A stretch of DNA of 64,000 bases from Microcystaceae cyanobacterium (GCA_041746575.1 JBGTGT010000120.1:11339-75338), one strand, 5' to 3'. Shown: positions 1 through 64,000, numbered from the stretch's first letter. The notes: generated from the letters alone by a model not told the origin. A program made the numbers and translations.

Positions 1-2
1 CG

Positions 3-1973
3 GTTATCTTGCAGGAAGAAAAGAATTCCTTCTTCGCTCAAACCTTGCCACCTACTTCGGAAGTGCAGATTTCTCAACCGGAAATTATTATCCAAGAGCA
101 AATTGAACCCGCAACTCAAGACTACTTAACACCGCAAACCCCTTCAGCTCCGGTGTTGCCCAGAGCGATCGCTCCGCCTGTGGGTGATATGGCAGTTTCT
201 AATATTAACACGGCGGCCAGTCGCATTAGTTTAGGAACAAACTTGATTATTCCGCGTTTAGTGCTACAGGATGCTCCCGCCGGTAAAGTCTTAGAAGTCT
301 TAGCTGAATATGCCGGTTTAAACTTAATCTATAATGTCTCTGCGGCAGTACCCCTACAAGGAGAAGCCCCGGCCGAAGGAGGGGGAGGAGGGGAAGCCAC
401 TGTTACCCTCAATTTTACGAATGAATCCCTTGAAAACGTCTTTAATACGGTGCTAACCGTCTCAGGATTAAAAGCTAACCGTCAAGGACGCACGATCTAT
501 GTGGGGGCCAATTTACCGACGGAAGCATTGAATCTCATCAGTCGCACCCTGCGCCTCAATCAGGTGAAGTCTTTTAATGCAGGTACCTTTCTGGCATCCC
601 AAGGGGCAGAGTTTCAACGTTTAGTGACGGTAACAGAAGATATTACCGATCCGCTAACGGGGCGAGTAATTGGACGACGGGACGTACCTGCTAACTTGGA
701 AGCGATCACTCCGGCTGTTGAGGGGGCAACAGGCGCGCCTCTTCTTTTAACGGGGTTGAGGGTATCGGCGGATGACCGTTTAAATGCGATTACCTTAGTC
801 GGAGAACCCCGTCAGGTGGAAGTTGCCACATCTTTGCTGACTCAATTAGATGCCCGTCGTCGTCAGGTGGCGATCAATGTGAAGGTGGTGGACGTTAACT
901 TAAACAATGTGCAGGATTTTGACGCCAGTTTCTCTTTTGGAATTAATGATAGTTTCTTTATCCAAGATAATGGGGCGGCAACAATCCGTTTTGGTAGTAG
1001 TAATCCGGCTGGTCGAAACACAATCGATTTCTTGAATCCGACTGGACAAATCACAAATCCACCCACCATTCCTAATCCGTTTGCTAATGGTCAGATTTTA
1101 TTGGACACTAACGGATTACAGGTGTTACCAACAACCGGACAGCCGGACTTTAATCCTTTTGCTTTCCAACAAAACAATTTGCCCGGTCTTTATTACCCCG
1201 GTCAAGTCGGCATTACCTCAGACCCCTCATTTGCAGGAATTGCTGAATTTGAGCAAACAATTACCAGAGATCCTGCCACAGGAATATCAACTATTGTTAA
1301 CACCGTTACGAGAGGCATTCCTTCCTATTTCCAATATCCTCAGCAATTCCTTGCTCTGATTAATGCTCAGATTCAAAGCAATAATGCTAAGGTGTTGACC
1401 GACCCTACCTTAGTGGTGCAAGAAGGCCAAGAAGCCACCGTTAAACTAACACAGAAAGTGGTCGAAAGCGTTCAAACTTCAGTTGACCCGTTAAGTGGCA
1501 CGCGAACAATCACCCCCGTCTTAGCCGATGCGGGTTTAACCCTCGTGGTCAACTTGGATAAGGTGGATGATAATGGCTTTGTCAATCTGTCAGTCAGTCC
1601 AACTATTGCCGCCCCTGGTGGCTTTGAATTTTTTGATAGTGGGGATGGTGCCGTTAACCGCTTAACTTTACTGAACCGACGGGAATTAACATCAGGTCTA
1701 GTGCGGCTGCGGGATGGGCAAACCTTAATTCTGTCGGGTGTTATTCAAGAAACCGATCAAACGATAACTCGAAAAGTTCCAATTTTAGGGGATATTCCAA
1801 TTCTAGGGGCTTTATTCAGAAGCAGTTCAGACAGTACTCAGCGAACTGAGGTGATTATCGTAATTACCCCCCAAATTATGGATGATAACGGGCAGTTCGG
1901 TTATAATTACGCCCCCGGACGGGAAGCGGCGGATGTCTTGAGACAGAGAGGTTTCCAAATTCCCAGCCAATAA
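3..1973 (+). CDS. pilQ: Type IV pilus secretin PilQ, 5' partial
   Basis: Secretin C-terminal motifs (VRLRDGQTLILSGVI, KVPILGDIPILGALFRS, EVIIVITPQI); the frame is open to the window edge. Confidence 0.85.
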   Translation, partial: VILQEEKNSFFAQTLPPTSEVQISQPEIIIQEQIEPATQDYLTPQTPSAPVLPRAIAPPVGDMAVSNINTAASRISLGTNLIIPRLVLQDAPAGKVLEVLAEYAGLNLIYNVSAAVPLQGEAPAEGGGGGEATVTLNFTNESLENVFNTVLTVSGLKANRQGRTIYVGANLPTEALNLISRTLRLNQVKSFNAGTFLASQGAEFQRLVTVTEDITDPLTGRVIGRRDVPANLEAITPAVEGATGAPLLLTGLRVSADDRLNAITLVGEPRQVEVATSLLTQLDARRRQVAINVKVVDVNLNNVQDFDASFSFGINDSFFIQDNGAATIRFGSSNPAGRNTIDFLNPTGQITNPPTIPNPFANGQILLDTNGLQVLPTTGQPDFNPFAFQQNNLPGLYYPGQVGITSDPSFAGIAEFEQTITRDPATGISTIVNTVTRGIPSYFQYPQQFLALINAQIQSNNAKVLTDPTLVVQEGQEATVKLTQKVVESVQTSVDPLSGTRTITPVLADAGLTLVVNLDKVDDNGFVNLSVSPTIAAPGGFEFFDSGDGAVNRLTLLNRRELTSGLVRLRDGQTLILSGVIQETDQTITRKVPILGDIPILGALFRSSSDSTQRTEVIIVITPQIMDDNGQFGYNYAPGREAADVLRQRGFQIPSQ

Positions 1974-2012
1974 GTTGCGTTTTTGCTTTCAGCCTGAAAC
2001 TATCCTAATGTG

Positions 2013-2035
2013 GCCTCCCTTGGGAGGCTCTTTTT
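2013..2035 (+). terminator. Intrinsic terminator between convergent pilQ and infB
   Basis: GCCTCCC-TT-GGGAGGC hairpin followed by TCTTTTT. Confidence 0.65.
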
Positions 2036-2054
2036 ATTAGGACAAATGGCTAGA

Positions 2055-5027
2055 TTACTTCCCTGCCAATGTCCGACGCTTCATGACCATTTCGTAGGCT
2101 TCAATCACGTCGCTTTCTTGCCAATCCGTAAATTTAGACGACCCGATGCCGCATTCATAACCCGCATTGACTTCTCGGGCATCTTCTTTCATCCGTTTCA
2201 AAGAATCGATCACCCCTTCAAAAATGACCTCTCCCTTGCGACGAACTCGCATCAGACGGTTCCGAATAATTTTACCGGATTGGACGTAACAGCCGGCTAC
2301 TGTACCGCGACCGACAGGGAAGACAGCCCGTACCTCTGCTTGACCAAGGGATGATTCTACTTCTTCGGGATCGAGAAGTCCTTCCATTGCCCCTTGAATA
2401 TCATCCAATAATTTGTAAATGACATCATATTCTCGAATATCAACCCCTTCTCGGTCAGCCGCCGCCCTGGCACCACTAGCGAGAGTCGTACTAAAACCAA
2501 TCACCACCGCACCACTCGCTGAGGCCAAATCTACATCGGTTTCAGTGATTTCACCGGGGGCGGCCAAGAGGATGCGAATTTGAACTTCTTCTTGGGGGAG
2601 TTGTTCTAAAGAACCGATAATGGCTTCGACAGAGCCTTGAACATCGGCTTTAAGGATGAGGTTTAATTCCTTGAGTTCTCCTTCCTGTGCTTGGGCAGAG
2701 AGGGTACTGAGGCTGATACGTCGCCCTGACATGGCTTTTTGGAGGCGACTTTCTCGATCAGCAATGGATCGTTGGTCTGCGATCGCTTTGGCTTCTTTTT
2801 CTAGACTGAAGACCTCAAACTCATCCCCCGCCGCCGGAACTTCGCTTAAGCCCAATACTTCTACCGCAAAAGACGGACTAGCCGCTTCCACTTTTTCTCC
2901 TCGGTCGTCAATCATGGCGCGGATTTTACCCATAACGGCTCCGGCTACAATAATGTCTCCGACCATTAGAGTGCCATTTTGTACGAGTAAGGTGGCCACC
3001 GGACCTCTGGCGCGATCCAAGTGGGCTTCAATCACTGTCCCCCGAGCCAAACGATCTGGGTTGGCTGAGAGTTCTTCAATATCGGATACCAGCAGGATCA
3101 TTTCCAGTAAATTGTCGAGATTGTCTCCTTTTAAGGCACTGACTGGCACCATAATCGTTTCTCCGCCCCATTCTTCTGGCACTAACCCCAATTCTGATAA
3201 TTCCTGCTTAATGCGATCGGGGTTAGATTCATGTTTGTCCACTTTATTGATGGCAACAATGAGGGGAACTTCCGCCGCTCGGGCGTGACTGATGGCTTCT
3301 CGGGTTTGGGGCTGTACTCCATCGTCAGCAGCGACGACAAGAATGGCAATATCGGTCACCTTTGCTCCTCTAGCCCGCATAGCCGTAAAAGCTTCGTGAC
3401 CGGGGGTATCGAGAAAGACGATCTGTTGAGATTCGCCATTGTGATCAGTATCCACATGATACGCCCCAATGTGTTGGGTAATTCCTCCAGCTTCCCCTTG
3501 GGCAACTTTGGTTTTGCGAATGGAGTCTAGAAGGGTAGTTTTGCCGTGATCGACGTGACCCATAATCGTCACCACGGGGGGACGGCGTTGAAGATGATCG
3601 AGGTCTTCCACATCGAGCATTTCAGTGCTTTTAGTAGCGGCAGCCTTTTCTTCTGGACTTTCCACTGCAATTTCAAAGTCTTCTGCTACCTGTTGGGCAA
3701 TTTCGAGCTCTAGCGTCTGGGTAATATTGACGGCAATGCCTTTAAAAAATAGGTTCTTAATAATGTCGGTTTCAGGAACTTGAATCAAATCGGCTAATTC
3801 CCGAATAGTTAAGTTGCCTTGAATGATGATGCTCTCGGGGCGAACCCGCTCTTTGCGTTCTCGACGCTCGGATCGCTGACGACGGTCAACTTGTGTCGCT
3901 TTGACAGGAGCTTTTTTCGGTTTATTGGTGGGAGCTGGGGGTTTATTGCCTGATTTGGGTTTAGGAGGACGAGCCGTTGACAGGCTAAAGGAGTTTGTCG
4001 CCTCATTATCCGACAAATCGTCTTCAAAGTCGTCATCATCGTCAATGATCGGTTTAAGGCGTTTATTTTTGCTCCCAATTTTGCTTTTAACTTCTTGGTC
4101 GTCATCCTCTTCCCATCCTGCTCCCTTGGTAGGACTCGGAAGGGTAGGTCGTTTCAGTTTTTGCTTCGATTTTGCTTTTTTGTGGCTGGGGGGTAATTCA
4201 GTATCAATCGTGTCTTCTTGATCTTCATTTTCTGCAGGTTCAGCGACGGTAGCGTCCTGAGTTGGGGATTTCGCAAGAGCAGGAATCTCTTTCTGGGGCG
4301 GTTGAGGTCGTTTAAGTTCGACTTCAGCGGCAATTGGTTTAATTTTCTGGGGTTTTTTCTGGCGGTTATCTTGATCTTCGCCTGTTTCTTCCTGTGTTTC
4401 TTTTCTCGCTTTCTTGGGTAGCGGTTTAAGCTCAGAAATCTCTTTCTCTTTATCCTTAGGTTCAATCCCAGATGAACCGGTCTGAACAGAAGGCTTACTG
4501 AGAGGATCTGAGGCAGATTTACTAGTTAAACGGCTAGGGGGTTCTAATAATTCCGATTTTTTCGGCTTATCTTCCCTTGCATTTTCTTTTGTTTTTGAGG
4601 AAGGTGCCGTTAGGGGTAGGGCATCCGGAGATGTGCTTTCCGTTGCGGAGGCGGGGCGTTGAGGCTTGTCTAGAGTGGGTTGAACAGAGAGAGAAGAGGG
4701 AGACACCAAAGTGGGTTTCGGTTGTAGAGGTTTAGTTGGAGAAGGAAGGTCGGCGGATTTTGCGGTTTCGGCGGAGCGAGGTTGTTTGTGATGAACAGCT
4801 AAAATTTGCTGTTTTCCTCTATCTTGAGCAGATTCAGCCACACCTTTATGAATGGCGCCACCATGTTTTTCGGCAGTTGATTTAATGCGCACAGCTTCGT
4901 CTTCGGTAATCGTGCTACTATGGCTTTTGACAGGAATATTGAGATATTCGCAAATTTCAATAATTTCCCTGTTTTCCAAATTTAATTCTTTTGATAAATC
5001 GTAAATTCTGACTTTGGCGTTGTTCAT
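2055..5027 (-). CDS. infB: Translation initiation factor IF-2
   Basis: [17 protein letters not shown] and INKVD GTPase motifs; IF2 N-terminal RIYDLSKEL; rimP-nusA operon context. Confidence 0.98.
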
Positions 5028-5112
5028 CCACTATCCTCTTGACTAGACTCCGAGTAAATTTAATAAAACGGTTAAAGGTTAATTGTTTGGCTCATGATCT
5101 TGAATCCTGTTT

Positions 5113-5394
5113 TTATGGTAGCGATCTTTTATTTAATATGGGATGGTCTGAATTCAATGCCTCCTCTAGGCTTTGATAAATATCGTCGGGAATGGCGGTT
5201 TTTAAAGCCCTTCCTAGTCGCTTTTTCTGACGAGCAATCTGAAGACAACTGACTTGAGGGCAGAGATAAGCGGATCGTCCCATTCCTTTATTTAATTGTA
5301 CCTGCCCTGATGGATAGACTCTGACAATTCGCCAAAATTTCTCCTTGGGGGCGATTTGATGACAACTGATACAGCGTCGATTATTGGGTTTCAT
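5113..5394 (-). CDS. ylxR: YlxR/DUF448 family RNA-binding protein
   Basis: RRCISC and GRSAYLC motifs; lies between nusA and infB; ATG at 5394 chosen. Confidence 0.9.
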   Translation of the reverse strand: MKPNNRRCISCHQIAPKEKFWRIVRVYPSGQVQLNKGMGRSAYLCPQVSCLQIARQKKRLGRALKTAIPDDIYQSLEEALNSDHPILNKRSLP

Positions 5395-5512
5395 GAGACG
5401 ACTGGCAGAATCGAATTGGGCTAGGCTTGGGATATTCAAGTTAAGTCGGCTCTCTCGATCATTTTATTCGGTCTTTTTCTATTATTTCTGATCTGGGCAA
5501 TGATACAAGGGG

Positions 5513-6700
5513 TCAGGTATCTAATTCGTCGGCGATCGCTTCAAGGGGAGGATTGGCTTTTTCTGCTTTATAGAGAACAATATCTTTAATATCAATCTTC
5601 CAGCCTGTTAAACGGGCGGCGAGGCGGACATTTTGCCCTTCTTTACCGATGGCTAAACTCAGTTGGTCTTCAGCGACTAAAACGAGGGCGTGGCGTTCTT
5701 CTGCATTAATTAAGATCACCTCATCTACTCTAGCAGGACTTAAGGCATTGGCGATGTAGGTGGCAGGATCGGGTGACCAACGAATCACATCAATTTTTTC
5801 GCCTCGCAATTCATTGACAACCGCTTGAATCCGTGATCCTCTTGCGCCAATACAAGCTCCCACAGGGTCAACTTCTCGTTCGATGGTATCAACAGCGATT
5901 TTGGTACGGGGGCCGACGTGGCGGGAAGGAGGGTTGGCTTCCCGTGATACAGCAACAATTCGCACAATTTCTTCGTCGATTTCGGGAACTTCCACGGTAA
6001 AGAGTTCTACCACCAGTCCCGCGGCGGCGCGGGAAATGAGCAGTTGGGGGCCCCGTTGCGATCCTTCTCGCACTTTTTTAAGATATACCTTGAAGGTAGC
6101 ATTGGCGCGGTAATTGTCGTTGGGCAGTTGCTCGCGTTTGGGGAGTTCGGCTTCGACTTCGGGTTGACCGTAAGCACTTTGGACGGACATGATAATATTT
6201 TGTCGTTCAAAGCGTAAGACTCTGGCGTTGAGAACAGTCCCTTCGATGTCGTTAAATTCTTCTTGAATCAGTTTGCGTTGTTGATCTCGTAACTTTTGCA
6301 AGAGGACTTGTTTGGTTTGAATAGCGGCCATGCGGCCAAATTCTTTTTGGTTGGGGGTGACATCTAGCACCACTTCATCCCCTAATTCGGCTTCTGCGGC
6401 GACAGTTTGCACTTCTAAGAGGGAAATCTGATGATCGCTATTGTCCACTTCTTCAACGATCCGTTTGGTGGAGAGGACGCGAAATCCTTCTTCGTCTGTA
6501 TCGAGTTCGACTTCAAAATTCTCAAAGTAGTCGTCATGAAATTGGGTGGAATCAGCAATATTCTGCGATCGCCGATAGCGTTCATAGCCTTTTAAGAGGG
6601 CTTCTCTGAGGGCTTGCTGGACGGCCGACAAAGGTAAGCTATGGCGTTGACTAATTTCCTTAATCATGTCTTTTAAACCGGGCAAATTGACCAAAGACAT
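5513..6700 (-). CDS. nusA: Transcription termination/antitermination factor NusA
   Basis: [51 protein letters not shown]. Confidence 0.98.
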
Positions 6701-6733
6701 CAGATAATTTCCTCCAAATAATAAAGCGAGTTT

Positions 6734-7189
6734 TTAACCCCCTAATTGAATATGGGCGACTAATTCACGAGGAATCGCAATTGTTCGTCCTTTTTGATTG
6801 AGATAAATGGCTTTTTCATCCCTCCTTTGTAATTTTCCTTGCCATTCTTTATGATTTTGATAAGGAGCGTAGGTTTTAACAATGACCTCAAAGCCTTTAA
6901 AAACGATAAATTCGCGATCGCTGGTTAATTGTCGAGCCACTCCAGGACTGGATATTTCCAATACATACGATCCCGGAATTAAGTCCTGTTGATCAAGGGC
7001 TTCTTCTAGGGCGTAACTCATCCGTTCGCAGTCATCAAGGCCGGTATCATGATTAAGATTACGGACATCAACTCTCAAGGTCGGCGGCGATTTATCGGTA
7101 TGAAAAATGGCTTCCACGACTTCTAAACCAAGACTTTTAGCAACGGGAGTAGCAATCTCAATGATTTGGGGGATGAGTGGGTGAGTCAT
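6734..7189 (-). CDS. rimP: Ribosome maturation factor RimP
   Basis: LDDCE and YVLEISSPG motifs; first gene of the nusA-infB operon. Confidence 0.95.
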   Translation of the reverse strand: MTHPLIPQIIEIATPVAKSLGLEVVEAIFHTDKSPPTLRVDVRNLNHDTGLDDCERMSYALEEALDQQDLIPGSYVLEISSPGVARQLTSDREFIVFKGFEVIVKTYAPYQNHKEWQGKLQRRDEKAIYLNQKGRTIAIPRELVAHIQLGG

Positions 7190-7203
7190 GGCGTTTATCC
7201 ATT

Positions 7204-7232
7204 AAAAAAAGCGGGCTTGACCCCACTTCTTT
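7204..7232 (-). promoter_or_regulatory. rimP leader terminator-like hairpin
   Basis: Minus strand AAGAAGTGGG-GTCAAG-CCCGCTTTTTTT immediately upstream of the rimP start, matching the known rimP-leader pattern. Confidence 0.7.
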
Positions 7233-7400
7233 GTAGCTGATGCGCAATTTGGGTGGACTGAATGAGTGATCGGTTAACGCATTCATTCTCTTAGTTTATC
7301 ACACCTGAGCAAGCAAACGGTATTAACCCCGTAAACAATGTAAAGCAGGGTGTTCACTTCAAGGACAAAGATAGCGATCGTCCTCCCGTTTAGAATAACT

Positions 7401-7868
7401 TTAAGCTTCCTTCGCCTTCAATAAGTCAAATTCTTGTAAGGCAGGATAAAAATTCATATTTTCATGATTAGAACGACTTAATTTAATTAAAGCAAATCGT
7501 TGGAGAGGGGTTAAGTTTTGCCATTGTTCAAGGGTCAATTGAAGATTAAATTCAGAAGCTTTTAATTGGACTTCTTCAGGAATTTCTTTAATTTTCAACC
7601 AAGCAGGATTGTCTTCAATTTCTAATTCCTTGGCCGGTTTACCTGTTTTTTCAGTGATTAATTGTTGTAAAAAGTCTCGATAAATTCGACTTTCTGCTAC
7701 CGTCTGACAAGCCATATTGACTAAAACGTTGCGCTCTTTTTGAGTAAGTTGATGCCAATGGGATAATTTTAACTTTACGCCACAAGTATCTAATTTGAGT
7801 CTTACTTGCATGGGAATGCACCGCAAGGAATCCACAAAATCTGCTTCAAATTGAAAGAAATCAGACAT
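7401..7868 (-). CDS. narM: Nitrate reductase associated protein
   Basis: FFQFEADFVDSLRCIPMQVRLKLDTCGVKLKL signature; directly downstream of narB. Confidence 0.85.
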   Translation of the reverse strand: MSDFFQFEADFVDSLRCIPMQVRLKLDTCGVKLKLSHWHQLTQKERNVLVNMACQTVAESRIYRDFLQQLITEKTGKPAKELEIEDNPAWLKIKEIPEEVQLKASEFNLQLTLEQWQNLTPLQRFALIKLSRSNHENMNFYPALQEFDLLKAKEA

Positions 7869-7954
7869 AAAAAGTAATCAAAGAATATGAAAAGAGAGGG
7901 TAGGAACGCAAGTTTGCGCCCAAAAATAGAGATTTAAAACTCGATACTTAATAT

Positions 7955-10216
7955 TTAACGGCCAATACTCACTAATTGATTGTTGCTCTCTTTCATCATA
8001 GCTTGATTGTTACCGAGAATGGGAATCAATTGCACGGCACAGGCTTTTAATTCAGGTTCAAGGGAAATAGGACAAGCTTCGGGATGGGTTAAGGCATTCG
8101 CTTCGGCATCGTCCGCCCATAATGCCCCCCAGTGCATCGGCACAAAAACTGTTCCTTTAATGATCGCAGTGGTGATTTTCACAGGGAACTTTGCTTTTCC
8201 ACGGCGGGATAACACTTCTACTTGATTTCCGGTTTCCAATCCTAATTTATCTGCATCATAGGGATGAATTTCAAGAAAAGGATAGGGGTGCATTTTTTGA
8301 ATTTTGGGAATACGCCCAGTGCGAGTTTGGGTGTGCCAGTGACCATAAAGACGACCAGTGGTTAAAACGAAAGGATAATCTGGGTCAACGGGTTCTGCCA
8401 GTCCTTTTGAATGAAAAGCGGCAAATTTTGCCCGTCCATCGGGGGTATTAAACGTTAAATCTTCGTAGAGTCGTTTTCCTGTTAATTTTCGGTCTTTGTT
8501 GCCAAAAAATCGCTGTAAAATACCTTTTTCAGGGTCTTCTTTCCATTCTCCTTCTCCTTCTTCTTGAGGACAAGGCCATTGAATGGGCCCCTCTTCCTGT
8601 AAGCGTTGATAGGTAATTCCTGTCATCTCACAGGGACGATTTCGGGTAAATCGAACAAATTCTCGATGAACTTCCGAGGAATCAGCAAAATTAAACTGTT
8701 CTGTGAAGCCCAATCGCCGCCCGACTTCGGCAAAGATTTCCCAGTCTGCTTTAGCTTCCCCCTGAGGCGTCCGAAATTGTGGACATAGGGTGACGACCCG
8801 TTCAGAATTGGTCATTGTTCCTGTTTTTTCGCTCCATTGAGCCGCAGGAAGTAATAAATGGGCATAAGCTGTGGTTTCTGTGGGATGATAAGCGTCTTGA
8901 TAAATCGTAAAGGGGGATTTAAGTAAGGCTGCTTTCGTTCGTGTCAAATCAGGCATACTGACTGCCGGATTGGTGGCGGCTATCCACAATAACCCGACTT
9001 CCCCATTTTCTAATCCGGTAATCATGCGCCATCCGTCAAAACCGGGTTCTGGCTTAATACTTCCTTCGGGTAATCCCCATAATTGTTCGACTTCTGCTCG
9101 ATGTTGCGGATTTTTCACGGTACGGTATCCCGGTAGCAGATGACTCAATCCCCCAGCTTCCCGTCCACCCATGGCGTTAGGTTGCCCAGTGAGCGAAAAA
9201 GGGCCTGCCCCCGGTTGACCAATCTGAGCCGTCATTAGGTGTAAGTTGATAATGGTGCGGACTTTGGCGGTGCCTTCAGAAGATTGATTGATGCCCATTG
9301 ACCATAAAGACAAGACACGTTCTGAATCTGCCCAAAAACGAGCGGCCGCTTCGATTTCCTCGACTTCAATGCCACAAAGATCCGCCGCGACTTCAGGGGG
9401 ATAATGTTGAATAACTTCAGCATAGTCTGAAAAACCTTGGGTACATTCATCGAGAAAATAAGTGTCGATTGCCCCCCATTTCAGCAATAAATGGGCAATT
9501 CCGTTGAGCAAGTCAATATCGGTACCGGGTTTAATCGCTAAATGAAGATCAGCCGCTTCTGCCGTTTTGGTGTGGCGAGGGTCAACGACAATGAGCTTAG
9601 CTTGCTTATTTTTCTTAAGATGTTGCTGTAAACGGTTAAAGACGATGGGATGGCACTCGGCGGTGTTTGTTCCAATGAGGAAAGCGCAATCGGTTAATTC
9701 CAAATCTTCATAGCAACAGGGAGGGCCATCTGATCCTAAGCTTTGAATATAGCCCGCAACGGCGGAAGACATACATAAACGGGAATTTGCGTCGAAATTG
9801 TTCGTCCCTAGACAACCTTTTAACAATTTTTGGGCAATATAGTAATCCTCGGTTTGAAATTGTCCTGAACCGTAGAGACAAATTCCTTCTACCCCTTGGC
9901 TTCGTCTGACGCTTTGAATCCGTTGCACAATGGCATTGAAAGCCGCTTCCCAACTGATGCGATGGAAGGGTTCTGATAAAGACTCTCGAAGCATGGGGTA
10001 TTTCAGACGATCTTGGTCTAGCGATTCGGTTATCGTTGCCCCCTTAACACAGATTTTACCTAAACTTGAGGGATGATTGCGATCGCCCATCACTTTCCAG
10101 ATGGGTTTACCTTCACTATCTCGGTGGGTTGCCCGTCCAGCGGCCGCCGGGGGGGTGACTTCGAGTCCACAACCTACACCACAATAGGGGCAGAGGGTTT
10201 TGATGCAATCCGTCAT
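7955..10216 (-). CDS. narB: Ferredoxin-nitrate reductase (Mo-bisPGD)
   Basis: CPYCGVGCG 4Fe-4S motif, [19 protein letters not shown], molybdopterin C-terminal domain. Confidence 0.95.
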
Positions 10217-10377
10217 AATAATTATCTAAATAAGCCGTTTTATCTTGTCTAAAATGATCATCTTCATATTTCTTCAAGTAAACTGTTGTTTTTTATACAT
10301 ATTTGCTTTAACTTTACGGTTAAAGGATGTTTATGATGCGGATTATGCAAGTTGGGAAGAGGGAAAAGGACGAAGGC

Positions 10378-10830
10378 TCAAGGATGAATATCGAACGCCT
10401 GCCGCTCAATCCGCTCAATCTCTTTAATTCGAGGTATTTCCGCTTCATCTACGGGAGTAGCGAACCAAGCGTCCAGTATTTCTTTGGCTATCTCTGGGGC
10501 AGTGGCACGGAGACTCATGACGAGAACATTTGCATCATTCCAACGACGCGCGCCTTGGGCGGTGAGGGCATCGAAACACAAAGCGGCACGAACCCCTTTG
10601 ACTTTATTGGCAACGATAGACGCCCCCGTTCCGGTATAACAGAATAAAACGCCATAATCAGCTCCGCCTTGGGCAACACTTCGAGCAAGCGATTCGGCGG
10701 CAAGTGTCCACGGCAAGGGATTTTGCTTGAGAATACCCAGTAAGATCACTTCATGATTACGCTGTTGTAATTCCTGAACAACATAATCGGTTAAATAAGT
10801 TTTTTCGTCACTGGCGACGGTAATTTTCAT
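10378..10830 (-). CDS. RpiB/LacA/LacB family sugar-phosphate isomerase
   Basis: GVLFCYTGTGASIVANKVKGVRAALC and ARRWNDANVL. Confidence 0.9.
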   Translation of the reverse strand: MKITVASDEKTYLTDYVVQELQQRNHEVILLGILKQNPLPWTLAAESLARSVAQGGADYGVLFCYTGTGASIVANKVKGVRAALCFDALTAQGARRWNDANVLVMSLRATAPEIAKEILDAWFATPVDEAEIPRIKEIERIERQAFDIHP

Positions 10831-10924
10831 GATTTTAGGGGGTGGATGTCAATAAACTTAATTTTGGATAAAATTTAAGGGGTATTTGACCCCGAATTCG
10901 AGATAGAAAAATGCTTAACCCCTT

Positions 10925-12256
10925 ATGCACTGGTCACAACTTTTAACGCCAAAACGATTAGGAAAACCCTATTTAGAGGATACCCAATTTGAGCGAACCC
11001 CTTCTTTGAAAGATTATGACCGTTTGGTTTATTCTGGGGCATTTCGTCGTTTAAAAGATAAAACGCAGGTTTTTCCCTTAGCAAAAACAGAAGAAATTCG
11101 CACGCGATTAGTGCATAGTCTGGAAGTTTCCTGTGTTGGGCGTTCCTTGGGACGTATTGTGGGAGATCAGGTGATTAAACGCCATCAGCTTGCGGAATAT
11201 ACCCCTGCCGATTTTGGAGAGATTCTTTCGGCGGCTTGTTTAGCGCATGATATTGGTAATCCGCCTTTTGGCCATTCGGGAGAAGATGCCATCCGAGTCA
11301 GCTTTGAAATGTGGTATCACCTACGTCATTCTCTAGGGCGATTGACGGCTCTAAATCAACAACAGAAACGAGATTTTGAATGGTTTGAGGGAAATGCTCA
11401 AGGATTTCGTGTCTTGACTCACTTGGAAATTCCCCATCGTTACGGCGGAATGCAATTAACGTGTCCGACATTAGCAGCATTTACTAAGTATCCGAGAGAA
11501 TCTTGGATTCCAGAGGAGATTTTGGGGCATTACCAAGGGAAAAGTGTCCAAAAGTTTGGCTTTTTTCAAGCAGAAAGTGAATTTTTTAGCGAAGTAGCAG
11601 AAACAGTGGGGTTGATTCGTCGTCATCCTGAGGTGGCATGGTGGGCGCGTCATCCCTTATCATTTCTGGTGGAAGCGGCAGATGATATTTGTTACTTGGT
11701 TATTGACCTTGAAGACGGGTTTCGGATGGGTTATATTCCCTTTGAAAAGGTGTGTGATTTATTAAATGCGATCGCCGATGTTTCTTTAGATACAAATTAT
11801 AGCAGTTCAGCAGAAATTATTCGACGTTTACGGGCAAAAGCGATTAATCAGTTAGTGTGGGAAACGGCGCAGATTTTTTTGGATTATGAATCAGCCATTT
11901 TAGCAGGAACGTTTGACGAAGATTTGCTGTCTCGGAGTCGTTTTTACCCTATTTTAACAACGATTAAACACCTCGAAGAAACCTTAATTTTCCAGAATCC
12001 TGAAGTGGCAGGCTTAAAAGTGGCAGGCTATGAAGTATTAGGGGGATTATTCACTGAATTTGTTGATGGCGTTATTCATAATACGAAGAAAGGGGAATTA
12101 TTACTTTACTTATTACCGCCAGAATATCGCCCTAATTCAGATGATGATCTTTACCAAAAGTTGCTGAAGATCACGGATTTTATTGCGGGAATGACAGATT
12201 TCCAAGCGACGAAAATTTTTCAACAACTTAGGGGAATTTCTCTCTTAAAAAACTAA
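10925..12256 (+). CDS. dgt: Deoxyguanosinetriphosphate triphosphohydrolase (HD family)
   Basis: FRRLKDKTQVF, RTRLVHSLEV, HDIGNPPFGHSGE, EAADDICY, DFIAGMTD. Confidence 0.92.
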   Translation: MHWSQLLTPKRLGKPYLEDTQFERTPSLKDYDRLVYSGAFRRLKDKTQVFPLAKTEEIRTRLVHSLEVSCVGRSLGRIVGDQVIKRHQLAEYTPADFGEILSAACLAHDIGNPPFGHSGEDAIRVSFEMWYHLRHSLGRLTALNQQQKRDFEWFEGNAQGFRVLTHLEIPHRYGGMQLTCPTLAAFTKYPRESWIPEEILGHYQGKSVQKFGFFQAESEFFSEVAETVGLIRRHPEVAWWARHPLSFLVEAADDICYLVIDLEDGFRMGYIPFEKVCDLLNAIADVSLDTNYSSSAEIIRRLRAKAINQLVWETAQIFLDYESAILAGTFDEDLLSRSRFYPILTTIKHLEETLIFQNPEVAGLKVAGYEVLGGLFTEFVDGVIHNTKKGELLLYLLPPEYRPNSDDDLYQKLLKITDFIAGMTDFQATKIFQQLRGISLLKN

Positions 12257-12288
12257 GATGGTAGGGTTTTAAAAACGTCCTACCATCT
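12256..12288. terminator. Hairpin between convergent dgt and aqpZ
   Basis: AGATGGTAGG ... CCTACCATCT 10-bp inverted repeat. Confidence 0.55.
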
Positions 12289-12322
12289 CGAAAAAAGAGG
12301 TATTTAAGTTTTAAAGGGATAC

Positions 12323-13093
12323 CTAACGCGTTTCGTATTCCCTCTCTTCGTAGGTCGTTGTGGTAACGACTTTGGGAGCTTCAAAGAACGAGGAATAGAG
12401 ATAACCCGCTAAAACCGCTCCGATAATCGGTGCAATCCAAAACAGCCATAGTTGACCAATCAATGCTCCATTTCCGCAGAAGAGAGCAACGCCAGTGCTA
12501 CGAGCCGGGTTAACAGAGGTGTTGGTAACAGGAATACTAATTAAGTGGATTAGGGTTAAAGCCATGCCAATAGCGGCAGGAGCAAAGCCAGCAGGAGCGC
12601 GTCCATCCGTCACACCAAGGATAATTATTAAAAACATGAAAGTCATGATGATTTCAGTTAATAGACAGGCAAATAAGCCATATCCTTGGGGTGAGTGAGC
12701 GCCATACCCATTCGTTGCGAGGGGATTAGAACCGCTTAAATCTATGCCATCAGCACCACCACTGGCAATTAAGAGGATGACACCACCCGCCAAAATTGCG
12801 CCTAAGACTTGAGCGATGATGTAAGGCAGTAAATCTGAACTGGGGAAGCGTTTTCCAGCGTATAGACCAAAAGAAACGGCAGGATTGAAGTGTCCGCCTG
12901 AAATATGACCTAAAGCATAGGCTCCCGTAAAGACGGTTAAACCGAAGGCAAGGGCAACCCCTAAATAGCCTAAACCAAAAGCGTTGTTGTTTTCGCCACC
13001 GGGGACGGAAACGAAGGCGGCGATAACGGCACTCCCACAGCCCCCTAAAACGAGCCAGAAAGTGCCGATAAATTCTGCAAGATACTTTTTCAT
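12323..13093 (-). CDS. aqpZ: Aquaporin Z
   Basis: Two NPA motifs ([19 protein letters not shown]); [17 protein letters not shown]. Confidence 0.96.
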
Positions 13094-13241
13094 GGTTGTT
13101 TTCCCAAAGTTTTGTCAACAAAATTGTTGCTAATTGTAGCAGACGTTTGAAAATTTAGGATTGATTCCTCATTTTCTGTCATAAAAATATTACGTTATCT
13201 CAAAAAAAAATTAAGTTTTTCGATTTTAAGGAAATAAAAGT

Positions 13242-14471
13242 TTAAGAAGTCATTACCATTACTTTAATGAGTGTTCCAACCTCTAAAAATGTAACACCGA
13301 TGGGAATAACTGCAAGAGCATTTGTTTGGGCTAAATTAATTAAATTTGCTGAATTTTGGCTCCCTTTCGCCCCAGAAAATTGGCACTTTCCCGCTATAAT
13401 GTGTAAATTTCCCCAAATATAAGTTTCCCGTTGTCCACCGGATGTTAAAGGGTGTTGCAATTCGGCACTTATCCAATGGGGGGTATAATCTGCGGCTAAT
13501 CCAGAACCCTTTTTTAAGGCAGGTTGCACAAATCGCCAAGCAGTGACTAAAGCGGACACGGGATTGCCCGGAATACCAAAATAGAGGCAACCATTGGGAA
13601 ATTTAGCTACCGTTAAGGGTTTACCCGGTTTAATGGCGACACTGCGAATTTGAATATCTGCACCCAATTCGCCCAAGAGGGTTTCAATGTAGTCGTAGTC
13701 ACCCACGGAAACTCCACCCGTTGAGAGAACAAAATCCCCTTGATTAATCGCTTTTTTAATTGTTTCTCGCAAAATGTCAGGCTCATCAGGTAAAATACCT
13801 AATTGAGTGGGGATTGCGCCTTGAGATTCGATAAAGGCACTTAAAGCATACTGATTAGAATCAATAATTTGGCCGGGTTTTAAGGTCGTTTTAGGGGAAA
13901 TTAATTCGTTACCTGTCGAAAAAATCGCCACTTTGGGCTGACGATAAACAGTTACTTGGACACATTGTGCGGTAGCTAATACAGCAATTTCAGGGGAATT
14001 AAGCTTAATTCCTACGGGTAATAAGGAGTTTCCTGCTTGATAATAGGCACCTTTCTGACGGACGAAGTGTTGCGGTGCATCAGGGGCAATCAGAATTTTG
14101 ACCTGTTGTCCTTCCCGTTGCGTATTTTCCTGCATAATCACGGTATCCGCCCCTTCGGGTAACATCGCTCCTGTAAAGATACGAGCGGCTTTTCCAGATT
14201 CAATGACGGTTTGTGGCGCAATCCCTGCTGGAATTTCGCTAACGACTTCTAAAATGACAGGATTTTTAGTATTGGCATTCTTAACATCGTCAAAGCGAAC
14301 CGCATAACCATCCATCGCCGAGTTATCCCAATAAGGAAAGTCTAGCTTACTGGTCACGGATTGCCCTAAAATACGACCTTGAACTGCTTCAAGGGGCAAA
14401 ATTTCCGTCTCTGTTAAGGGTTTGACAAGATCTAAGATGATCGCTTCAGCTTCTTGGACGGAGATCATCAT
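13242..14471 (-). CDS. moeA: Molybdopterin molybdotransferase
   Basis: NSAMDGYA, IFTGAMLPEGAD, STGGVSVGDYD, KPGKP, PGNPVS. Confidence 0.95.
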   Translation of the reverse strand: MMISVQEAEAIILDLVKPLTETEILPLEAVQGRILGQSVTSKLDFPYWDNSAMDGYAVRFDDVKNANTKNPVILEVVSEIPAGIAPQTVIESGKAARIFTGAMLPEGADTVIMQENTQREGQQVKILIAPDAPQHFVRQKGAYYQAGNSLLPVGIKLNSPEIAVLATAQCVQVTVYRQPKVAIFSTGNELISPKTTLKPGQIIDSNQYALSAFIESQGAIPTQLGILPDEPDILRETIKKAINQGDFVLSTGGVSVGDYDYIETLLGELGADIQIRSVAIKPGKPLTVAKFPNGCLYFGIPGNPVSALVTAWRFVQPALKKGSGLAADYTPHWISAELQHPLTSGGQRETYIWGNLHIIAGKCQFSGAKGSQNSANLINLAQTNALAVIPIGVTFLEVGTLIKVMVMTS

Positions 14472-14656
14472 GATAGTTAATCGTTAAGTGATTAACGATA
14501 CATCTTACACGATAGCTCGTTGAGTGAGGTAAAGTCAGCGATCCTACTCGCTTAATAAAAGATTTGTGATCATTCAGGTTTGAAGAGATAATCATTAACT
14601 AAACTAGATAAATATTCACTTATTTAAGCATCCTTTCCCTTGGAGTGCAAAAATCT

Positions 14657-15538
14657 ATGAATCAGTTTAAAACAATCGCTCTTTTGGGCTTATTAAGCGG
14701 TTTATTGGTGGCGATTGGTTATTTTATTGGAGGGACAACGGGAGCCCTTATTGGTCTCATATTCGCCTTAATTAGTAACTTCGGATCTTGGTATTTTTCA
14801 GATCGTATTGCTTTGGCGGCCTATCAAGCACAACCCGTTACCGCCCAACAAGCTCCAGAATTGTACACAATGGTGCAAAAACTTTGTGAAAAAGCAGATT
14901 TGCCCATGCCTGATATTTATATCGTCCCTAATCAAGCAGCCAATGCCTTCGCTACGGGCAGAGATCCGAATCATGCGGCTGTCGCTGTCACGGAAGGAAT
15001 TTTACAACTTCTACCTGCCGACGAATTAGAAGCCGTCATTGCTCACGAATTGAGTCATGTCCGCAACCGTGATACCTTAACTCAAGCGATCGCCGCTACG
15101 ATCGCCGGGGCAATTTCCTATCTGGCGCAAATGCTAAGTTACAGTATGTGGTATATGGGTAGCTCACGAGATCGAGAAGGAGGAGGCATAAATCCGATTG
15201 GACTTTTGGTAACGGTTTTTTTAGCACCCATCGCGGCGTCAGTGATTCAAATGTCTATTTCTCGGACACGGGAATTTGAGGCGGATACAGGCTCTGCTCA
15301 ATTAACAGGTAATCCCAGAGCATTAGTTCGGGCATTACAACGGTTAGAGGCGATGGGAAGACAAATGCCATTGCAAGCAAATCCTGCTTTTGAACCCTTA
15401 TTAATTAGTAGTCCTTTTTCGGGTCAATTTTTGGCGAATTTGTTTTCAACTCATCCTTCAACAGAGGCACGGGTGGAAAATTTGTTACGCCTTGAACAAG
15501 ACTTACAGAAATCCGTAAATACGAACAGTTACTCGTAA
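14657..15538 (+). CDS. htpX: M48 family zinc metalloprotease HtpX
   Basis: NAFATGR, HELSH zinc motif, SRTREFEAD, FSTHP. Confidence 0.93.
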   Translation: MNQFKTIALLGLLSGLLVAIGYFIGGTTGALIGLIFALISNFGSWYFSDRIALAAYQAQPVTAQQAPELYTMVQKLCEKADLPMPDIYIVPNQAANAFATGRDPNHAAVAVTEGILQLLPADELEAVIAHELSHVRNRDTLTQAIAATIAGAISYLAQMLSYSMWYMGSSRDREGGGINPIGLLVTVFLAPIAASVIQMSISRTREFEADTGSAQLTGNPRALVRALQRLEAMGRQMPLQANPAFEPLLISSPFSGQFLANLFSTHPSTEARVENLLRLEQDLQKSVNTNSYS

Positions 15539-15624
15539 TTTAGTCAATCGTTAAAGTGAGGAGATCAGAGAAGTTATTTTCTTTTTTTTGCCTCACTATT
15601 TTATTAAATTTTAGAATTCAAGTC

Positions 15625-16299
15625 ATGTCTTTTCAGTCTTTATTATCGTTACTACAGTTGGTGAGTCCTGTATTACCTGTTGGGGCTTATAGTTATTCTG
15701 AAGGATTAGAAACCTTAGTCGAACAAGGCGTTATTCAGGACGCTAAAACGTTACAAGACTGGTTAATTAATGAGCTTTCTCATGGCAGTATTCGAGTAGA
15801 AACGGCTCTCATGATCAGAGGTTATCGCTCTTTTTTAGAGCAAGATTTAGAGCAGTTAAACGATTGGAATCGATGGTTATCTGCTAATCGAGAAACCAAG
15901 GAGTTACGTCAGCAAAGTTGGCAAATGGGACAATCTTTCTTATATTTATTAAAGGCATTGAATCCTGAGTTAAATTCAACGATCAAACAGATTCATCTCC
16001 CCTGTAATTATGCGATCGCTTTTAGTTTAGGGGTGTATGCTTGGCAAGTTAACTTAACAGAAAGCGTGATGGGTTATTTATGGAGTTGGCAAACTAATTT
16101 AGTGAATGCAGGCGTAAAACTAATTCCGCTCGGACAAACAGCAGGACAACAAATTCTTTTTGATCTTAACCCTCATTTAATTGAGATAGCACCGGCAATT
16201 TTAACCCTCAAAGATGAGGATTTATCGAGTTGCAGTTGGGGTTTAGCGTTGGCAAGTATGGCTCATGAAACTCAGTATTCTAGGCTTTTTCGCAGTTAA
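15625..16299 (+). CDS. ureF: Urease accessory protein UreF
   Basis: [35 protein letters not shown]. Confidence 0.93.
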
Positions 16300-16465
16300 A
16301 TAAAAGACAAAATATCATCATTGTTCCTCGCAAGAGTAGCAACCCATCTAAACTGACAGCAAATTGCGAGCTATATCATACACCTTTGAGGGTCTGACGT
16401 TTTATTATCTTTTTTGATGCTCGATTTCCGCCGTACAAAAATTTGAATCAGAATCGGTCAAATCC

Positions 16466-17344
16466 CTAATCTTGTAATGCTACTGTATAATCTTTCAACA
16501 TTTTCTGTAGGGAATTTCGCCAATAAGGAGGACATTGCTCGATAGCCTCTGTGATTTTTCGACCTGATAAAACCGAATAAGCAGGACGTTTAGCAGGGGT
16601 AGGGTATTCGGCGGTTGTGATGGGTAATATTTGTTCAATTTTTAGGGGCATTCCTAACGCTTTGGCTTCGGCAAAAATAGCGATCGCAAAATCATACCAA
16701 CTGGCAACACCACTATTAGTAAAATGATAGATACCTGTTGCTTCTACCTTAATTAATTCAGCGATAGTTTCGGCAATATCCCGCGACCAAGTAGGAGAGC
16801 CTACTTGATCTATAACCACTTTTAGTTGTTCTTTTTCTCGCCCTAATCTTAACATGGTTTTGACAAAATTTCCTTGACCCGCTACGCCATAAACCCACGC
16901 TGTTCTAAGGATACAAAACTTTCCCCCTACAGATTGAATACCTAATTCTCCTTCTAATTTTGATTTTCCGTAGATACTTAAAGGATTGGTTTGATCTTTT
17001 TCTAAATAAGGCGTATTTTTTGTTCCATCAAAGACATAATCGGTAGAAATATGTAGCAAGGAGGCGTTAATTTTTTGGGATGTTTCTGCTACGATAGTAG
17101 GCGCGATCGCATTAATTTGATAAGCTAATTCGGGTTCAGCTTCTGCTTTGTCAACAGCCGTATAAGCCGCACTATTAACAATGATATCGGGTTGAATCTT
17201 TTGAATCGTTTGGCGAATGGCATCCTGATGGGTTAAGTCAAGAGTAGAGCGCGTTAAGGTTTGAACATTTCCTACTGAATTTAACACTGTTTGTAATTCT
17301 GTTCCGACTTGTCCATTTGCACCGATTAAAAGAATTTGCTTCAT
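16466..17344 (-). CDS. rfbD: dTDP-4-dehydrorhamnose reductase
   Basis: GANGQVG, AAYTAVDKAE, STDYVFDG, YGKSK. Confidence 0.95.
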   Translation of the reverse strand: MKQILLIGANGQVGTELQTVLNSVGNVQTLTRSTLDLTHQDAIRQTIQKIQPDIIVNSAAYTAVDKAEAEPELAYQINAIAPTIVAETSQKINASLLHISTDYVFDGTKNTPYLEKDQTNPLSIYGKSKLEGELGIQSVGGKFCILRTAWVYGVAGQGNFVKTMLRLGREKEQLKVVIDQVGSPTWSRDIAETIAELIKVEATGIYHFTNSGVASWYDFAIAIFAEAKALGMPLKIEQILPITTAEYPTPAKRPAYSVLSGRKITEAIEQCPPYWRNSLQKMLKDYTVALQD

Positions 17345-17479
17345 TTTTCCTTGATCTCTCTAACTAATTATGTTTGCTAGAACTCACTCAATAAATCTTT
17401 TTGTTAGACACAGTAAATTTAAAAAAGATTTAATTAAACACGATAATATCAATTTTTTATTCTAGGTTTATCTGTTAAT

Positions 17480-18025
17480 TTATTCATAAAGATCAGCCTC
17501 TTGAAAAGATTTACCTTTTTGATCTTTTTCGGATAAAATAGGATCTTCTGTCGTTGGCCAATTAATGGCAATTTTAGGATCATTCCAAATGAGGGTTCTA
17601 TCAAACTGAGGCGCATAATAATCCGTTGTTTTATATAAAAACTCAGCCTCATCCGATAAGACCAAAAATCCATGAGCGAATCCTTTAGGAATCCAAAATT
17701 GCCGCTTGTTTTCTGCACTTAGATGACAACCCACCCATTGACCAAGGGTTGTAGAAGATTTCCTAAGATCAACGGCAACGTCAAATACTTCTCCTTTGAT
17801 AACTCTTACTAATTTACCTTGAGGTTGTTGAATTTGATAATGAAGTCCTCTGAGGACATTTTTTTGCGAACGAGAATGATTATCTTGAACGAAATGAAGC
17901 TGAAGTCCCGTTTCTTGAGTAAATACTTTTTCATTGTAACTTTCGTAGAAAAAACCTCGTTCATCTCCAAAGATACGGGGTTCAATCATAAGAACGTCAG
18001 AAATCTCGGTTTGAATAACCTGCAT
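17480..18025 (-). CDS. rfbC: dTDP-4-dehydrorhamnose 3,5-epimerase
   Basis: FGDERGFFYE, QDNHSRS, RGLHYQ, GFAHGF. Confidence 0.96.
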   Translation of the reverse strand: MQVIQTEISDVLMIEPRIFGDERGFFYESYNEKVFTQETGLQLHFVQDNHSRSQKNVLRGLHYQIQQPQGKLVRVIKGEVFDVAVDLRKSSTTLGQWVGCHLSAENKRQFWIPKGFAHGFLVLSDEAEFLYKTTDYYAPQFDRTLIWNDPKIAINWPTTEDPILSEKDQKGKSFQEADLYE

Positions 18026-18193
18026 AAATTTAAAAAAACTCAGTTCACCGTTAGCATAGCAGGATTGGGGAACAGTTGAAAGTCAAAAATTAGAAGCGTC
18101 GTCTAGATTGCACTTTGGTTAATTTATCAGAATTCAATTTTATAATAAGTGAGCAGATAAATTGTAGTAAACTTCAGTAAGGAGAATTTGAGG

Positions 18194-18988
18194 ATGACTG
18201 GACCTGCTATTCTAGCGTTAGATTTTGACGGTGTAATTTGCAATGGATTACGAGAATATTTTCAAACCAGCAAACGAACCTATCAAAAATTATGGTTACC
18301 TAATCAGATAGAAAATCTGGAAATTTATGCGTCCCGTTTTTATCAATTGCGACCAGTCATTGAAACAGGGTGGGAAATGCCGTTATTAATTCATGCGATG
18401 GTTTTAGGGTACGATGATATGCAAATCTTAAATCATTGGGCAAACATTTCTTCTCATTTGATAGAAAAAGAATCATTAAATAAAATGGTTTTAATGGCAA
18501 CCTTGGATGAAGTGCGAGATCATTGGATTCAATCCGATTTAGAGGGATGGTTAAGTTTACACCAATTTTATGACGGTGTGATTGAGAAACTCAAAAAAAT
18601 CATGAATTCTTCGACTTATTTGTATATTGTTACCACGAAAGAAGGGCGATTTGTTAAACAACTTTTGAAAAATCAAGACGTTGAACTTCCTGCGCATACT
18701 ATTTATGGAAAAGAAATTAAACAGCCTAAATATCAAACCCTACAACAAATTTTACAGTTTCACGCTGAAATTCCAGAGCATTTATGGTTTGTCGAAGATT
18801 TACTGAAAACCTTACAATCCGTTCAAAAACAAAACACCCTACAGGGAATTAAATTATATTTAGCAGACTGGGGCTATAATACTCCTAAAACAAGAGCCTT
18901 TTTAGAGGGACAATCGACGATTAAATGTTTATCTTTAGACCAATTTTGTCAAGATTTTCCGCAATGGAATGATAGAATTAACGTATAA
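18194..18988 (+). CDS. HAD family hydrolase
   Basis: LDFDGV motif I, VTTK, FVED, LADWGYN. Confidence 0.85.
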   Translation: MTGPAILALDFDGVICNGLREYFQTSKRTYQKLWLPNQIENLEIYASRFYQLRPVIETGWEMPLLIHAMVLGYDDMQILNHWANISSHLIEKESLNKMVLMATLDEVRDHWIQSDLEGWLSLHQFYDGVIEKLKKIMNSSTYLYIVTTKEGRFVKQLLKNQDVELPAHTIYGKEIKQPKYQTLQQILQFHAEIPEHLWFVEDLLKTLQSVQKQNTLQGIKLYLADWGYNTPKTRAFLEGQSTIKCLSLDQFCQDFPQWNDRINV

Positions 18989-19269
18989 TCTTCGTAAAAA
19001 TCGGCAATAAAAACCTTGAAAATTTTAGATTGTATCAGATGGAGAGGTTAACAGCGTTTACCCAAAATTTAGTGTAGAAAGATATTGATAGCTTAATAAC
19101 TTAATACTCTATTCTAGACTTTAAGGGTTGGATTTGCTAAGATATGATCAGCAAAATAGAGCAATGAACGTTGCTTAACTTAATAAAAATTGATAAATGT
19201 TCATCTTCTTTTTCAGATTTAATTGTTAGAATGAATAGCATAATTCTCAAAAGTGAGTAAGTACGGATA

Positions 19270-19393
19270 GAGCGTGTAGCAAACTGAGTGTTTGTCTTAT
19301 CTCGTTTGTTGATTGTCGTTTCCTCTGCTTAATTAGTAAAGTAACGTTTGTTATGCGCTCCTTTTTGTTAGTAAAACTGATATTTATAAGGAG
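19270..19393 (+). promoter_or_regulatory. Candidate structured 5' leader RNA
   Basis: 15-bp stem 19270-19284/19346-19360 with three G-U pairs, plus a competing anti-SD hairpin 19358-19393. Confidence 0.45.
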
Positions 19394-19402
19394 ATCCGAG
19401 CA

Positions 19403-19555
19403 ATGAAACCAATGATTTGGCATCCCGAACCTCAAGATGAAAAAGTTAATCAATATCTTGATCAAGTGAATCACGAACCTTGGTTAATGATGACTGCAGT
19501 TGGATTATTAATGATCTTTCTGATGACGGTTTTAATTCTAGTGGGTGTTTTTTAA
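19403..19555 (+). CDS. 50-aa single-TM small protein (absent from the ORF track)
   Basis: AAGGAG RBS at 19388-19393; MKPMIWHPEPQDEKVNQYLDQVNHEPWLMMTAVGLLMIFLMTVLILVGVF, with a hydrophobic C-terminal helix. Confidence 0.7.
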   Translation: MKPMIWHPEPQDEKVNQYLDQVNHEPWLMMTAVGLLMIFLMTVLILVGVF

Positions 19556-19747
19556 GCTTGTTCATATTGTGTCATTTAATTCCTTGTGAGAAAGAACAAA
19601 TTTCTGCTGCCTTCGACGTTATGGGGTTAACGCTGTTAGCCCCTACATCTTGATTACCTTCTGTCACAAATGATTAAATTTTTTCCCACATCTCTTGCCT
19701 AATTTGAGCAGAGAAACCAAACTAGACGTAAGCGTTTGGCAAAGTCT

Positions 19748-21325
19748 ATGTCTCTCAATCGACGCAATTTTTTGAAAGGGGGGATGGTCGGTGGAACCCT
19801 GCTAACAACTTTTCTGACTGTTCCGCAACCGACTTGGGCTTTAAGTCCGCAGATTCCTCGGTTTCAACTCCCCTTCAGAATTCCGCCCGAATTGTCTCCC
19901 CTTCGTAGTGATGACACCACCGATTACTACGAAATTAGGGTTCAAAAAGTGATGGTCAGTATTTTACCCGGTCTGATGACCGAAATGTGGAGTTATAACG
20001 GGCTGTATCCGGGACCTACCATTCGGCAATTAGGGGGTAAGCGCAGTGAGGGGGGTCGTCAATCTGTCGTACGATTTATTAATCAGCTTGGGCTAGATTC
20101 AGAAGGCAAACCGATTAATACCGTAACTCATCTGCATGGGATGGCTTCTTTACCCCAATATGATGGTTTTGCAGAAGATTTAATTGCGCCGGCTCATTTC
20201 AAAGACTATATCTATCCTAACGATCGAGCGGCCACCATTTGGTATCATGACCATACCATTGACCAAACGGCTCGCAATGTTTATCGGGGTCTGGCAGGAA
20301 TGTATATTGTCGAAGATCAAGTCGAAAAGGACTTGCCTTTACCGAAAGGCGCGTACGACATCCCCCTCATTCTCCAAGATGCTTTTTTTGCTAGTGATGG
20401 ACGTCTGGTATTTAATGACCGCGATCGCAAAAACCTCTACGGCGACGTTATCCTCGTCAATGGCGTTCCTTGGCCTCGCATGGCTGTCGCCAATCGCAAG
20501 TACCGTTTTCGTTTGCTGAACGCGTCTGCCTCACGAAGTTATAATTTAGCCCTCAGTCAAGATGAACAACGGTTAACGAAGGGTGAAACCCTAATTGTCA
20601 TCGGTTCCGACGGAGGATTATTAGAAACACCAGTTGAATTAACAACCCCCTTCGAAGTTCTCAAAATTGGCATGGCTGAACGCTACGAAGTCGTGATTGA
20701 TTTTTCTCGTTATCCCGTCGGCCATTCCGTTTATCTCAAGAATCTAGGCTTTACGGGCAGTATTGATGCCGATACTCGAACTCATACCTTAATGCGATTT
20801 GATGTTGTGCGAGAAGAACCCGACGAGAGCGAAATCCCTGATACGATCCGTCCTGTTCCCCGTTTATCTCCTGCCGATGCTGTGCGTACTCGTAAATTCC
20901 GATTTGCCCGCAATTTCGATGGCTGGGTGATCAACAATCATCAATGGAATCCTAATTTTGTGATAGCTGATCCTCAGCAGGGAGATGTAGAAATCTGGGA
21001 ACTGATTAATCCCGGCAGTGGTTGGTTTCATCCCGTCCACATTCATCTCATTGATATGCAGATGTTAAATCGCAATGGGTTGCCCCCTCGTCCCTACGAA
21101 CGCGGCTGGAAAGACGTTTTTCATGTGGGTGAATTTGAGACTTTGCGTATCATCGGCCAGTTTGGTACTCGTGACGGAAATTACATCAATGGTAAATTTA
21201 TGATGCACTGCCATAACCTAGTCCACGAAGATCACTCTATGATGACGATCTTTGAAATTGGTCACGGTGGCACCGACCCCTTATCTGCTCCCGCCTTACC
21301 GATTTCCGAAATGCAACTGCTCTAA
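19748..21325 (+). CDS. Tat-exported multicopper oxidase (CotA/bilirubin oxidase-like)
   Basis: NRRNFLK Tat signal; copper motifs HLHG, WYHDH, HPVHIH, HCHNLVHEDHSM. Confidence 0.92.
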   Translation: MSLNRRNFLKGGMVGGTLLTTFLTVPQPTWALSPQIPRFQLPFRIPPELSPLRSDDTTDYYEIRVQKVMVSILPGLMTEMWSYNGLYPGPTIRQLGGKRSEGGRQSVVRFINQLGLDSEGKPINTVTHLHGMASLPQYDGFAEDLIAPAHFKDYIYPNDRAATIWYHDHTIDQTARNVYRGLAGMYIVEDQVEKDLPLPKGAYDIPLILQDAFFASDGRLVFNDRDRKNLYGDVILVNGVPWPRMAVANRKYRFRLLNASASRSYNLALSQDEQRLTKGETLIVIGSDGGLLETPVELTTPFEVLKIGMAERYEVVIDFSRYPVGHSVYLKNLGFTGSIDADTRTHTLMRFDVVREEPDESEIPDTIRPVPRLSPADAVRTRKFRFARNFDGWVINNHQWNPNFVIADPQQGDVEIWELINPGSGWFHPVHIHLIDMQMLNRNGLPPRPYERGWKDVFHVGEFETLRIIGQFGTRDGNYINGKFMMHCHNLVHEDHSMMTIFEIGHGGTDPLSAPALPISEMQLL

Positions 21326-21735
21326 CGTCCGGCACCATACACTTCTTGATCATAGGCTTCAATGGCTTCCATGTCATAAGGATCGGGCGATCGCTCATAA
21401 GTTCTCTTTGTCAGAAAACGCTTTAAGGGAGATGAGGATTTTTCGGCTGATTTTTCGACGGTTGGCTGGGTTATCTCCTCCTTTTGTCTTTTAGGCGAAG
21501 GCAATTCCCCTTCGGATTGAACAGGTAAAGCAGAATCCTCAAAAGGGGACAAGTGAGTTTGCGCTCTGGTGGGAAAAGAAAACAATAACAGCAAGCAAAA
21601 GACAGTTAAAGTAATTTTTATTAGTTTTCTCAAAAAGCCTTGAACCCTCTTATTTTGGAGAATTGCTAAAACTTGAATATTCATGAGATTTAAAATCACG
21701 AGGCTAAATAATTTTATTTTACCCATCCTGAACAC
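21322..21735 (-). CDS. Hypothetical protein, probably secreted; start uncertain
   Basis: Signal-like hydrophobic stretch and a C-terminal DPYDMEAIEAYDQEVYG motif. Confidence 0.55.
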   Translation of the reverse strand: MFRMGKIKLFSLVILNLMNIQVLAILQNKRVQGFLRKLIKITLTVFCLLLLFSFPTRAQTHLSPFEDSALPVQSEGELPSPKRQKEEITQPTVEKSAEKSSSPLKRFLTKRTYERSPDPYDMEAIEAYDQEVYGAGR

Positions 21736-21843
21736 CGAAAAAAGACATAATATTTTCTTAAGATTTTTCAGCTTCGCCTCGGTAGATTATCTTTTATCCT
21801 AAAAGCATTATGATAAGTAAGTTGTTGACAGATTGAGCAAAAA

Positions 21844-22800
21844 ATGACGGATTCTCGCCCTCCTTTTAACGAATCTGAGTCCCCCTCTCCGACCCCACCT
21901 CCATCTCGCGATAGATTAGATGGGGAGGAATGGATTGCCATTGGCATAACGTTCATCACGTTGGGGAGTATTTTCCTTTGGATCTTAAATAGTCAAGATA
22001 ATCAGGTTTTTGTGAGAAACCGATGGATTAATCTGTTTCCCTCCGCCACTGTGTCGCCTCAATCACCCCTTAATCAAGCTGATTCCTCTCCTGAGGCGGC
22101 TTTAATTCCTCAAGAAACGCTTTCTGCCGAAAAAGACAATATTCCTGAAGCGATTTCCCCGCTACCTCGCTCTTCACCGGTTGTGGTTGCGCCTGTGCCG
22201 GTTACATCGTCTCAATCCATCCCTGAGCATTGGTCTCAACCTTTTGCTCAACAATTACTTGAAAAAGGCTATTTAGAAGCGGAAATCACAAGAAACTGGC
22301 AACCCAATCGAGAAATCACCAGAGCCGAGCTTGCTTCTCAAATTGCCGAAGTGTTTGATGCTCGTGAAGCGACTCAAGCGGCCAAAAATTTTCCCGACTT
22401 ACCCTCAGAAGAATCGTCTCAACAAAAGATTAATCGCGCTGTTGAATTAGGGTTTATGGAAGGGTATGCAGAAGGGACGTTTCGTCCAGAGCAAAAAATT
22501 ACCCGACTAGAAGTATTAGTCGCTCTTGCAACGGGTTTAAAGCTGACGCCTCCCAACCCAGACAAGGCAACCGAAATCGTTAAAATCTATCAAGATTACC
22601 AAGCCCTCCCCCCTTGGGCTGTCGCTAAAATTGCGGCCGCCACCCAATCCCATTTAGTTGTTGGCTATCCCGACAAAACCCGTTTAAACCCCCTTAAACC
22701 CGTTACCCAAGCAGAAGCGATCGCGCTATTACATCAAGCGTTAGTGGTGTCAGGTCAACTGCCTGAAGTGGATTCTCCTTATATTGTCCATGCCGAATAA
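21844..22800 (+). CDS. S-layer homology (SLH) domain protein
   Basis: N-terminal TM; SLH-like repeats (PNREITRAE, GYAEGTFRPEQKITRLE, GYPDKTRLNPLKPVTQAE). Confidence 0.85.
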   Translation: MTDSRPPFNESESPSPTPPPSRDRLDGEEWIAIGITFITLGSIFLWILNSQDNQVFVRNRWINLFPSATVSPQSPLNQADSSPEAALIPQETLSAEKDNIPEAISPLPRSSPVVVAPVPVTSSQSIPEHWSQPFAQQLLEKGYLEAEITRNWQPNREITRAELASQIAEVFDAREATQAAKNFPDLPSEESSQQKINRAVELGFMEGYAEGTFRPEQKITRLEVLVALATGLKLTPPNPDKATEIVKIYQDYQALPPWAVAKIAAATQSHLVVGYPDKTRLNPLKPVTQAEAIALLHQALVVSGQLPEVDSPYIVHAE

Positions 22801-22813
22801 GGGGATGTCAACG

Positions 22814-23908
22814 TTAAGCTTTAACGCTATCAATTGCTGCTTTAATCAGCGTTGAATCGACATCATCGGTTATAAATACTTTCCCAATGCTCTGCGGTAA
22901 AATAAACCGCACTTTACCCCCTTTTACTTTCTTGTCATAGTGTAATAATTCGAGAATTCGATCAGTTTCTATTGTTGAGGGGATTGCGGTTAGTAGCCCT
23001 GTTCTTTGAATAAGGTTAAATTGACGTTCTTCTGCTTCTTGTGTCCACAATCCCATCAAAGTGGCCAATTTTCCGACGGCAATCATGCCTAAACCAACTG
23101 CCTCTCCGTGATTGATTTCGCTATATCCTGTCAAACTTTCAATGGCATGACCAATTGTGTGACCATAGTTCAAAATTGCTCTTAATCCTGCTTCTTTCTC
23201 ATCCTGACTCACGACGTCTACCTTTGCTTGACAAGAGCGAGTAATCAGATTATCTAGCAAGGAATCGGGAATAGCACTCAATTGATCTAAACTTACCGCT
23301 TTTTCTAGTTCTGTAAACAGCATTTTGTCCCAAATTACGCCATATTTAATGACTTCTGCCATGCCTGCCCGAAATTCTCGCAGGGGTAAAGTTTTGAGAA
23401 CCACCGGATCAATATAAACCAGCTTCGGTTGATAAAACGCCCCAATCAAGTTTTTTCCTTGAGGATGATTAACCCCTGTTTTACCGCCAATCGACGCATC
23501 CACCATCGCCAGTAGAGAGGTAGGAATTTGGATAAAATGAATGCCCCTCAACCATGTGGCCGCCGCAAACCCTGTCATATCGCCGATCACTCCTCCGCCT
23601 AACGCTATCATCGTTGAACTTCGTTCGAGGCGGTTTTTTAGGGCAGTGTCATATATCTCTGCAATCGTACCTAGGGTTTTATAACGCTCTCCTGACGGAA
23701 TCAAGTGATGGCTCACCTCAAAACCCGCTTTTGTGAGAGAGTGGCTGATAATATCGCCGTAAACCCTAAAAATTTCTGGATTAGAAACGATTAAGATTTT
23801 TTTGCCTAAGCTCAAAAGATTGACATAATTAGAAATTTGTGGTAAAGAATCCGCTAAAATCTGGATAGAGTAGGCCGTTTGGGGAAGAGAAACGAGAAGG
23901 GTAGTCAT
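22814..23908 (-). CDS. aroB: 3-dehydroquinate synthase
   Basis: [36 protein letters not shown]. Confidence 0.96.
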
Positions 23909-23992
23909 AATCCACAGAAAACAATTAACGAAGCAGTCGCCCCAAGAGTACAATAACAAACTATATCGTGCTATTTGGAGTTAGGTTTAACC

Positions 23993-24094
23993 ATGTCAAT
24001 TTTTGCAGTTGCCGCCTTTATGGGTTATTTAATCGCTTTTACGGTCATTGCGCTCGGACTTTTCTTTGCTTTTCGTTCTATTAAGCTAATTTAG
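23993..24094 (+). CDS. petL: Cytochrome b6f subunit VI PetL (absent from the ORF track)
   Basis: 33-aa TM peptide MSIFAVAAFMGYLIAFTVIALGLFFAFRSIKLI with the PetL-type C-terminus LFFxxRxIKLI; GGAG RBS; divergent from aroB. Confidence 0.85.
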   Translation: MSIFAVAAFMGYLIAFTVIALGLFFAFRSIKLI

Positions 24095-24257
24095 TGTTTG
24101 GGTGTTAGGGGTTAGGGAAGGGTTTACATCGTTTATTACTCAATTGATGACAATCCACTTTAGACGATCCTTCTCCCTCGCCCCTTCTGGCAACATACCC
24201 TTGAAAGCGTTATGCTCATAGACATTACACCCCAAACTGTTTATTGATCCTACAGCA

Positions 24258-25475
24258 ATGGATACCCGTGAATCTGTCAAGATGGCTCTATCGTCCATCA
24301 ACACACAAAAACTCCGCAGTCTCCTCACCATGTTGGGAATTGCCATCGGTAACGCTTCAGTCATTGCGATGGTTGCTGTCGGTCAAGGGGCGCAAGAATT
24401 AGCCAAAAAACAATTTGAATCTCTCGGAGCAGATATTTTATTTGTTACTTTAAGCTCCAGCCGCGTTAGACGCACTCTTTCTTCTAATGCTAAACCCTTG
24501 CTTCTGGAAGATGCCAAAGCGATCGCGACACAAGTCCGAAGCGTCGCAGAAATCTCGCCCGAACGTCATAGCGATCAACTCTTGACCTATCGAGATCAGA
24601 ATTTAAATGTGCAAGTCGTGGGAACAACGCCAGAATACCTGAGTGTTCGTAACTATAGCATGGCTGAAGGTCGCTTTTTCAATGAAATTGACCTAAAACG
24701 GAATCATCGCGTGGTAATCTTGGGGGCAGAAATTGCTACTCGTCTATTTGGCCGGCAAAATCCCGTCGGTCAATCCCTGCGCATCCGTAACAGCAATTTT
24801 ACGATTATTGGAGTTACACAGTCAAAAGGTGTATTATTTGGAGAAAATCAAGATAATAATGTAATTGTTCCCTTAACGACGCTTAGTTCCTATCTGACTC
24901 GCTGGAAATCGCCTTATGGGACGCCGATTAGTTTGATTGCCCTAACGGCAACTGATCCCCGTCAACTTCGTTCGGTGCAGTTTCAGGTGAAAAATTTGAT
25001 GCGATTACGTCATCCGGTTACGACGGAAGATGATCTCAACGTCTATGCCCAACAGTTAGTTTTAGATAAAGTAAAAGAAACAGAGGCCGGTTTAACCCGA
25101 ATGTTAGCAGCGATCGCCAGTATTTCCCTCTTAGTAGGCGGCATTGGGGTGATGAATATTATGTTGGTTTCTGTCACGGAGAGAACGCAGGAAATTGGTT
25201 TAAGAAAAGCGATCGGCGCAAGAGAGGAGGATATTCTCGTTCAATTTCTCATTGAAGCCATTTTACTGGCCACCTTAGGGGGATTTTTGGGCATTGGTGC
25301 GGGAGTTGGCGGAATTAAAATAGCAAGTCACTTAACCGAATTAGCCGCTAAAATTTCCCCTACGTCGATTGTGGTGGCTATTGGCGTGTCAAGCGGGATT
25401 GGTTTATGTTTTGGTGTAATTCCCGCAAAAAGAGCCGCTCAGTTGGATCCGATTGTGGCGCTACGTCGCTCTTAA
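24258..25475 (+). CDS. MacB/FtsX-type ABC transporter permease
   Basis: LRSLLTMLGIAIG, GGIGVMNIMLVSVTERTQEIGLRKAIGA, PAKRAAQLDPI. Confidence 0.92.
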   Translation: MDTRESVKMALSSINTQKLRSLLTMLGIAIGNASVIAMVAVGQGAQELAKKQFESLGADILFVTLSSSRVRRTLSSNAKPLLLEDAKAIATQVRSVAEISPERHSDQLLTYRDQNLNVQVVGTTPEYLSVRNYSMAEGRFFNEIDLKRNHRVVILGAEIATRLFGRQNPVGQSLRIRNSNFTIIGVTQSKGVLFGENQDNNVIVPLTTLSSYLTRWKSPYGTPISLIALTATDPRQLRSVQFQVKNLMRLRHPVTTEDDLNVYAQQLVLDKVKETEAGLTRMLAAIASISLLVGGIGVMNIMLVSVTERTQEIGLRKAIGAREEDILVQFLIEAILLATLGGFLGIGAGVGGIKIASHLTELAAKISPTSIVVAIGVSSGIGLCFGVIPAKRAAQLDPIVALRRS

Positions 25476-25674
25476 GCAAGAGAGAGGAAAAGCTACGGAT
25501 TACCGTACTTAAACGCTGAGTAAATGTTACAAATTAAAAAGGTTCAATCTTCTTTCCTATCTCACAAGTGTGAACCCACTGAGAAATTCAACGTCTCATT
25601 GATTTAGCTCAATCCTTTTGATAGATAGGCTTTTAGCTGTTACCCTTCCTGAGAAGGATTTCCGCTTTTCGCCA

Positions 25675-25704
25675 TTGACAAAGCCAAGTTGTTTATTTTA
25701 AGTT
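25675..25704 (+). promoter_or_regulatory. Sigma70-type promoter of the glycosyltransferase gene
   Basis: TTGACA (25675-25680), 18-bp spacer, TAAGTT (25699-25704). Confidence 0.55.
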
Positions 25705-25708
25705 AATA

Positions 25709-25853
25709 ATGAACTCACTTAAGTTACCTTTTTGGTGATCTCGTATACTGTAAGTTAGGCTCATGTGAGTCTATGATCAGCCCAAGTGAGCATCGTCTTT
25801 GACCTGTAATCAGGATTAACCTCACATCTATTAAGTCAAATCAGTCAAAGGAG
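25709..25853 (+). promoter_or_regulatory. Candidate structured cis-regulatory 5' UTR
   Basis: Multi-stem junction plus CTTTGAC/GTCAAAG pairing overlapping the RBS (see findings). Confidence 0.5.
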
Positions 25854-25860
25854 AAAACCA

Positions 25861-27129
25861 ATGGCACCCCAGAAGCGTATCGCCCTTATCTCCGTTCATG
25901 GAGACCCTGCTATCGAGATTGGGAAAGAAGAAGCCGGTGGTCAAAATGTATATGTTCGACAGGTTGGGGAAGCCTTAGCCCATCAAGGATGGCAAGTAGA
26001 TATGTTTACCCGCAAAACCAGTCAAGAGCAAGCGACTATCGTCAACCATCTTTCCAATTGTCGAACGATTCGCCTAACGGCTGGGCCTGAAGACTTTGTA
26101 CCGAGAGACGAAATATTTGACTATCTGCCTGAATTTGTGCAATCGCTACGTCAATTTCAGCAAGATCAAGGCATTAAGTATCATCTGGTTCATACCAACT
26201 ACTGGTTATCGGCTTGGGTGGGCATGGAATTAAAGAAATATCAACCCATTCAACAGATTCACACCTACCACTCCCTAGGCGTCATTAAATATCAATCCGT
26301 GACCGATATCCCCCCCATTGCCAATACTCGCTTAGCAGTAGAAAAAGAGTGTTTAGAAACGGCGGAAACGATTGTTGCCACTAGCCCCCAAGAAAAAGAC
26401 CACATGAGACAGTTTATGTCCGATCAAGGCAATATTAAAGTGATTCCGTGTGGAACAGATATTGAGCGTTTTGGAGCCTATTCTAGCGCAAAAGCTCGCT
26501 TAAAATTGGGCATTCCTAAATCCAGCTTAATGGTTCTCTACGTCGGACGCTTTGACGAACGGAAAGGGATTGAAACTCTCGTCAGAGGCTTAGGAAAATC
26601 CATTTTCCCCGGTTTAGCAGATATTCGCCTTGTGATCGTCGGTGGTTGGCGAGACGGACAAAAAGACGGTCAAGAAAAAGCCCGCATTGAAGGCATTACT
26701 CAAGAATTAGGCTTAGAAAACTATGTCACTTTTGCCGGACAGAAAAGCCACGAAGAATTGCCCTTATATTATGCGGCCGCAAATGTATGTGTCGTACCGA
26801 GTCATTATGAACCTTTTGGTTTAGTGGCGATTGAAGCCATGGCTAGTGCAACCCCCGTCATTGCTTCCAATGTGGGGGGTTTAAAATATACGGTTATTCC
26901 CGAAAAAACAGGATTACTTTGCCCTCCGAAAGATGAGGACGCTTTTACTGAAGCGATTGACCGCATTCTTAAAGATAGTGCATGGCAAGCGGAATTGGGT
27001 AAAGCGGCCCGTCATCGTGTTGAAGACCACTTTAGCTGGTACGGGGTAGCCCGTCAACTGAGTGAATTATATAGTGGCTTAGAGAGCAAAGACGCAGCAA
27101 AACCCGAACCAATGGTTCTTACTGCCTAA
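25861..27129 (+). CDS. GT4 glycosyltransferase, sucrose-phosphate synthase-like (single GT domain)
   Basis: RIALISVHGDP..EAGGQNVYV, HTNYWLS, YEPFGLVAIEAMA. Confidence 0.85.
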   Translation: MAPQKRIALISVHGDPAIEIGKEEAGGQNVYVRQVGEALAHQGWQVDMFTRKTSQEQATIVNHLSNCRTIRLTAGPEDFVPRDEIFDYLPEFVQSLRQFQQDQGIKYHLVHTNYWLSAWVGMELKKYQPIQQIHTYHSLGVIKYQSVTDIPPIANTRLAVEKECLETAETIVATSPQEKDHMRQFMSDQGNIKVIPCGTDIERFGAYSSAKARLKLGIPKSSLMVLYVGRFDERKGIETLVRGLGKSIFPGLADIRLVIVGGWRDGQKDGQEKARIEGITQELGLENYVTFAGQKSHEELPLYYAAANVCVVPSHYEPFGLVAIEAMASATPVIASNVGGLKYTVIPEKTGLLCPPKDEDAFTEAIDRILKDSAWQAELGKAARHRVEDHFSWYGVARQLSELYSGLESKDAAKPEPMVLTA

Positions 27130-27154
27130 AAAACCTTTCTATCTTTCGTATTTG

Positions 27155-27181
27155 GGGCTACTTCAACCATAGCCCTTTTTT
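27155..27181 (+). terminator. Intrinsic terminator
   Basis: GGGCTA...TAGCCC followed by TTTTTT. Confidence 0.65.
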
Positions 27182-27307
27182 ATCTTCTTGAATTCACGAT
27201 TTTGTTGAGCAAACAGGATACAATATTTCTAAGAAAATGTAGGCGCTCTATCTTCTAGACCTTGCCGAATTTTTGCTCATTGATTCAAGCCTCATGGGAA
27301 CACGAAC

Positions 27308-28642
27308 ATGGAGTTTCTACCGACCGATATCTCTCCTCAGTTTTTTGATAACCTTGCGGATGACTACGGCTTATCCCAAGCCGAGTTAGAGGTTTTTTCC
27401 TTAGTTTTACAAGTAGAATCTCCCAGTGCTATTGCTGATACGCTTTCCCTAACCAATACGGTGGTGCGAAAACGCTTGAGTAACGTCTATAGTAAAGTCG
27501 GCATTGAAGGCCAAGGTCCGGTTAAGTTCGCTAAATTGCAAAAGCGGCTTATTTCAGATTATAGTAGGCGATTTGATAAGATATCAGAGACTAACGGCTC
27601 AACTCAGCCCCCAAATGCCCTTTCGCCCTCTTCTTCTCAACCGAATTCGATTGATTGGAATACTGCCCCCGACGTTTCTCGCTTCACCGGACGAACGCAA
27701 GAACTGAGTTTACTTAATTATTGGATGATTGAACAGCAATGTCGCTTAGTCGGTATTTTTGGGCTACAGGGCATCGGCAAGACAACTTTAACCATGAAGA
27801 TTGCGCAACAAGTCCAAGAACAGTTTGAGTATATTGTTTGGCGTTCTTTGGTGCAAGTTCCCCCTCCTCATCTTTTATTTAGTCAATTAATTGAGTTTTT
27901 TTATCAACAACAAAATTTAACCTACCAACCCGGTAAACGCAATCTCAATGAGCAAATTATCTGGTTAACTTCCTATCTGCGATCGCATCGTTGTCTGATT
28001 ATTTTAGATGGGTTTGATGTTTTATTCAAGAAAGAAGCTTTAGCAGGAACATATCGCAAAGGCTACGAAGCTTATGGTCAATTTCTTTGGCGTTTTGCCC
28101 ATGAATCCTCTAAAAGTTGTTGTTTAGTTACTTCTCGTGAGAAAAGTCGAGAATTATCGGTATTAGAAGAAACGGACGGAAAAGTCCACTCCTTATCCCT
28201 TAAAGGCTTGGATGATGGGGCTTACTCTCTCTTAGAAAATAAATCCCTTTTTAAGCAAGAATCATGGCATGAATTTATTAATATTTATCAAGGGAATCCT
28301 TTGATGTTAAAATTAGCCGCCATGACGATACAAGAAGTTTTCGAGGGAAATGTGGCGGATTTTTTGGCAACCACTCGATTAACTGAAGAAATTACCACCT
28401 TAATTACCGATATTCTCACCCGTTTATCCTCTTTAGAGTATCGCATTATTACTGTGATGGGACGTGAAGAAGAAAGTACCCCTATTCGACACCTTCAACG
28501 ACATTTATCCGGCGTAGCGGCGAAAGATACCTTACAAGGAATTCAATCGCTCAAAATGCGTTCTTTGATCGAAAATACCACAGAAGGTTTTCGTTTGATG
28601 CCTTTAGTAAAAGAAGTGATTCAAGCTAAGTTGACGGAATAA
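27308..28642 (+). CDS. HTH + NB-ARC/STAND P-loop NTPase with no C-terminal repeats
   Basis: LuxR-like N-terminus (VRKRLSNVYSKVGI), DWNTAPDVSRFTGR, Walker A GLQGIGKT, LIILDG, GNPLMLKL. Confidence 0.8.
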   Translation: MEFLPTDISPQFFDNLADDYGLSQAELEVFSLVLQVESPSAIADTLSLTNTVVRKRLSNVYSKVGIEGQGPVKFAKLQKRLISDYSRRFDKISETNGSTQPPNALSPSSSQPNSIDWNTAPDVSRFTGRTQELSLLNYWMIEQQCRLVGIFGLQGIGKTTLTMKIAQQVQEQFEYIVWRSLVQVPPPHLLFSQLIEFFYQQQNLTYQPGKRNLNEQIIWLTSYLRSHRCLIILDGFDVLFKKEALAGTYRKGYEAYGQFLWRFAHESSKSCCLVTSREKSRELSVLEETDGKVHSLSLKGLDDGAYSLLENKSLFKQESWHEFINIYQGNPLMLKLAAMTIQEVFEGNVADFLATTRLTEEITTLITDILTRLSSLEYRIITVMGREEESTPIRHLQRHLSGVAAKDTLQGIQSLKMRSLIENTTEGFRLMPLVKEVIQAKLTE

Positions 28643-28662
28643 ATGAGCAATTTTAGCTGACA

Positions 28663-29187
28663 TTAAAGCAAATCAAATTGAGATGAATAATAGACATTTC
28701 CCTGACATCGAGTCAAGATTCCAGTCGTTAATTCTTTGACCATAAAAGCTTCTTCTGGGACAGAATAAGGCAATCCAAGGTTAGACTGAAGAGCAGTTTT
28801 AAAGCCAAATCGTTGATAAAAATCGGGATAACCTAAAACGACGATTAAATCCTGTTGCTGTTGTTCACAGTCTTTTAATCCCTGAGAGACTAAGGCAGAA
28901 CCAATCCCTTGTTTTTGATAAAGCGGTAAAACGCCCAGAGGAGCCAGTCCCAGACTTTTTAGACCATCGGGAGATGACGCTATCCTAACAGGACTAAAGA
29001 GAATATGACCGATAATGGTATCCTCAATGATTGCTACTAAAGCGCAAAAAATTTCGTTATTTTTTCGTAAATGATTGACTAATTCTGCTTCACTATTTCG
29101 CCGAAAAATTTGACAATAAAGCTGGTAAACTCCTTCATAATCTTGTGAATTTTCAGATCGAATATGATACAATTGATTGTGAATCAT
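28663..29187 (-). CDS. GNAT N-acetyltransferase (YhbS-like)
   Basis: LAPLGVLPLYQKQGIGSALV and VLGYPDFYQRFGF. Confidence 0.88.
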   Translation of the reverse strand: MIHNQLYHIRSENSQDYEGVYQLYCQIFRRNSEAELVNHLRKNNEIFCALVAIIEDTIIGHILFSPVRIASSPDGLKSLGLAPLGVLPLYQKQGIGSALVSQGLKDCEQQQQDLIVVLGYPDFYQRFGFKTALQSNLGLPYSVPEEAFMVKELTTGILTRCQGNVYYSSQFDLL

Positions 29188-29257
29188 TGTTCAAAGTTTT
29201 AGAATTAGAGAAGCTTTATGATAATATAATTTTAGCATTTATAATTGATTATTTGTT

Positions 29258-30091
29258 ATGTCTTTTCAATTTGAATCACCAGGGCCGATTATTTTTCAAT
29301 TAGGGCCAATTGCCGTTCGTTGGTATGGTTTATTAATTGCTTCTGCGGTTTTAATCGGTGTAAATTTGTCCCAATATTTAGCAAAAAAGCGACAGGTAAA
29401 CCCCGATTTGATGGGCGATTTAGTAATTTGGTTGATTCTGGGTGCAATTCCCTGCGCTCGATTATATTATGTTCTTTTTCAATGGCAAGAATATGTAAAC
29501 CGTCCGGCGGATATTGTTGCGATTTGGAAGGGGGGAATTGCCATTCATGGAGCCATTATTGGCGGCACAATTGCAACTCTTCTTTTTGCAAAATATCACA
29601 AGATTTCAGTCTGGCAATTGATAGATTTAGTGGTTCCTTCTTTGGCGTTAGGACAAGCTATCGGCCGCTGGGGAAATTTCTTCAATTCAGAAGCATTTGG
29701 TCGTCCGACTGATTTAGCATGGAAGCTGTATATTCCTATCGAAAATCGCCCTTTAGGGTATCAAACTGCTGAATATTTTCACCCTACCTTTTTGTATGAA
29801 TCTATTTGGAATGTTGGGGTATTTATTCTCTTAATTTATCTCTTTTTTTGGGGGCTAAAGCATCCTCATAAATTTAAAGTAGGGACTTTATCCTGTGTTT
29901 ATTTAATGGCTTATAGCTTGGGACGTTTCTGGATTGAAGGGTTGAGAATGGATAGTTTGATGTTAGGCTCCCTAAGAGTAGCGCAGGTGATTAGCTTAGG
30001 GTTAATCGGTCTAGGAATATACGGATTAGTCTGGTTATATTATTATCAACGTTCTCTACCTGATATCAAGGTAGATAGGACGACTTCTTGA
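29258..30091 (+). CDS. lgt: Prolipoprotein diacylglyceryl transferase
   Basis: [33 protein letters not shown]. Confidence 0.96.
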
Positions 30092-30153
30092 TAGAATTGA
30101 GGGTCAATCTATCCGTTTAATCTGATTTGACGGTTTTTACTTCTCATCCATCA

Positions 30154-31152
30154 CTAACTCTTCAGCTTTAAGCGTTGCTTTCGCCATTGAATCCCTTTCC
30201 TAACCATTAGCAATAAAGCAAACCCACTTGAGCTAAAAAGCGAATTAGAGTCTGGGATTTCTGCGATAATATCAACGGATTCAACAATATCTACTTCTGC
30301 ATCTAATGCTGTTAGGGTTTGTGGATCTCCCCGTAGCTGAAGCTGAATGGCGCCAACCTGTGTAAAATCTACTCCGCCACTAAAGAGGGATTTGTTACCT
30401 GTTGCGGCGGTAAATTCCGCTAAGTCATAAAAGAAATTAACCCTTTCATCGAGAATAAGGTTCGGGAAGGTGAAGGAGGCGGTGGAAAAACCCCCGTTAA
30501 TATCCCAAATATTGATAATAACGGCTTCAGATTGGTCTGCACTGGCAAATAAGACGGATATGGCATCTAACTTGTCGTTTTGGGTGATATCAATTCCTCC
30601 TAATCCATTAGTATCCACTGTAGATGAATTATCGTTGCCGTCCCAAGTGACTTCTAATCGGGAAGAGACGTTTGTGTCGTTATTGTAAAAAAGGGTTTGT
30701 GAAACACTCGGTTCTATGACGGCTGAAGCCGCTCTTCGGTTCGTTGTTCCAATGGCATTTGTCAAAAATATATCTCGATAACCCCCAACAACCGTACTGA
30801 AATTACCTTGTTGTGAAAAATCGGAAGGAGGCATCGGGTTAAGCCCTGTCACCTGCACAAATTGGTCGGCACCCGTTACTTCGGAAAAGGTGTCAATCGT
30901 AAAGGGGTTTGCTGCCGTTGGTTGTAAAGCCGAAGAAATGGGGTTTCTTGCCTTGGACAGACGAATGCTTTGATCTTGAGCAGAAAAAGGATTAGCAAGA
31001 GGCGTTTCGTAGGTAAAGGGTAAGGAATCGCCAGAAGAGAGATAGGAGTATGTAAACGATAGGGCTGTTCGGGCGGTATGAGCAGCAGTCACGCCCAAAA
31101 GTCCGATGAGGGAAGTATTGAGGGTAAATTTTAGGGCGGATCTGTTAAACAT
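30154..31152 (-). CDS. Secreted protein with a PEP-CTERM-like sorting tail
   Basis: N-terminal signal-like segment; C-terminus IPDSNS, hydrophobic stretch, then a basic cluster (RKGIQWRKQRLK). Confidence 0.6.
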   Translation of the reverse strand: MFNRSALKFTLNTSLIGLLGVTAAHTARTALSFTYSYLSSGDSLPFTYETPLANPFSAQDQSIRLSKARNPISSALQPTAANPFTIDTFSEVTGADQFVQVTGLNPMPPSDFSQQGNFSTVVGGYRDIFLTNAIGTTNRRAASAVIEPSVSQTLFYNNDTNVSSRLEVTWDGNDNSSTVDTNGLGGIDITQNDKLDAISVLFASADQSEAVIINIWDINGGFSTASFTFPNLILDERVNFFYDLAEFTAATGNKSLFSGGVDFTQVGAIQLQLRGDPQTLTALDAEVDIVESVDIIAEIPDSNSLFSSSGFALLLMVRKGIQWRKQRLKLKS

Positions 31153-31325
31153 TGTTACTTTAAATAAAGTTATATTTAAAACTGTTCGACAGTTTAACAG
31201 AATATTCCTAATTTGGCAAGAGAAAAAACAGAATTATCTACGTTAAATAGAAATGTATGAGGAAAGAATCGTTAATAAACGCAATACATCCTCTTCTTTC
31301 CCCTAAATTGAGACATAATCAGCAA

Positions 31326-31676
31326 TTAAGCTTGAGTCGGTTGTAATAAGCTGAGAAGCGTTCCATCGGGCGATCGCACGGCGGCCACTTTCCCAAAGGA
31401 GGGTTCTCGGATATTTCCTTCCAATTTTGCCCCAAGTTGTTCAAGGTGAGCAAGTGTTGCTTGAATATCTTCGACATGGAAGCTAAGAATCGGCGGATTT
31501 CCCTCTTGTCCATTATTATTGGCCGCATGGAGAGCGATGGTTGTGCCTTGAGCGTCTAATTCTGCCCATCCCGGACTGGACATTTTGACGGTTAAACCCA
31601 GTCCTTCACTGTAGAATTGAACAGAGGATGGAATATCTTTTACCATTAACATGATGTGTTTAAACTGAGCAGTCAT
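31326..31676 (-). CDS. VOC/glyoxalase family protein
   Basis: HIMLMVKD..FYSEGLGL, LSFHVEDI, RSPDG. Confidence 0.85.
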   Translation of the reverse strand: MTAQFKHIMLMVKDIPSSVQFYSEGLGLTVKMSSPGWAELDAQGTTIALHAANNNGQEGNPPILSFHVEDIQATLAHLEQLGAKLEGNIREPSFGKVAAVRSPDGTLLSLLQPTQA

Positions 31677-31727
31677 TATTGCATTTACCCCTTAAAAATT
31701 TCTTTTTAATTATAACCTAAAAACGGC

Positions 31728-33377
31728 TTATCTCAATCGTCCTGAACGAGCAATACTAATCAATAATAGTACCCCGATTAAACTGGCGAAAGCAAATAAA
31801 ACATTACTGATTAAGGACAACTCTGGCGTAGATGCGCCCGTGGAAATAATGGCTGCTCCCATAATTAATGAACCGACAACAATACTAAAAGAAAGACGAT
31901 TAGCAGAGGAATCTAAGCTACGACGTAAGGGTTCTAATTCTTTAAGGCGTAAATTCCATTGTAAGGTTTCTGTGCTTAATCTTTCCAATAACACTTCGGC
32001 TTGTCGAGGGGTTTTTAAAGAAACCGCCTTGAGATCCAAAATCGTTCTTAAAGCAGTTTGTAAGGGGGTATCTCCGATCAGTTGACGACGAAATAAGTCT
32101 GCCAGTAAGGGTTTAATTTCCTCAAATAAATTAACATTAGGATTAAATTGTCGTCCTGCTCCTTCTAAATTGGCTAAACATTTTGCATACAATCCTAAAC
32201 TACCGGGGAGTTTAATTTTATTATCCCGCGCAATTTGGAGACTTTCGTAAACCACTGCGCTAAAATTAAATTGATTTAAACTCAAGTCATAATATTTTCG
32301 CAACATTCGTTCATAGTCTAGTTGTAATCTTTCTAAACTAGGAGGGTTGGGTGATTCGGATAATTCTAAGGTTAATTGGGTACAACTTTGAGCATCTAAA
32401 TCAAAAATTGCCAGTAACAATTCGGTGAGAATTTGTTGGGTTCGAGGATCAATTTTGCCCACCATACCACAATCAATAATCGCCACCCGTCCATCTTCTA
32501 AGTAAAAAATATTACCCGGATGAGGATCAGCGTGAAAAAAGCCATCGATATATAACTGTTCAAAAAAGGCTCTAAATAACAAGCTGGTAATTTCTGCTTT
32601 GCGTTTGTCTAAGGATTGGTCGGTTTTAGGTAGGGATAAGTCTGCTTCTAAAAGAGGTTTTCCATTTAGCCATTCTAAGACTAAAATTTGTTCACAAGTA
32701 TACTCCCAATACACTTTAGGAACAATCACTTTTGTTGGATCAAACCAACGAGTTTTGGCTAAATTCTTGCGCAATTTATCAGTATAAAATCCTTCTTTGG
32801 CAAAATCTAATTCTGAAGTGATTGCCTGACTAATTTCATCCGCTAATTTGACAATATCGTAATTTTGTCCAAAGTCGGTTAATGCCACTAATTCAGCGAT
32901 CGCTTTGATCAAATTAATATCCTGAGAAACCACCCGTTCAATCCCCGGTCTTCTCACTTTAATGGCAACTTCTTGCCCATTTTCGAGGGTTGCTTTGTGA
33001 ATTTGCCCCATCGATCCGGCCGCAATGGGATGGGGATTAATGGTCAGAAAAACCTGATCCAGAGGTTGATTTAACGCCGTTTTTAAAACTTCCTCTATAT
33101 CTGGCCAAGCAACGGGAGGAACATTGGCTTGCAAAGCCGTTAAAGCGTTAATATAATCGGGGGGCAACAGATCGGGTCGAGTGCTTAACAGTTGCCCTAA
33201 TTTGACATAAAAAGGACCGAGTTCAACTAAAATTTTGCGGAGAACTTCAGGAGGCGGAATTTGAGGATTATCGGCTTTACCGACTGTTAACAATCCTCGC
33301 ATATAATCCCAACCATTGCTGAGAACAACATCAACAATTTCCCGTTGGCGGCCAGTGGTTTGAGTGAGAGAAAACAC
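31728..33377 (-). CDS. AarF/ABC1/UbiB family kinase
   Basis: LGPFYVKLGQLLSTRPD, VAIKV, FFHADPHPGN, IDCGM; GTG start inferred. Confidence 0.92.
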   Translation of the reverse strand: MFSLTQTTGRQREIVDVVLSNGWDYMRGLLTVGKADNPQIPPPEVLRKILVELGPFYVKLGQLLSTRPDLLPPDYINALTALQANVPPVAWPDIEEVLKTALNQPLDQVFLTINPHPIAAGSMGQIHKATLENGQEVAIKVRRPGIERVVSQDINLIKAIAELVALTDFGQNYDIVKLADEISQAITSELDFAKEGFYTDKLRKNLAKTRWFDPTKVIVPKVYWEYTCEQILVLEWLNGKPLLEADLSLPKTDQSLDKRKAEITSLLFRAFFEQLYIDGFFHADPHPGNIFYLEDGRVAIIDCGMVGKIDPRTQQILTELLLAIFDLDAQSCTQLTLELSESPNPPSLERLQLDYERMLRKYYDLSLNQFNFSAVVYESLQIARDNKIKLPGSLGLYAKCLANLEGAGRQFNPNVNLFEEIKPLLADLFRRQLIGDTPLQTALRTILDLKAVSLKTPRQAEVLLERLSTETLQWNLRLKELEPLRRSLDSSANRLSFSIVVGSLIMGAAIISTGASTPELSLISNVLFAFASLIGVLLLISIARSGRLR

Positions 33378-33475
33378 GGTGTTAAGGGGGTGAGTGTAGA
33401 TTAGCTTAAAATGAGGGCTAGAAATGTAGTACAAGCGGTAAGGTCTAACGTTAATTTCTTGTCTCTAGAATGTAG

Positions 33476-33916
<441 letters not shown>

Positions 33917-33932
33917 TTTGATAGAAATCGTA

Positions 33933-34304
33933 ATGCGTAAACCTCGCTACTACTATCACAATGGTTTTCGGATGCCGATGGGTTTTCCCCCTGAAAGTTT
34001 TGAATCAGGCATTCGCTATTTAGCACAACCTGATGATATTTTCGTCGTGACCTATCCTAAATGTGGTACAACTTGGACACAATATATTATTTGGTTACTC
34101 TATCATCAAGGTTTACCTCTCTTATCCTATCAACGACTTAATCAAGTTTTTCCCCATTTAGAAGAAAAGGGACAAGCGGTTATTAAAAATTTACCTAAAC
34201 CTCGATTCATTAAAACCCATTTACCCTATTCTTTAACTCCTTATCATCCCCAAGCAAAATATATTTATGTTACCACATCCATTCTACAGAGTAGAATGAA
34301 ATAG
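33933..34304 (+). pseudogene. Truncated sulfotransferase (Sulfotransfer_1)
   Basis: TYPKCGTTW 5'-PSB motif and FIKTHLP are present; similarity stops at KYIYV, where the 3'-PB motif RNPKD is expected. Confidence 0.8.
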
Positions 34305-34371
34305 CCCTGCCCAAATTCAGTATTTATCATTTATAATAAGTAACTTATAACTCAATTGGTGTGAGTGCAGG

Positions 34372-35181
34372 ATGAAACTATCAGTTATTATTCCCGTCTA
34401 TAACGAAATCCATACAATAGATAGCGTTATTTCTAGAGTATCTCAAGTTTTGCCCCATATTCCTAAAGAAATTGTCCTTATTGACGACGGTTCAACCGAT
34501 GGCACAAGAGAATGGTTAAAGCAAACCTTTGGCGCAAGGGAAGATTCCCCCGTACAGATCAAAATGCCGTTGGAAAACGCCTTAATCGCTGAAGAGGAGA
34601 CATATTCCCCCCTTACTAACCGTTCTGACGTCGCAGTCTATCCCCGATCTTCTGTCACCATTAATATTGTCTTGCATCGACGGAATAAAGGCAAAGGGGC
34701 AGCCCTACAAACAGGCTTCAAAGCGGCCACAGGTGAGGTATTTGTGATTCAGGATGCTGATTTAGAGTATGATCCCAGAGATTGGAGCGAAATGTGGCGA
34801 TTAATCGAAGAAGGATGGGCAGATGTCGTCTATGGTTCTCGTTTTTATGGAAAGCCTCACCGAGTGCTATATTTTCATCATTTATTAGGAAATCGAGTAA
34901 TTTCTTTCTTGGTTAGTTTGCTATCCAATCTCAATTTAGATGATATCGAAGTTTGCTATAAGATGTTTCGGCGTGAAGTGTTAGAGGGAATGAAGTTAAC
35001 CTGTAATGATTTTGGCTTTGAAGTCGAATTTACAATGAAAATGGCCCGTTCTCGTCGTCGTTGGCGAGTGTACGAAATGGGGATTTCCTATTATGGCCGT
35101 ACCTATACCGAAGGAAAGAAAATTAACTGGAAAGATGGGATTAAAGCGTTGTGGTATATTCTTAAATTTAGGTTTACTTAA
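34372..35181 (+). CDS. GT2 glycosyltransferase (DPM-synthase-like)
   Basis: IIPVYNE, DDGSTDGT, QDADLEYDP, EGKKINWKDG. Confidence 0.92.
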   Translation: MKLSVIIPVYNEIHTIDSVISRVSQVLPHIPKEIVLIDDGSTDGTREWLKQTFGAREDSPVQIKMPLENALIAEEETYSPLTNRSDVAVYPRSSVTINIVLHRRNKGKGAALQTGFKAATGEVFVIQDADLEYDPRDWSEMWRLIEEGWADVVYGSRFYGKPHRVLYFHHLLGNRVISFLVSLLSNLNLDDIEVCYKMFRREVLEGMKLTCNDFGFEVEFTMKMARSRRRWRVYEMGISYYGRTYTEGKKINWKDGIKALWYILKFRFT

Positions 35182-35217
35182 AATGAGTAAAATAGAGTCT
35201 TTGAACATAATTTTAAA

Positions 35218-35894
35218 ATGATTGAAGACACTTTTTTTTTCAGAACCATTTCTGTTGATGTTGATGCGGCCATGATTGGCATTGGTCGCTCTCGATGGAT
35301 TAGCATTAAACCGGAAGACGAATCAGTAGAAAAAGCGATCGCTATCATAAAACAGGGAAGATTTGATGTTTTACCTATAAATCCGGGAGATTCCTATCCC
35401 ATTTATCATTATTTTAGCACTTCTCGACCCCATTGCTGGACAGATAAAACCGTCAAGAAGCACACTTAAAACACGCTGATATCTTACCGGCTCAAACCCC
35501 GATTATTGACTTAATTGAAAAATTAGCACGAGATCATCGGACATTTTTCTTCTTAACATATATGAGTAAAATTGCCGGCTTAGTATCCTTAGTGAATCTC
35601 AATTCTAGAGAAGTTCGAGTCTATTTATATTCTTTAATCTGTGAATTTGAAACCCGTTTAATTCGCTTACTAAAACAGAGCCAGCTTTCTGAAGAAGTTA
35701 TACTTTTAGAAATGAAAGAATTTGCCCAAAAAAACTACCAAAAAGATAGAGAGGTAGGTTATGATAATGAAATTACCGAATATTTATATCTTCGCGATTT
35801 ATTAGAAATTATTTGGAAAAATGATCTCTATAAAATAATGGGATATGGCGGAACGAATCTCCCTAATAAACTCGCTCCTCATCGTTTAAACTAA
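35218..35894 (+). pseudogene. Frameshifted CBS-like domain protein
   Basis: The two ORFs join through a shifted frame (LKHADILPAQTPIIDLIEKLARDHRTFFFLTY) starting at about 35466. Confidence 0.65.
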
Positions 35895-36022
35895 CAGTAA
35901 TACCTATTAGAGATTGAAATAATTCTTTACTATTAAATATTCATTATTAACTATTCCCTGTTTCCTTGAATAAATTTGTCTAATACGATAAAATGACTCT
36001 GAGATATTAGTGACTTTTGCAA

Positions 36023-37318
36023 ATGAACCCAAAAACAACCTCTAAACCTTCACTGCTGGTCATTTATTGGATTTCTTCAATCGTTTTTCTAAGTTTCATT
36101 TTAGGAACGCTGGTATATGAGTTCAAATTATGGCCGTATAGCTCATTAAACAAGGCCTACACAGCCGCTAGAGCATGGAAAGAAAAATTAAAGCCAATTG
36201 ATCGCTACGAAACGAGTTTTTTTGGTGAAGTGCCTCGTCAAGGTAGTGGCATATTGCAATTTGATAAAGAAAAAGCTTACAAAGGTTACACAGTGTTCAC
36301 CTCCAGTCATGAACAAAAAGCCTTTCTCTTGTCGATGGATGGACAAATTGTACATGAATGGCAAATCCCTTTTTCCAAAGTCTGGACATCCTCTCCACCG
36401 CATATCAAAATCCCCAACTCGGATGACTTTATTGTTTTAGCAAAAGCTCATGTTTATCCCAACGGAGATCTGTTAGCGATTCATCAGAGTATGAATGACA
36501 CGCCTTATGGCTATGGACTGGTTAAAGTTGACCAAAATTCTAAAGTAATCTGGAAATATCCTCACAATGTACATCATGATGTTACTATTGGTAAAGATGG
36601 AAAAATTTACACCCTTACCCAAGAATTAGTTAAAGATAAAATTAATTGGTATGATGATCTAATCATTGTTTTATCCCCTGAGGGTAAAGAACTTAAAAAA
36701 CTTTCAGTCGCCAAAGCCCTCCGCAATTCGGATTACTCAGACACTGTAAAAAAAATTCGCAGTTGGGATCCACTCCATACTAATTCAGTAGAAGTTCTCA
36801 ATGAAGAAATGGCTGACAAATTTCCCTTATTCAAAAAAGGTCAAGTCTTAATTTCTTTAAGAAATCCTGAGATTATTGCTATTGTTGATTTAGAGGCAGA
36901 AAAAGTAGTGTGGGCAACAACAGGTTCATGGCGACAACAACATGATCCCGATTTCTTACCAAACGGAAATATTCTTTTATTTGATAATGAGGGTCATATC
37001 GGAGAGGGCGGAAAATCAAGGGTGATGGAAATTAACCCCAATACAATGGAGATCGCTTGGCAATACACAGGTGGTAAAGATAATATTTTTGATAGTCCAG
37101 TGGGTTCATCTCAGCAACGATTACCTAACGGCAATACGCTCATTACTCAAACTTGTTTTGGACGAATTTTTGAAGTTACGCCTGAGCAAAAAATCGTTTG
37201 GGAATTTATGAGTCCCTTTAGGTCTCCCCATGATGAGCAAATTGTAGGAACCGTCTATCAAGCACAACGTTTCAAACCCGATTTTTTTAAGTTTAAATTT
37301 AATTCAGTCAAGAATTGA
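36023..37318 (+). CDS. Arylsulfotransferase (ASST)-family beta-propeller protein
   Basis: N-terminal TM; HHD, HTNSV, QQHDP, LLFDN, QRLPNGNTLIT. Confidence 0.8.
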   Translation: MNPKTTSKPSLLVIYWISSIVFLSFILGTLVYEFKLWPYSSLNKAYTAARAWKEKLKPIDRYETSFFGEVPRQGSGILQFDKEKAYKGYTVFTSSHEQKAFLLSMDGQIVHEWQIPFSKVWTSSPPHIKIPNSDDFIVLAKAHVYPNGDLLAIHQSMNDTPYGYGLVKVDQNSKVIWKYPHNVHHDVTIGKDGKIYTLTQELVKDKINWYDDLIIVLSPEGKELKKLSVAKALRNSDYSDTVKKIRSWDPLHTNSVEVLNEEMADKFPLFKKGQVLISLRNPEIIAIVDLEAEKVVWATTGSWRQQHDPDFLPNGNILLFDNEGHIGEGGKSRVMEINPNTMEIAWQYTGGKDNIFDSPVGSSQQRLPNGNTLITQTCFGRIFEVTPEQKIVWEFMSPFRSPHDEQIVGTVYQAQRFKPDFFKFKFNSVKN

Positions 37319-37389
37319 TACTTCAACTCTTACATTTCGCTCTAGAGTGGGATTCTTGCATTGTGACAACAAATTGTTTTTATAAATTC

Positions 37390-38889
37390 TTAATTTAGAG
37401 ATTGCTCTTTCAACTGAGCGTAAATAGAGTTTACTTGTCCTAACAGAGAACTAGGCACAGTATGGGTATCAATTTCTTTAAGAGTAGTATGATGGATGCG
37501 AGTTGCTGATGCCATCAACGCCTCTGGATAACGACTATTCACCACCTCTGCTAAGATCCTAAGGCCTTGTTCCGGGTTTTCGCATAAAGTATCGTAATTA
37601 AAAAAATTCAGAAAACTGCTCTTTTTTGCTAAAAGCTGTTTGTAACTGGCTACCCAATATTCTAACCAAAAAGCGAGAGAATCAGCCTCTTTTGACTGCC
37701 GTTGGTCAAACCAATCATCGAAATCAACAGGGCAGAGATTTTGTCCGAAATCATAATGACCAATCGCTCGCATATAGTCCGACGCAAAGCTATCTTCTTT
37801 ATGAATGCGCAGAAAATTACGATGTTGCTTCAAAAGAGAAGCAGTGTGATTGAGCGGTTCTCTAAAGGGAATAATAATAATCGAATCAGGGAAAAGTCGA
37901 TGTAATAACACCGTCCGCGCAATATTGAGGTTATTCTTCGATACATAGCGCACACCTTCCACACCCGGTTGCTGACGCAGAATGATCATCTTGCGGATAT
38001 GACTGCGGAAAAATTCCTCAAATTCTGGGTCTGTTTCATAATCCCATGGAATAATGCGATCTTTATGATAATGTCGTCGCCAAAACGCCTTCCATACGAC
38101 TTCCTCTAATGCCTCTGGACTATCTGGCGTAACTTGCATTCCATCCCCATGCGCTCGTTCTTGAGATTGCACCGTCTTCTGAAAAGATTTTGAGAAACGA
38201 TGCCACAGACAAGGAATTAAAACAAATGGCATATCACGATAACAATGAGTCGCAAACTCCGGCGTATTGGCGAAGCATTCAAGTAATAAAGTTGTTCCTG
38301 CTCGCGGTAATGCAGTGATAAAAACGGGCTGTTCAAGTCGACAGGAAGATAATTCTTTTGAATACAGAGAATCTTCCATATCTGCCAAGGCGATTTGAGC
38401 AGTAGAAGTATTAAAGGCTAGATAATATAATGCCCGATCTAGTCCAGAGAAATTACTGGCTTGAACCTGATTTGACACTTCACCCTTGTTAGACGACGGG
38501 GAGGTCGTTCGGGTCTGATGGGGCTTAAAAAATAATACTATCACTGTAAGGATAGTGCTAACAATGAGAAAGACAGGTGATAGAAGGGTATTAAAGACAG
38601 CATCTAGCGAGAGTAAACCCAGCTGTTCTCCTAGCCATAATACTCCTACGGGCAGCAGAAAGGATACAATTCCACCAAAAGCGAGAATAAAAAACAAGCC
38701 GAATAGGTATTTGGCATTTTTTTGTAGCAAAGACTCCTTTTCCGCTTCACTGAGAGTGGAAGAGCGAATGATGTCTAAAGAACTACTGGCGATCGCTGTT
38801 GCCTCTCCACTTTTTTCAACCAGCTTAAAACGCTGTACTAAGATAAGAAAACCGACAACAAATAACGCAGCACCTATCCAGTGGCTCAT
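37390..38889 (-). CDS. Membrane-anchored sulfotransferase
   Basis: Three N-terminal TMs; FITALPRAGTTLL PAPS-binding motif; SKNN and FREP motifs. Confidence 0.82.
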   Translation of the reverse strand: MSHWIGAALFVVGFLILVQRFKLVEKSGEATAIASSSLDIIRSSTLSEAEKESLLQKNAKYLFGLFFILAFGGIVSFLLPVGVLWLGEQLGLLSLDAVFNTLLSPVFLIVSTILTVIVLFFKPHQTRTTSPSSNKGEVSNQVQASNFSGLDRALYYLAFNTSTAQIALADMEDSLYSKELSSCRLEQPVFITALPRAGTTLLLECFANTPEFATHCYRDMPFVLIPCLWHRFSKSFQKTVQSQERAHGDGMQVTPDSPEALEEVVWKAFWRRHYHKDRIIPWDYETDPEFEEFFRSHIRKMIILRQQPGVEGVRYVSKNNLNIARTVLLHRLFPDSIIIIPFREPLNHTASLLKQHRNFLRIHKEDSFASDYMRAIGHYDFGQNLCPVDFDDWFDQRQSKEADSLAFWLEYWVASYKQLLAKKSSFLNFFNYDTLCENPEQGLRILAEVVNSRYPEALMASATRIHHTTLKEIDTHTVPSSLLGQVNSIYAQLKEQSLN

Positions 38890-39131
38890 TGTGCCTCCTT
38901 TTGACCATCATTGTCTTCTTTCGATTGCTTACGCTTCCGCATCAGTCGTTTAATGGGGTACCACAAAAAGCCAAATAAAGCCGCAAAAATGCCGGCAACA
39001 AGGGCAAAAAAAGCACCAATGGCCGCTAAACCCGCACCCGGTCCCACATAAGCCATGGCGGGCTGGGATATAATCAGAACAAGGCATAAAGAGGCTAAAA
39101 ATAATCCGACAAAGTTGGGTAGCTGTTTCAT
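38886..39131 (-). CDS. Small membrane protein (AYVGPGAG family)
   Basis: Signal peptide, AYVGPGAGL, TM helix ending LWYPIKR; 4-bp overlap with the sulfotransferase start. Confidence 0.75.
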   Translation of the reverse strand: MKQLPNFVGLFLASLCLVLIISQPAMAYVGPGAGLAAIGAFFALVAGIFAALFGFLWYPIKRLMRKRKQSKEDNDGQKEAQ

Positions 39132-39605
39132 TTTTCTGATATTGAAGTAACTAGGGTTTTTAGGGGTTAACAACGACTGCTATAAAATCAGGGCTGATTT
39201 GTCTTTAGGTAAAAATTTGCCCGTATTTGAGCATTGCTAAATAAGTCATAAATTAAGTCTTTCAAGGAAGCGTTTGATCTCTCAAATCGTACCTTAACAA
39301 CATTACCGAGTATCGTAGCATTTCTGGACAATTCTGACTCGAAAATAGAATTTTAGCAAAAAGCTATCAGACGCTTGGCAAAATTCTCGAAATTTAAGCC
39401 AAAAGAGACTAAAAAAAGGTTGGTGAGAGAAATTCTGCTTTTTTAGGGATATGGCTTAAAAAAAGAGCCCAAAATTATCAATTTAAACGATTTTAATACT
39501 TTCGTTTTGAGTGCCAACGGTTTGAACTCCTATCCGTCGGGTAGGAGTTGTTGGGTTAATATGCGGTTAATTGCGTTTAGGAAATTTTGGACAACAGGTT
39601 CAATT

Positions 39606-41234
39606 TTATTCCCATTCAATCGTTCCGGGCGGCTTAGAGGTAATATCATACACCACACGGTTAACGCCTTTCACTTCATTAACAATGCGGTTAGAAATGG
39701 ATTCTAGGACATCATAGGGAACCCGCGACCAATCTGCCGTCATACCATCTTCACTACTAATTAGCCGTAGCACAACAGGGTGAGCATACGTCCGTTGATC
39801 TCCCATAACGCCAACACTGCGAATAGGCAGTAAAACAGCAAAGGCTTGCCAAAAATCATGATACATTCCTTGTTTCGAGATTTCATCCCGTACCACAAAA
39901 TCCGCATCTCGCAAAATATTGAGTCTTTCGGCGGTAACTTCTCCAATAATGCGAATCGCTAAGCCTGGCCCCGGAAAAGGATGACGACGTACGATTTCTT
40001 CAGGCAATCCAATCGAACGCCCTACATTGCGCACTTCATCTTTAAATAGCTTTCTGAGGGGTTCAATTAATTTGAATCGTAGATTTGGGGGTAATCCCCC
40101 TACATTATGGTGACTTTTAATCTTAACGGCTACTCTTTCCCCTGTTTTGGGATCAACATTGCTGTCGGCGGATTCAATGACATCGGGATATAATGTCCCT
40201 TGCGCCAGATAGTCAAAAGGACCTAAACGATTCGATTCTTCTTCAAAAACCTTGATAAATTCGTAGCCGATGCGGCGACGCTTTTCTTCAGGGTCAAGGA
40301 CTCCCTCTAGTTGCGTCAGAAAACGTTCACGGGCGTTAACATAAGCCACAGGGATATGAAATTGTTCATCAAACAAGGTTACTAAGCGTTCGGGTTCACC
40401 TTTACGCATGAAGCCTTGGTCAATAAACATACAGGTTACTTGATCGCCGATGGCGCGGTGCAGTAAAAAAGCAAGGGTTGAGGAATCTACACCCCCTGAT
40501 AAGGCTAATAAGACCCGTTTATCCCCGACTTTGCCTCTAATTTCCCGAATAGTTTCCTCGACAAAGGCTTCCATTGTCCATGTCGGTTCACATTCGCAAA
40601 TATGATAAACAAAATTACGAATCAAGGCGATACCCCCAATCGAATGGACGACTTCGGGGTGAAATTGGACACCAAAGAGTTTTTTCTCAGGGTGAGCGAT
40701 CGCCGCACAAGAAGTATTATCGGTATGGGCTAAAATTTCAAAACCATCGGGTAAGTTCGTACAGGAATCGGCATGACTCATCCACATGGTTGCGCCACTG
40801 TCCACATTAGTGAGTAAATCGGTGGGATCATCAATATGAAGCGATGCTTTGCCGTATTCTCCCCGTTTCGCCCGTTCGACTGTGCCACCGAGTTGTTTAA
40901 CCATCAATTGCATTCCGTAGCATACCCCTAAAATGGGAACACCTAAATGCCAGATATTGAGGTCACATTGGGGCGCATAATCGTCATAAACGGAGCTTGG
41001 CCCTCCTGAGAGGATAATGCCTTTAGGATTAAGATCTTGCAGTTGCTCGGCAGTGGTGCGATAGGATAGCACTTCAGAATAAACACTTGTTTCTCGGATG
41101 CGGCGGGCAATCAATTCAGAATATTGAGAACCAAAATCTAAAATAACGATAATTTGACGATTTAGCTTATTGTCGATGGACTTTGTCGGCAAAGTCGGTT
41201 TAACGTCGGGCATGGCAGGAGTCTGAGTGTTCAC
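39606..41234 (-). CDS. guaA: GMP synthase (glutamine-hydrolysing)
   Basis: [45 protein letters not shown]. Confidence 0.98.
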
Positions 41235-41485
41235 GATGGGGCGTTTTGCAAGGAAACGAGGTCATAATTTTGTTTATTTTAACCTGTTTTTGTTTAGGAA
41301 ATGAAATGGGACAATTCATCTTTGTTCTGAGGATTCAAACCTGAGATCCTTTTTTACAATTTATTTAGACTCGCTATAATAAAATTCTTTCTTGCTTAGA
41401 CAAAGATTAATCAATTAATGGTAATTCATCATTTTTGAAATTAGAAACCTTATTTTTTAAGTTTTTTATTACTTGAGAAGTTAAA

Positions 41486-41654
41486 ATGATGACGTTCGCC
41501 AAGACCCCTATTCTGTATGATGAAGATTTTGCTTTATGGGATGAGGAAACGTTACAGTAGTTAAAGATAAAGGATTTGGATAATCTTGAGCTAGAAAATT
41601 TAATTGATGAGGTGAAATCTTTGACAAAACGAGATAAACAGGAAATAAAGTCAG
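41486..41654 (+). pseudogene. DUF29 family remnant
   Basis: LYDEDFALWDEETLQ*LKIKDLDNLELENLIDEVKSLTKRDKQEIKS resembles the DUF29 N-terminus, with an internal TAG and a truncation. Confidence 0.7.
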
Positions 41655-41681
41655 GTGAATTTACCTTTCACAAATAAAAAT

Positions 41682-42005
41682 TTAGAAATAAATTGAACCA
41701 TCAGGACGCATATAAAAATGATAAGAAGGTTTAATTCCAAATAAAGTCGGTAAACCTTTCACATCAATACAAAAACAAAGTGTCCCATCTTTAAGAAGAG
41801 TATAAGCTTCTGCGGAAAAATAAAATTCTTGACCATTAATCACCCTTATCATAGACAAATGTTCTGCCGGAAGGAGTAGATCCTCATAAGGTTTTTGCTG
41901 ATACTCTGTGGCAACTAAATCCACTACTTGTTGTAGAATGCGATAGTTTTCTTTGAGTTGTTTACGTTGGGATGGTATTAAAGGAAAAAATTCAGTGAAA
42001 AACAT
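41682..42005 (-). CDS. Hypothetical protein
   Basis: 107-aa ORF with ATG start; no recognised motif. Confidence 0.55.
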   Translation of the reverse strand: MFFTEFFPLIPSQRKQLKENYRILQQVVDLVATEYQQKPYEDLLLPAEHLSMIRVINGQEFYFSAEAYTLLKDGTLCFCIDVKGLPTLFGIKPSYHFYMRPDGSIYF

Positions 42006-42061
42006 TGTGGCTCAAACCTTCATCTATAGCACTACGTTTTATATTTAAGGTAGCCATAAAT

Positions 42062-42095
42062 AAAAAAACCGGATATCTGTAACAGAAACCCAGTT
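42062..42095 (-). terminator. Terminator downstream of the hli gene
   Basis: Minus strand AACTGGGTTTCTG-TTA-CAGATATCCGGTTTTTT. Confidence 0.55.
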
Positions 42096-42130
42096 CATAC
42101 ACGGAGATTGACAGTTAACAAGAAAGGGAA

Positions 42131-42283
42131 TTACATTAATCCCCAGAAATGCAGAACACCTTGGCCAGAGACTAATTCGACGATTAAAGCGGCAACAAAC
42201 CCTAACATTGCCAGACGGCCATTCCAGTTCTCTGCATAGCGAGTAAAACCGAAGCGAGACTCATTATTCGTGTTGTTGGTCAT
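42131..42283 (-). CDS. hliC: High-light inducible protein (Hlip/SCP), 50 aa (absent from the ORF track)
   Basis: [39 protein letters not shown] with the ExxNGRxAM chlorophyll-binding motif; paralogue letter inferred from the short length. Confidence 0.9.
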
Positions 42284-42474
42284 AGTAATTTCCCCTGATG
42301 TAAAAAAGTATTAAGAACTATATTAACAAATGTAACGAAAAAAAACAGACATTGCAACCATGACACAGGGAAGTCGGCAATTATCCCTTTAGATTATGGT
42401 TTTCACGGTCTGCGTTTCTGCCCCTTAATTGTTACAATAAGTTAACGAACTCCTTGGTTGTGAAAAAATAACCC

Positions 42475-44466
42475 ATGCCAGACTCTGTTATGACCCAAAA
42501 TCCAGACCTTGTGACCATCGATATCAAACCCCAGTATATCCCCACCACTCATCAAACCCCCTTAGGACCAGTCTATGACAATCAGCCCGAAAGCTGGCAA
42601 TACAACCCTGAAACGATTGAAACTTACTATCGCCGGCGGCCTTTACAAGTTTTATTTCGGTTGATTAATATTTTGTGGCCGTTTGCTTCGTTTGCTTTGG
42701 GTATTTGGTGGGATAAAGTCACTAACAGAGGTTCACGACAACGTCAACGCCGGGCATTACAACTCAAAGAAATCCTAACAAAACTGGGGCCAACCTACAT
42801 TAAAATCGGTCAAGCTTTATCGACACGCCCTGATTTAGTTCCCCCTGATTATCTCGTCGAATTAACTACCTTACAAGACCAATTGCCCTCCTTCCCTAAC
42901 GAGCTTGCCTATCGTTTTATTCAAGAAGAACTGGGTCATCCTCCCGAAGATATTTATGCGGAATTATCCCCTCAACCCATTGCCGCCGCATCTTTAGGGC
43001 AGGTGTATAAAGGTCGTTTAAAATCAGGGGAGAAAGTCGCCGTCAAGGTGCAACGTCCTGACTTAATTCGTCGCATTACCTTAGATATTTATATTATGCG
43101 CCAAGCGGCAAAGTGGGCAACCAAGAATCTTAAAAAAATACGATCAGATTTAATTGGTATTACAGACGAATTGGCAAGCCGAGTTTTTGAAGAAGTTAAC
43201 TATATTCAAGAAGGGCAAAATGCCGAAAAATTTGCAGAACTTTATGGACATCTACCTGAAATTTATGTTCCTAAAATTTATTGGGAATACACAGGACGAA
43301 GAGTCTTGACAATGGAATGGATAGATGGCACTAAATTAACCAACACACAAGCGATTCAAGCTCAAGGCATTGACGCTGCTCATTTGGTAGAAGTAGGCGT
43401 TCAATGTTCTTTAAGACAACTGCTAGAATCCGGTTTCTTTCACGCAGATCCCCATCCGGGTAACCTTTTAGCTATGCCCGATGGACGATTGGCTTATTTG
43501 GATTTTGGGATGATGAGTCAAATTAAACCCTACCAACGCTATGGGTTAATCGAAGCCGTAGTTCACTTAGTCAATCGTGATTTTGAATCCTTAGCACGGG
43601 ATTATATCAAGTTAGAATTCCTGACACCTGATACGGATTTAAGTCCCATTGTTCCCGCTTTATCGCAGGTTTTTGGTAATGCGTTAGGGGCAAGCGTGGC
43701 AGAACTAAACTTCAAAAGTATCACCGATCAAATGTCAGCGATGATGTATGAATTCCCCTTCCGTGTTCCCGCTTATTATGCCCTTATTATTCGCTCAATG
43801 GTTACGCTAGAAGGGATCGCTATCGGTATTGATCCTAATTTTAAGGTACTGAGTAAAGCCTATCCTTACGTTGCTAAACGATTATTAACTGATCCTTCAG
43901 AAGAATTAAGAACATCCTTAAGAGACTTGTTGTTTAAAGATGATAGTTTTCGTTGGAATCGTTTAGAAAACTTACTCAGAAATGCAGTCGATTCTCCCGA
44001 CTATGAATTTGATAAAGTCCTCGATCAAGCAATGGATTTCCTATTATCAGAACGAGGAAATTTAATCCGCAGTCGTCTAGTAGATGCTTTGGTGAATAGC
44101 ATTGATAATCTCAGTCGCCGAACTTGGTTTAATTTAACCACAGGCGTTCGTCAACAATTCGGTATGACAGTGCAAAAAATGCCCGAAGATTTAATTGAAA
44201 GTAGTCAAACCCTACACCATTTACAAAATATCTGGAAAATTCTGCAAAATACTCCCGGCTTTGATCCCTTGCGGGTAATTCAATTAAGCAATAAATTAGT
44301 CACAAAACCCGAAACCTATCAAATGGGACAACAAATTGTTGAAGAATTAACCCAAAAAGTGATCGCTCGCGCCCTTCGCAATTTATTTTTAGAATGGGAT
44401 AAAATGGCCCAAGAAGATCAAGTTTCTTCGGTGTCCAAATTTCCCCCTTTACTATCAGGAAAATAA
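42475..44466 (+). CDS. AarF/ABC1/UbiB family kinase
   Basis: LGPTYIKIGQALSTRPD, AAASLGQVY, VAVKVQRP, HADPHPGN, DFGMM. Confidence 0.93.
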   Translation: MPDSVMTQNPDLVTIDIKPQYIPTTHQTPLGPVYDNQPESWQYNPETIETYYRRRPLQVLFRLINILWPFASFALGIWWDKVTNRGSRQRQRRALQLKEILTKLGPTYIKIGQALSTRPDLVPPDYLVELTTLQDQLPSFPNELAYRFIQEELGHPPEDIYAELSPQPIAAASLGQVYKGRLKSGEKVAVKVQRPDLIRRITLDIYIMRQAAKWATKNLKKIRSDLIGITDELASRVFEEVNYIQEGQNAEKFAELYGHLPEIYVPKIYWEYTGRRVLTMEWIDGTKLTNTQAIQAQGIDAAHLVEVGVQCSLRQLLESGFFHADPHPGNLLAMPDGRLAYLDFGMMSQIKPYQRYGLIEAVVHLVNRDFESLARDYIKLEFLTPDTDLSPIVPALSQVFGNALGASVAELNFKSITDQMSAMMYEFPFRVPAYYALIIRSMVTLEGIAIGIDPNFKVLSKAYPYVAKRLLTDPSEELRTSLRDLLFKDDSFRWNRLENLLRNAVDSPDYEFDKVLDQAMDFLLSERGNLIRSRLVDALVNSIDNLSRRTWFNLTTGVRQQFGMTVQKMPEDLIESSQTLHHLQNIWKILQNTPGFDPLRVIQLSNKLVTKPETYQMGQQIVEELTQKVIARALRNLFLEWDKMAQEDQVSSVSKFPPLLSGK

Positions 44467-44469
44467 GCC

Positions 44470-44772
44470 ATGTTTAAAGCGTTTTTGACGATTTCAAGCC
44501 TGTTTGCTATTATTTCTCTTAATAGTACTGCTTTTGCTCAAATTCGTGGAGGTAGTTCTACTGAATTCTTCCAGCAAGGTCAAGATCAAATGGATCGTGA
44601 AATCCAAAGAATAGAAAATCAAAGAGAAGGAGAAGAAGAAAATTTAGAACAAACCCTCAAAATTAAACAACCCGAATCGGAAGACATTGAGGAAATGCCT
44701 GATAATCCCGAAAGCATAGATCATAACGTTCCTGAATCCACCGAACAAGAAATTGAAATTAAGCCAAATTGA
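44470..44772 (+). CDS. Hypothetical secreted acidic protein
   Basis: Signal peptide ending AFA; FFQQGQDQMDREIQ. Confidence 0.65.
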   Translation: MFKAFLTISSLFAIISLNSTAFAQIRGGSSTEFFQQGQDQMDREIQRIENQREGEEENLEQTLKIKQPESEDIEEMPDNPESIDHNVPESTEQEIEIKPN

Positions 44773-44810
44773 AAGCGAATGTTTAAAATATCAGAATAAA
44801 CTAGGAATAT

Positions 44811-45116
44811 ATGATCAATTTAGCCGTTATCGCCTCTTTAATTTATGGCAGTTTAGCGATCTTCGGGGGATTACTAGGATATATTAAAGTCAAAAGTTTG
44901 CCATCCCTGATTTCAGGGACATTTAGCGGTATTTTATTAGTTATTGCCGCTATTTTGCAGTTTCAAGGTATTTTTTGGGGCAAATATTTAGCGATCGCTG
45001 TGACTCTTTTATTGATCGTTGTTTTTATTATTCGTTGGTACAAGACGAAAAAAGTGATGCCTGCTGGCATGATGGTTATAGTAGGGACGGCTTGTTTGGT
45101 GATGATAAGTAAGTAG
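44811..45116 (+). CDS. TMEM14 family membrane protein
   Basis: GGLLGYIKVKSLPSLISG and KKVMPAG motifs. Confidence 0.85.
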   Translation: MINLAVIASLIYGSLAIFGGLLGYIKVKSLPSLISGTFSGILLVIAAILQFQGIFWGKYLAIAVTLLLIVVFIIRWYKTKKVMPAGMMVIVGTACLVMISK

Positions 45117-45186
45117 GTAAAAAAAGTTGTAAAATAGCTAGAGGACGAGCCTAAAGAGGAAAATTGAAAAGTTGCTAGCCCCTTTA

Positions 45187-45323
45187 AGCGGAGAAACTTA
45201 TTTAAAACTGATGGATTGGCAAGCCGAACAAGCCACTAAAAGATTGGCACAAACCGGACAAATTACGGTTATTGTCCAAGATAATCCCCTATCCATCTGA
45301 GTAAAAAAGTCCGAGAACATTAG
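45187..45323 (+). mobile_element. IS630-family transposase remnant
   Basis: YLKLMDWQAEQATKRLAQTGQITVIVQDN, then after a frameshift PIHLSKKVREH, which is the second DDE aspartate region (DNxxxH). Confidence 0.65.
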
Positions 45324-45326
45324 ACA

Positions 45327-45560
45327 TTACTGGGCATTTCCTCCCCCCGTCGTTATGCCTGAACCGATTCCCGCTAAAGTCTTATGCGTAATTAAAGCGC
45401 AAAAAGGATTTTGTTTTGAAGAAAAGCTTTGATTAGGTATAGCTATCGGTATTTCTTTATTTTCTTTCCTGTTAAGTTGAGGGATAAAATGCCCGATGCC
45501 GGTTGTTTTTGCCTTCGCCTTCGATGTGGTAACTGCCGCCCGATTGGAAGTTGAAGACAT
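45327..45560 (-). CDS. Hypothetical 77-aa protein
   Basis: ATG-started ORF; the opposite strand has stops; no recognised family. Confidence 0.35.
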   Translation of the reverse strand: MSSTSNRAAVTTSKAKAKTTGIGHFIPQLNRKENKEIPIAIPNQSFSSKQNPFCALITHKTLAGIGSGITTGGGNAQ

Positions 45561-45747
45561 TTAATTTAACAGAATTTTTTCCTTTAAAGCCCTCAAAATG
45601 TAAACAACTTAGAGAAAATTAGCGAATTCTACGAGGATAAAGATGGCAAAAATTTAAGGGAGAAAGTCGAAAAATAAGTCCAATATTATTATAATCTAAT
45701 TATCCCTAATCTTACCTGATATCCATCAAGGGTCGATTTTAAAATCA

Positions 45748-46880
45748 ATGACAAATTTTTCAAGTCCTCTTTTCACCATTGAAGTTCCAAAAAATGTGGG
45801 TCTTTCTGATCAAGTATGGCATCTAGATCAACTTTATCACTTAGGAAGGTCCCCATCTTACACTTATGTCCATTCTCCGTTTACTTGTCCTAGAAGTTAT
45901 CGTTCCAGTTGGTGGCAGAAAATAGGATTTTATCTTAAAAAGGGTTTCTTTTCAACTCAGCAAGCAGATAGACTTATCAAGTTTTTAGGGCTGGAGGATT
46001 TGGAGCCAAATATTAATAATTCATATTTTAGAAAGTGGCAAAAAATCATAATAAATATTGACAAGATTTTGGAAAAAAATACTGACTTAGACATCTCTCA
46101 GTTAAAACAAATTATTCAATCTAATTCGTCAGCTAAGGAAATAATTTATGTTTTTTCTACTGAAGGGTTATACCCATTCACTTTTCAGATTGATCAACTA
46201 ATTCAGCAAGCTGAATCTAAAGGAATCGCTCAAGACTTAAACTTTGCTGATCAATATTGGCAAGCGAGGAGTAAAATGCCTATTAATATTCCATTTGATC
46301 CGAATAAAATTAAAATTTTGCTCCATATCAGAAAAGGCGATACAGCTTGTGTTCAGCTCAATCATAAAACAATTTATACTCATGGAGCTATGGCCAAGAT
46401 CGCTAACTCGTTTGAGGAACTAAACGGTTACTTTAGAAAACCCGTAGAGGATCGAGAATATCACTTGATTCTTCATAAAATTTTTGCAAAATACGGAAAT
46501 CAAGCGTTTTCTACTATTGTTATTTCTGATGGTTATAACGGGACATTTAGAACGATTTTAAAATCGCTTTTAAAAGAACAAATTTATTTAAATTTTAAGG
46601 AAATAATTCAACTCATCATCATGCAATTGTCGGCTAACAGCAAATTCGAGGATTTTTTATCCTATTCTGATACGTCTATTATTATTGGGGAATATAATCA
46701 AAATTTACTCAAAAGTATTCAAGCATCTGTTTGTTAGGATCAAGTGGTTTTCCTTATTGGGTTCATTACACTTTTAAAAAAAATAATCGCCCTTCCTTTG
46801 TTGCTTCTACTAATTCATTTGATGAAGAAACCCTTCTTCGTATTGAAGGTCTGTTCGACTCATTCTTTAAACTAAACTGA
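45748..46880 (+). pseudogene. Fucosyltransferase-like (GT11/NodZ-type fold) protein, frameshifted near the C-terminus
   Basis: LHIRKGD (HxRxGD) and VISDG motifs; stops at 46737, but GSSGFPYW...FFKLN continues in another frame to 46880. Confidence 0.55.
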
Positions 46881-46882
46881 GG

Positions 46883-49240
46883 CTAAAATAAGTTCAAAAA
46901 TTGAGCAGAAAGCATGGGACGACCAAAATAATAACCCTGTCCATAGTCACAAGCTTGAAGACGGAGAAAGTCTGCTTGTGCTTTAGTTTCAACGCCTTCC
47001 GCTATCACTCTTAAATTTAAACTATGAGCCATCGCAATAATCGTTTTTACTAAAGAAATAGCTTCTGGATCATAGGGAATATCTGCAATAAAAGATTTAT
47101 CAATTTTAATGACATTAAAAGGAAACTTTTTTAGATAACTTAACGAGGAATATCCGGTTCCGAAATCATCCAAAGACAGTCGAATATGTAACTGATGTAA
47201 TTGAGTAATTAAATTATTTGCCCCCGGAATTTCTTCAACTAATAATCATTCTGTTAATTCTAATTCTAAGCAGTGATTCGGTAAATTGTGATAACGAATA
47301 GCCGTCTGCACGATATCGAGAAAATTGGTTTCCCGAAACTGACGAGGGGATAAATTCACGGCTACCCAGATAGAAGGACGGGTTTTACGCCAATGCGCCA
47401 CATCTTGACACGCTTGATTTAAAATCCATGCGCCTAATTCCGCGATTAATCCTGTTTCCTCAGCAATGGGGATAAATTGGTCGGGAAAAATTGCTCCTAG
47501 CTTCTCATTTTGCCAACGCATTAACGCTTCCACTCCCACTACTTGATTATTTGTTAAATCAACGAGGGGTTGATAGAGCGCATAAATTTCCTTTTTTTCG
47601 AGGGCGTGACGCATTTGTCCTTCGATTTGTCGTCTTTCTTGGGCATTTTCGTTCATTTGAGCCGTAAAAAACTTAAAACCATTGCGCCCATCCCGCTTCA
47701 CTCGATACATCGCCGTATCTGCATTGCGGAGTAAGATATCAATTTCTGCTCCATCATCGGGGTATAAGGTAATGCCAATACTGGTAGAGACAAAGATTTC
47801 TTCTTCTCCCAACTGGAAAGGTGATTCAAGGGCAGAAAGAATTTTTAAGGACACTCGTTCAGCTTGGCAATAATCGTTTAAATTCGTTAGAATAATCAAA
47901 AATTCATCACCTCCTAAGCGAGCCACTGTATCACTTTGCCGCAGACACCCAGACAATCTTTGCGCCGTTTGCACCAGTATTTGATCGCCTATATCATGGC
48001 CAAGGGTATTATTAATATTCTTGAAATTATCTAAATCCAAAAACATGACGGCTACCTTCTGATGGGTACGCCTCGCTTGGACAATAGATTGCTGTAATCG
48101 GTCAAATACCAGAAAACGGTTAGACAAATGAGTGAGAGCATCATGATTCGCTTGATAACTTAAGCGTTCTTCTTGTAGCTTCCGTTCTGTAATATCTTCT
48201 TTAACTCCAACGAAATGAGTAATCTGCCCTTCATAGTTATAAATAGGTGAAATAGAGGCAATTTCCCAAAATAATTCGCCATTTTTACGACGATTACACA
48301 ATTCTCCATGCCATTCGTTGCCACTGATAATCGTTTGCCATAGAAATTGATAAACTTCAGGCGCAATGTTACCTGATTTCAATAAACGGGGATTTTGTCC
48401 GATGACTTCTTGGGCAGTATAACCTGTTAATTCTTCAAATTTGGGGTTAACATATTCAATATTACCGTCGATATTCGTAATTATTATAGAAGCAGGACTT
48501 TGCTCCACCGCACGCCAAAGGATCTGCAGTTTTTCGTCGGTACGCTTGCTCTCGGTAATATCGTTAATACTCACGAGATAAGCCGATAAGTTTTGCCAAG
48601 AAATCAAAGTATTACGTAATTGGGCAATGCGCAGACCTTTTTCGGCATTAAAAACCTCAATTTCTGTTGATTCGTTCTCAATAATTGGTAATCCCAGCAT
48701 TTCTCCCAATAATTGAGCAGACGGACGACCAAAGAGCGTTTCAGCAGAAGAATTTGCAAATAAAACCGTTCCTTGTCTATCTAGAACGAGAATGGCATTA
48801 ATATCTCCTTGAATAATCGTTTTTAAGCGTTCCTCCGATTCTTTCAGCGATCGCTCTGTTTCTTGATACTGAGTAATATCATGACAAAGCACCACCGTCC
48901 CCAACCTATTCTGATGCGTATCAAAAATCAACTGAAAATCAAGGGTTAACCATTTATTTTGGCAATCAATTAGGCAATTGAGGGTGTAAGTCTTTGTTCT
49001 TTCGCCCGCTTTTTTAAAGTCTTCTAGTTTCTCGCCAATTTCACCCAATTGAAGTGAGGATAAATTGAGGAAAGAAGGGGAGGTTAGGGGTTGTAATAAG
49101 CGTATAGCGGCATCGTTTGCGTCAATAAAGCGATAGTGAACATCAAAAATCAGCACAGCGTCTTTTGAATGCTGAAATACTGCCCGATAGGAGTCATGAT
49201 TTGCTGATAAATTTCTACTTTCTCCCTTAAATTCTTTCAT
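46883..49240 (-). pseudogene. PAS-PAS-PAS-GGDEF-EAL protein interrupted by an in-frame TGA
   Basis: RQSDTVARLGGDEF and VEALMRW; LELTE*LLVEEIPGANNLITQLHQLHIRLSLDDFGTGYSSL is all one frame, with the stop at 47246-47248. Confidence 0.88.
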
Positions 49241-49548
49241 TGGCTTGATTTTCGGACGATGGGCGGGTCAGCTACAGAGATAACCTCCTAACAACAAAAG
49301 TTTATCCTGTTGAGAGTGTCCCTAATCAGAATTGTAGAGAAAAGATCATAAAAAAGGATTTTTTCTTAACAATAATCCAAAAAATAGTATCTCTTGTTTC
49401 TGGGAGCTTATCTAATACGAAATTTACCTTTAAAAAGGCAGAAGTCAAAAATCAGGCAGGTAAAATTCACAATTCATCTAATAGGTTCTTTGCAATTCTA
49501 GCCAATATTATGTAAATTTGTATCAGCGTCGTTATCTTAATTAACCCT

Positions 49549-50568
49549 ATGTTGCCTGCGGTTGTTGTTGAACATCTTCAAAAGTCTTACGGAACGATAC
49601 CAGCAGTTAAAGATATATCCTTTAAAGTCCAAGCCGGAGAAATCTTCGGACTGCTAGGCCCTAATGGGGCGGGTAAAACCACTACGATTCGCTGTTTATG
49701 TACCTTAGCAACCCCTGATAGTGGAATTTTAGAGGTGGGTGGTCTTTCTGTTGTCGATAACCCCAGAGGAGTACGTCGCCGTCTAGGGTATGTTGCCCAA
49801 GAAGTTGCCCTCGATAAAATGTTAACAGGACGGGAATTACTACAATTGCAGGCGGCTTTGTACCATCTTCCCCGTCAACGTTCTCAACAAAGAATTGAGC
49901 AATTAATTGAGTTATTAGGCTTAAATAACTATGCAGGCCAAAAAACGGGGACTTATTCAGGAGGCATTCGTAAACGTTTAGACTTAGCGGCCGGATTACT
50001 TCATCAGCCCGAAGTGTTAGTCTTAGATGAACCCACCGTCGGTCTTGATATTGAGAGTCGCCGCATTGTCTGGGAATTTTTAAAGCAATTAAAAGAAGCA
50101 GGGACAACTGTCCTGATTACCAGTCATTATCTTGAAGAAATTGATATTTTAGCCGACAGCGTGGCGATTATTGACCAAGGGGTGGTGATTGCTGAAGGCG
50201 CACCTTCGGAATTAAAAGATCGCCTAGGTGGTGATAGAGTGACCTTACGGATACGAGAATTTGCATCCGAAGAAGAAGCCAATAAAGCTAAGATTATTTT
50301 GCAAGATTTGCCTTTCATTGAAGGAATTATCGTAAATTCTGCCCAAGGAAACAGCTTAAATTTGGTGGTCACTCCCCAAAGTAATCCTCTAAGTAAAATA
50401 GAACAAGCGTTAGAATCCGTCAGCGTACCCATTTTTAGTATGGCGCAATCCCGTCCCAGCTTAGATGACGTCTATCTAGCCGCCACTGGACAAACCCTAA
50501 TGGATGCTGAAATGGCCGCTTCTGGAAAAAGAGACTTAAAAGCCGAGAAAAAGCAATCGATGCCCTAA
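49549..50568 (+). CDS. ABC transporter ATP-binding protein (DrrA-like)
   Basis: GPNGAGKT, YSGG, LDEPTVGLD, SHY. Confidence 0.93.
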   Translation: MLPAVVVEHLQKSYGTIPAVKDISFKVQAGEIFGLLGPNGAGKTTTIRCLCTLATPDSGILEVGGLSVVDNPRGVRRRLGYVAQEVALDKMLTGRELLQLQAALYHLPRQRSQQRIEQLIELLGLNNYAGQKTGTYSGGIRKRLDLAAGLLHQPEVLVLDEPTVGLDIESRRIVWEFLKQLKEAGTTVLITSHYLEEIDILADSVAIIDQGVVIAEGAPSELKDRLGGDRVTLRIREFASEEEANKAKIILQDLPFIEGIIVNSAQGNSLNLVVTPQSNPLSKIEQALESVSVPIFSMAQSRPSLDDVYLAATGQTLMDAEMAASGKRDLKAEKKQSMP

Positions 50569-50660
50569 TTTCAGTAAACCGTAATCTGTCTTTTTTAGGG
50601 GTTTGTTCCCGATTGTCCAAACCATAGAAACTAAACCTTTACATCAGGAAAAGTGTCAAA

Positions 50661-51545
50661 ATGAGTCAAACTTTAACAAAACCCAATTTAGATTCTAATT
50701 CTGCCTTAAAACCCTCTGTAGAAGACTCCAATAGTGCCTTAGGGGATTTCACCCAAGAAACCTTGGCCATGACGAAGCGATTGTTCATTCAACTGAAAAG
50801 ACGACCTTCTACCCTTATCGCGGGAATTATTCAGCCTTTTATGTGGTTAATTCTCTTTGGTGCTTTATTCTACAATGCCCCTCAAGGATTATTTGGCAAT
50901 GACCTTAATTATGCCCAATTTTTAGCCCCCGGTATCATTGTGTTTACCGCTTTTTCGGGAGCGTTAAATGCAGGTCTTCCCGTGATGTTTGACCGAGAAT
51001 TCGGCTTTTTAAATCGTTTTCTCGTTGCACCTTTATCTTCCCGTTATTCTATCGTTGCCGCTTCTACTCTCTATATTATTACCTTAAGTTTAATTCAAAC
51101 GGCTGTGATTGTGGCGGTTAGTGCCGTTTTAGGCGCAGGATTACCCAATTTAGCGAGTTTAAGCATGATTACCCTCATTGTTTTTCTGGTGGTGCTTGGG
51201 GTGACTGCTCTTAGTTTGGGGTTAGCGTTTGCTTTACCAGGGCATATTGAGTTAATTGCTGTGATTTTTGTGACAAATTTACCCTTACTCTTCGCCAGTA
51301 CTGCTCTTGCGCCCTTATCCTTTATGGCGAAATGGTTACAAGTGGTCGCCAGTCTAAACCCCCTCACCTACGCCATTGACTCTATTCGCTATATTTATCT
51401 TGAGAGAGATTGGCATTGGCATAGCACAGTATTATCTACCCCTTGGGCGAATCTAAACTTTATCACGGTCATTCTCGTATTGTTAGGATTCAATGGGTTA
51501 ATATTATTAGCAGTACAGCCCTTATTACGCCGCCGTTTCGCTTAG
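50661..51545 (+). CDS. ABC-2 type transporter permease
   Basis: FDREFGFLNRFLVAP and LNPLTYAID; six TMs; follows the ATPase. Confidence 0.9.
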   Translation: MSQTLTKPNLDSNSALKPSVEDSNSALGDFTQETLAMTKRLFIQLKRRPSTLIAGIIQPFMWLILFGALFYNAPQGLFGNDLNYAQFLAPGIIVFTAFSGALNAGLPVMFDREFGFLNRFLVAPLSSRYSIVAASTLYIITLSLIQTAVIVAVSAVLGAGLPNLASLSMITLIVFLVVLGVTALSLGLAFALPGHIELIAVIFVTNLPLLFASTALAPLSFMAKWLQVVASLNPLTYAIDSIRYIYLERDWHWHSTVLSTPWANLNFITVILVLLGFNGLILLAVQPLLRRRFA

Positions 51546-51580
51546 CACTAAGTCGCAGAAATCTGAGGAGTTATTTAGCT

Positions 51581-51934
51581 ATGAAAACCGCTTTAATCTT
51601 TACCAGTGTGACCAGTTTTTTATTGAGTGTTGCCCCGATTACGGTTGCCCAAGAATATCAACCAGAAGGGTTATTACAGCCGAATACGGAAGGGGGAGAA
51701 TTTCAAAAAAATTCAGTGGATTCCCTAGGAGAAAGTTCCTTTGGCGGTGGTTTTGATCCTTTGCAATTGATTCACAATCACAATCTTAGACGGAGTCGAG
51801 GGGGAGCAGAATTTGCCGAAGATTCGGAAGTGAATTTAAACAACGCCGCCGAGCAGTTCAAAAAATTGCAACAACAACGCCTTTTAGAACAACAAAACAG
51901 CACTTCTACTGAAGCAGGCAATGAGGAATTGTAA
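51581..51934 (+). CDS. Hypothetical secreted protein
   Basis: GAGGAG RBS, signal peptide, FDPLQLIH motif. Confidence 0.7.
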   Translation: MKTALIFTSVTSFLLSVAPITVAQEYQPEGLLQPNTEGGEFQKNSVDSLGESSFGGGFDPLQLIHNHNLRRSRGGAEFAEDSEVNLNNAAEQFKKLQQQRLLEQQNSTSTEAGNEEL

Positions 51935-52050
51935 AGGAAAAAAGGCAGGATAAAATTCAGTATGTTTTTGAGTTAATTTAATGAAACAGACTCTTTCTCT
52001 ATACTTTACTTTTCATCCATTCGTTGCCCTCAAATCTCTCGTCATTCAAT

Positions 52051-53085
52051 ATGAATTTTGAGCAATTATTCACCCTCATTGAAAGGCTGGTATTGTGCCA
52101 TTCTCCTAGTGGTGTTGAAACTGAAATTGATCAATTTATTTTTAATTATATTGCGAATTTAAATTTAAATTCATGGCAAGATCAAGCCGGTAATATTATT
52201 ATTAAAATAGCCGGAGAAAAAGCGACGGAAACCATTGCCATTACTGCTCATAAAGACGAAATTGGCATGATTGTTAAAGGCATTGATGAACAAGGAAGTT
52301 TACATCTCAGAAAAGTCGGGGGAGCTTTTCCTTGGGTATATGGGGAAGGGGTGGTAGATATTATCGGAGATTACGCCATTCTTAGCGGTATTCTCTCCTT
52401 TGGTTCGCGCCATGTTTCCCATGAATCACCGCAAAAAGCACAGCAAGAAAATTTACCGGTAACGTGGGAAAATACTTGGGTCGAAATGCCCTATTCGCCA
52501 GCAGAATTAAAGAAAGCAGGGATTCACATTGGCAGTCGAGCGGTGGTCGGTAAACATCGGAAAAAACCGATCAGACTTAATGATTATATTGCCAGTTATA
52601 CCCTTGATAATAAAGCATCTCTGGCGATTTTATTAACCCTTGCCCAACAGCTTAAAAAACCGAAATATGATGTGTATTTAGTGGCCTCTGCCAAAGAAGA
52701 AGTAGGGGCATTAGGGGCGTTATATTTTACGCAAAATAACCCTATTGACGGCTTAATTGCCCTTGAAATTTGTCCTTTGTCTTCAGAATATCCAATGATA
52801 AAAGGGGAAAATCCGGTCTTACTTTCCCAAGATGGCTATGGAATTTATGACGAAGGATTAAATTTAGATATTCGTCAAGCGGCACAAAAAGCGGATGTTA
52901 ATTTACAATTGGGCGTGATCAGTGGCTTTGGCAGTGACGCATCGATCGCCATGAAACTCGGTCATCTTTCGAGGGGAGCTTGTCTTAGTTTTCCAACGCA
53001 AAATACTCATGGTTATGAAATTGCTCATCTTGGTGCGATCGCTAATTGCTTTAAGATATTATTGGCTTATCTTGAGAGATATTAA
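52051..53085 (+). CDS. M42 family metallopeptidase
   Basis: SPSGVE, AHKDEIG, LDNK, KEEVG, NTHGYE. Confidence 0.88.
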   Translation: MNFEQLFTLIERLVLCHSPSGVETEIDQFIFNYIANLNLNSWQDQAGNIIIKIAGEKATETIAITAHKDEIGMIVKGIDEQGSLHLRKVGGAFPWVYGEGVVDIIGDYAILSGILSFGSRHVSHESPQKAQQENLPVTWENTWVEMPYSPAELKKAGIHIGSRAVVGKHRKKPIRLNDYIASYTLDNKASLAILLTLAQQLKKPKYDVYLVASAKEEVGALGALYFTQNNPIDGLIALEICPLSSEYPMIKGENPVLLSQDGYGIYDEGLNLDIRQAAQKADVNLQLGVISGFGSDASIAMKLGHLSRGACLSFPTQNTHGYEIAHLGAIANCFKILLAYLERY

Positions 53086-53222
53086 ATTCAATTCACTTTC
53101 TCTGTTCTAACTCAGGCGTAGAGGTTTCCTCACATGATCCCCTTAACGAATGATAACCCCTAGGATATGATCAACTTAGCGGAGCTTATCCCATTTTGTT
53201 CAATGATTAAGGACGTTACGTT

Positions 53223-54053
53223 ATGGCCTATTTTAGTCCGAGTGAAACCACCGTTGCTTTTCACACCTCTTCAGCTTACTCGGTTTCCTCTAATGTTTCA
53301 GATGTCCCCATTTCATCGCCTCAATTGAATTTAACGGACATTAACACCGAATTATCGTCGGCAGACCCTTTCCAACTCGTTGAATGGGCTGATTACACTT
53401 TCGGAAGCGGCTTAGTAATGAGTACCAGTTTTGGGATTCAAGCGGCAGTAATGCTTCACCTTGTCACAGAAGTTGCCCCTCGAATTCCAGTGATTTGGGT
53501 AGATACTGGCTATCTTCCGGCGGAAACATACCACTTTGCAGAAAAACTAACCGAAAAGTTCAAATTAAACCTTAAAGTTTATCAATCTCCCCTCTCGCCT
53601 GCCCGCATGGAAGCCATTTATGGTCAATTATGGGAGCAAAAAGAGGTAGAATCTCTTAACCGTTACGACTACATCCGTAAAGTTGAACCAATGCAACGGG
53701 CATTACAAGAACTACAAGCGACGGCATGGTTAACAGGATTACGGAGTGAACAAACAGATCACCGTAAAAACCTTGATAAAGTAACGAAACAAAGTAATAT
53801 TTACAAAATTCATCCGATTTTAGCTTGGAACGCCCGTGATATCTATCAATATTTAACCGCCCATGACTTACCCTATCATCCTTATTTTGATCAAGGTTAT
53901 GTTTCTGTCGGCGATTGGCATTCGAGTCGCCCCTTAACCGCTAACGATACAGACGCAAGAGATACCCGTTTTCATGGAGTGAAACAAGAATGTGGCTTAC
54001 ACTTGCCCTTAAGCCCAGAAGCTGCCCAAAGCTTGGATTCTAGCACATTATAA
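53223..54053 (+). CDS. cysH: Phosphoadenosine phosphosulfate reductase
   Basis: TSFG, DTGY, RKVEP, GYVSVGD, ECGLH. Confidence 0.95.
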
Positions 54054-54134
54054 CCGTTCCCAATGACCTTCATTATGAAGATCTAAGATCCTTACCCCTC
54101 AATGCAAGAGAAAATTCAACATCCAGAAGCGATA

Positions 54135-54803
54135 ATGACCGACCTTTCTCAGCCTAGCTTTATTTCTCCTCAAGTTTCTGCTGAAAACTTGTCTTTAGAT
54201 AAACCCATTCAGTTAGGGGTGATGGCCTCAGGTAGTGGAACAAATTACGAAGTGATCGCTCAAGCCATTACAGAAAAAAGGTTAAATGCGGAGATTAAAG
54301 TCATCGTATATAATAATCCTGAGGCAACTGTCAAAAAACGGGCAGAAAAGTGGAATCATCCTGCGATTTTATTAAATCATCGGAATTATAAACAACGAGA
54401 AGATTTAGATCGCGCAATTATTAAGGTCTTTCAGGAATATCAAGTAGAATGGATCATCATGGCAGGTTGGATGCGAATTATCACCTCAGTTCTGCTCAAT
54501 GCTTATCCTGACCGCATATTAAATATTCATCCCAGTTTATTACCCAGTTTTAAAGGCATTCACGCCATTGAACAAGCCTTAGCGGCAGGAGCTAAAATAA
54601 CGGGTTGTACGGTTCATTTTGCCAGTTTAGCGATTGATAGTGGACAAATTATTATGCAGGCGGCCGTTCCCATTCTGCCGAATGATACCGCTGAAACCCT
54701 TCATACTCGTGTGCAAATTCAAGAACATCGCATTTTTCCCCTAGCGATCACTTTAGCGGCTCAATCACAGCAAACCCCAAAAACCACCCCGCAGGGTGGC
54801 TAA
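54135..54803 (+). CDS. purN: Phosphoribosylglycinamide formyltransferase
   Basis: MASGSGTN, MAGWMRI, LNIHPSLLPSFKG, GCTVH. Confidence 0.95.
   Translation: MTDLSQPSFISPQVSAENLSLDKPIQLGVMASGSGTNYEVIAQAITEKRLNAEIKVIVYNNPEATVKKRAEKWNHPAILLNHRNYKQREDLDRAIIKVFQEYQVEWIIMAGWMRIITSVLLNAYPDRILNIHPSLLPSFKGIHAIEQALAAGAKITGCTVHFASLAIDSGQIIMQAAVPILPNDTAETLHTRVQIQEHRIFPLAITLAAQSQQTPKTTPQGG
54779..54800 (-). terminator. glnA terminator, overlapping the purN 3' end
   Basis: Minus strand GCCACCC-TGCG-GGGTGG-TTTTT. Confidence 0.65.
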
Positions 54804-54826
54804 AGTCATAACGGTGTTACGAAAGA

Positions 54827-56248
54827 TTAACAATCGTAATAGAGGGCAAATTCATAAGGATGAGGCCGTAACCGCATTGGGTTCACTTCGTTATCGAGTT
54901 TGTATTCAATCCAATTTTCAATGAAATCGGTGGTAAATACGCCAGTACCCGTTAAAAATTCATGATCTTGCTCCAAAGCTTCCAAAGCCGCCTCTAGAGA
55001 ACCGGGAGTAGAAGGAATCTTACTTAACTCTTCAGGAGAAAGATCGTAAATATCCACATCTAAGGGCTCACCGGGGTCGATTTCGTTCTTAATCCCGTCA
55101 ATAGCCGCACAAAGAAGTGCTGCAAAAGCCAGATAAGGGTTAGAAGTTGCATCAGGACAACGAAATTCAAAGCGTTTTGCTTTCGGATTGCCACCCGATA
55201 AAGGAATCCGTACAGAAGCGGAGCGATTACCTTGAGAGTAGGCTAAGTTAACAGGGGCTTCAAATCCTGGAACAAGACGCTTGTAAGAGTTTGTTGTCGG
55301 GTTTGTTAAAGCTAAAAGCGCAGGAGCATGTTTGAGAACGCCGCCAATCGCATATAAAGCCATTTGACTTAAATCAGCGTATTTATCGCCAAAGAAGACC
55401 GGTTGTCCATCATTCCAGATAGACAGGTGGGTGTGCATTCCCGAACCGTTATCATTAAATAGGGGTTTCGGCATAAAGGTCACGGTTTTGCCGCATTTTT
55501 TAGCAACATTTTTGATAACGTATTTGTAAATCATCAAATTGTCTGCCGCCTTAACCAAGGTATCAAAACGGATCCCTAGTTCATTTTGACCACCTGTAGC
55601 CACCTCATGGTGATGTTTTTCGATAGGAACGCCACAGTCCTTCATGAGTAGTAGCATTTCCGTCCGCATATCTTGGATAGTGTCGGTAGGAGCAACAGGG
55701 AAGTATCCTTCTTTGTAGCGGGGCTTATAGCCTAAATTACCGCCTTCTTCTTTTTTACCCGTGTTCCAACGACCTTCCACACTATCAACGTGGTAATAGC
55801 CTTCGTTTTCTCTCTGGTCGAAACGTACGTCATCAAAGACAAAAAATTCAGCTTCCGGTCCAAAAAAGGCTGTGTCACCGATTCCCGTACTTTTAAGGTA
55901 CTCCAGTGCCTTCATTGCAATGACACGAGGGCAACGCTCATACCATTCATTGGTCCGAGGTTCTTTAATACTACAGATCATACTGAGGGTCGGTTCTGCA
56001 TAGAACGGGTCGATCCAAGCTGTGGTTGGATCGGGTACCATACACATATCTGATTCATTGATCGCTTTCCAGCCCCGAATACTCGACCCATCAAAGGGAA
56101 CTCCCTCATCAAAAGAATTTTCATCAATTTGATTTTGGTAAAAGGAACAGTGTTGCCAGATTCCGGGCATATCAATAAACTTAAGATCGATGATCTGGAT
56201 ATTTTGGTCTTGGATCATTTTCAAGACTCCTTGGGGCGTTTCAGGCAT
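54827..56248 (-). CDS. glnA: Glutamine synthetase type I
   Basis: [45 protein letters not shown]. Confidence 0.99.
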
Positions 56249-56299
56249 TGATATTACTCCTTAACTAGGGACAAATTGGTACATCGTCTCAAATCATTC

Positions 56300-56341
56300 A
56301 TCGTAGAGAGTCACAGGCAGATGATTTGTATTACCTGCTAC
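56300..56341 (-). promoter_or_regulatory. Canonical NtcA-activated glnA promoter
   Basis: Minus strand GTA-GCAGGTAA-TAC (56341-56328), 22 nt, then -10 TACGAT (56305-56300); fits GTAN8TAC-N22-TAN3T exactly. Confidence 0.9.
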
Positions 56342-56389
56342 AAAATACCATGCCTTTCTTGCATTGAAATCTATAAAAATTGCAAAATT

Positions 56390-56403
56390 GTAGTGATTGA
56401 TAC
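56390..56403. promoter_or_regulatory. Second NtcA-type palindrome
   Basis: GTA-GTGATTGA-TAC. Confidence 0.5.
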
Positions 56404-56502
56404 GGAGTAAGACGCTAACCGACTCCTGAAGTTAGAAATTTAAAGTCGGAAGTCATGTTATAACTTGTGCAAAGGACTTTTACAACAAGAAGGATTTTGA
56501 CC

Positions 56503-57504
56503 ATGATTCAGGCTTATGCGGCTCATAAACCCGGTGGCGAATTAAAGCCCTTTGAATATGACCCCGGTGCGATAGGCGAGGAAGACGTCGAAATTTCAGT
56601 TGAATACTGCGGAATTTGCCACAGTGATCTCAGTATGCTCAACAATGAGTGGGGAATGACCCAATATCCTCTCGTACCGGGTCATGAAGTGGTCGGAAAA
56701 ATCACCGATTTAGGGTCAAATGTTCACCATCTCAATATCGGACAAACCGTTGGCGTGGGTTGGTTTTCTAAGTCCTGTATGGTTTGTCATCAATGTATGT
56801 CTGGAAATCATAACCTCTGTCCCACCGTCGAAAGTACGATTGTCGGACGATATGGGGGGTTTGCAGACAAAGTTAGGGTACATCACAGCTGGACGACCCC
56901 TTTACCCGATGGCATCAATCCAGAGACGGCAGGGCCGCTATTTTGTGGAGGTATCACGGTCTTCAATCCAATTATTCAGTGTAACGTACAACCCACTGAT
57001 CGAGTCGGGGTGATCGGTATTGGTGGCCTCGGTCACATGGCGATTCAGTTTCTCAGCGCGTGGGGATGTGAGGTAACGGCTTTCTCCAGTAATCCCAGTA
57101 AGGAAGCGGAAGTTAGACAACTCGGCGCACACCATTTTGTCAATTCCCGCGACCCAGAAGCCTTAGAAAGCGTGGCTAATTCCTTTGATTTTATCCTCTC
57201 AACGGTTAGCGCAGATTTAGATTGGTCCAGTTATATTGATATCTTAAAACCCAAAGGACGGTTTCATATAGTAGGCGTTGCCCCAAATCCGTTACAAATT
57301 CCCGTTTTTCCCCTAATTATGGGACAAAAGTCCGTTTCTGCTAGTCCGTTAGGCAGTCCCGCTACGGTGGCAACGATGTTAGACTTTGCGGCACGTCATC
57401 AGGTTGAACCCATTACGGAGTTTTTCCCCTTCAGTGAAGTTAATGAGGCGATCGCACGTTTAGAGAGTGGCAAAGCAAGATATCGCATTGTTTTAAAGGG
57501 TTAA
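56503..57504 (+). CDS. NAD(P)-dependent Zn alcohol dehydrogenase (cinnamyl-ADH/Ahr type)
   Basis: CGICHSD, GHEVVG, CxxCxxC structural zinc site, GIGGLG. Confidence 0.92.
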   Translation: MIQAYAAHKPGGELKPFEYDPGAIGEEDVEISVEYCGICHSDLSMLNNEWGMTQYPLVPGHEVVGKITDLGSNVHHLNIGQTVGVGWFSKSCMVCHQCMSGNHNLCPTVESTIVGRYGGFADKVRVHHSWTTPLPDGINPETAGPLFCGGITVFNPIIQCNVQPTDRVGVIGIGGLGHMAIQFLSAWGCEVTAFSSNPSKEAEVRQLGAHHFVNSRDPEALESVANSFDFILSTVSADLDWSSYIDILKPKGRFHIVGVAPNPLQIPVFPLIMGQKSVSASPLGSPATVATMLDFAARHQVEPITEFFPFSEVNEAIARLESGKARYRIVLKG

Positions 57505-57599
57505 AATTAATTTTAAAACAAGGGGAACAACTTAATAGATAAGAGAATAAAGAGCGATCACTTTTCTTGTCCTAACTTTATGTAGCCCCTTCCCCAAGA

Positions 57600-58802
57600 T
57601 TAACAATAATTTGACAAAAGAGCATGATTAGCAATGGCTTGACCAATTTCCAAAGAAGAAGTAGCCGCCGGAGATGGCGCATTACAAACGTGTAAAGCAT
57701 GATTATCTTCTACGATTAAAAAATCTTCGACTAATTGACCGGAATGAGTCAATGCTTGAGCGCGAACCCCCGCACCAGAAGGAACAACATCTTTTTCAGT
57801 AATATTTGGAATTAAGGCTTGTAAGCTTTTTACAAAGGCTTTTTTACTCAAAGAACGAATCATTTCTTGAATTCCTTCATCAGCGTATTTAAACGCTAAT
57901 TGCCAAAATCCTTGATAAGAAATCACCTCTAAAAAGTCTTTAAGATCGAAGTCTGTTTTCCGATAACCTTCTCGTTTTAAGCTTAACACCGCATTAGGAC
58001 CAGCGTGAATACTGCCATCAATCATACGGGTAAAATGCACCCCTAAGAAAGGAAAATCAGGATTGGGTACAGGATAAATAAGGTTTTTGACTAAATAAGC
58101 TTTTTCGGGCGTTAATTCATAATATTCTCCCCGAAAAGGAACAATTTTAGCTTGGGGGTTCACTCCTGCTTTTCGAGCAAGGCGATCGCTAAATAAACCG
58201 CTACAATTAATCAGAAATCGTGTCTCAATTTGACCTTGAGTTGTTTCAATAATTTTGCTTTGGGATTGATTGATAATATTTAAAACACAAGTATTTAATT
58301 GAATTTTTCCGCCTTGTTGTTGAATAATTTCGGCATATTTTTGACACACTTTTTTATAGTCAACAATACCTGTAGAGGGAACATAAATTCCCGCTAAACA
58401 ACGCACATAAGGTTCATATTCCCTAACTTCTTCTGCGGTTAATAATCTAGCATGAAGTTGATTGTCTAAACCTCTTTGATAAAGGCTATTTAAACGAGGT
58501 ATTTCTTCTTCTGTGGTAGCGACGATAACTTTGCCACATTGTTCATAGGGAATCTGATATTTTTGGCAAAACTGCACCATTGAAGTATTGCCCTCTCGGC
58601 AAAATTTCGCCTTAAAGCTATTGGGTTTATAGTAAATTCCAGAATGAATAACGCCGCTATTTCTTCCTGTTTGATGAAAGGCGACTTGAGACTCTTTTTC
58701 TAAGACAATAATAGACGCACCAGAAAACCGTTTCCCTAAGGCCATTGCCGTTGCTAAACCAACAATACCACCCCCAATAATTGCAAAATCGTAGCTCATC
58801 AT
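57600..58802 (-). CDS. lhgO: L-2-hydroxyglutarate oxidase
   Basis: GGGIVG, HQTGRNSGVIHSGIYY, PFLGVH, NAPSPAATSS. Confidence 0.93.
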   Translation of the reverse strand: MMSYDFAIIGGGIVGLATAMALGKRFSGASIIVLEKESQVAFHQTGRNSGVIHSGIYYKPNSFKAKFCREGNTSMVQFCQKYQIPYEQCGKVIVATTEEEIPRLNSLYQRGLDNQLHARLLTAEEVREYEPYVRCLAGIYVPSTGIVDYKKVCQKYAEIIQQQGGKIQLNTCVLNIINQSQSKIIETTQGQIETRFLINCSGLFSDRLARKAGVNPQAKIVPFRGEYYELTPEKAYLVKNLIYPVPNPDFPFLGVHFTRMIDGSIHAGPNAVLSLKREGYRKTDFDLKDFLEVISYQGFWQLAFKYADEGIQEMIRSLSKKAFVKSLQALIPNITEKDVVPSGAGVRAQALTHSGQLVEDFLIVEDNHALHVCNAPSPAATSSLEIGQAIANHALLSNYC

Positions 58803-59016
58803 TATATTTTAAGTTATAAATTGCATTGATTAAAGTTATCCTATCACTGAGTAAAGACCAAAATCAATCTTTCCTGACTTTCTCTAAAATATTTAGTTAA
58901 TACTGTTTCTTTTTCTCCTTGATGAAAAATATCTAAATTAGTTTTTTTCTAAGATTGTGCCTCACGTTCGTACTTATGGTTGATGAATCTTTTGAGGATA
59001 AAGTTTAATTTTATTA

Positions 59017-59376
59017 TTACTTGATAATTAATAGAACTTTTTCTCTTGTAAGAATTGTTGGCACATAGCGACTTCTTTTTGCTCGTACTGCATCAATCTG
59101 TAAATTTAATTCTTGTTTGAAAACTTCTTTATACAGAAATAAAATAGCACTTAAAGCCTGATTTTGAGTGGAAGCGGCAACATTTTCCGCAACAGCCAAG
59201 TGAGTTAAGAATTCTTCAACTTCTTTTCCACCCATTTCTCGTGGATGGCGTTTATTATGTAATAGGATATAGCGTTTAATCCAATTAATGTAACTTTTTT
59301 CCGTTTTATAAGAGTAATGCTTCACACGAATGACATCACGGACTTGTTCAAGGAGCTTTTTGGGGGGTTTATCCAT
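59017..59376 (-). pseudogene. intI: Truncated integron integrase (N-terminal SAM-like domain only)
   Basis: LLEQVRDVIRVKHYSYKTEKSY...HPREMG..EVEEFLTHLAV...VAASTQNQALSAILFLY...RAKR...P.ILT is the IntI N-terminus; ends in TAATAATAA before the catalytic domain. Confidence 0.9.
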
Positions 59377-59387
59377 CGGGGGATATT

Positions 59388-59552
59388 CAGAATGTTTCTG
59401 GATAATATGACTATTGGGTATGTTATCCCGAAAGTTTCTAGCTATCATCAGGGATTGTGCGGAATATTTCTGGATAATATCCTCTACAGGGGGATTAGAC
59501 GGAAAGTGTCAGCTTTTTGTCCCATAGGGGTTGACTATCCAGAAAATGTCGG
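59388..59552. repeat. Five phased 13-bp quasi-palindromes upstream of attI
   Basis: CAGAATGTTTCTG (59388), CCGAAAGTTTCTA (59428), CGGAATATTTCTG (59460), CGGAAAGTGTCAG (59500), CAGAAAATGTCGG (59540). Confidence 0.6.
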
Positions 59553-59558
59553 TATAAT
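59531..59558 (+). promoter_or_regulatory. Candidate cassette promoter Pc
   Basis: TTGACT-16 bp-TATAAT pointing into the cassette array. Confidence 0.65.
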
Positions 59559-59570
59559 AAATAGTTAGCA
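59552..59570 (+). mobile_element. Integron attI core site
   Basis: GTATAAT-AAATA-GTTAGCA (L box, 5-bp spacer, R box); GTTAGCAGTC is the exact reverse complement of GACTGCTAAC at the end of cassette 1. Confidence 0.75.
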
Positions 59571-59687
59571 GTCTAGAAGACTCCGTTAACTCAGTGCTTA
59601 AGCGGCTTTGATCCATTAGTCATGGACATCACGGAAATCAAGTATAATAGAGCGTCCTTATGGTGATCGCTCCAAACCTCAGCCAGC

Positions 59688-60332
59688 ATGAATGTTTTTG
59701 ATCGTTCTGACCATGTTTATGTCTCTCCCGACCTTGACGAGGTTATAAAAGACACAATACGGTTTTTTAATGGCACACCTGTACATTCAATTCCCACTCC
59801 AGAGCGTTTTCATGGTACGGGCGTATATGCTCTCTACTGCATTGCCAAATCTGGAATTTATTCAAAGTTTCATTTGGTGAATAGAACTGAATTTCGTATG
59901 CCAATTTATGTTGGAAAGGCTGTTCCAAAAGGATGGCGACAATCTAGGCTATTATCCTCTGTAGACACTAAGGTTTATGAGCTAAACAATCGAATCAAAG
60001 AACATAGCCGCAGCATTGACATTGGAGACGGCTTGAATAGCTCAGATTTTTTCTGCCGTTTTATGATTCTTGAGGGAAAAGAAAGCGATTTGATAGGCAC
60101 TGTCGAAGCAGCCCTAATCCGAAAGTACAGACCAATTTGGAATACTTTGATTGATGGCTTTGGTAATCATGATCCTGGAAAGGGTAGGTACGAGCAAGCA
60201 AAGTCAGATTGGGATGTCTGTCATCCAGGACGCACTTGGGCAGAAAAGTGTCAGGGAGTACCCGCAAACAAAGAAATCCTTTTCCAAAGTATTGAAGAGT
60301 TTTTGAGCAATTTAAATGAAGAAAATTCCTGA
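59688..60332 (+). CDS. Eco29kI-family GIY-YIG type II restriction endonuclease
   Basis: GVYALY...PIYVGKA GIY-YIG motif; WNTLIDGFGNHDPGKGR and WDVCHPGRTWA. Confidence 0.88.
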   Translation: MNVFDRSDHVYVSPDLDEVIKDTIRFFNGTPVHSIPTPERFHGTGVYALYCIAKSGIYSKFHLVNRTEFRMPIYVGKAVPKGWRQSRLLSSVDTKVYELNNRIKEHSRSIDIGDGLNSSDFFCRFMILEGKESDLIGTVEAALIRKYRPIWNTLIDGFGNHDPGKGRYEQAKSDWDVCHPGRTWAEKCQGVPANKEILFQSIEEFLSNLNEENS

Positions 60333-61476
60333 AATATCTTGCTTGGAGCTATTTGCTGGTGCTGGTGGATTAGCAAAAGGGCTAGAACTCTCTGGAATTA
60401 AGCACAAAGCTTTAATCGAATGGAATAAGGATGCCTGTCAAACACTGATAAATAACTATAGCAATAAGCTTGTTCATAATATAGATATTCGCTCATTCCA
60501 GTTTGATCAGTTTGGTCATATTGACATGGTTTCAGGAGGCCCTCCTTGTCAACCATTTTCAATGGGGGGAAAGCACAAAGGAAATATGGATCAGCGAGAT
60601 ATGTTCCCTTATGCTTGCAAGGCTATCAGCACTTATACGCCAAAAATTTTCATTCTTGAGAATGTCAAAGGTCTCTTACGAAAATCATTTAATAATTACT
60701 TTGAGTACATTATTCTAAGATTAACTTATCCTGATATTCAGTCCAAGACTTCAGAAGACTGGGAAGATCATCTAAGAAGACTTGAGAAAATTCACACATC
60801 TGGAAAATTCGATTCCATTAAATATAATGTAATTTTTCGGCTAGTAGACGCAGCAAATTATGGTATTCCACAGCGCCGTGAACGTGTTTTTATTGTCGGT
60901 ATAAGAAAAGACTTAAATATAAAGTGGGCGTTTCCAAAAGAAACGCACTCTTTAGATTCATTGCTATGGTCGCAATTTGTTAGCTGTGATTATTGGGAAC
61001 GGCATAAGATCAAGCCTTCAGCCATTGAACACCTAGATGCAAGGAATCAGCAAAGAGTTCATCAACTGATTCAACAACCTACTTTATTTGCGCCATCTTT
61101 GGAGCCTTGGAAAACAGTGAGAGATCAAATTGGGGATCTCCCAGAACCTGATTTTGAAGGTAGTTTTGACAGTGAGCATGTTCTCAGAGAGGGTGCAAAA
61201 GCATACCCTGGACACACTGGCAGTTATATTGACATGCCTTCTAAAGCACTGAAAGCAGGAGATCACGGAGTTCCTGGAGGAGAAAATATGATTCGATATC
61301 CAGACGGTCAAGTTCGCTACTACACAACCTTTGAAGCTAAACGAATCCAGACTTTCCCAGATGATTATAAAATTTGGGGTTCATGGACAGAAGCAATGAG
61401 GCAGATTGGCAATGCTGTACCCGTAGAACTAAGTCACCATATAGCGAGTTCCTTAGCGCGAACAGTCTGTGTGTAA
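60316..61476 (+). CDS. C5 cytosine DNA methyltransferase, cognate to the endonuclease
   Basis: LFAGAGG, GGPPCQPFS, ENVKG, QRRER, QIGNAVP; overlaps the REase by 17 nt. Confidence 0.95.
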   Translation: MKKIPEISCLELFAGAGGLAKGLELSGIKHKALIEWNKDACQTLINNYSNKLVHNIDIRSFQFDQFGHIDMVSGGPPCQPFSMGGKHKGNMDQRDMFPYACKAISTYTPKIFILENVKGLLRKSFNNYFEYIILRLTYPDIQSKTSEDWEDHLRRLEKIHTSGKFDSIKYNVIFRLVDAANYGIPQRRERVFIVGIRKDLNIKWAFPKETHSLDSLLWSQFVSCDYWERHKIKPSAIEHLDARNQQRVHQLIQQPTLFAPSLEPWKTVRDQIGDLPEPDFEGSFDSEHVLREGAKAYPGHTGSYIDMPSKALKAGDHGVPGGENMIRYPDGQVRYYTTFEAKRIQTFPDDYKIWGSWTEAMRQIGNAVPVELSHHIASSLARTVCV

Positions 61477-61480
61477 CGAC

Positions 61481-61500
61481 TGCTAACGGGGTCGTTGGGC
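61481..61500 (+). mobile_element. Collapsed attC (R''-6 bp-R') between cassettes 1 and 2
   Basis: TGCTAAC-GGGGTC-GTTGGGC; both halves match their partner cassette ends. Confidence 0.7.
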
Positions 61501-61579
61501 GGCAGTTGTGGTATAGTATAGCTTGTGTTATTGAGTGAGAAACCATTCTCAAAAGCATTGTTCAGGGAGAACACTCTGT

Positions 61580-62035
61580 ATGTCCAAGTTCGACCTCGAA
61601 GTAACGCTGCGCGAGATTACTAAGGAAAACTGGCGTGATATCCTCCGCTTAAAAGTAGCCCCACACCAAGAGCAGTTCGTGGCATCCAACGCCGCGTCTA
61701 TCGCAGAAGCGCACTTCAATCCAGAGGTTGCTTGGTTCCGCGCGATCTACGCTGGTGACGTGCCAGTCGGTTTTTTAATGTTGGAAGACGACGTAGCTCA
61801 GCAAGAGTACTTTCTGTGGCGCTTTATGATAGGTGAGCAATACCAGGGGCGTGGGTACGGGCGAAAGGCGCTGGAGTTGTTCTTCGCACACGTCAAGACG
61901 CGCCCTGGAGCAGATGCGGTCGAAACAAGCTGTGTGCCAGCCAAAGGTGGTCCCGGCCCGTTCTACGAGAAGATGGGTTTTGTTTACACCGGAAAAGAAG
62001 AGGACGGCGAACTTGTGATGCGACGTGAATTGTGA
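61580..62035 (+). CDS. GNAT acetyltransferase (spermidine/spermine acetyltransferase-like), cassette 2
   Basis: LWRFMIGEQYQGRGYG and FYEKMGF; visibly more GC-rich than the host genes. Confidence 0.88.
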   Translation: MSKFDLEVTLREITKENWRDILRLKVAPHQEQFVASNAASIAEAHFNPEVAWFRAIYAGDVPVGFLMLEDDVAQQEYFLWRFMIGEQYQGRGYGRKALELFFAHVKTRPGADAVETSCVPAKGGPGPFYEKMGFVYTGKEEDGELVMRREL

Positions 62036-62063
62036 TCTAGAAATGGTAGGTGGGTAGCGATCC

Positions 62064-62151
62064 GCCCAACAATTCAAATGCAGGCGGACGATCGAAAGCC
62101 GCTGGTTCTGAGTTCGAGGTTATTTGCCGCCGCTGATTTGAGCCGTTATGC
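62064..62151 (+). mobile_element. Full-length attC site (88 bp)
   Basis: R'' GCCCAAC; TCAAATGCAGGCGG pairs with CCGCTGATTTGA with extrahelical bases; R' GTTATGC. Confidence 0.88.
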
Positions 62152-62206
62152 CTCCACTTTTCAATTTAAATAAATTATCAAATGCTGCATTTAAAGAATA
62201 TAACCT

Positions 62207-62566
62207 ATGCCAACCATCACAACTTATAGTTGTCCAAACTGCAAGCGACAATTTTGCAGAGGATTGAATATGCCTAACTATGGACCTCCGGTTATTCGTT
62301 GTGCTCAATATAGTTCCTTGGTAAAGACAGGGTGGCATAAGCGTGTAAATATGTGGGATAAAATCCAAGCTTGCTTACCTATAATTGTTGGTTTGGGGTG
62401 GCTCATATTCATCTTCACAAGGAAGGAGGGCGATGTCATGCCGAAATTCTTGGTTGGCGCTATCGGTTTTCTGATCGGACTTTTTGGGGGATGGTCTCGC
62501 TTTAGATTAATAAAAAAATACGAGAATTCAGTGGAAGCAAATTCGGATGATATTCCTACTTGGTAG
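62207..62566 (+). CDS. Hypothetical 2-TM protein with an N-terminal CxxC, cassette 3
   Basis: CPNC motif and two hydrophobic helices; first ORF after the attC. Confidence 0.65.
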   Translation: MPTITTYSCPNCKRQFCRGLNMPNYGPPVIRCAQYSSLVKTGWHKRVNMWDKIQACLPIIVGLGWLIFIFTRKEGDVMPKFLVGAIGFLIGLFGGWSRFRLIKKYENSVEANSDDIPTW

Positions 62567-62616
62567 TGCGATCGCTTATCATTTTAGGTAAACAGCAACA
62601 TTACTCCTATACTCCT

Positions 62617-62949
62617 ATGACATTAGCCTCCATCCCAACAAAGCAGTATATCGAGCAACGAGACAAAGAATATTGGATTGAAGGAACTCGTATCTCCCTT
62701 GATTCAGTTGTCTATTCTTTCTTGAACGGAGAATCGCCCGAAAGCATTGCCCAAAATTTTCCACTCCTTTCACTCGAACAGGTTTATGGCGCGATTGCTT
62801 TCTATCTTGCCAATCGAGAGCTTGTGGATGTGTATCTGAAAAAGGGTGAAGCCGAGTTTCAGCAACTACAACAGTCTTGTAGAGAAAAGAGCCCTTTGCT
62901 GTACCAAAAATTAAAGGCGGCTCAAGCCCAGAAGCAGAAAGCAGCATGA
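62617..62949 (+). CDS. DUF433 family putative antitoxin
   Basis: IEGTRISLDSVV...GESPESIAQNFPLLSLEQVYGAIAFY. Confidence 0.88.
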   Translation: MTLASIPTKQYIEQRDKEYWIEGTRISLDSVVYSFLNGESPESIAQNFPLLSLEQVYGAIAFYLANRELVDVYLKKGEAEFQQLQQSCREKSPLLYQKLKAAQAQKQKAA

Positions 62950-63299
62950 CAGAAATTCGCTTTCAAGCTGATGCCGATCTCAGACAGGCAATTGTGACTG
63001 GCGCAATCCGCAGACAACCAAATCTGGATTTTCAGTCAGCTAATGAAGCAGGGCTTGAAGGAATAAAAGATCCAGAAGTTTTAACCATTGCAGCATGGGA
63101 TGGTAGGGTGCTGGTCACGCACGATCGCAAAACTATGCCGACTGCGTTTGGTCAATTCATCATTTCGCAAACGAGTTCTGGTGTTCTAATTCTTTCTCAG
63201 AATCTTCCAATCAGCGAAGCGATCAATGCAATTATCTTAGTGTGGGAAGCATCTACGGCTGAGGAATGGATCAATCAGATTATGACTTTTCCATTTTGA
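62946..63299 (+). CDS. DUF5615 PIN-like putative toxin
   Basis: RFQADADL, DPEVL, RVLVTHD; ATGA overlap with the DUF433 gene. Confidence 0.85.
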   Translation: MTEIRFQADADLRQAIVTGAIRRQPNLDFQSANEAGLEGIKDPEVLTIAAWDGRVLVTHDRKTMPTAFGQFIISQTSSGVLILSQNLPISEAINAIILVWEASTAEEWINQIMTFPF

Positions 63300-63341
63300 A
63301 TGGCTATACAAGATTTGCTATTGAAATCCTCGGGAAATTCT

Positions 63342-63358
63342 GCATAACAACGTTAGAC
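63342..63358 (+). mobile_element. Collapsed attC (R''-3 bp-R') between cassettes 3 and 4
   Basis: GCATAAC-AAC-GTTAGAC; GCATAAC is the reverse complement of GTTATGC, which opens cassette 3. Confidence 0.65.
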
Positions 63359-63414
63359 AGCACATATCTCTACAAAAGTCGTTCCTGATCTAATGAAAAA
63401 AAGGTAATCAATTG

Positions 63415-63843
63415 ATGTCAAAGCTTATAACCAAGCTACTGTTCTCAGTTGGTGCCGTAGCGTTAATTATGATTCGCAAAATCCAACCTAATTTGTTACC
63501 AGCCGATGCCGTCACTCTTGGTCTGCTTGTTGTTGCAGTTCTGCCCTAGATTCCTTCTTTTATCGACATCGCTGAGTTTCCAGGGGGTTGGAAATTTCAA
63601 TGCAGAAAATTGGAAGCTACACAGGAGAGGCAGAATCGTGAAATCGAAAGCTTAAAATTTCTTATTAAGTATTTTGTTACTGATCGTGAGCTAGAACACC
63701 TCCAAAAATTGACAGGCAATGTGCCATCTTCCTAGGATTACGATGATTATCAAAGAGGGATTTTTGCCACGGAACTGCGGCGTTTACGCTCGTTTGACCT
63801 CATTCAGATGCAACCTAATAAATCTGACGGGGTGACAAGATAA
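63415..63843 (+). pseudogene. Cassette 4 membrane-protein pseudogene
   Basis: MSKLITKLLFSVGAVALI...VAVLP*IPSFIDIAEFPGGWKF...SS*DY...ELRRLRSFDLI; two in-frame TAG at 63547 and 63733. Confidence 0.7.
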
Positions 63844-63859
63844 GCTAAAAAGTCGATTG

Positions 63860-64000
63860 TAAGTATTTAGGCAAAATTGATTACATATTTAGTTCCAAAA
63901 TCTTTTAAGATTTGTTCGACAGCATAAACCAAGCTTGTCCAATCTTGATAGGCATCGACATCTAACCATTGATACTTCATAAATCGCCAAAGAATTTCAA
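63860..64000 (-). mobile_element. IS630-family element, right end and transposase C-terminus (partial)
   Basis: EILWRFMKYQWLDVDAYQDWTSLVYAVEQILKDFGTKYVINFA* (stop 63867-63869), then a TA at 63860-63861. Confidence 0.8.

Follow-up and report, generated by a model that had tools for sequence, protein, structure and literature searches.

Recurrent collapsed attC sites at cassette junctions of a cyanobacterial integron array, a derived form of truncated attC

Two junctions between gene cassettes in an integron array of a Microcystaceae cyanobacterium, here called J1 and J3, measure only 20 and 17 bp, and the L boxes, stem and extrahelical bases of attC are gone from both. As judged from alignments to homologous cassettes, they are real and derived, and belong to the known class of deletion-truncated attC sites. 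The new element is a 20-bp form that recurs elsewhere in cyanobacteria, is exact in register and polar, and is linked to toxin-antitoxin (TA) cassettes. The favoured origin, held with reasonable confidence, is hairpin-stimulated slippage at AAC repeats, which would leave junctions that are likely inactive.

The cassette array and its integrase

The window is a 64-kb stretch of DNA (G000:C120:11339-75338), and its end is also the end of the contig; positions are counted from its first letter, and features are on the plus strand unless stated otherwise. A direct read of the sequence recovered every motif quoted in the first-pass annotation of this DNA and bore out each of its coordinates. Beside the array lies a truncated integron integrase of 143 aa (59017–59448, minus strand; TIGR02249, PF13495), with an N-terminal SAM-like domain only. 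The profile search matches positions 1–111 of the 315 in TIGR02249, below the cut-off, and the catalytic half is gone. The locus matches that of an intact 321-aa integrase on another contig of the genome, C126, at 90.5% over 547 bp. The arrangement of a complete integron, with an intact intI beside attI and the array, is absent here, the intact intI being that of C126. The putative attI simple site (59552–59570) consists of an L-box-like GTATAAT, a 5-nt spacer and a crossover at G59564/TT. The crossover is set by the paralogous copies on C126 and C80, which diverge just past GTT; in a metagenome contig (L117), cassette 1 begins at the same point but is there preceded by a full attC. The L box of cyanobacterial attI is often GTCTAAT or GCCTAAT, one base off the R'' box, followed by 5 nt and GTT, as read from L027, L028, L274, L289, L361 and positions 59552–59566 of the window.

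Cassette 1 opens with the R' sequence GTTAGCAGTC (59564–59573), which matches GACTGCTAAC at its end (61478–61487), and carries a restriction-modification (R-M) pair, an Eco29kI-family restriction endonuclease (59688–60332; PF09517, E 8.5e-68) and a C5 cytosine DNA methyltransferase (60316–61476; PF00145, TIGR00675). Cassette 2 (61494–62144) opens with GTTGGGCGG (61494–61502), whose partner is CCGCCCAAC (62062–62070), and encodes a GNAT acetyltransferase (61580–62035; PF00583). It is followed by a full attC of 88 bp (62064–62151), found by covariance model on the bottom strand, which folds with the R and L boxes paired; the folding energy was not better than that of shuffles (z 0.23), and energy alone was dropped as evidence. 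Cassette 3 holds a 119-aa ORF of no known family (62207–62566; no Pfam or NCBIfam match) and a pair of genes (62617–63299) for DUF433 (62617–62949; PF04255) and DUF5615 (62946–63299; PF18480), which we take to be a TA-like module. Downstream of J3 only short interrupted ORFs remain, broken by stop codons, in the remnant of a cassette 4 (63352–64000); a repeat, presumably IS630-like, lies where the contig ends, with a rise in depth and contig breaks from ~63850. An Rfam scan of 59000–64000 gave a single, uninformative chance match.

The same genome contains a second integron (C126:386-8920, minus-strand array) with the intact intI and one full attC near the contig start. Its first cassette is another R-M pair, with an attC that lacks the 5' half (R'' and then 20 nt of the 3' arm), and its second keeps R'' with no attC. 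Further integron debris consists of an attI region without intI (C80:43116-43300), a short attI-like fragment (C35:15173-15207) and a lone attC 3' half (C73:39588-39672). In a sample of the phylum, a near-full intI was seen in only 24 of 401 genomes, with few candidates scored per genome, which, beside the attC sites in 102 of 150 genomes surveyed in the order (see below), suggests that cyanobacteria carry many integrase-less arrays.

The short junctions and their full-length counterparts

J1 (61481–61500) is composed of R'' TGCTAAC, the 3' spacer GGGGTC (61488–61493, between the end of cassette 1 and the start of cassette 2) and R' GTTGGGC. In L117 the same R-M cassette, matching at 95.8% over 1,924 bp and exactly from 59564 to 61487, ends in a full 88-bp attC, and J1 is therefore a derived deletion. 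As GGGGTC occurs naturally between L' and R', where it follows GGTGAAC as L' in five of six full sites, the joint can be placed at the AAC of L': in the formation of J1, the AAC of R'' would have been fused with the terminal AAC of L', so that ~68 bp were lost and the 6 nt between L' and R' stayed. The right arm of the L117 attC differs from J1 (GGTGATG-GGCAAC), so that either the right arm was swapped beforehand or J1 joined two different attC sites; right arms vary among the attC sites of GNAT cassettes. Both flanking coding regions, for the methyltransferase and the GNAT protein, are intact. The GNAT cassette has the same start sequence in many cyanobacteria, where what precedes it is a full attC, an attI or a damaged site. 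At L014:3913 and L057:3918 its start is preceded by neither attC nor attI sequence, as would fit insertion at secondary sites of the genome. Neither the viral contigs nor any relative's locus examined yielded the exact J1 junction, a plasmid search returned the GNAT cassette without J1, and the R-M endonuclease had no match among 400 other genomes.

J3 (63342–63358) is composed of R'' GCATAAC (63342–63348), AAC (63349–63351) and R' GTTAGAC (63352–63358). It too is a derived deletion, because L199 and L202 carry the same TA-module end with a full attC, ending GGCAAC-GTT and GGGAAC-GTT respectively. The AAC after R'' appears to have been joined to the AAC before R', with the loss of ~70 bp. The closest parent ends GGGCAAC-GTT and the parent family often starts AAC-AACG, so the repeat may have been up to 5 nt (AAC/CAACG), although L199 itself has CACG there. 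The full parents of the R-M cassette and of the TA-cassette end have attC sites of 87–88 bp.

Cassette 3 is composite: alignments to homologs of the TA module begin at 62535, 62547 and 62568, and the last codons of the 119-aa ORF fall in sequence common to those homologs, while most of this ORF has no match among 400 genomes. From these alignments, a second fusion with no trace of attC is placed near 62535–62568, inside the cassette. A HIP1 site at 62568, the only one in the array, lies at this fusion (62535–62575), and in L199 another ORF precedes the same TA module. The 7-bp match of GTTATGC to GCATAAC, previously taken to pair the ends of cassette 3, is poor evidence, since no cassette start is commoner than GTTATGC (48 of 283) and the cassette is composite; its 3' end is nonetheless a true cassette end, given the homologs with full attC. 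The proposed search for the same cassettes with full attC thus succeeds with L117 for the R-M cassette and with L199 and L202 for the TA-module end, and supports the earlier reading of the short sites as precise hairpin deletions. The R-M, GNAT and TA genes are cassettes, as had been supposed, with homologs in attC arrays elsewhere.

A covariance model (R1), built from 37 full cyanobacterial attC sites, gives 84.7 bits for the full attC of the array (E 2e-18), 10.2 for J1 (E 0.41 in 10 kb) and 7.7 for J3 (E 1.5). A chance match reaches 10.0 bits, level with J1 and J3, and a genome-scale search reported neither at E ≤ 1. IntegronFinder retains attC sites with E < 1 (PMC4889954). The prediction that covariance models would probably miss such sites is upheld. 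The further claim that arrays would be under-called holds for individual junctions, which are missed, but not for the array, which its full attC and the intI remnant still reveal.

Recurrence, polarity and cargo in other cyanobacteria

Cyanobacterial attC sites are mostly 84–89 bp long, in the order R'', 5 nt, L'', loop, L', 6 nt and R', and R1 matched in 102 of 150 genomes of the order. The survey set comprises 354 loci (3.24 Mb) with 283 full attC sites after removal of duplicate loci, collected around attC-model matches, intI/attI matches, and GNAT, R-M and TA homologs; it is a non-random sample, in which the model matches used come from the best 150 of 580. The suggestion that short junctions be sought in other cyanobacteria proved fruitful, as 14 curated collapsed sites lie outside the window, against the 283 full ones. 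Eleven keep a 3' spacer of 6–7 nt: TTCACC in L126, L142 (R' mutated) and L305; ACGACC in L241 and L245; TTTGCC in L241; and the TAGACC type in L251, L361 (two), L222 and L216. L241 and L249 have 0-nt sites, and L353 has a 1-nt site whose parent ends GCGACC-GTT. Those in L142, L222, L245 and one in L361 were found by eye or by motif follow-up. L241 (G007:C77:9000-16801) has three collapsed junctions (0 nt, TTTGCC and ACGACC), two full sites and a partial one. In L361 (7890–9330; G474:C58), three successive cassettes have nearly the same start, and two of the three follow collapsed TAGACC-type junctions behind TA-like pairs.

A pattern search of 200 genomes gave 13 matches, equal to the 13 in the reversed control, and only matches at gene ends were counted, the others being taken as chance. 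The gene-end matches added collapsed sites in L394, L401 and possibly L395. Three full parents with GCTCAAC-TAGACC also emerged, one of them on the PIN cassette family of the collapsed L216 site. Many candidates were discarded. A 0-nt site in L121 lies inside a methyltransferase reading frame. Sites in L051, L235, L240, L042, L219, L237, L304, L327, L348, L335, L315, L303, L034, L076 and L356 (two sites) were set aside as chance matches or other remnants, and those in L061, L363, L371 and L077 (R''-L'' starts) were dropped as collapsed sites, as were the L' remnants in L031 and L200 and attI sites such as L263.

The spacer retained always lies on the same side of the site. A symmetric scan found nine distinct sites that keep the 3' spacer (1.3 expected, Markov; J1 included, L076 and L356 unvalidated), and none that keep the mirror 5' spacer (two registers, with 0.7 expected in each). 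The opportunity is similar, the needed triplet being available in 70 (3') versus 64 (5') of 266 full sites, and without the post-hoc TAGACC class the ratio is 7:0 (p ~0.01). The cargo is also skewed. Once sites found by querying with their own cassette are set aside, 12 collapsed sites remain: six stand behind TA-type genes supported by Pfam, and three more behind aspartic-protease gene pairs, which are presumably TA-like. As a baseline, 86 of the 172 ORFs that precede full attC sites were scanned, and 16 (strict) or 18 (broad) of these are of TA type; 68 full sites had no ORF by the rule used. The enrichment of TA genes behind collapsed sites has Fisher p values of 0.025 (strict) and 0.0004 (broad), which overstate the case as related genomes are not independent. 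Most simply, the TA/R-M excess is likely to reflect survivorship, with self-maintaining cassettes persisting as attC decays.

Origin of the short junctions and relation to known sites

According to the favoured explanation, an ordinary 87–88 bp attC loses its interior to a deletion whose ends lie in short direct repeats that contain AAC and belong to the site itself; the likely cause is slippage as replication passes the folded hairpin. Slippage at the attC stem-loop is cited as an origin of fused cassettes (PMC8876359, section 2.4.4; bioRxiv 10.1101/2022.09.11.507474). The retained spacers fit such repeats: ACGACC is preceded by L' GCTGAAC, and TAGACC by GCTCAAC, in three of three full sites each, and TTCACC follows an AAC-ending L' in nine of 13, while only 55 of 215 full sites overall have an L' ending in AAC. 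Products that are off the boxes also exist, namely J3 (3 nt) and L353 (1 nt). When deletions at microhomologies of ≥3 nt are simulated in 94 full sites, the products form peaks at 0, 3 and 6 nt of spacer (13%, 10% and 12.5% of products), the classes that are seen. Larger internal or end deletions of attC are also common, a further point for slippage. The simulation also predicts spacers of 9 and 10 nt (11% and 13.5%) and 5'-spacer products (6% + 5%), and none of these was validated among the surveyed loci. Also counting against slippage are the TTTGCC site of L241 (no full site listed with this spacer has an L' ending in AAC), the 9:0 polarity despite similar opportunity, and the prior swap of the right arm that the J1 spacer would need.

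On this reading, J1 and J3 are likely no longer sites of cassette excision, and the neighbouring cassettes are likely fused. The R-M and GNAT genes would form one fused cassette, whose only predicted way out is the full attC at 62064, with the IntI of C126, which is intact, acting in trans, and cassette 3 would be fused to what follows. A truncated GES-1 attC gave no circle in one report (PMC4670013). Short does not mean inert, since short ΔattI-11 junctions are reported to be excised by IntI1 at 4% and 28% (PMC12901181).

A possible, though distinctly less probable, alternative is that the 20-bp class is made by the integrase in a top-strand event between R'' and L', analogous to that proposed for ΔattI-11 sites. 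IntI would cleave the folded top strand twice, at AA/C in R'' and at the matching position in L', and joining within one attC, or between two sites of the array, would give exactly R''-N6-R'. For J3 and the 0–1 nt forms, slippage or secondary sites would have to be invoked all the same. Both cleavage points are on the top strand, and the 9:0 polarity of the 3' spacer is expected if the extrahelical base blocks bottom-strand cleavage at L''. The TTTGCC case has no AAC homology, and the J1 spacer is unlike that of its parent, as an event between sites would give. Recombination at the attC L box is reported only on top-strand delivery (PMC4792948), and an R'' × L-box origin has been proposed for ΔattI1-11 (PMC12901181). 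At L097:330-1120 (G040:C104), a cassette is inverted in attI and joined at its R'' end; it looks like a natural top-strand recombination product in a cyanobacterium, and is a further point for the integrase. However, L-box events made up one of 607 recombinants (PMC4792948), the off-box J3 and L353 show an integrase-independent route, and an AAC-ending L' is favoured by both models and does not separate them. Slippage could also be polar where the top strand serves as the lagging template, as it does in most sedentary integrons (25 of 30; PMC5371416). The wider claim, that cyanobacterial IntI itself repeatedly makes a 20-bp 'ΔattC' by top-strand R'' × L' recombination, and so locks TA and R-M cassettes in place or shifts them to a low-rate double-stranded route, is more doubtful still.

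Simple sites of attI or dif type had been offered as the alternative to hairpin deletion. It is improbable that the short sites are working double-stranded sites of this kind that still let cassettes in or out by the classical tyrosine-recombinase route. Simple sites of tyrosine recombinases have two inverted arms around an overlap of 6–8 bp, for which a 3-nt spacer is too short. By this general rule J3, with arms only 3 nt apart and 5 bp between cleavage points, falls outside the range. J1, with 8 bp between cleavage points and two inverted consensus arms around 6 nt, has a workable geometry and resembles a cyanobacterial attI read like GTCTAAT-N5-GTT; continued use is possible for J1 only. 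Cassettes at ΔattI-11 sites are reported to be mobile (PMC12901181), and the TAGACC form stands behind different cassettes in at least four genomes. This recurrence is explained by repeated formation, as full TAGACC-type parents exist; for the same reason, TAGACC was rejected as an attI-derived or self-propagating site. J1 itself gives no sign of use: its absence from viral contigs and from the relatives' loci examined was noted above, no alternative joints appear in four sequencing runs, the adjacent intI is broken, and a 7-bp core alone is reported to give no precise recombination (PMC3518468).

Assembly and chance were also checked. In each of four runs, contigs cross both J1 and J3 without a single differing letter. 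All four belong to one study, two of them may have supplied the reads for this assembly, and rare variants are lost from contigs. The only alternative joint (59567 to 62127) is from a paralogous locus, and was rejected as an array rearrangement as its variant letters are those of the C126 paralog. The pattern R''-N0–8-R', defined after the sites were known, occurs twice on the plus strand of the 64 kb, both times in the 4-kb array, with 0.75 per 64 kb expected from 100 Markov shuffles; these served as controls in place of the opposite strand, since the pattern is its own reverse complement. Although the motifs are short and GTTATGC is common, it is scarcely credible that the junctions are chance matches or mis-assembled hairpin DNA, the artefact that the first-pass annotation had allowed for, as homologous cassettes begin and end at identical bases, the runs agree, and the same forms recur in unrelated genomes.

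The earlier surprise at such short sites is not supported, as attC truncation and cassette fusion form a class already in the literature. In the scheme of Partridge et al. 2009, which PMC12901181 summarises, type i comprises fused cassettes in which a deletion has truncated the attC; blaGES-1/aacA4 is an example (PMC4670013; see also PMC8876359, section 2.4.4). In the alignments to L117, L199 and L202 the original R'' is recognisable and the rest is deleted, as in type i. J1 and J3 share with that type the kept R'', the lost hairpin, the full-site versions elsewhere and, at J1, two kept reading frames, and there too slippage or illegitimate integrase action has been proposed as the origin. They differ in lying in sedentary cyanobacterial arrays, and in that the endpoints recur on the R''/L' register, keep the attC 3' spacer and are enriched behind TA/R-M genes. 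ΔattI-type junctions (ΔattI1-11 and ΔattI2-11, with blaOXA-10 and aadA10; PMC12901181) likewise combine R'', a short spacer and GTT in simple-site geometry, and an R'' × L-box origin is proposed for them in the same source, but their spacer comes from attI (5 nt) and not from the attC L'-R' spacer (6 nt). Assignment of J1 and J3 to this type was rejected, the local attI spacer being AAATA, as against GGGGTC (attC L'-R') and AAC (attC ends). With canonical attC they share R''/R' boxes with AAC/GTT crossover triplets at the cassette boundary, but they were rejected as such, having no L''/L' boxes, stem, extrahelical bases or terminal structure and measuring 20 and 17 bp, compared with 57–141 bp in canonical sites (PMC12901181). 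Like attG and secondary IntI targets (bioRxiv 10.1101/2022.09.11.507474), a short GWT-containing double-stranded site could accept cassettes; J1 and J3 differ from these in their descent from attC and in their place at genuine cassette ends rather than at unrelated positions in the genome. Titles and abstract openings in the literature covered, which excludes most subscription papers, hold no R''-L' collapsed class or cyanobacterial example.

Integron biology still asks how cassettes drop out of the mobile pool and are fixed in place, and a recurrent, register-exact and polar product offers a testable signature by which slippage could be told from rare integrase L-box mis-cuts. Counts based on attC miss some cassette boundaries, mostly behind TA cassettes (14 versus 283, in a non-random sample), and inventories of the defence and addiction genes that cassettes carry would be biased as a result. 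Should the collapsed sites be only scars of decay, their practical value is a small annotation rule; if the cyanobacterial IntI does make the ΔattC form, they would represent a built-in pathway of cassette domestication, invisible to attC models.
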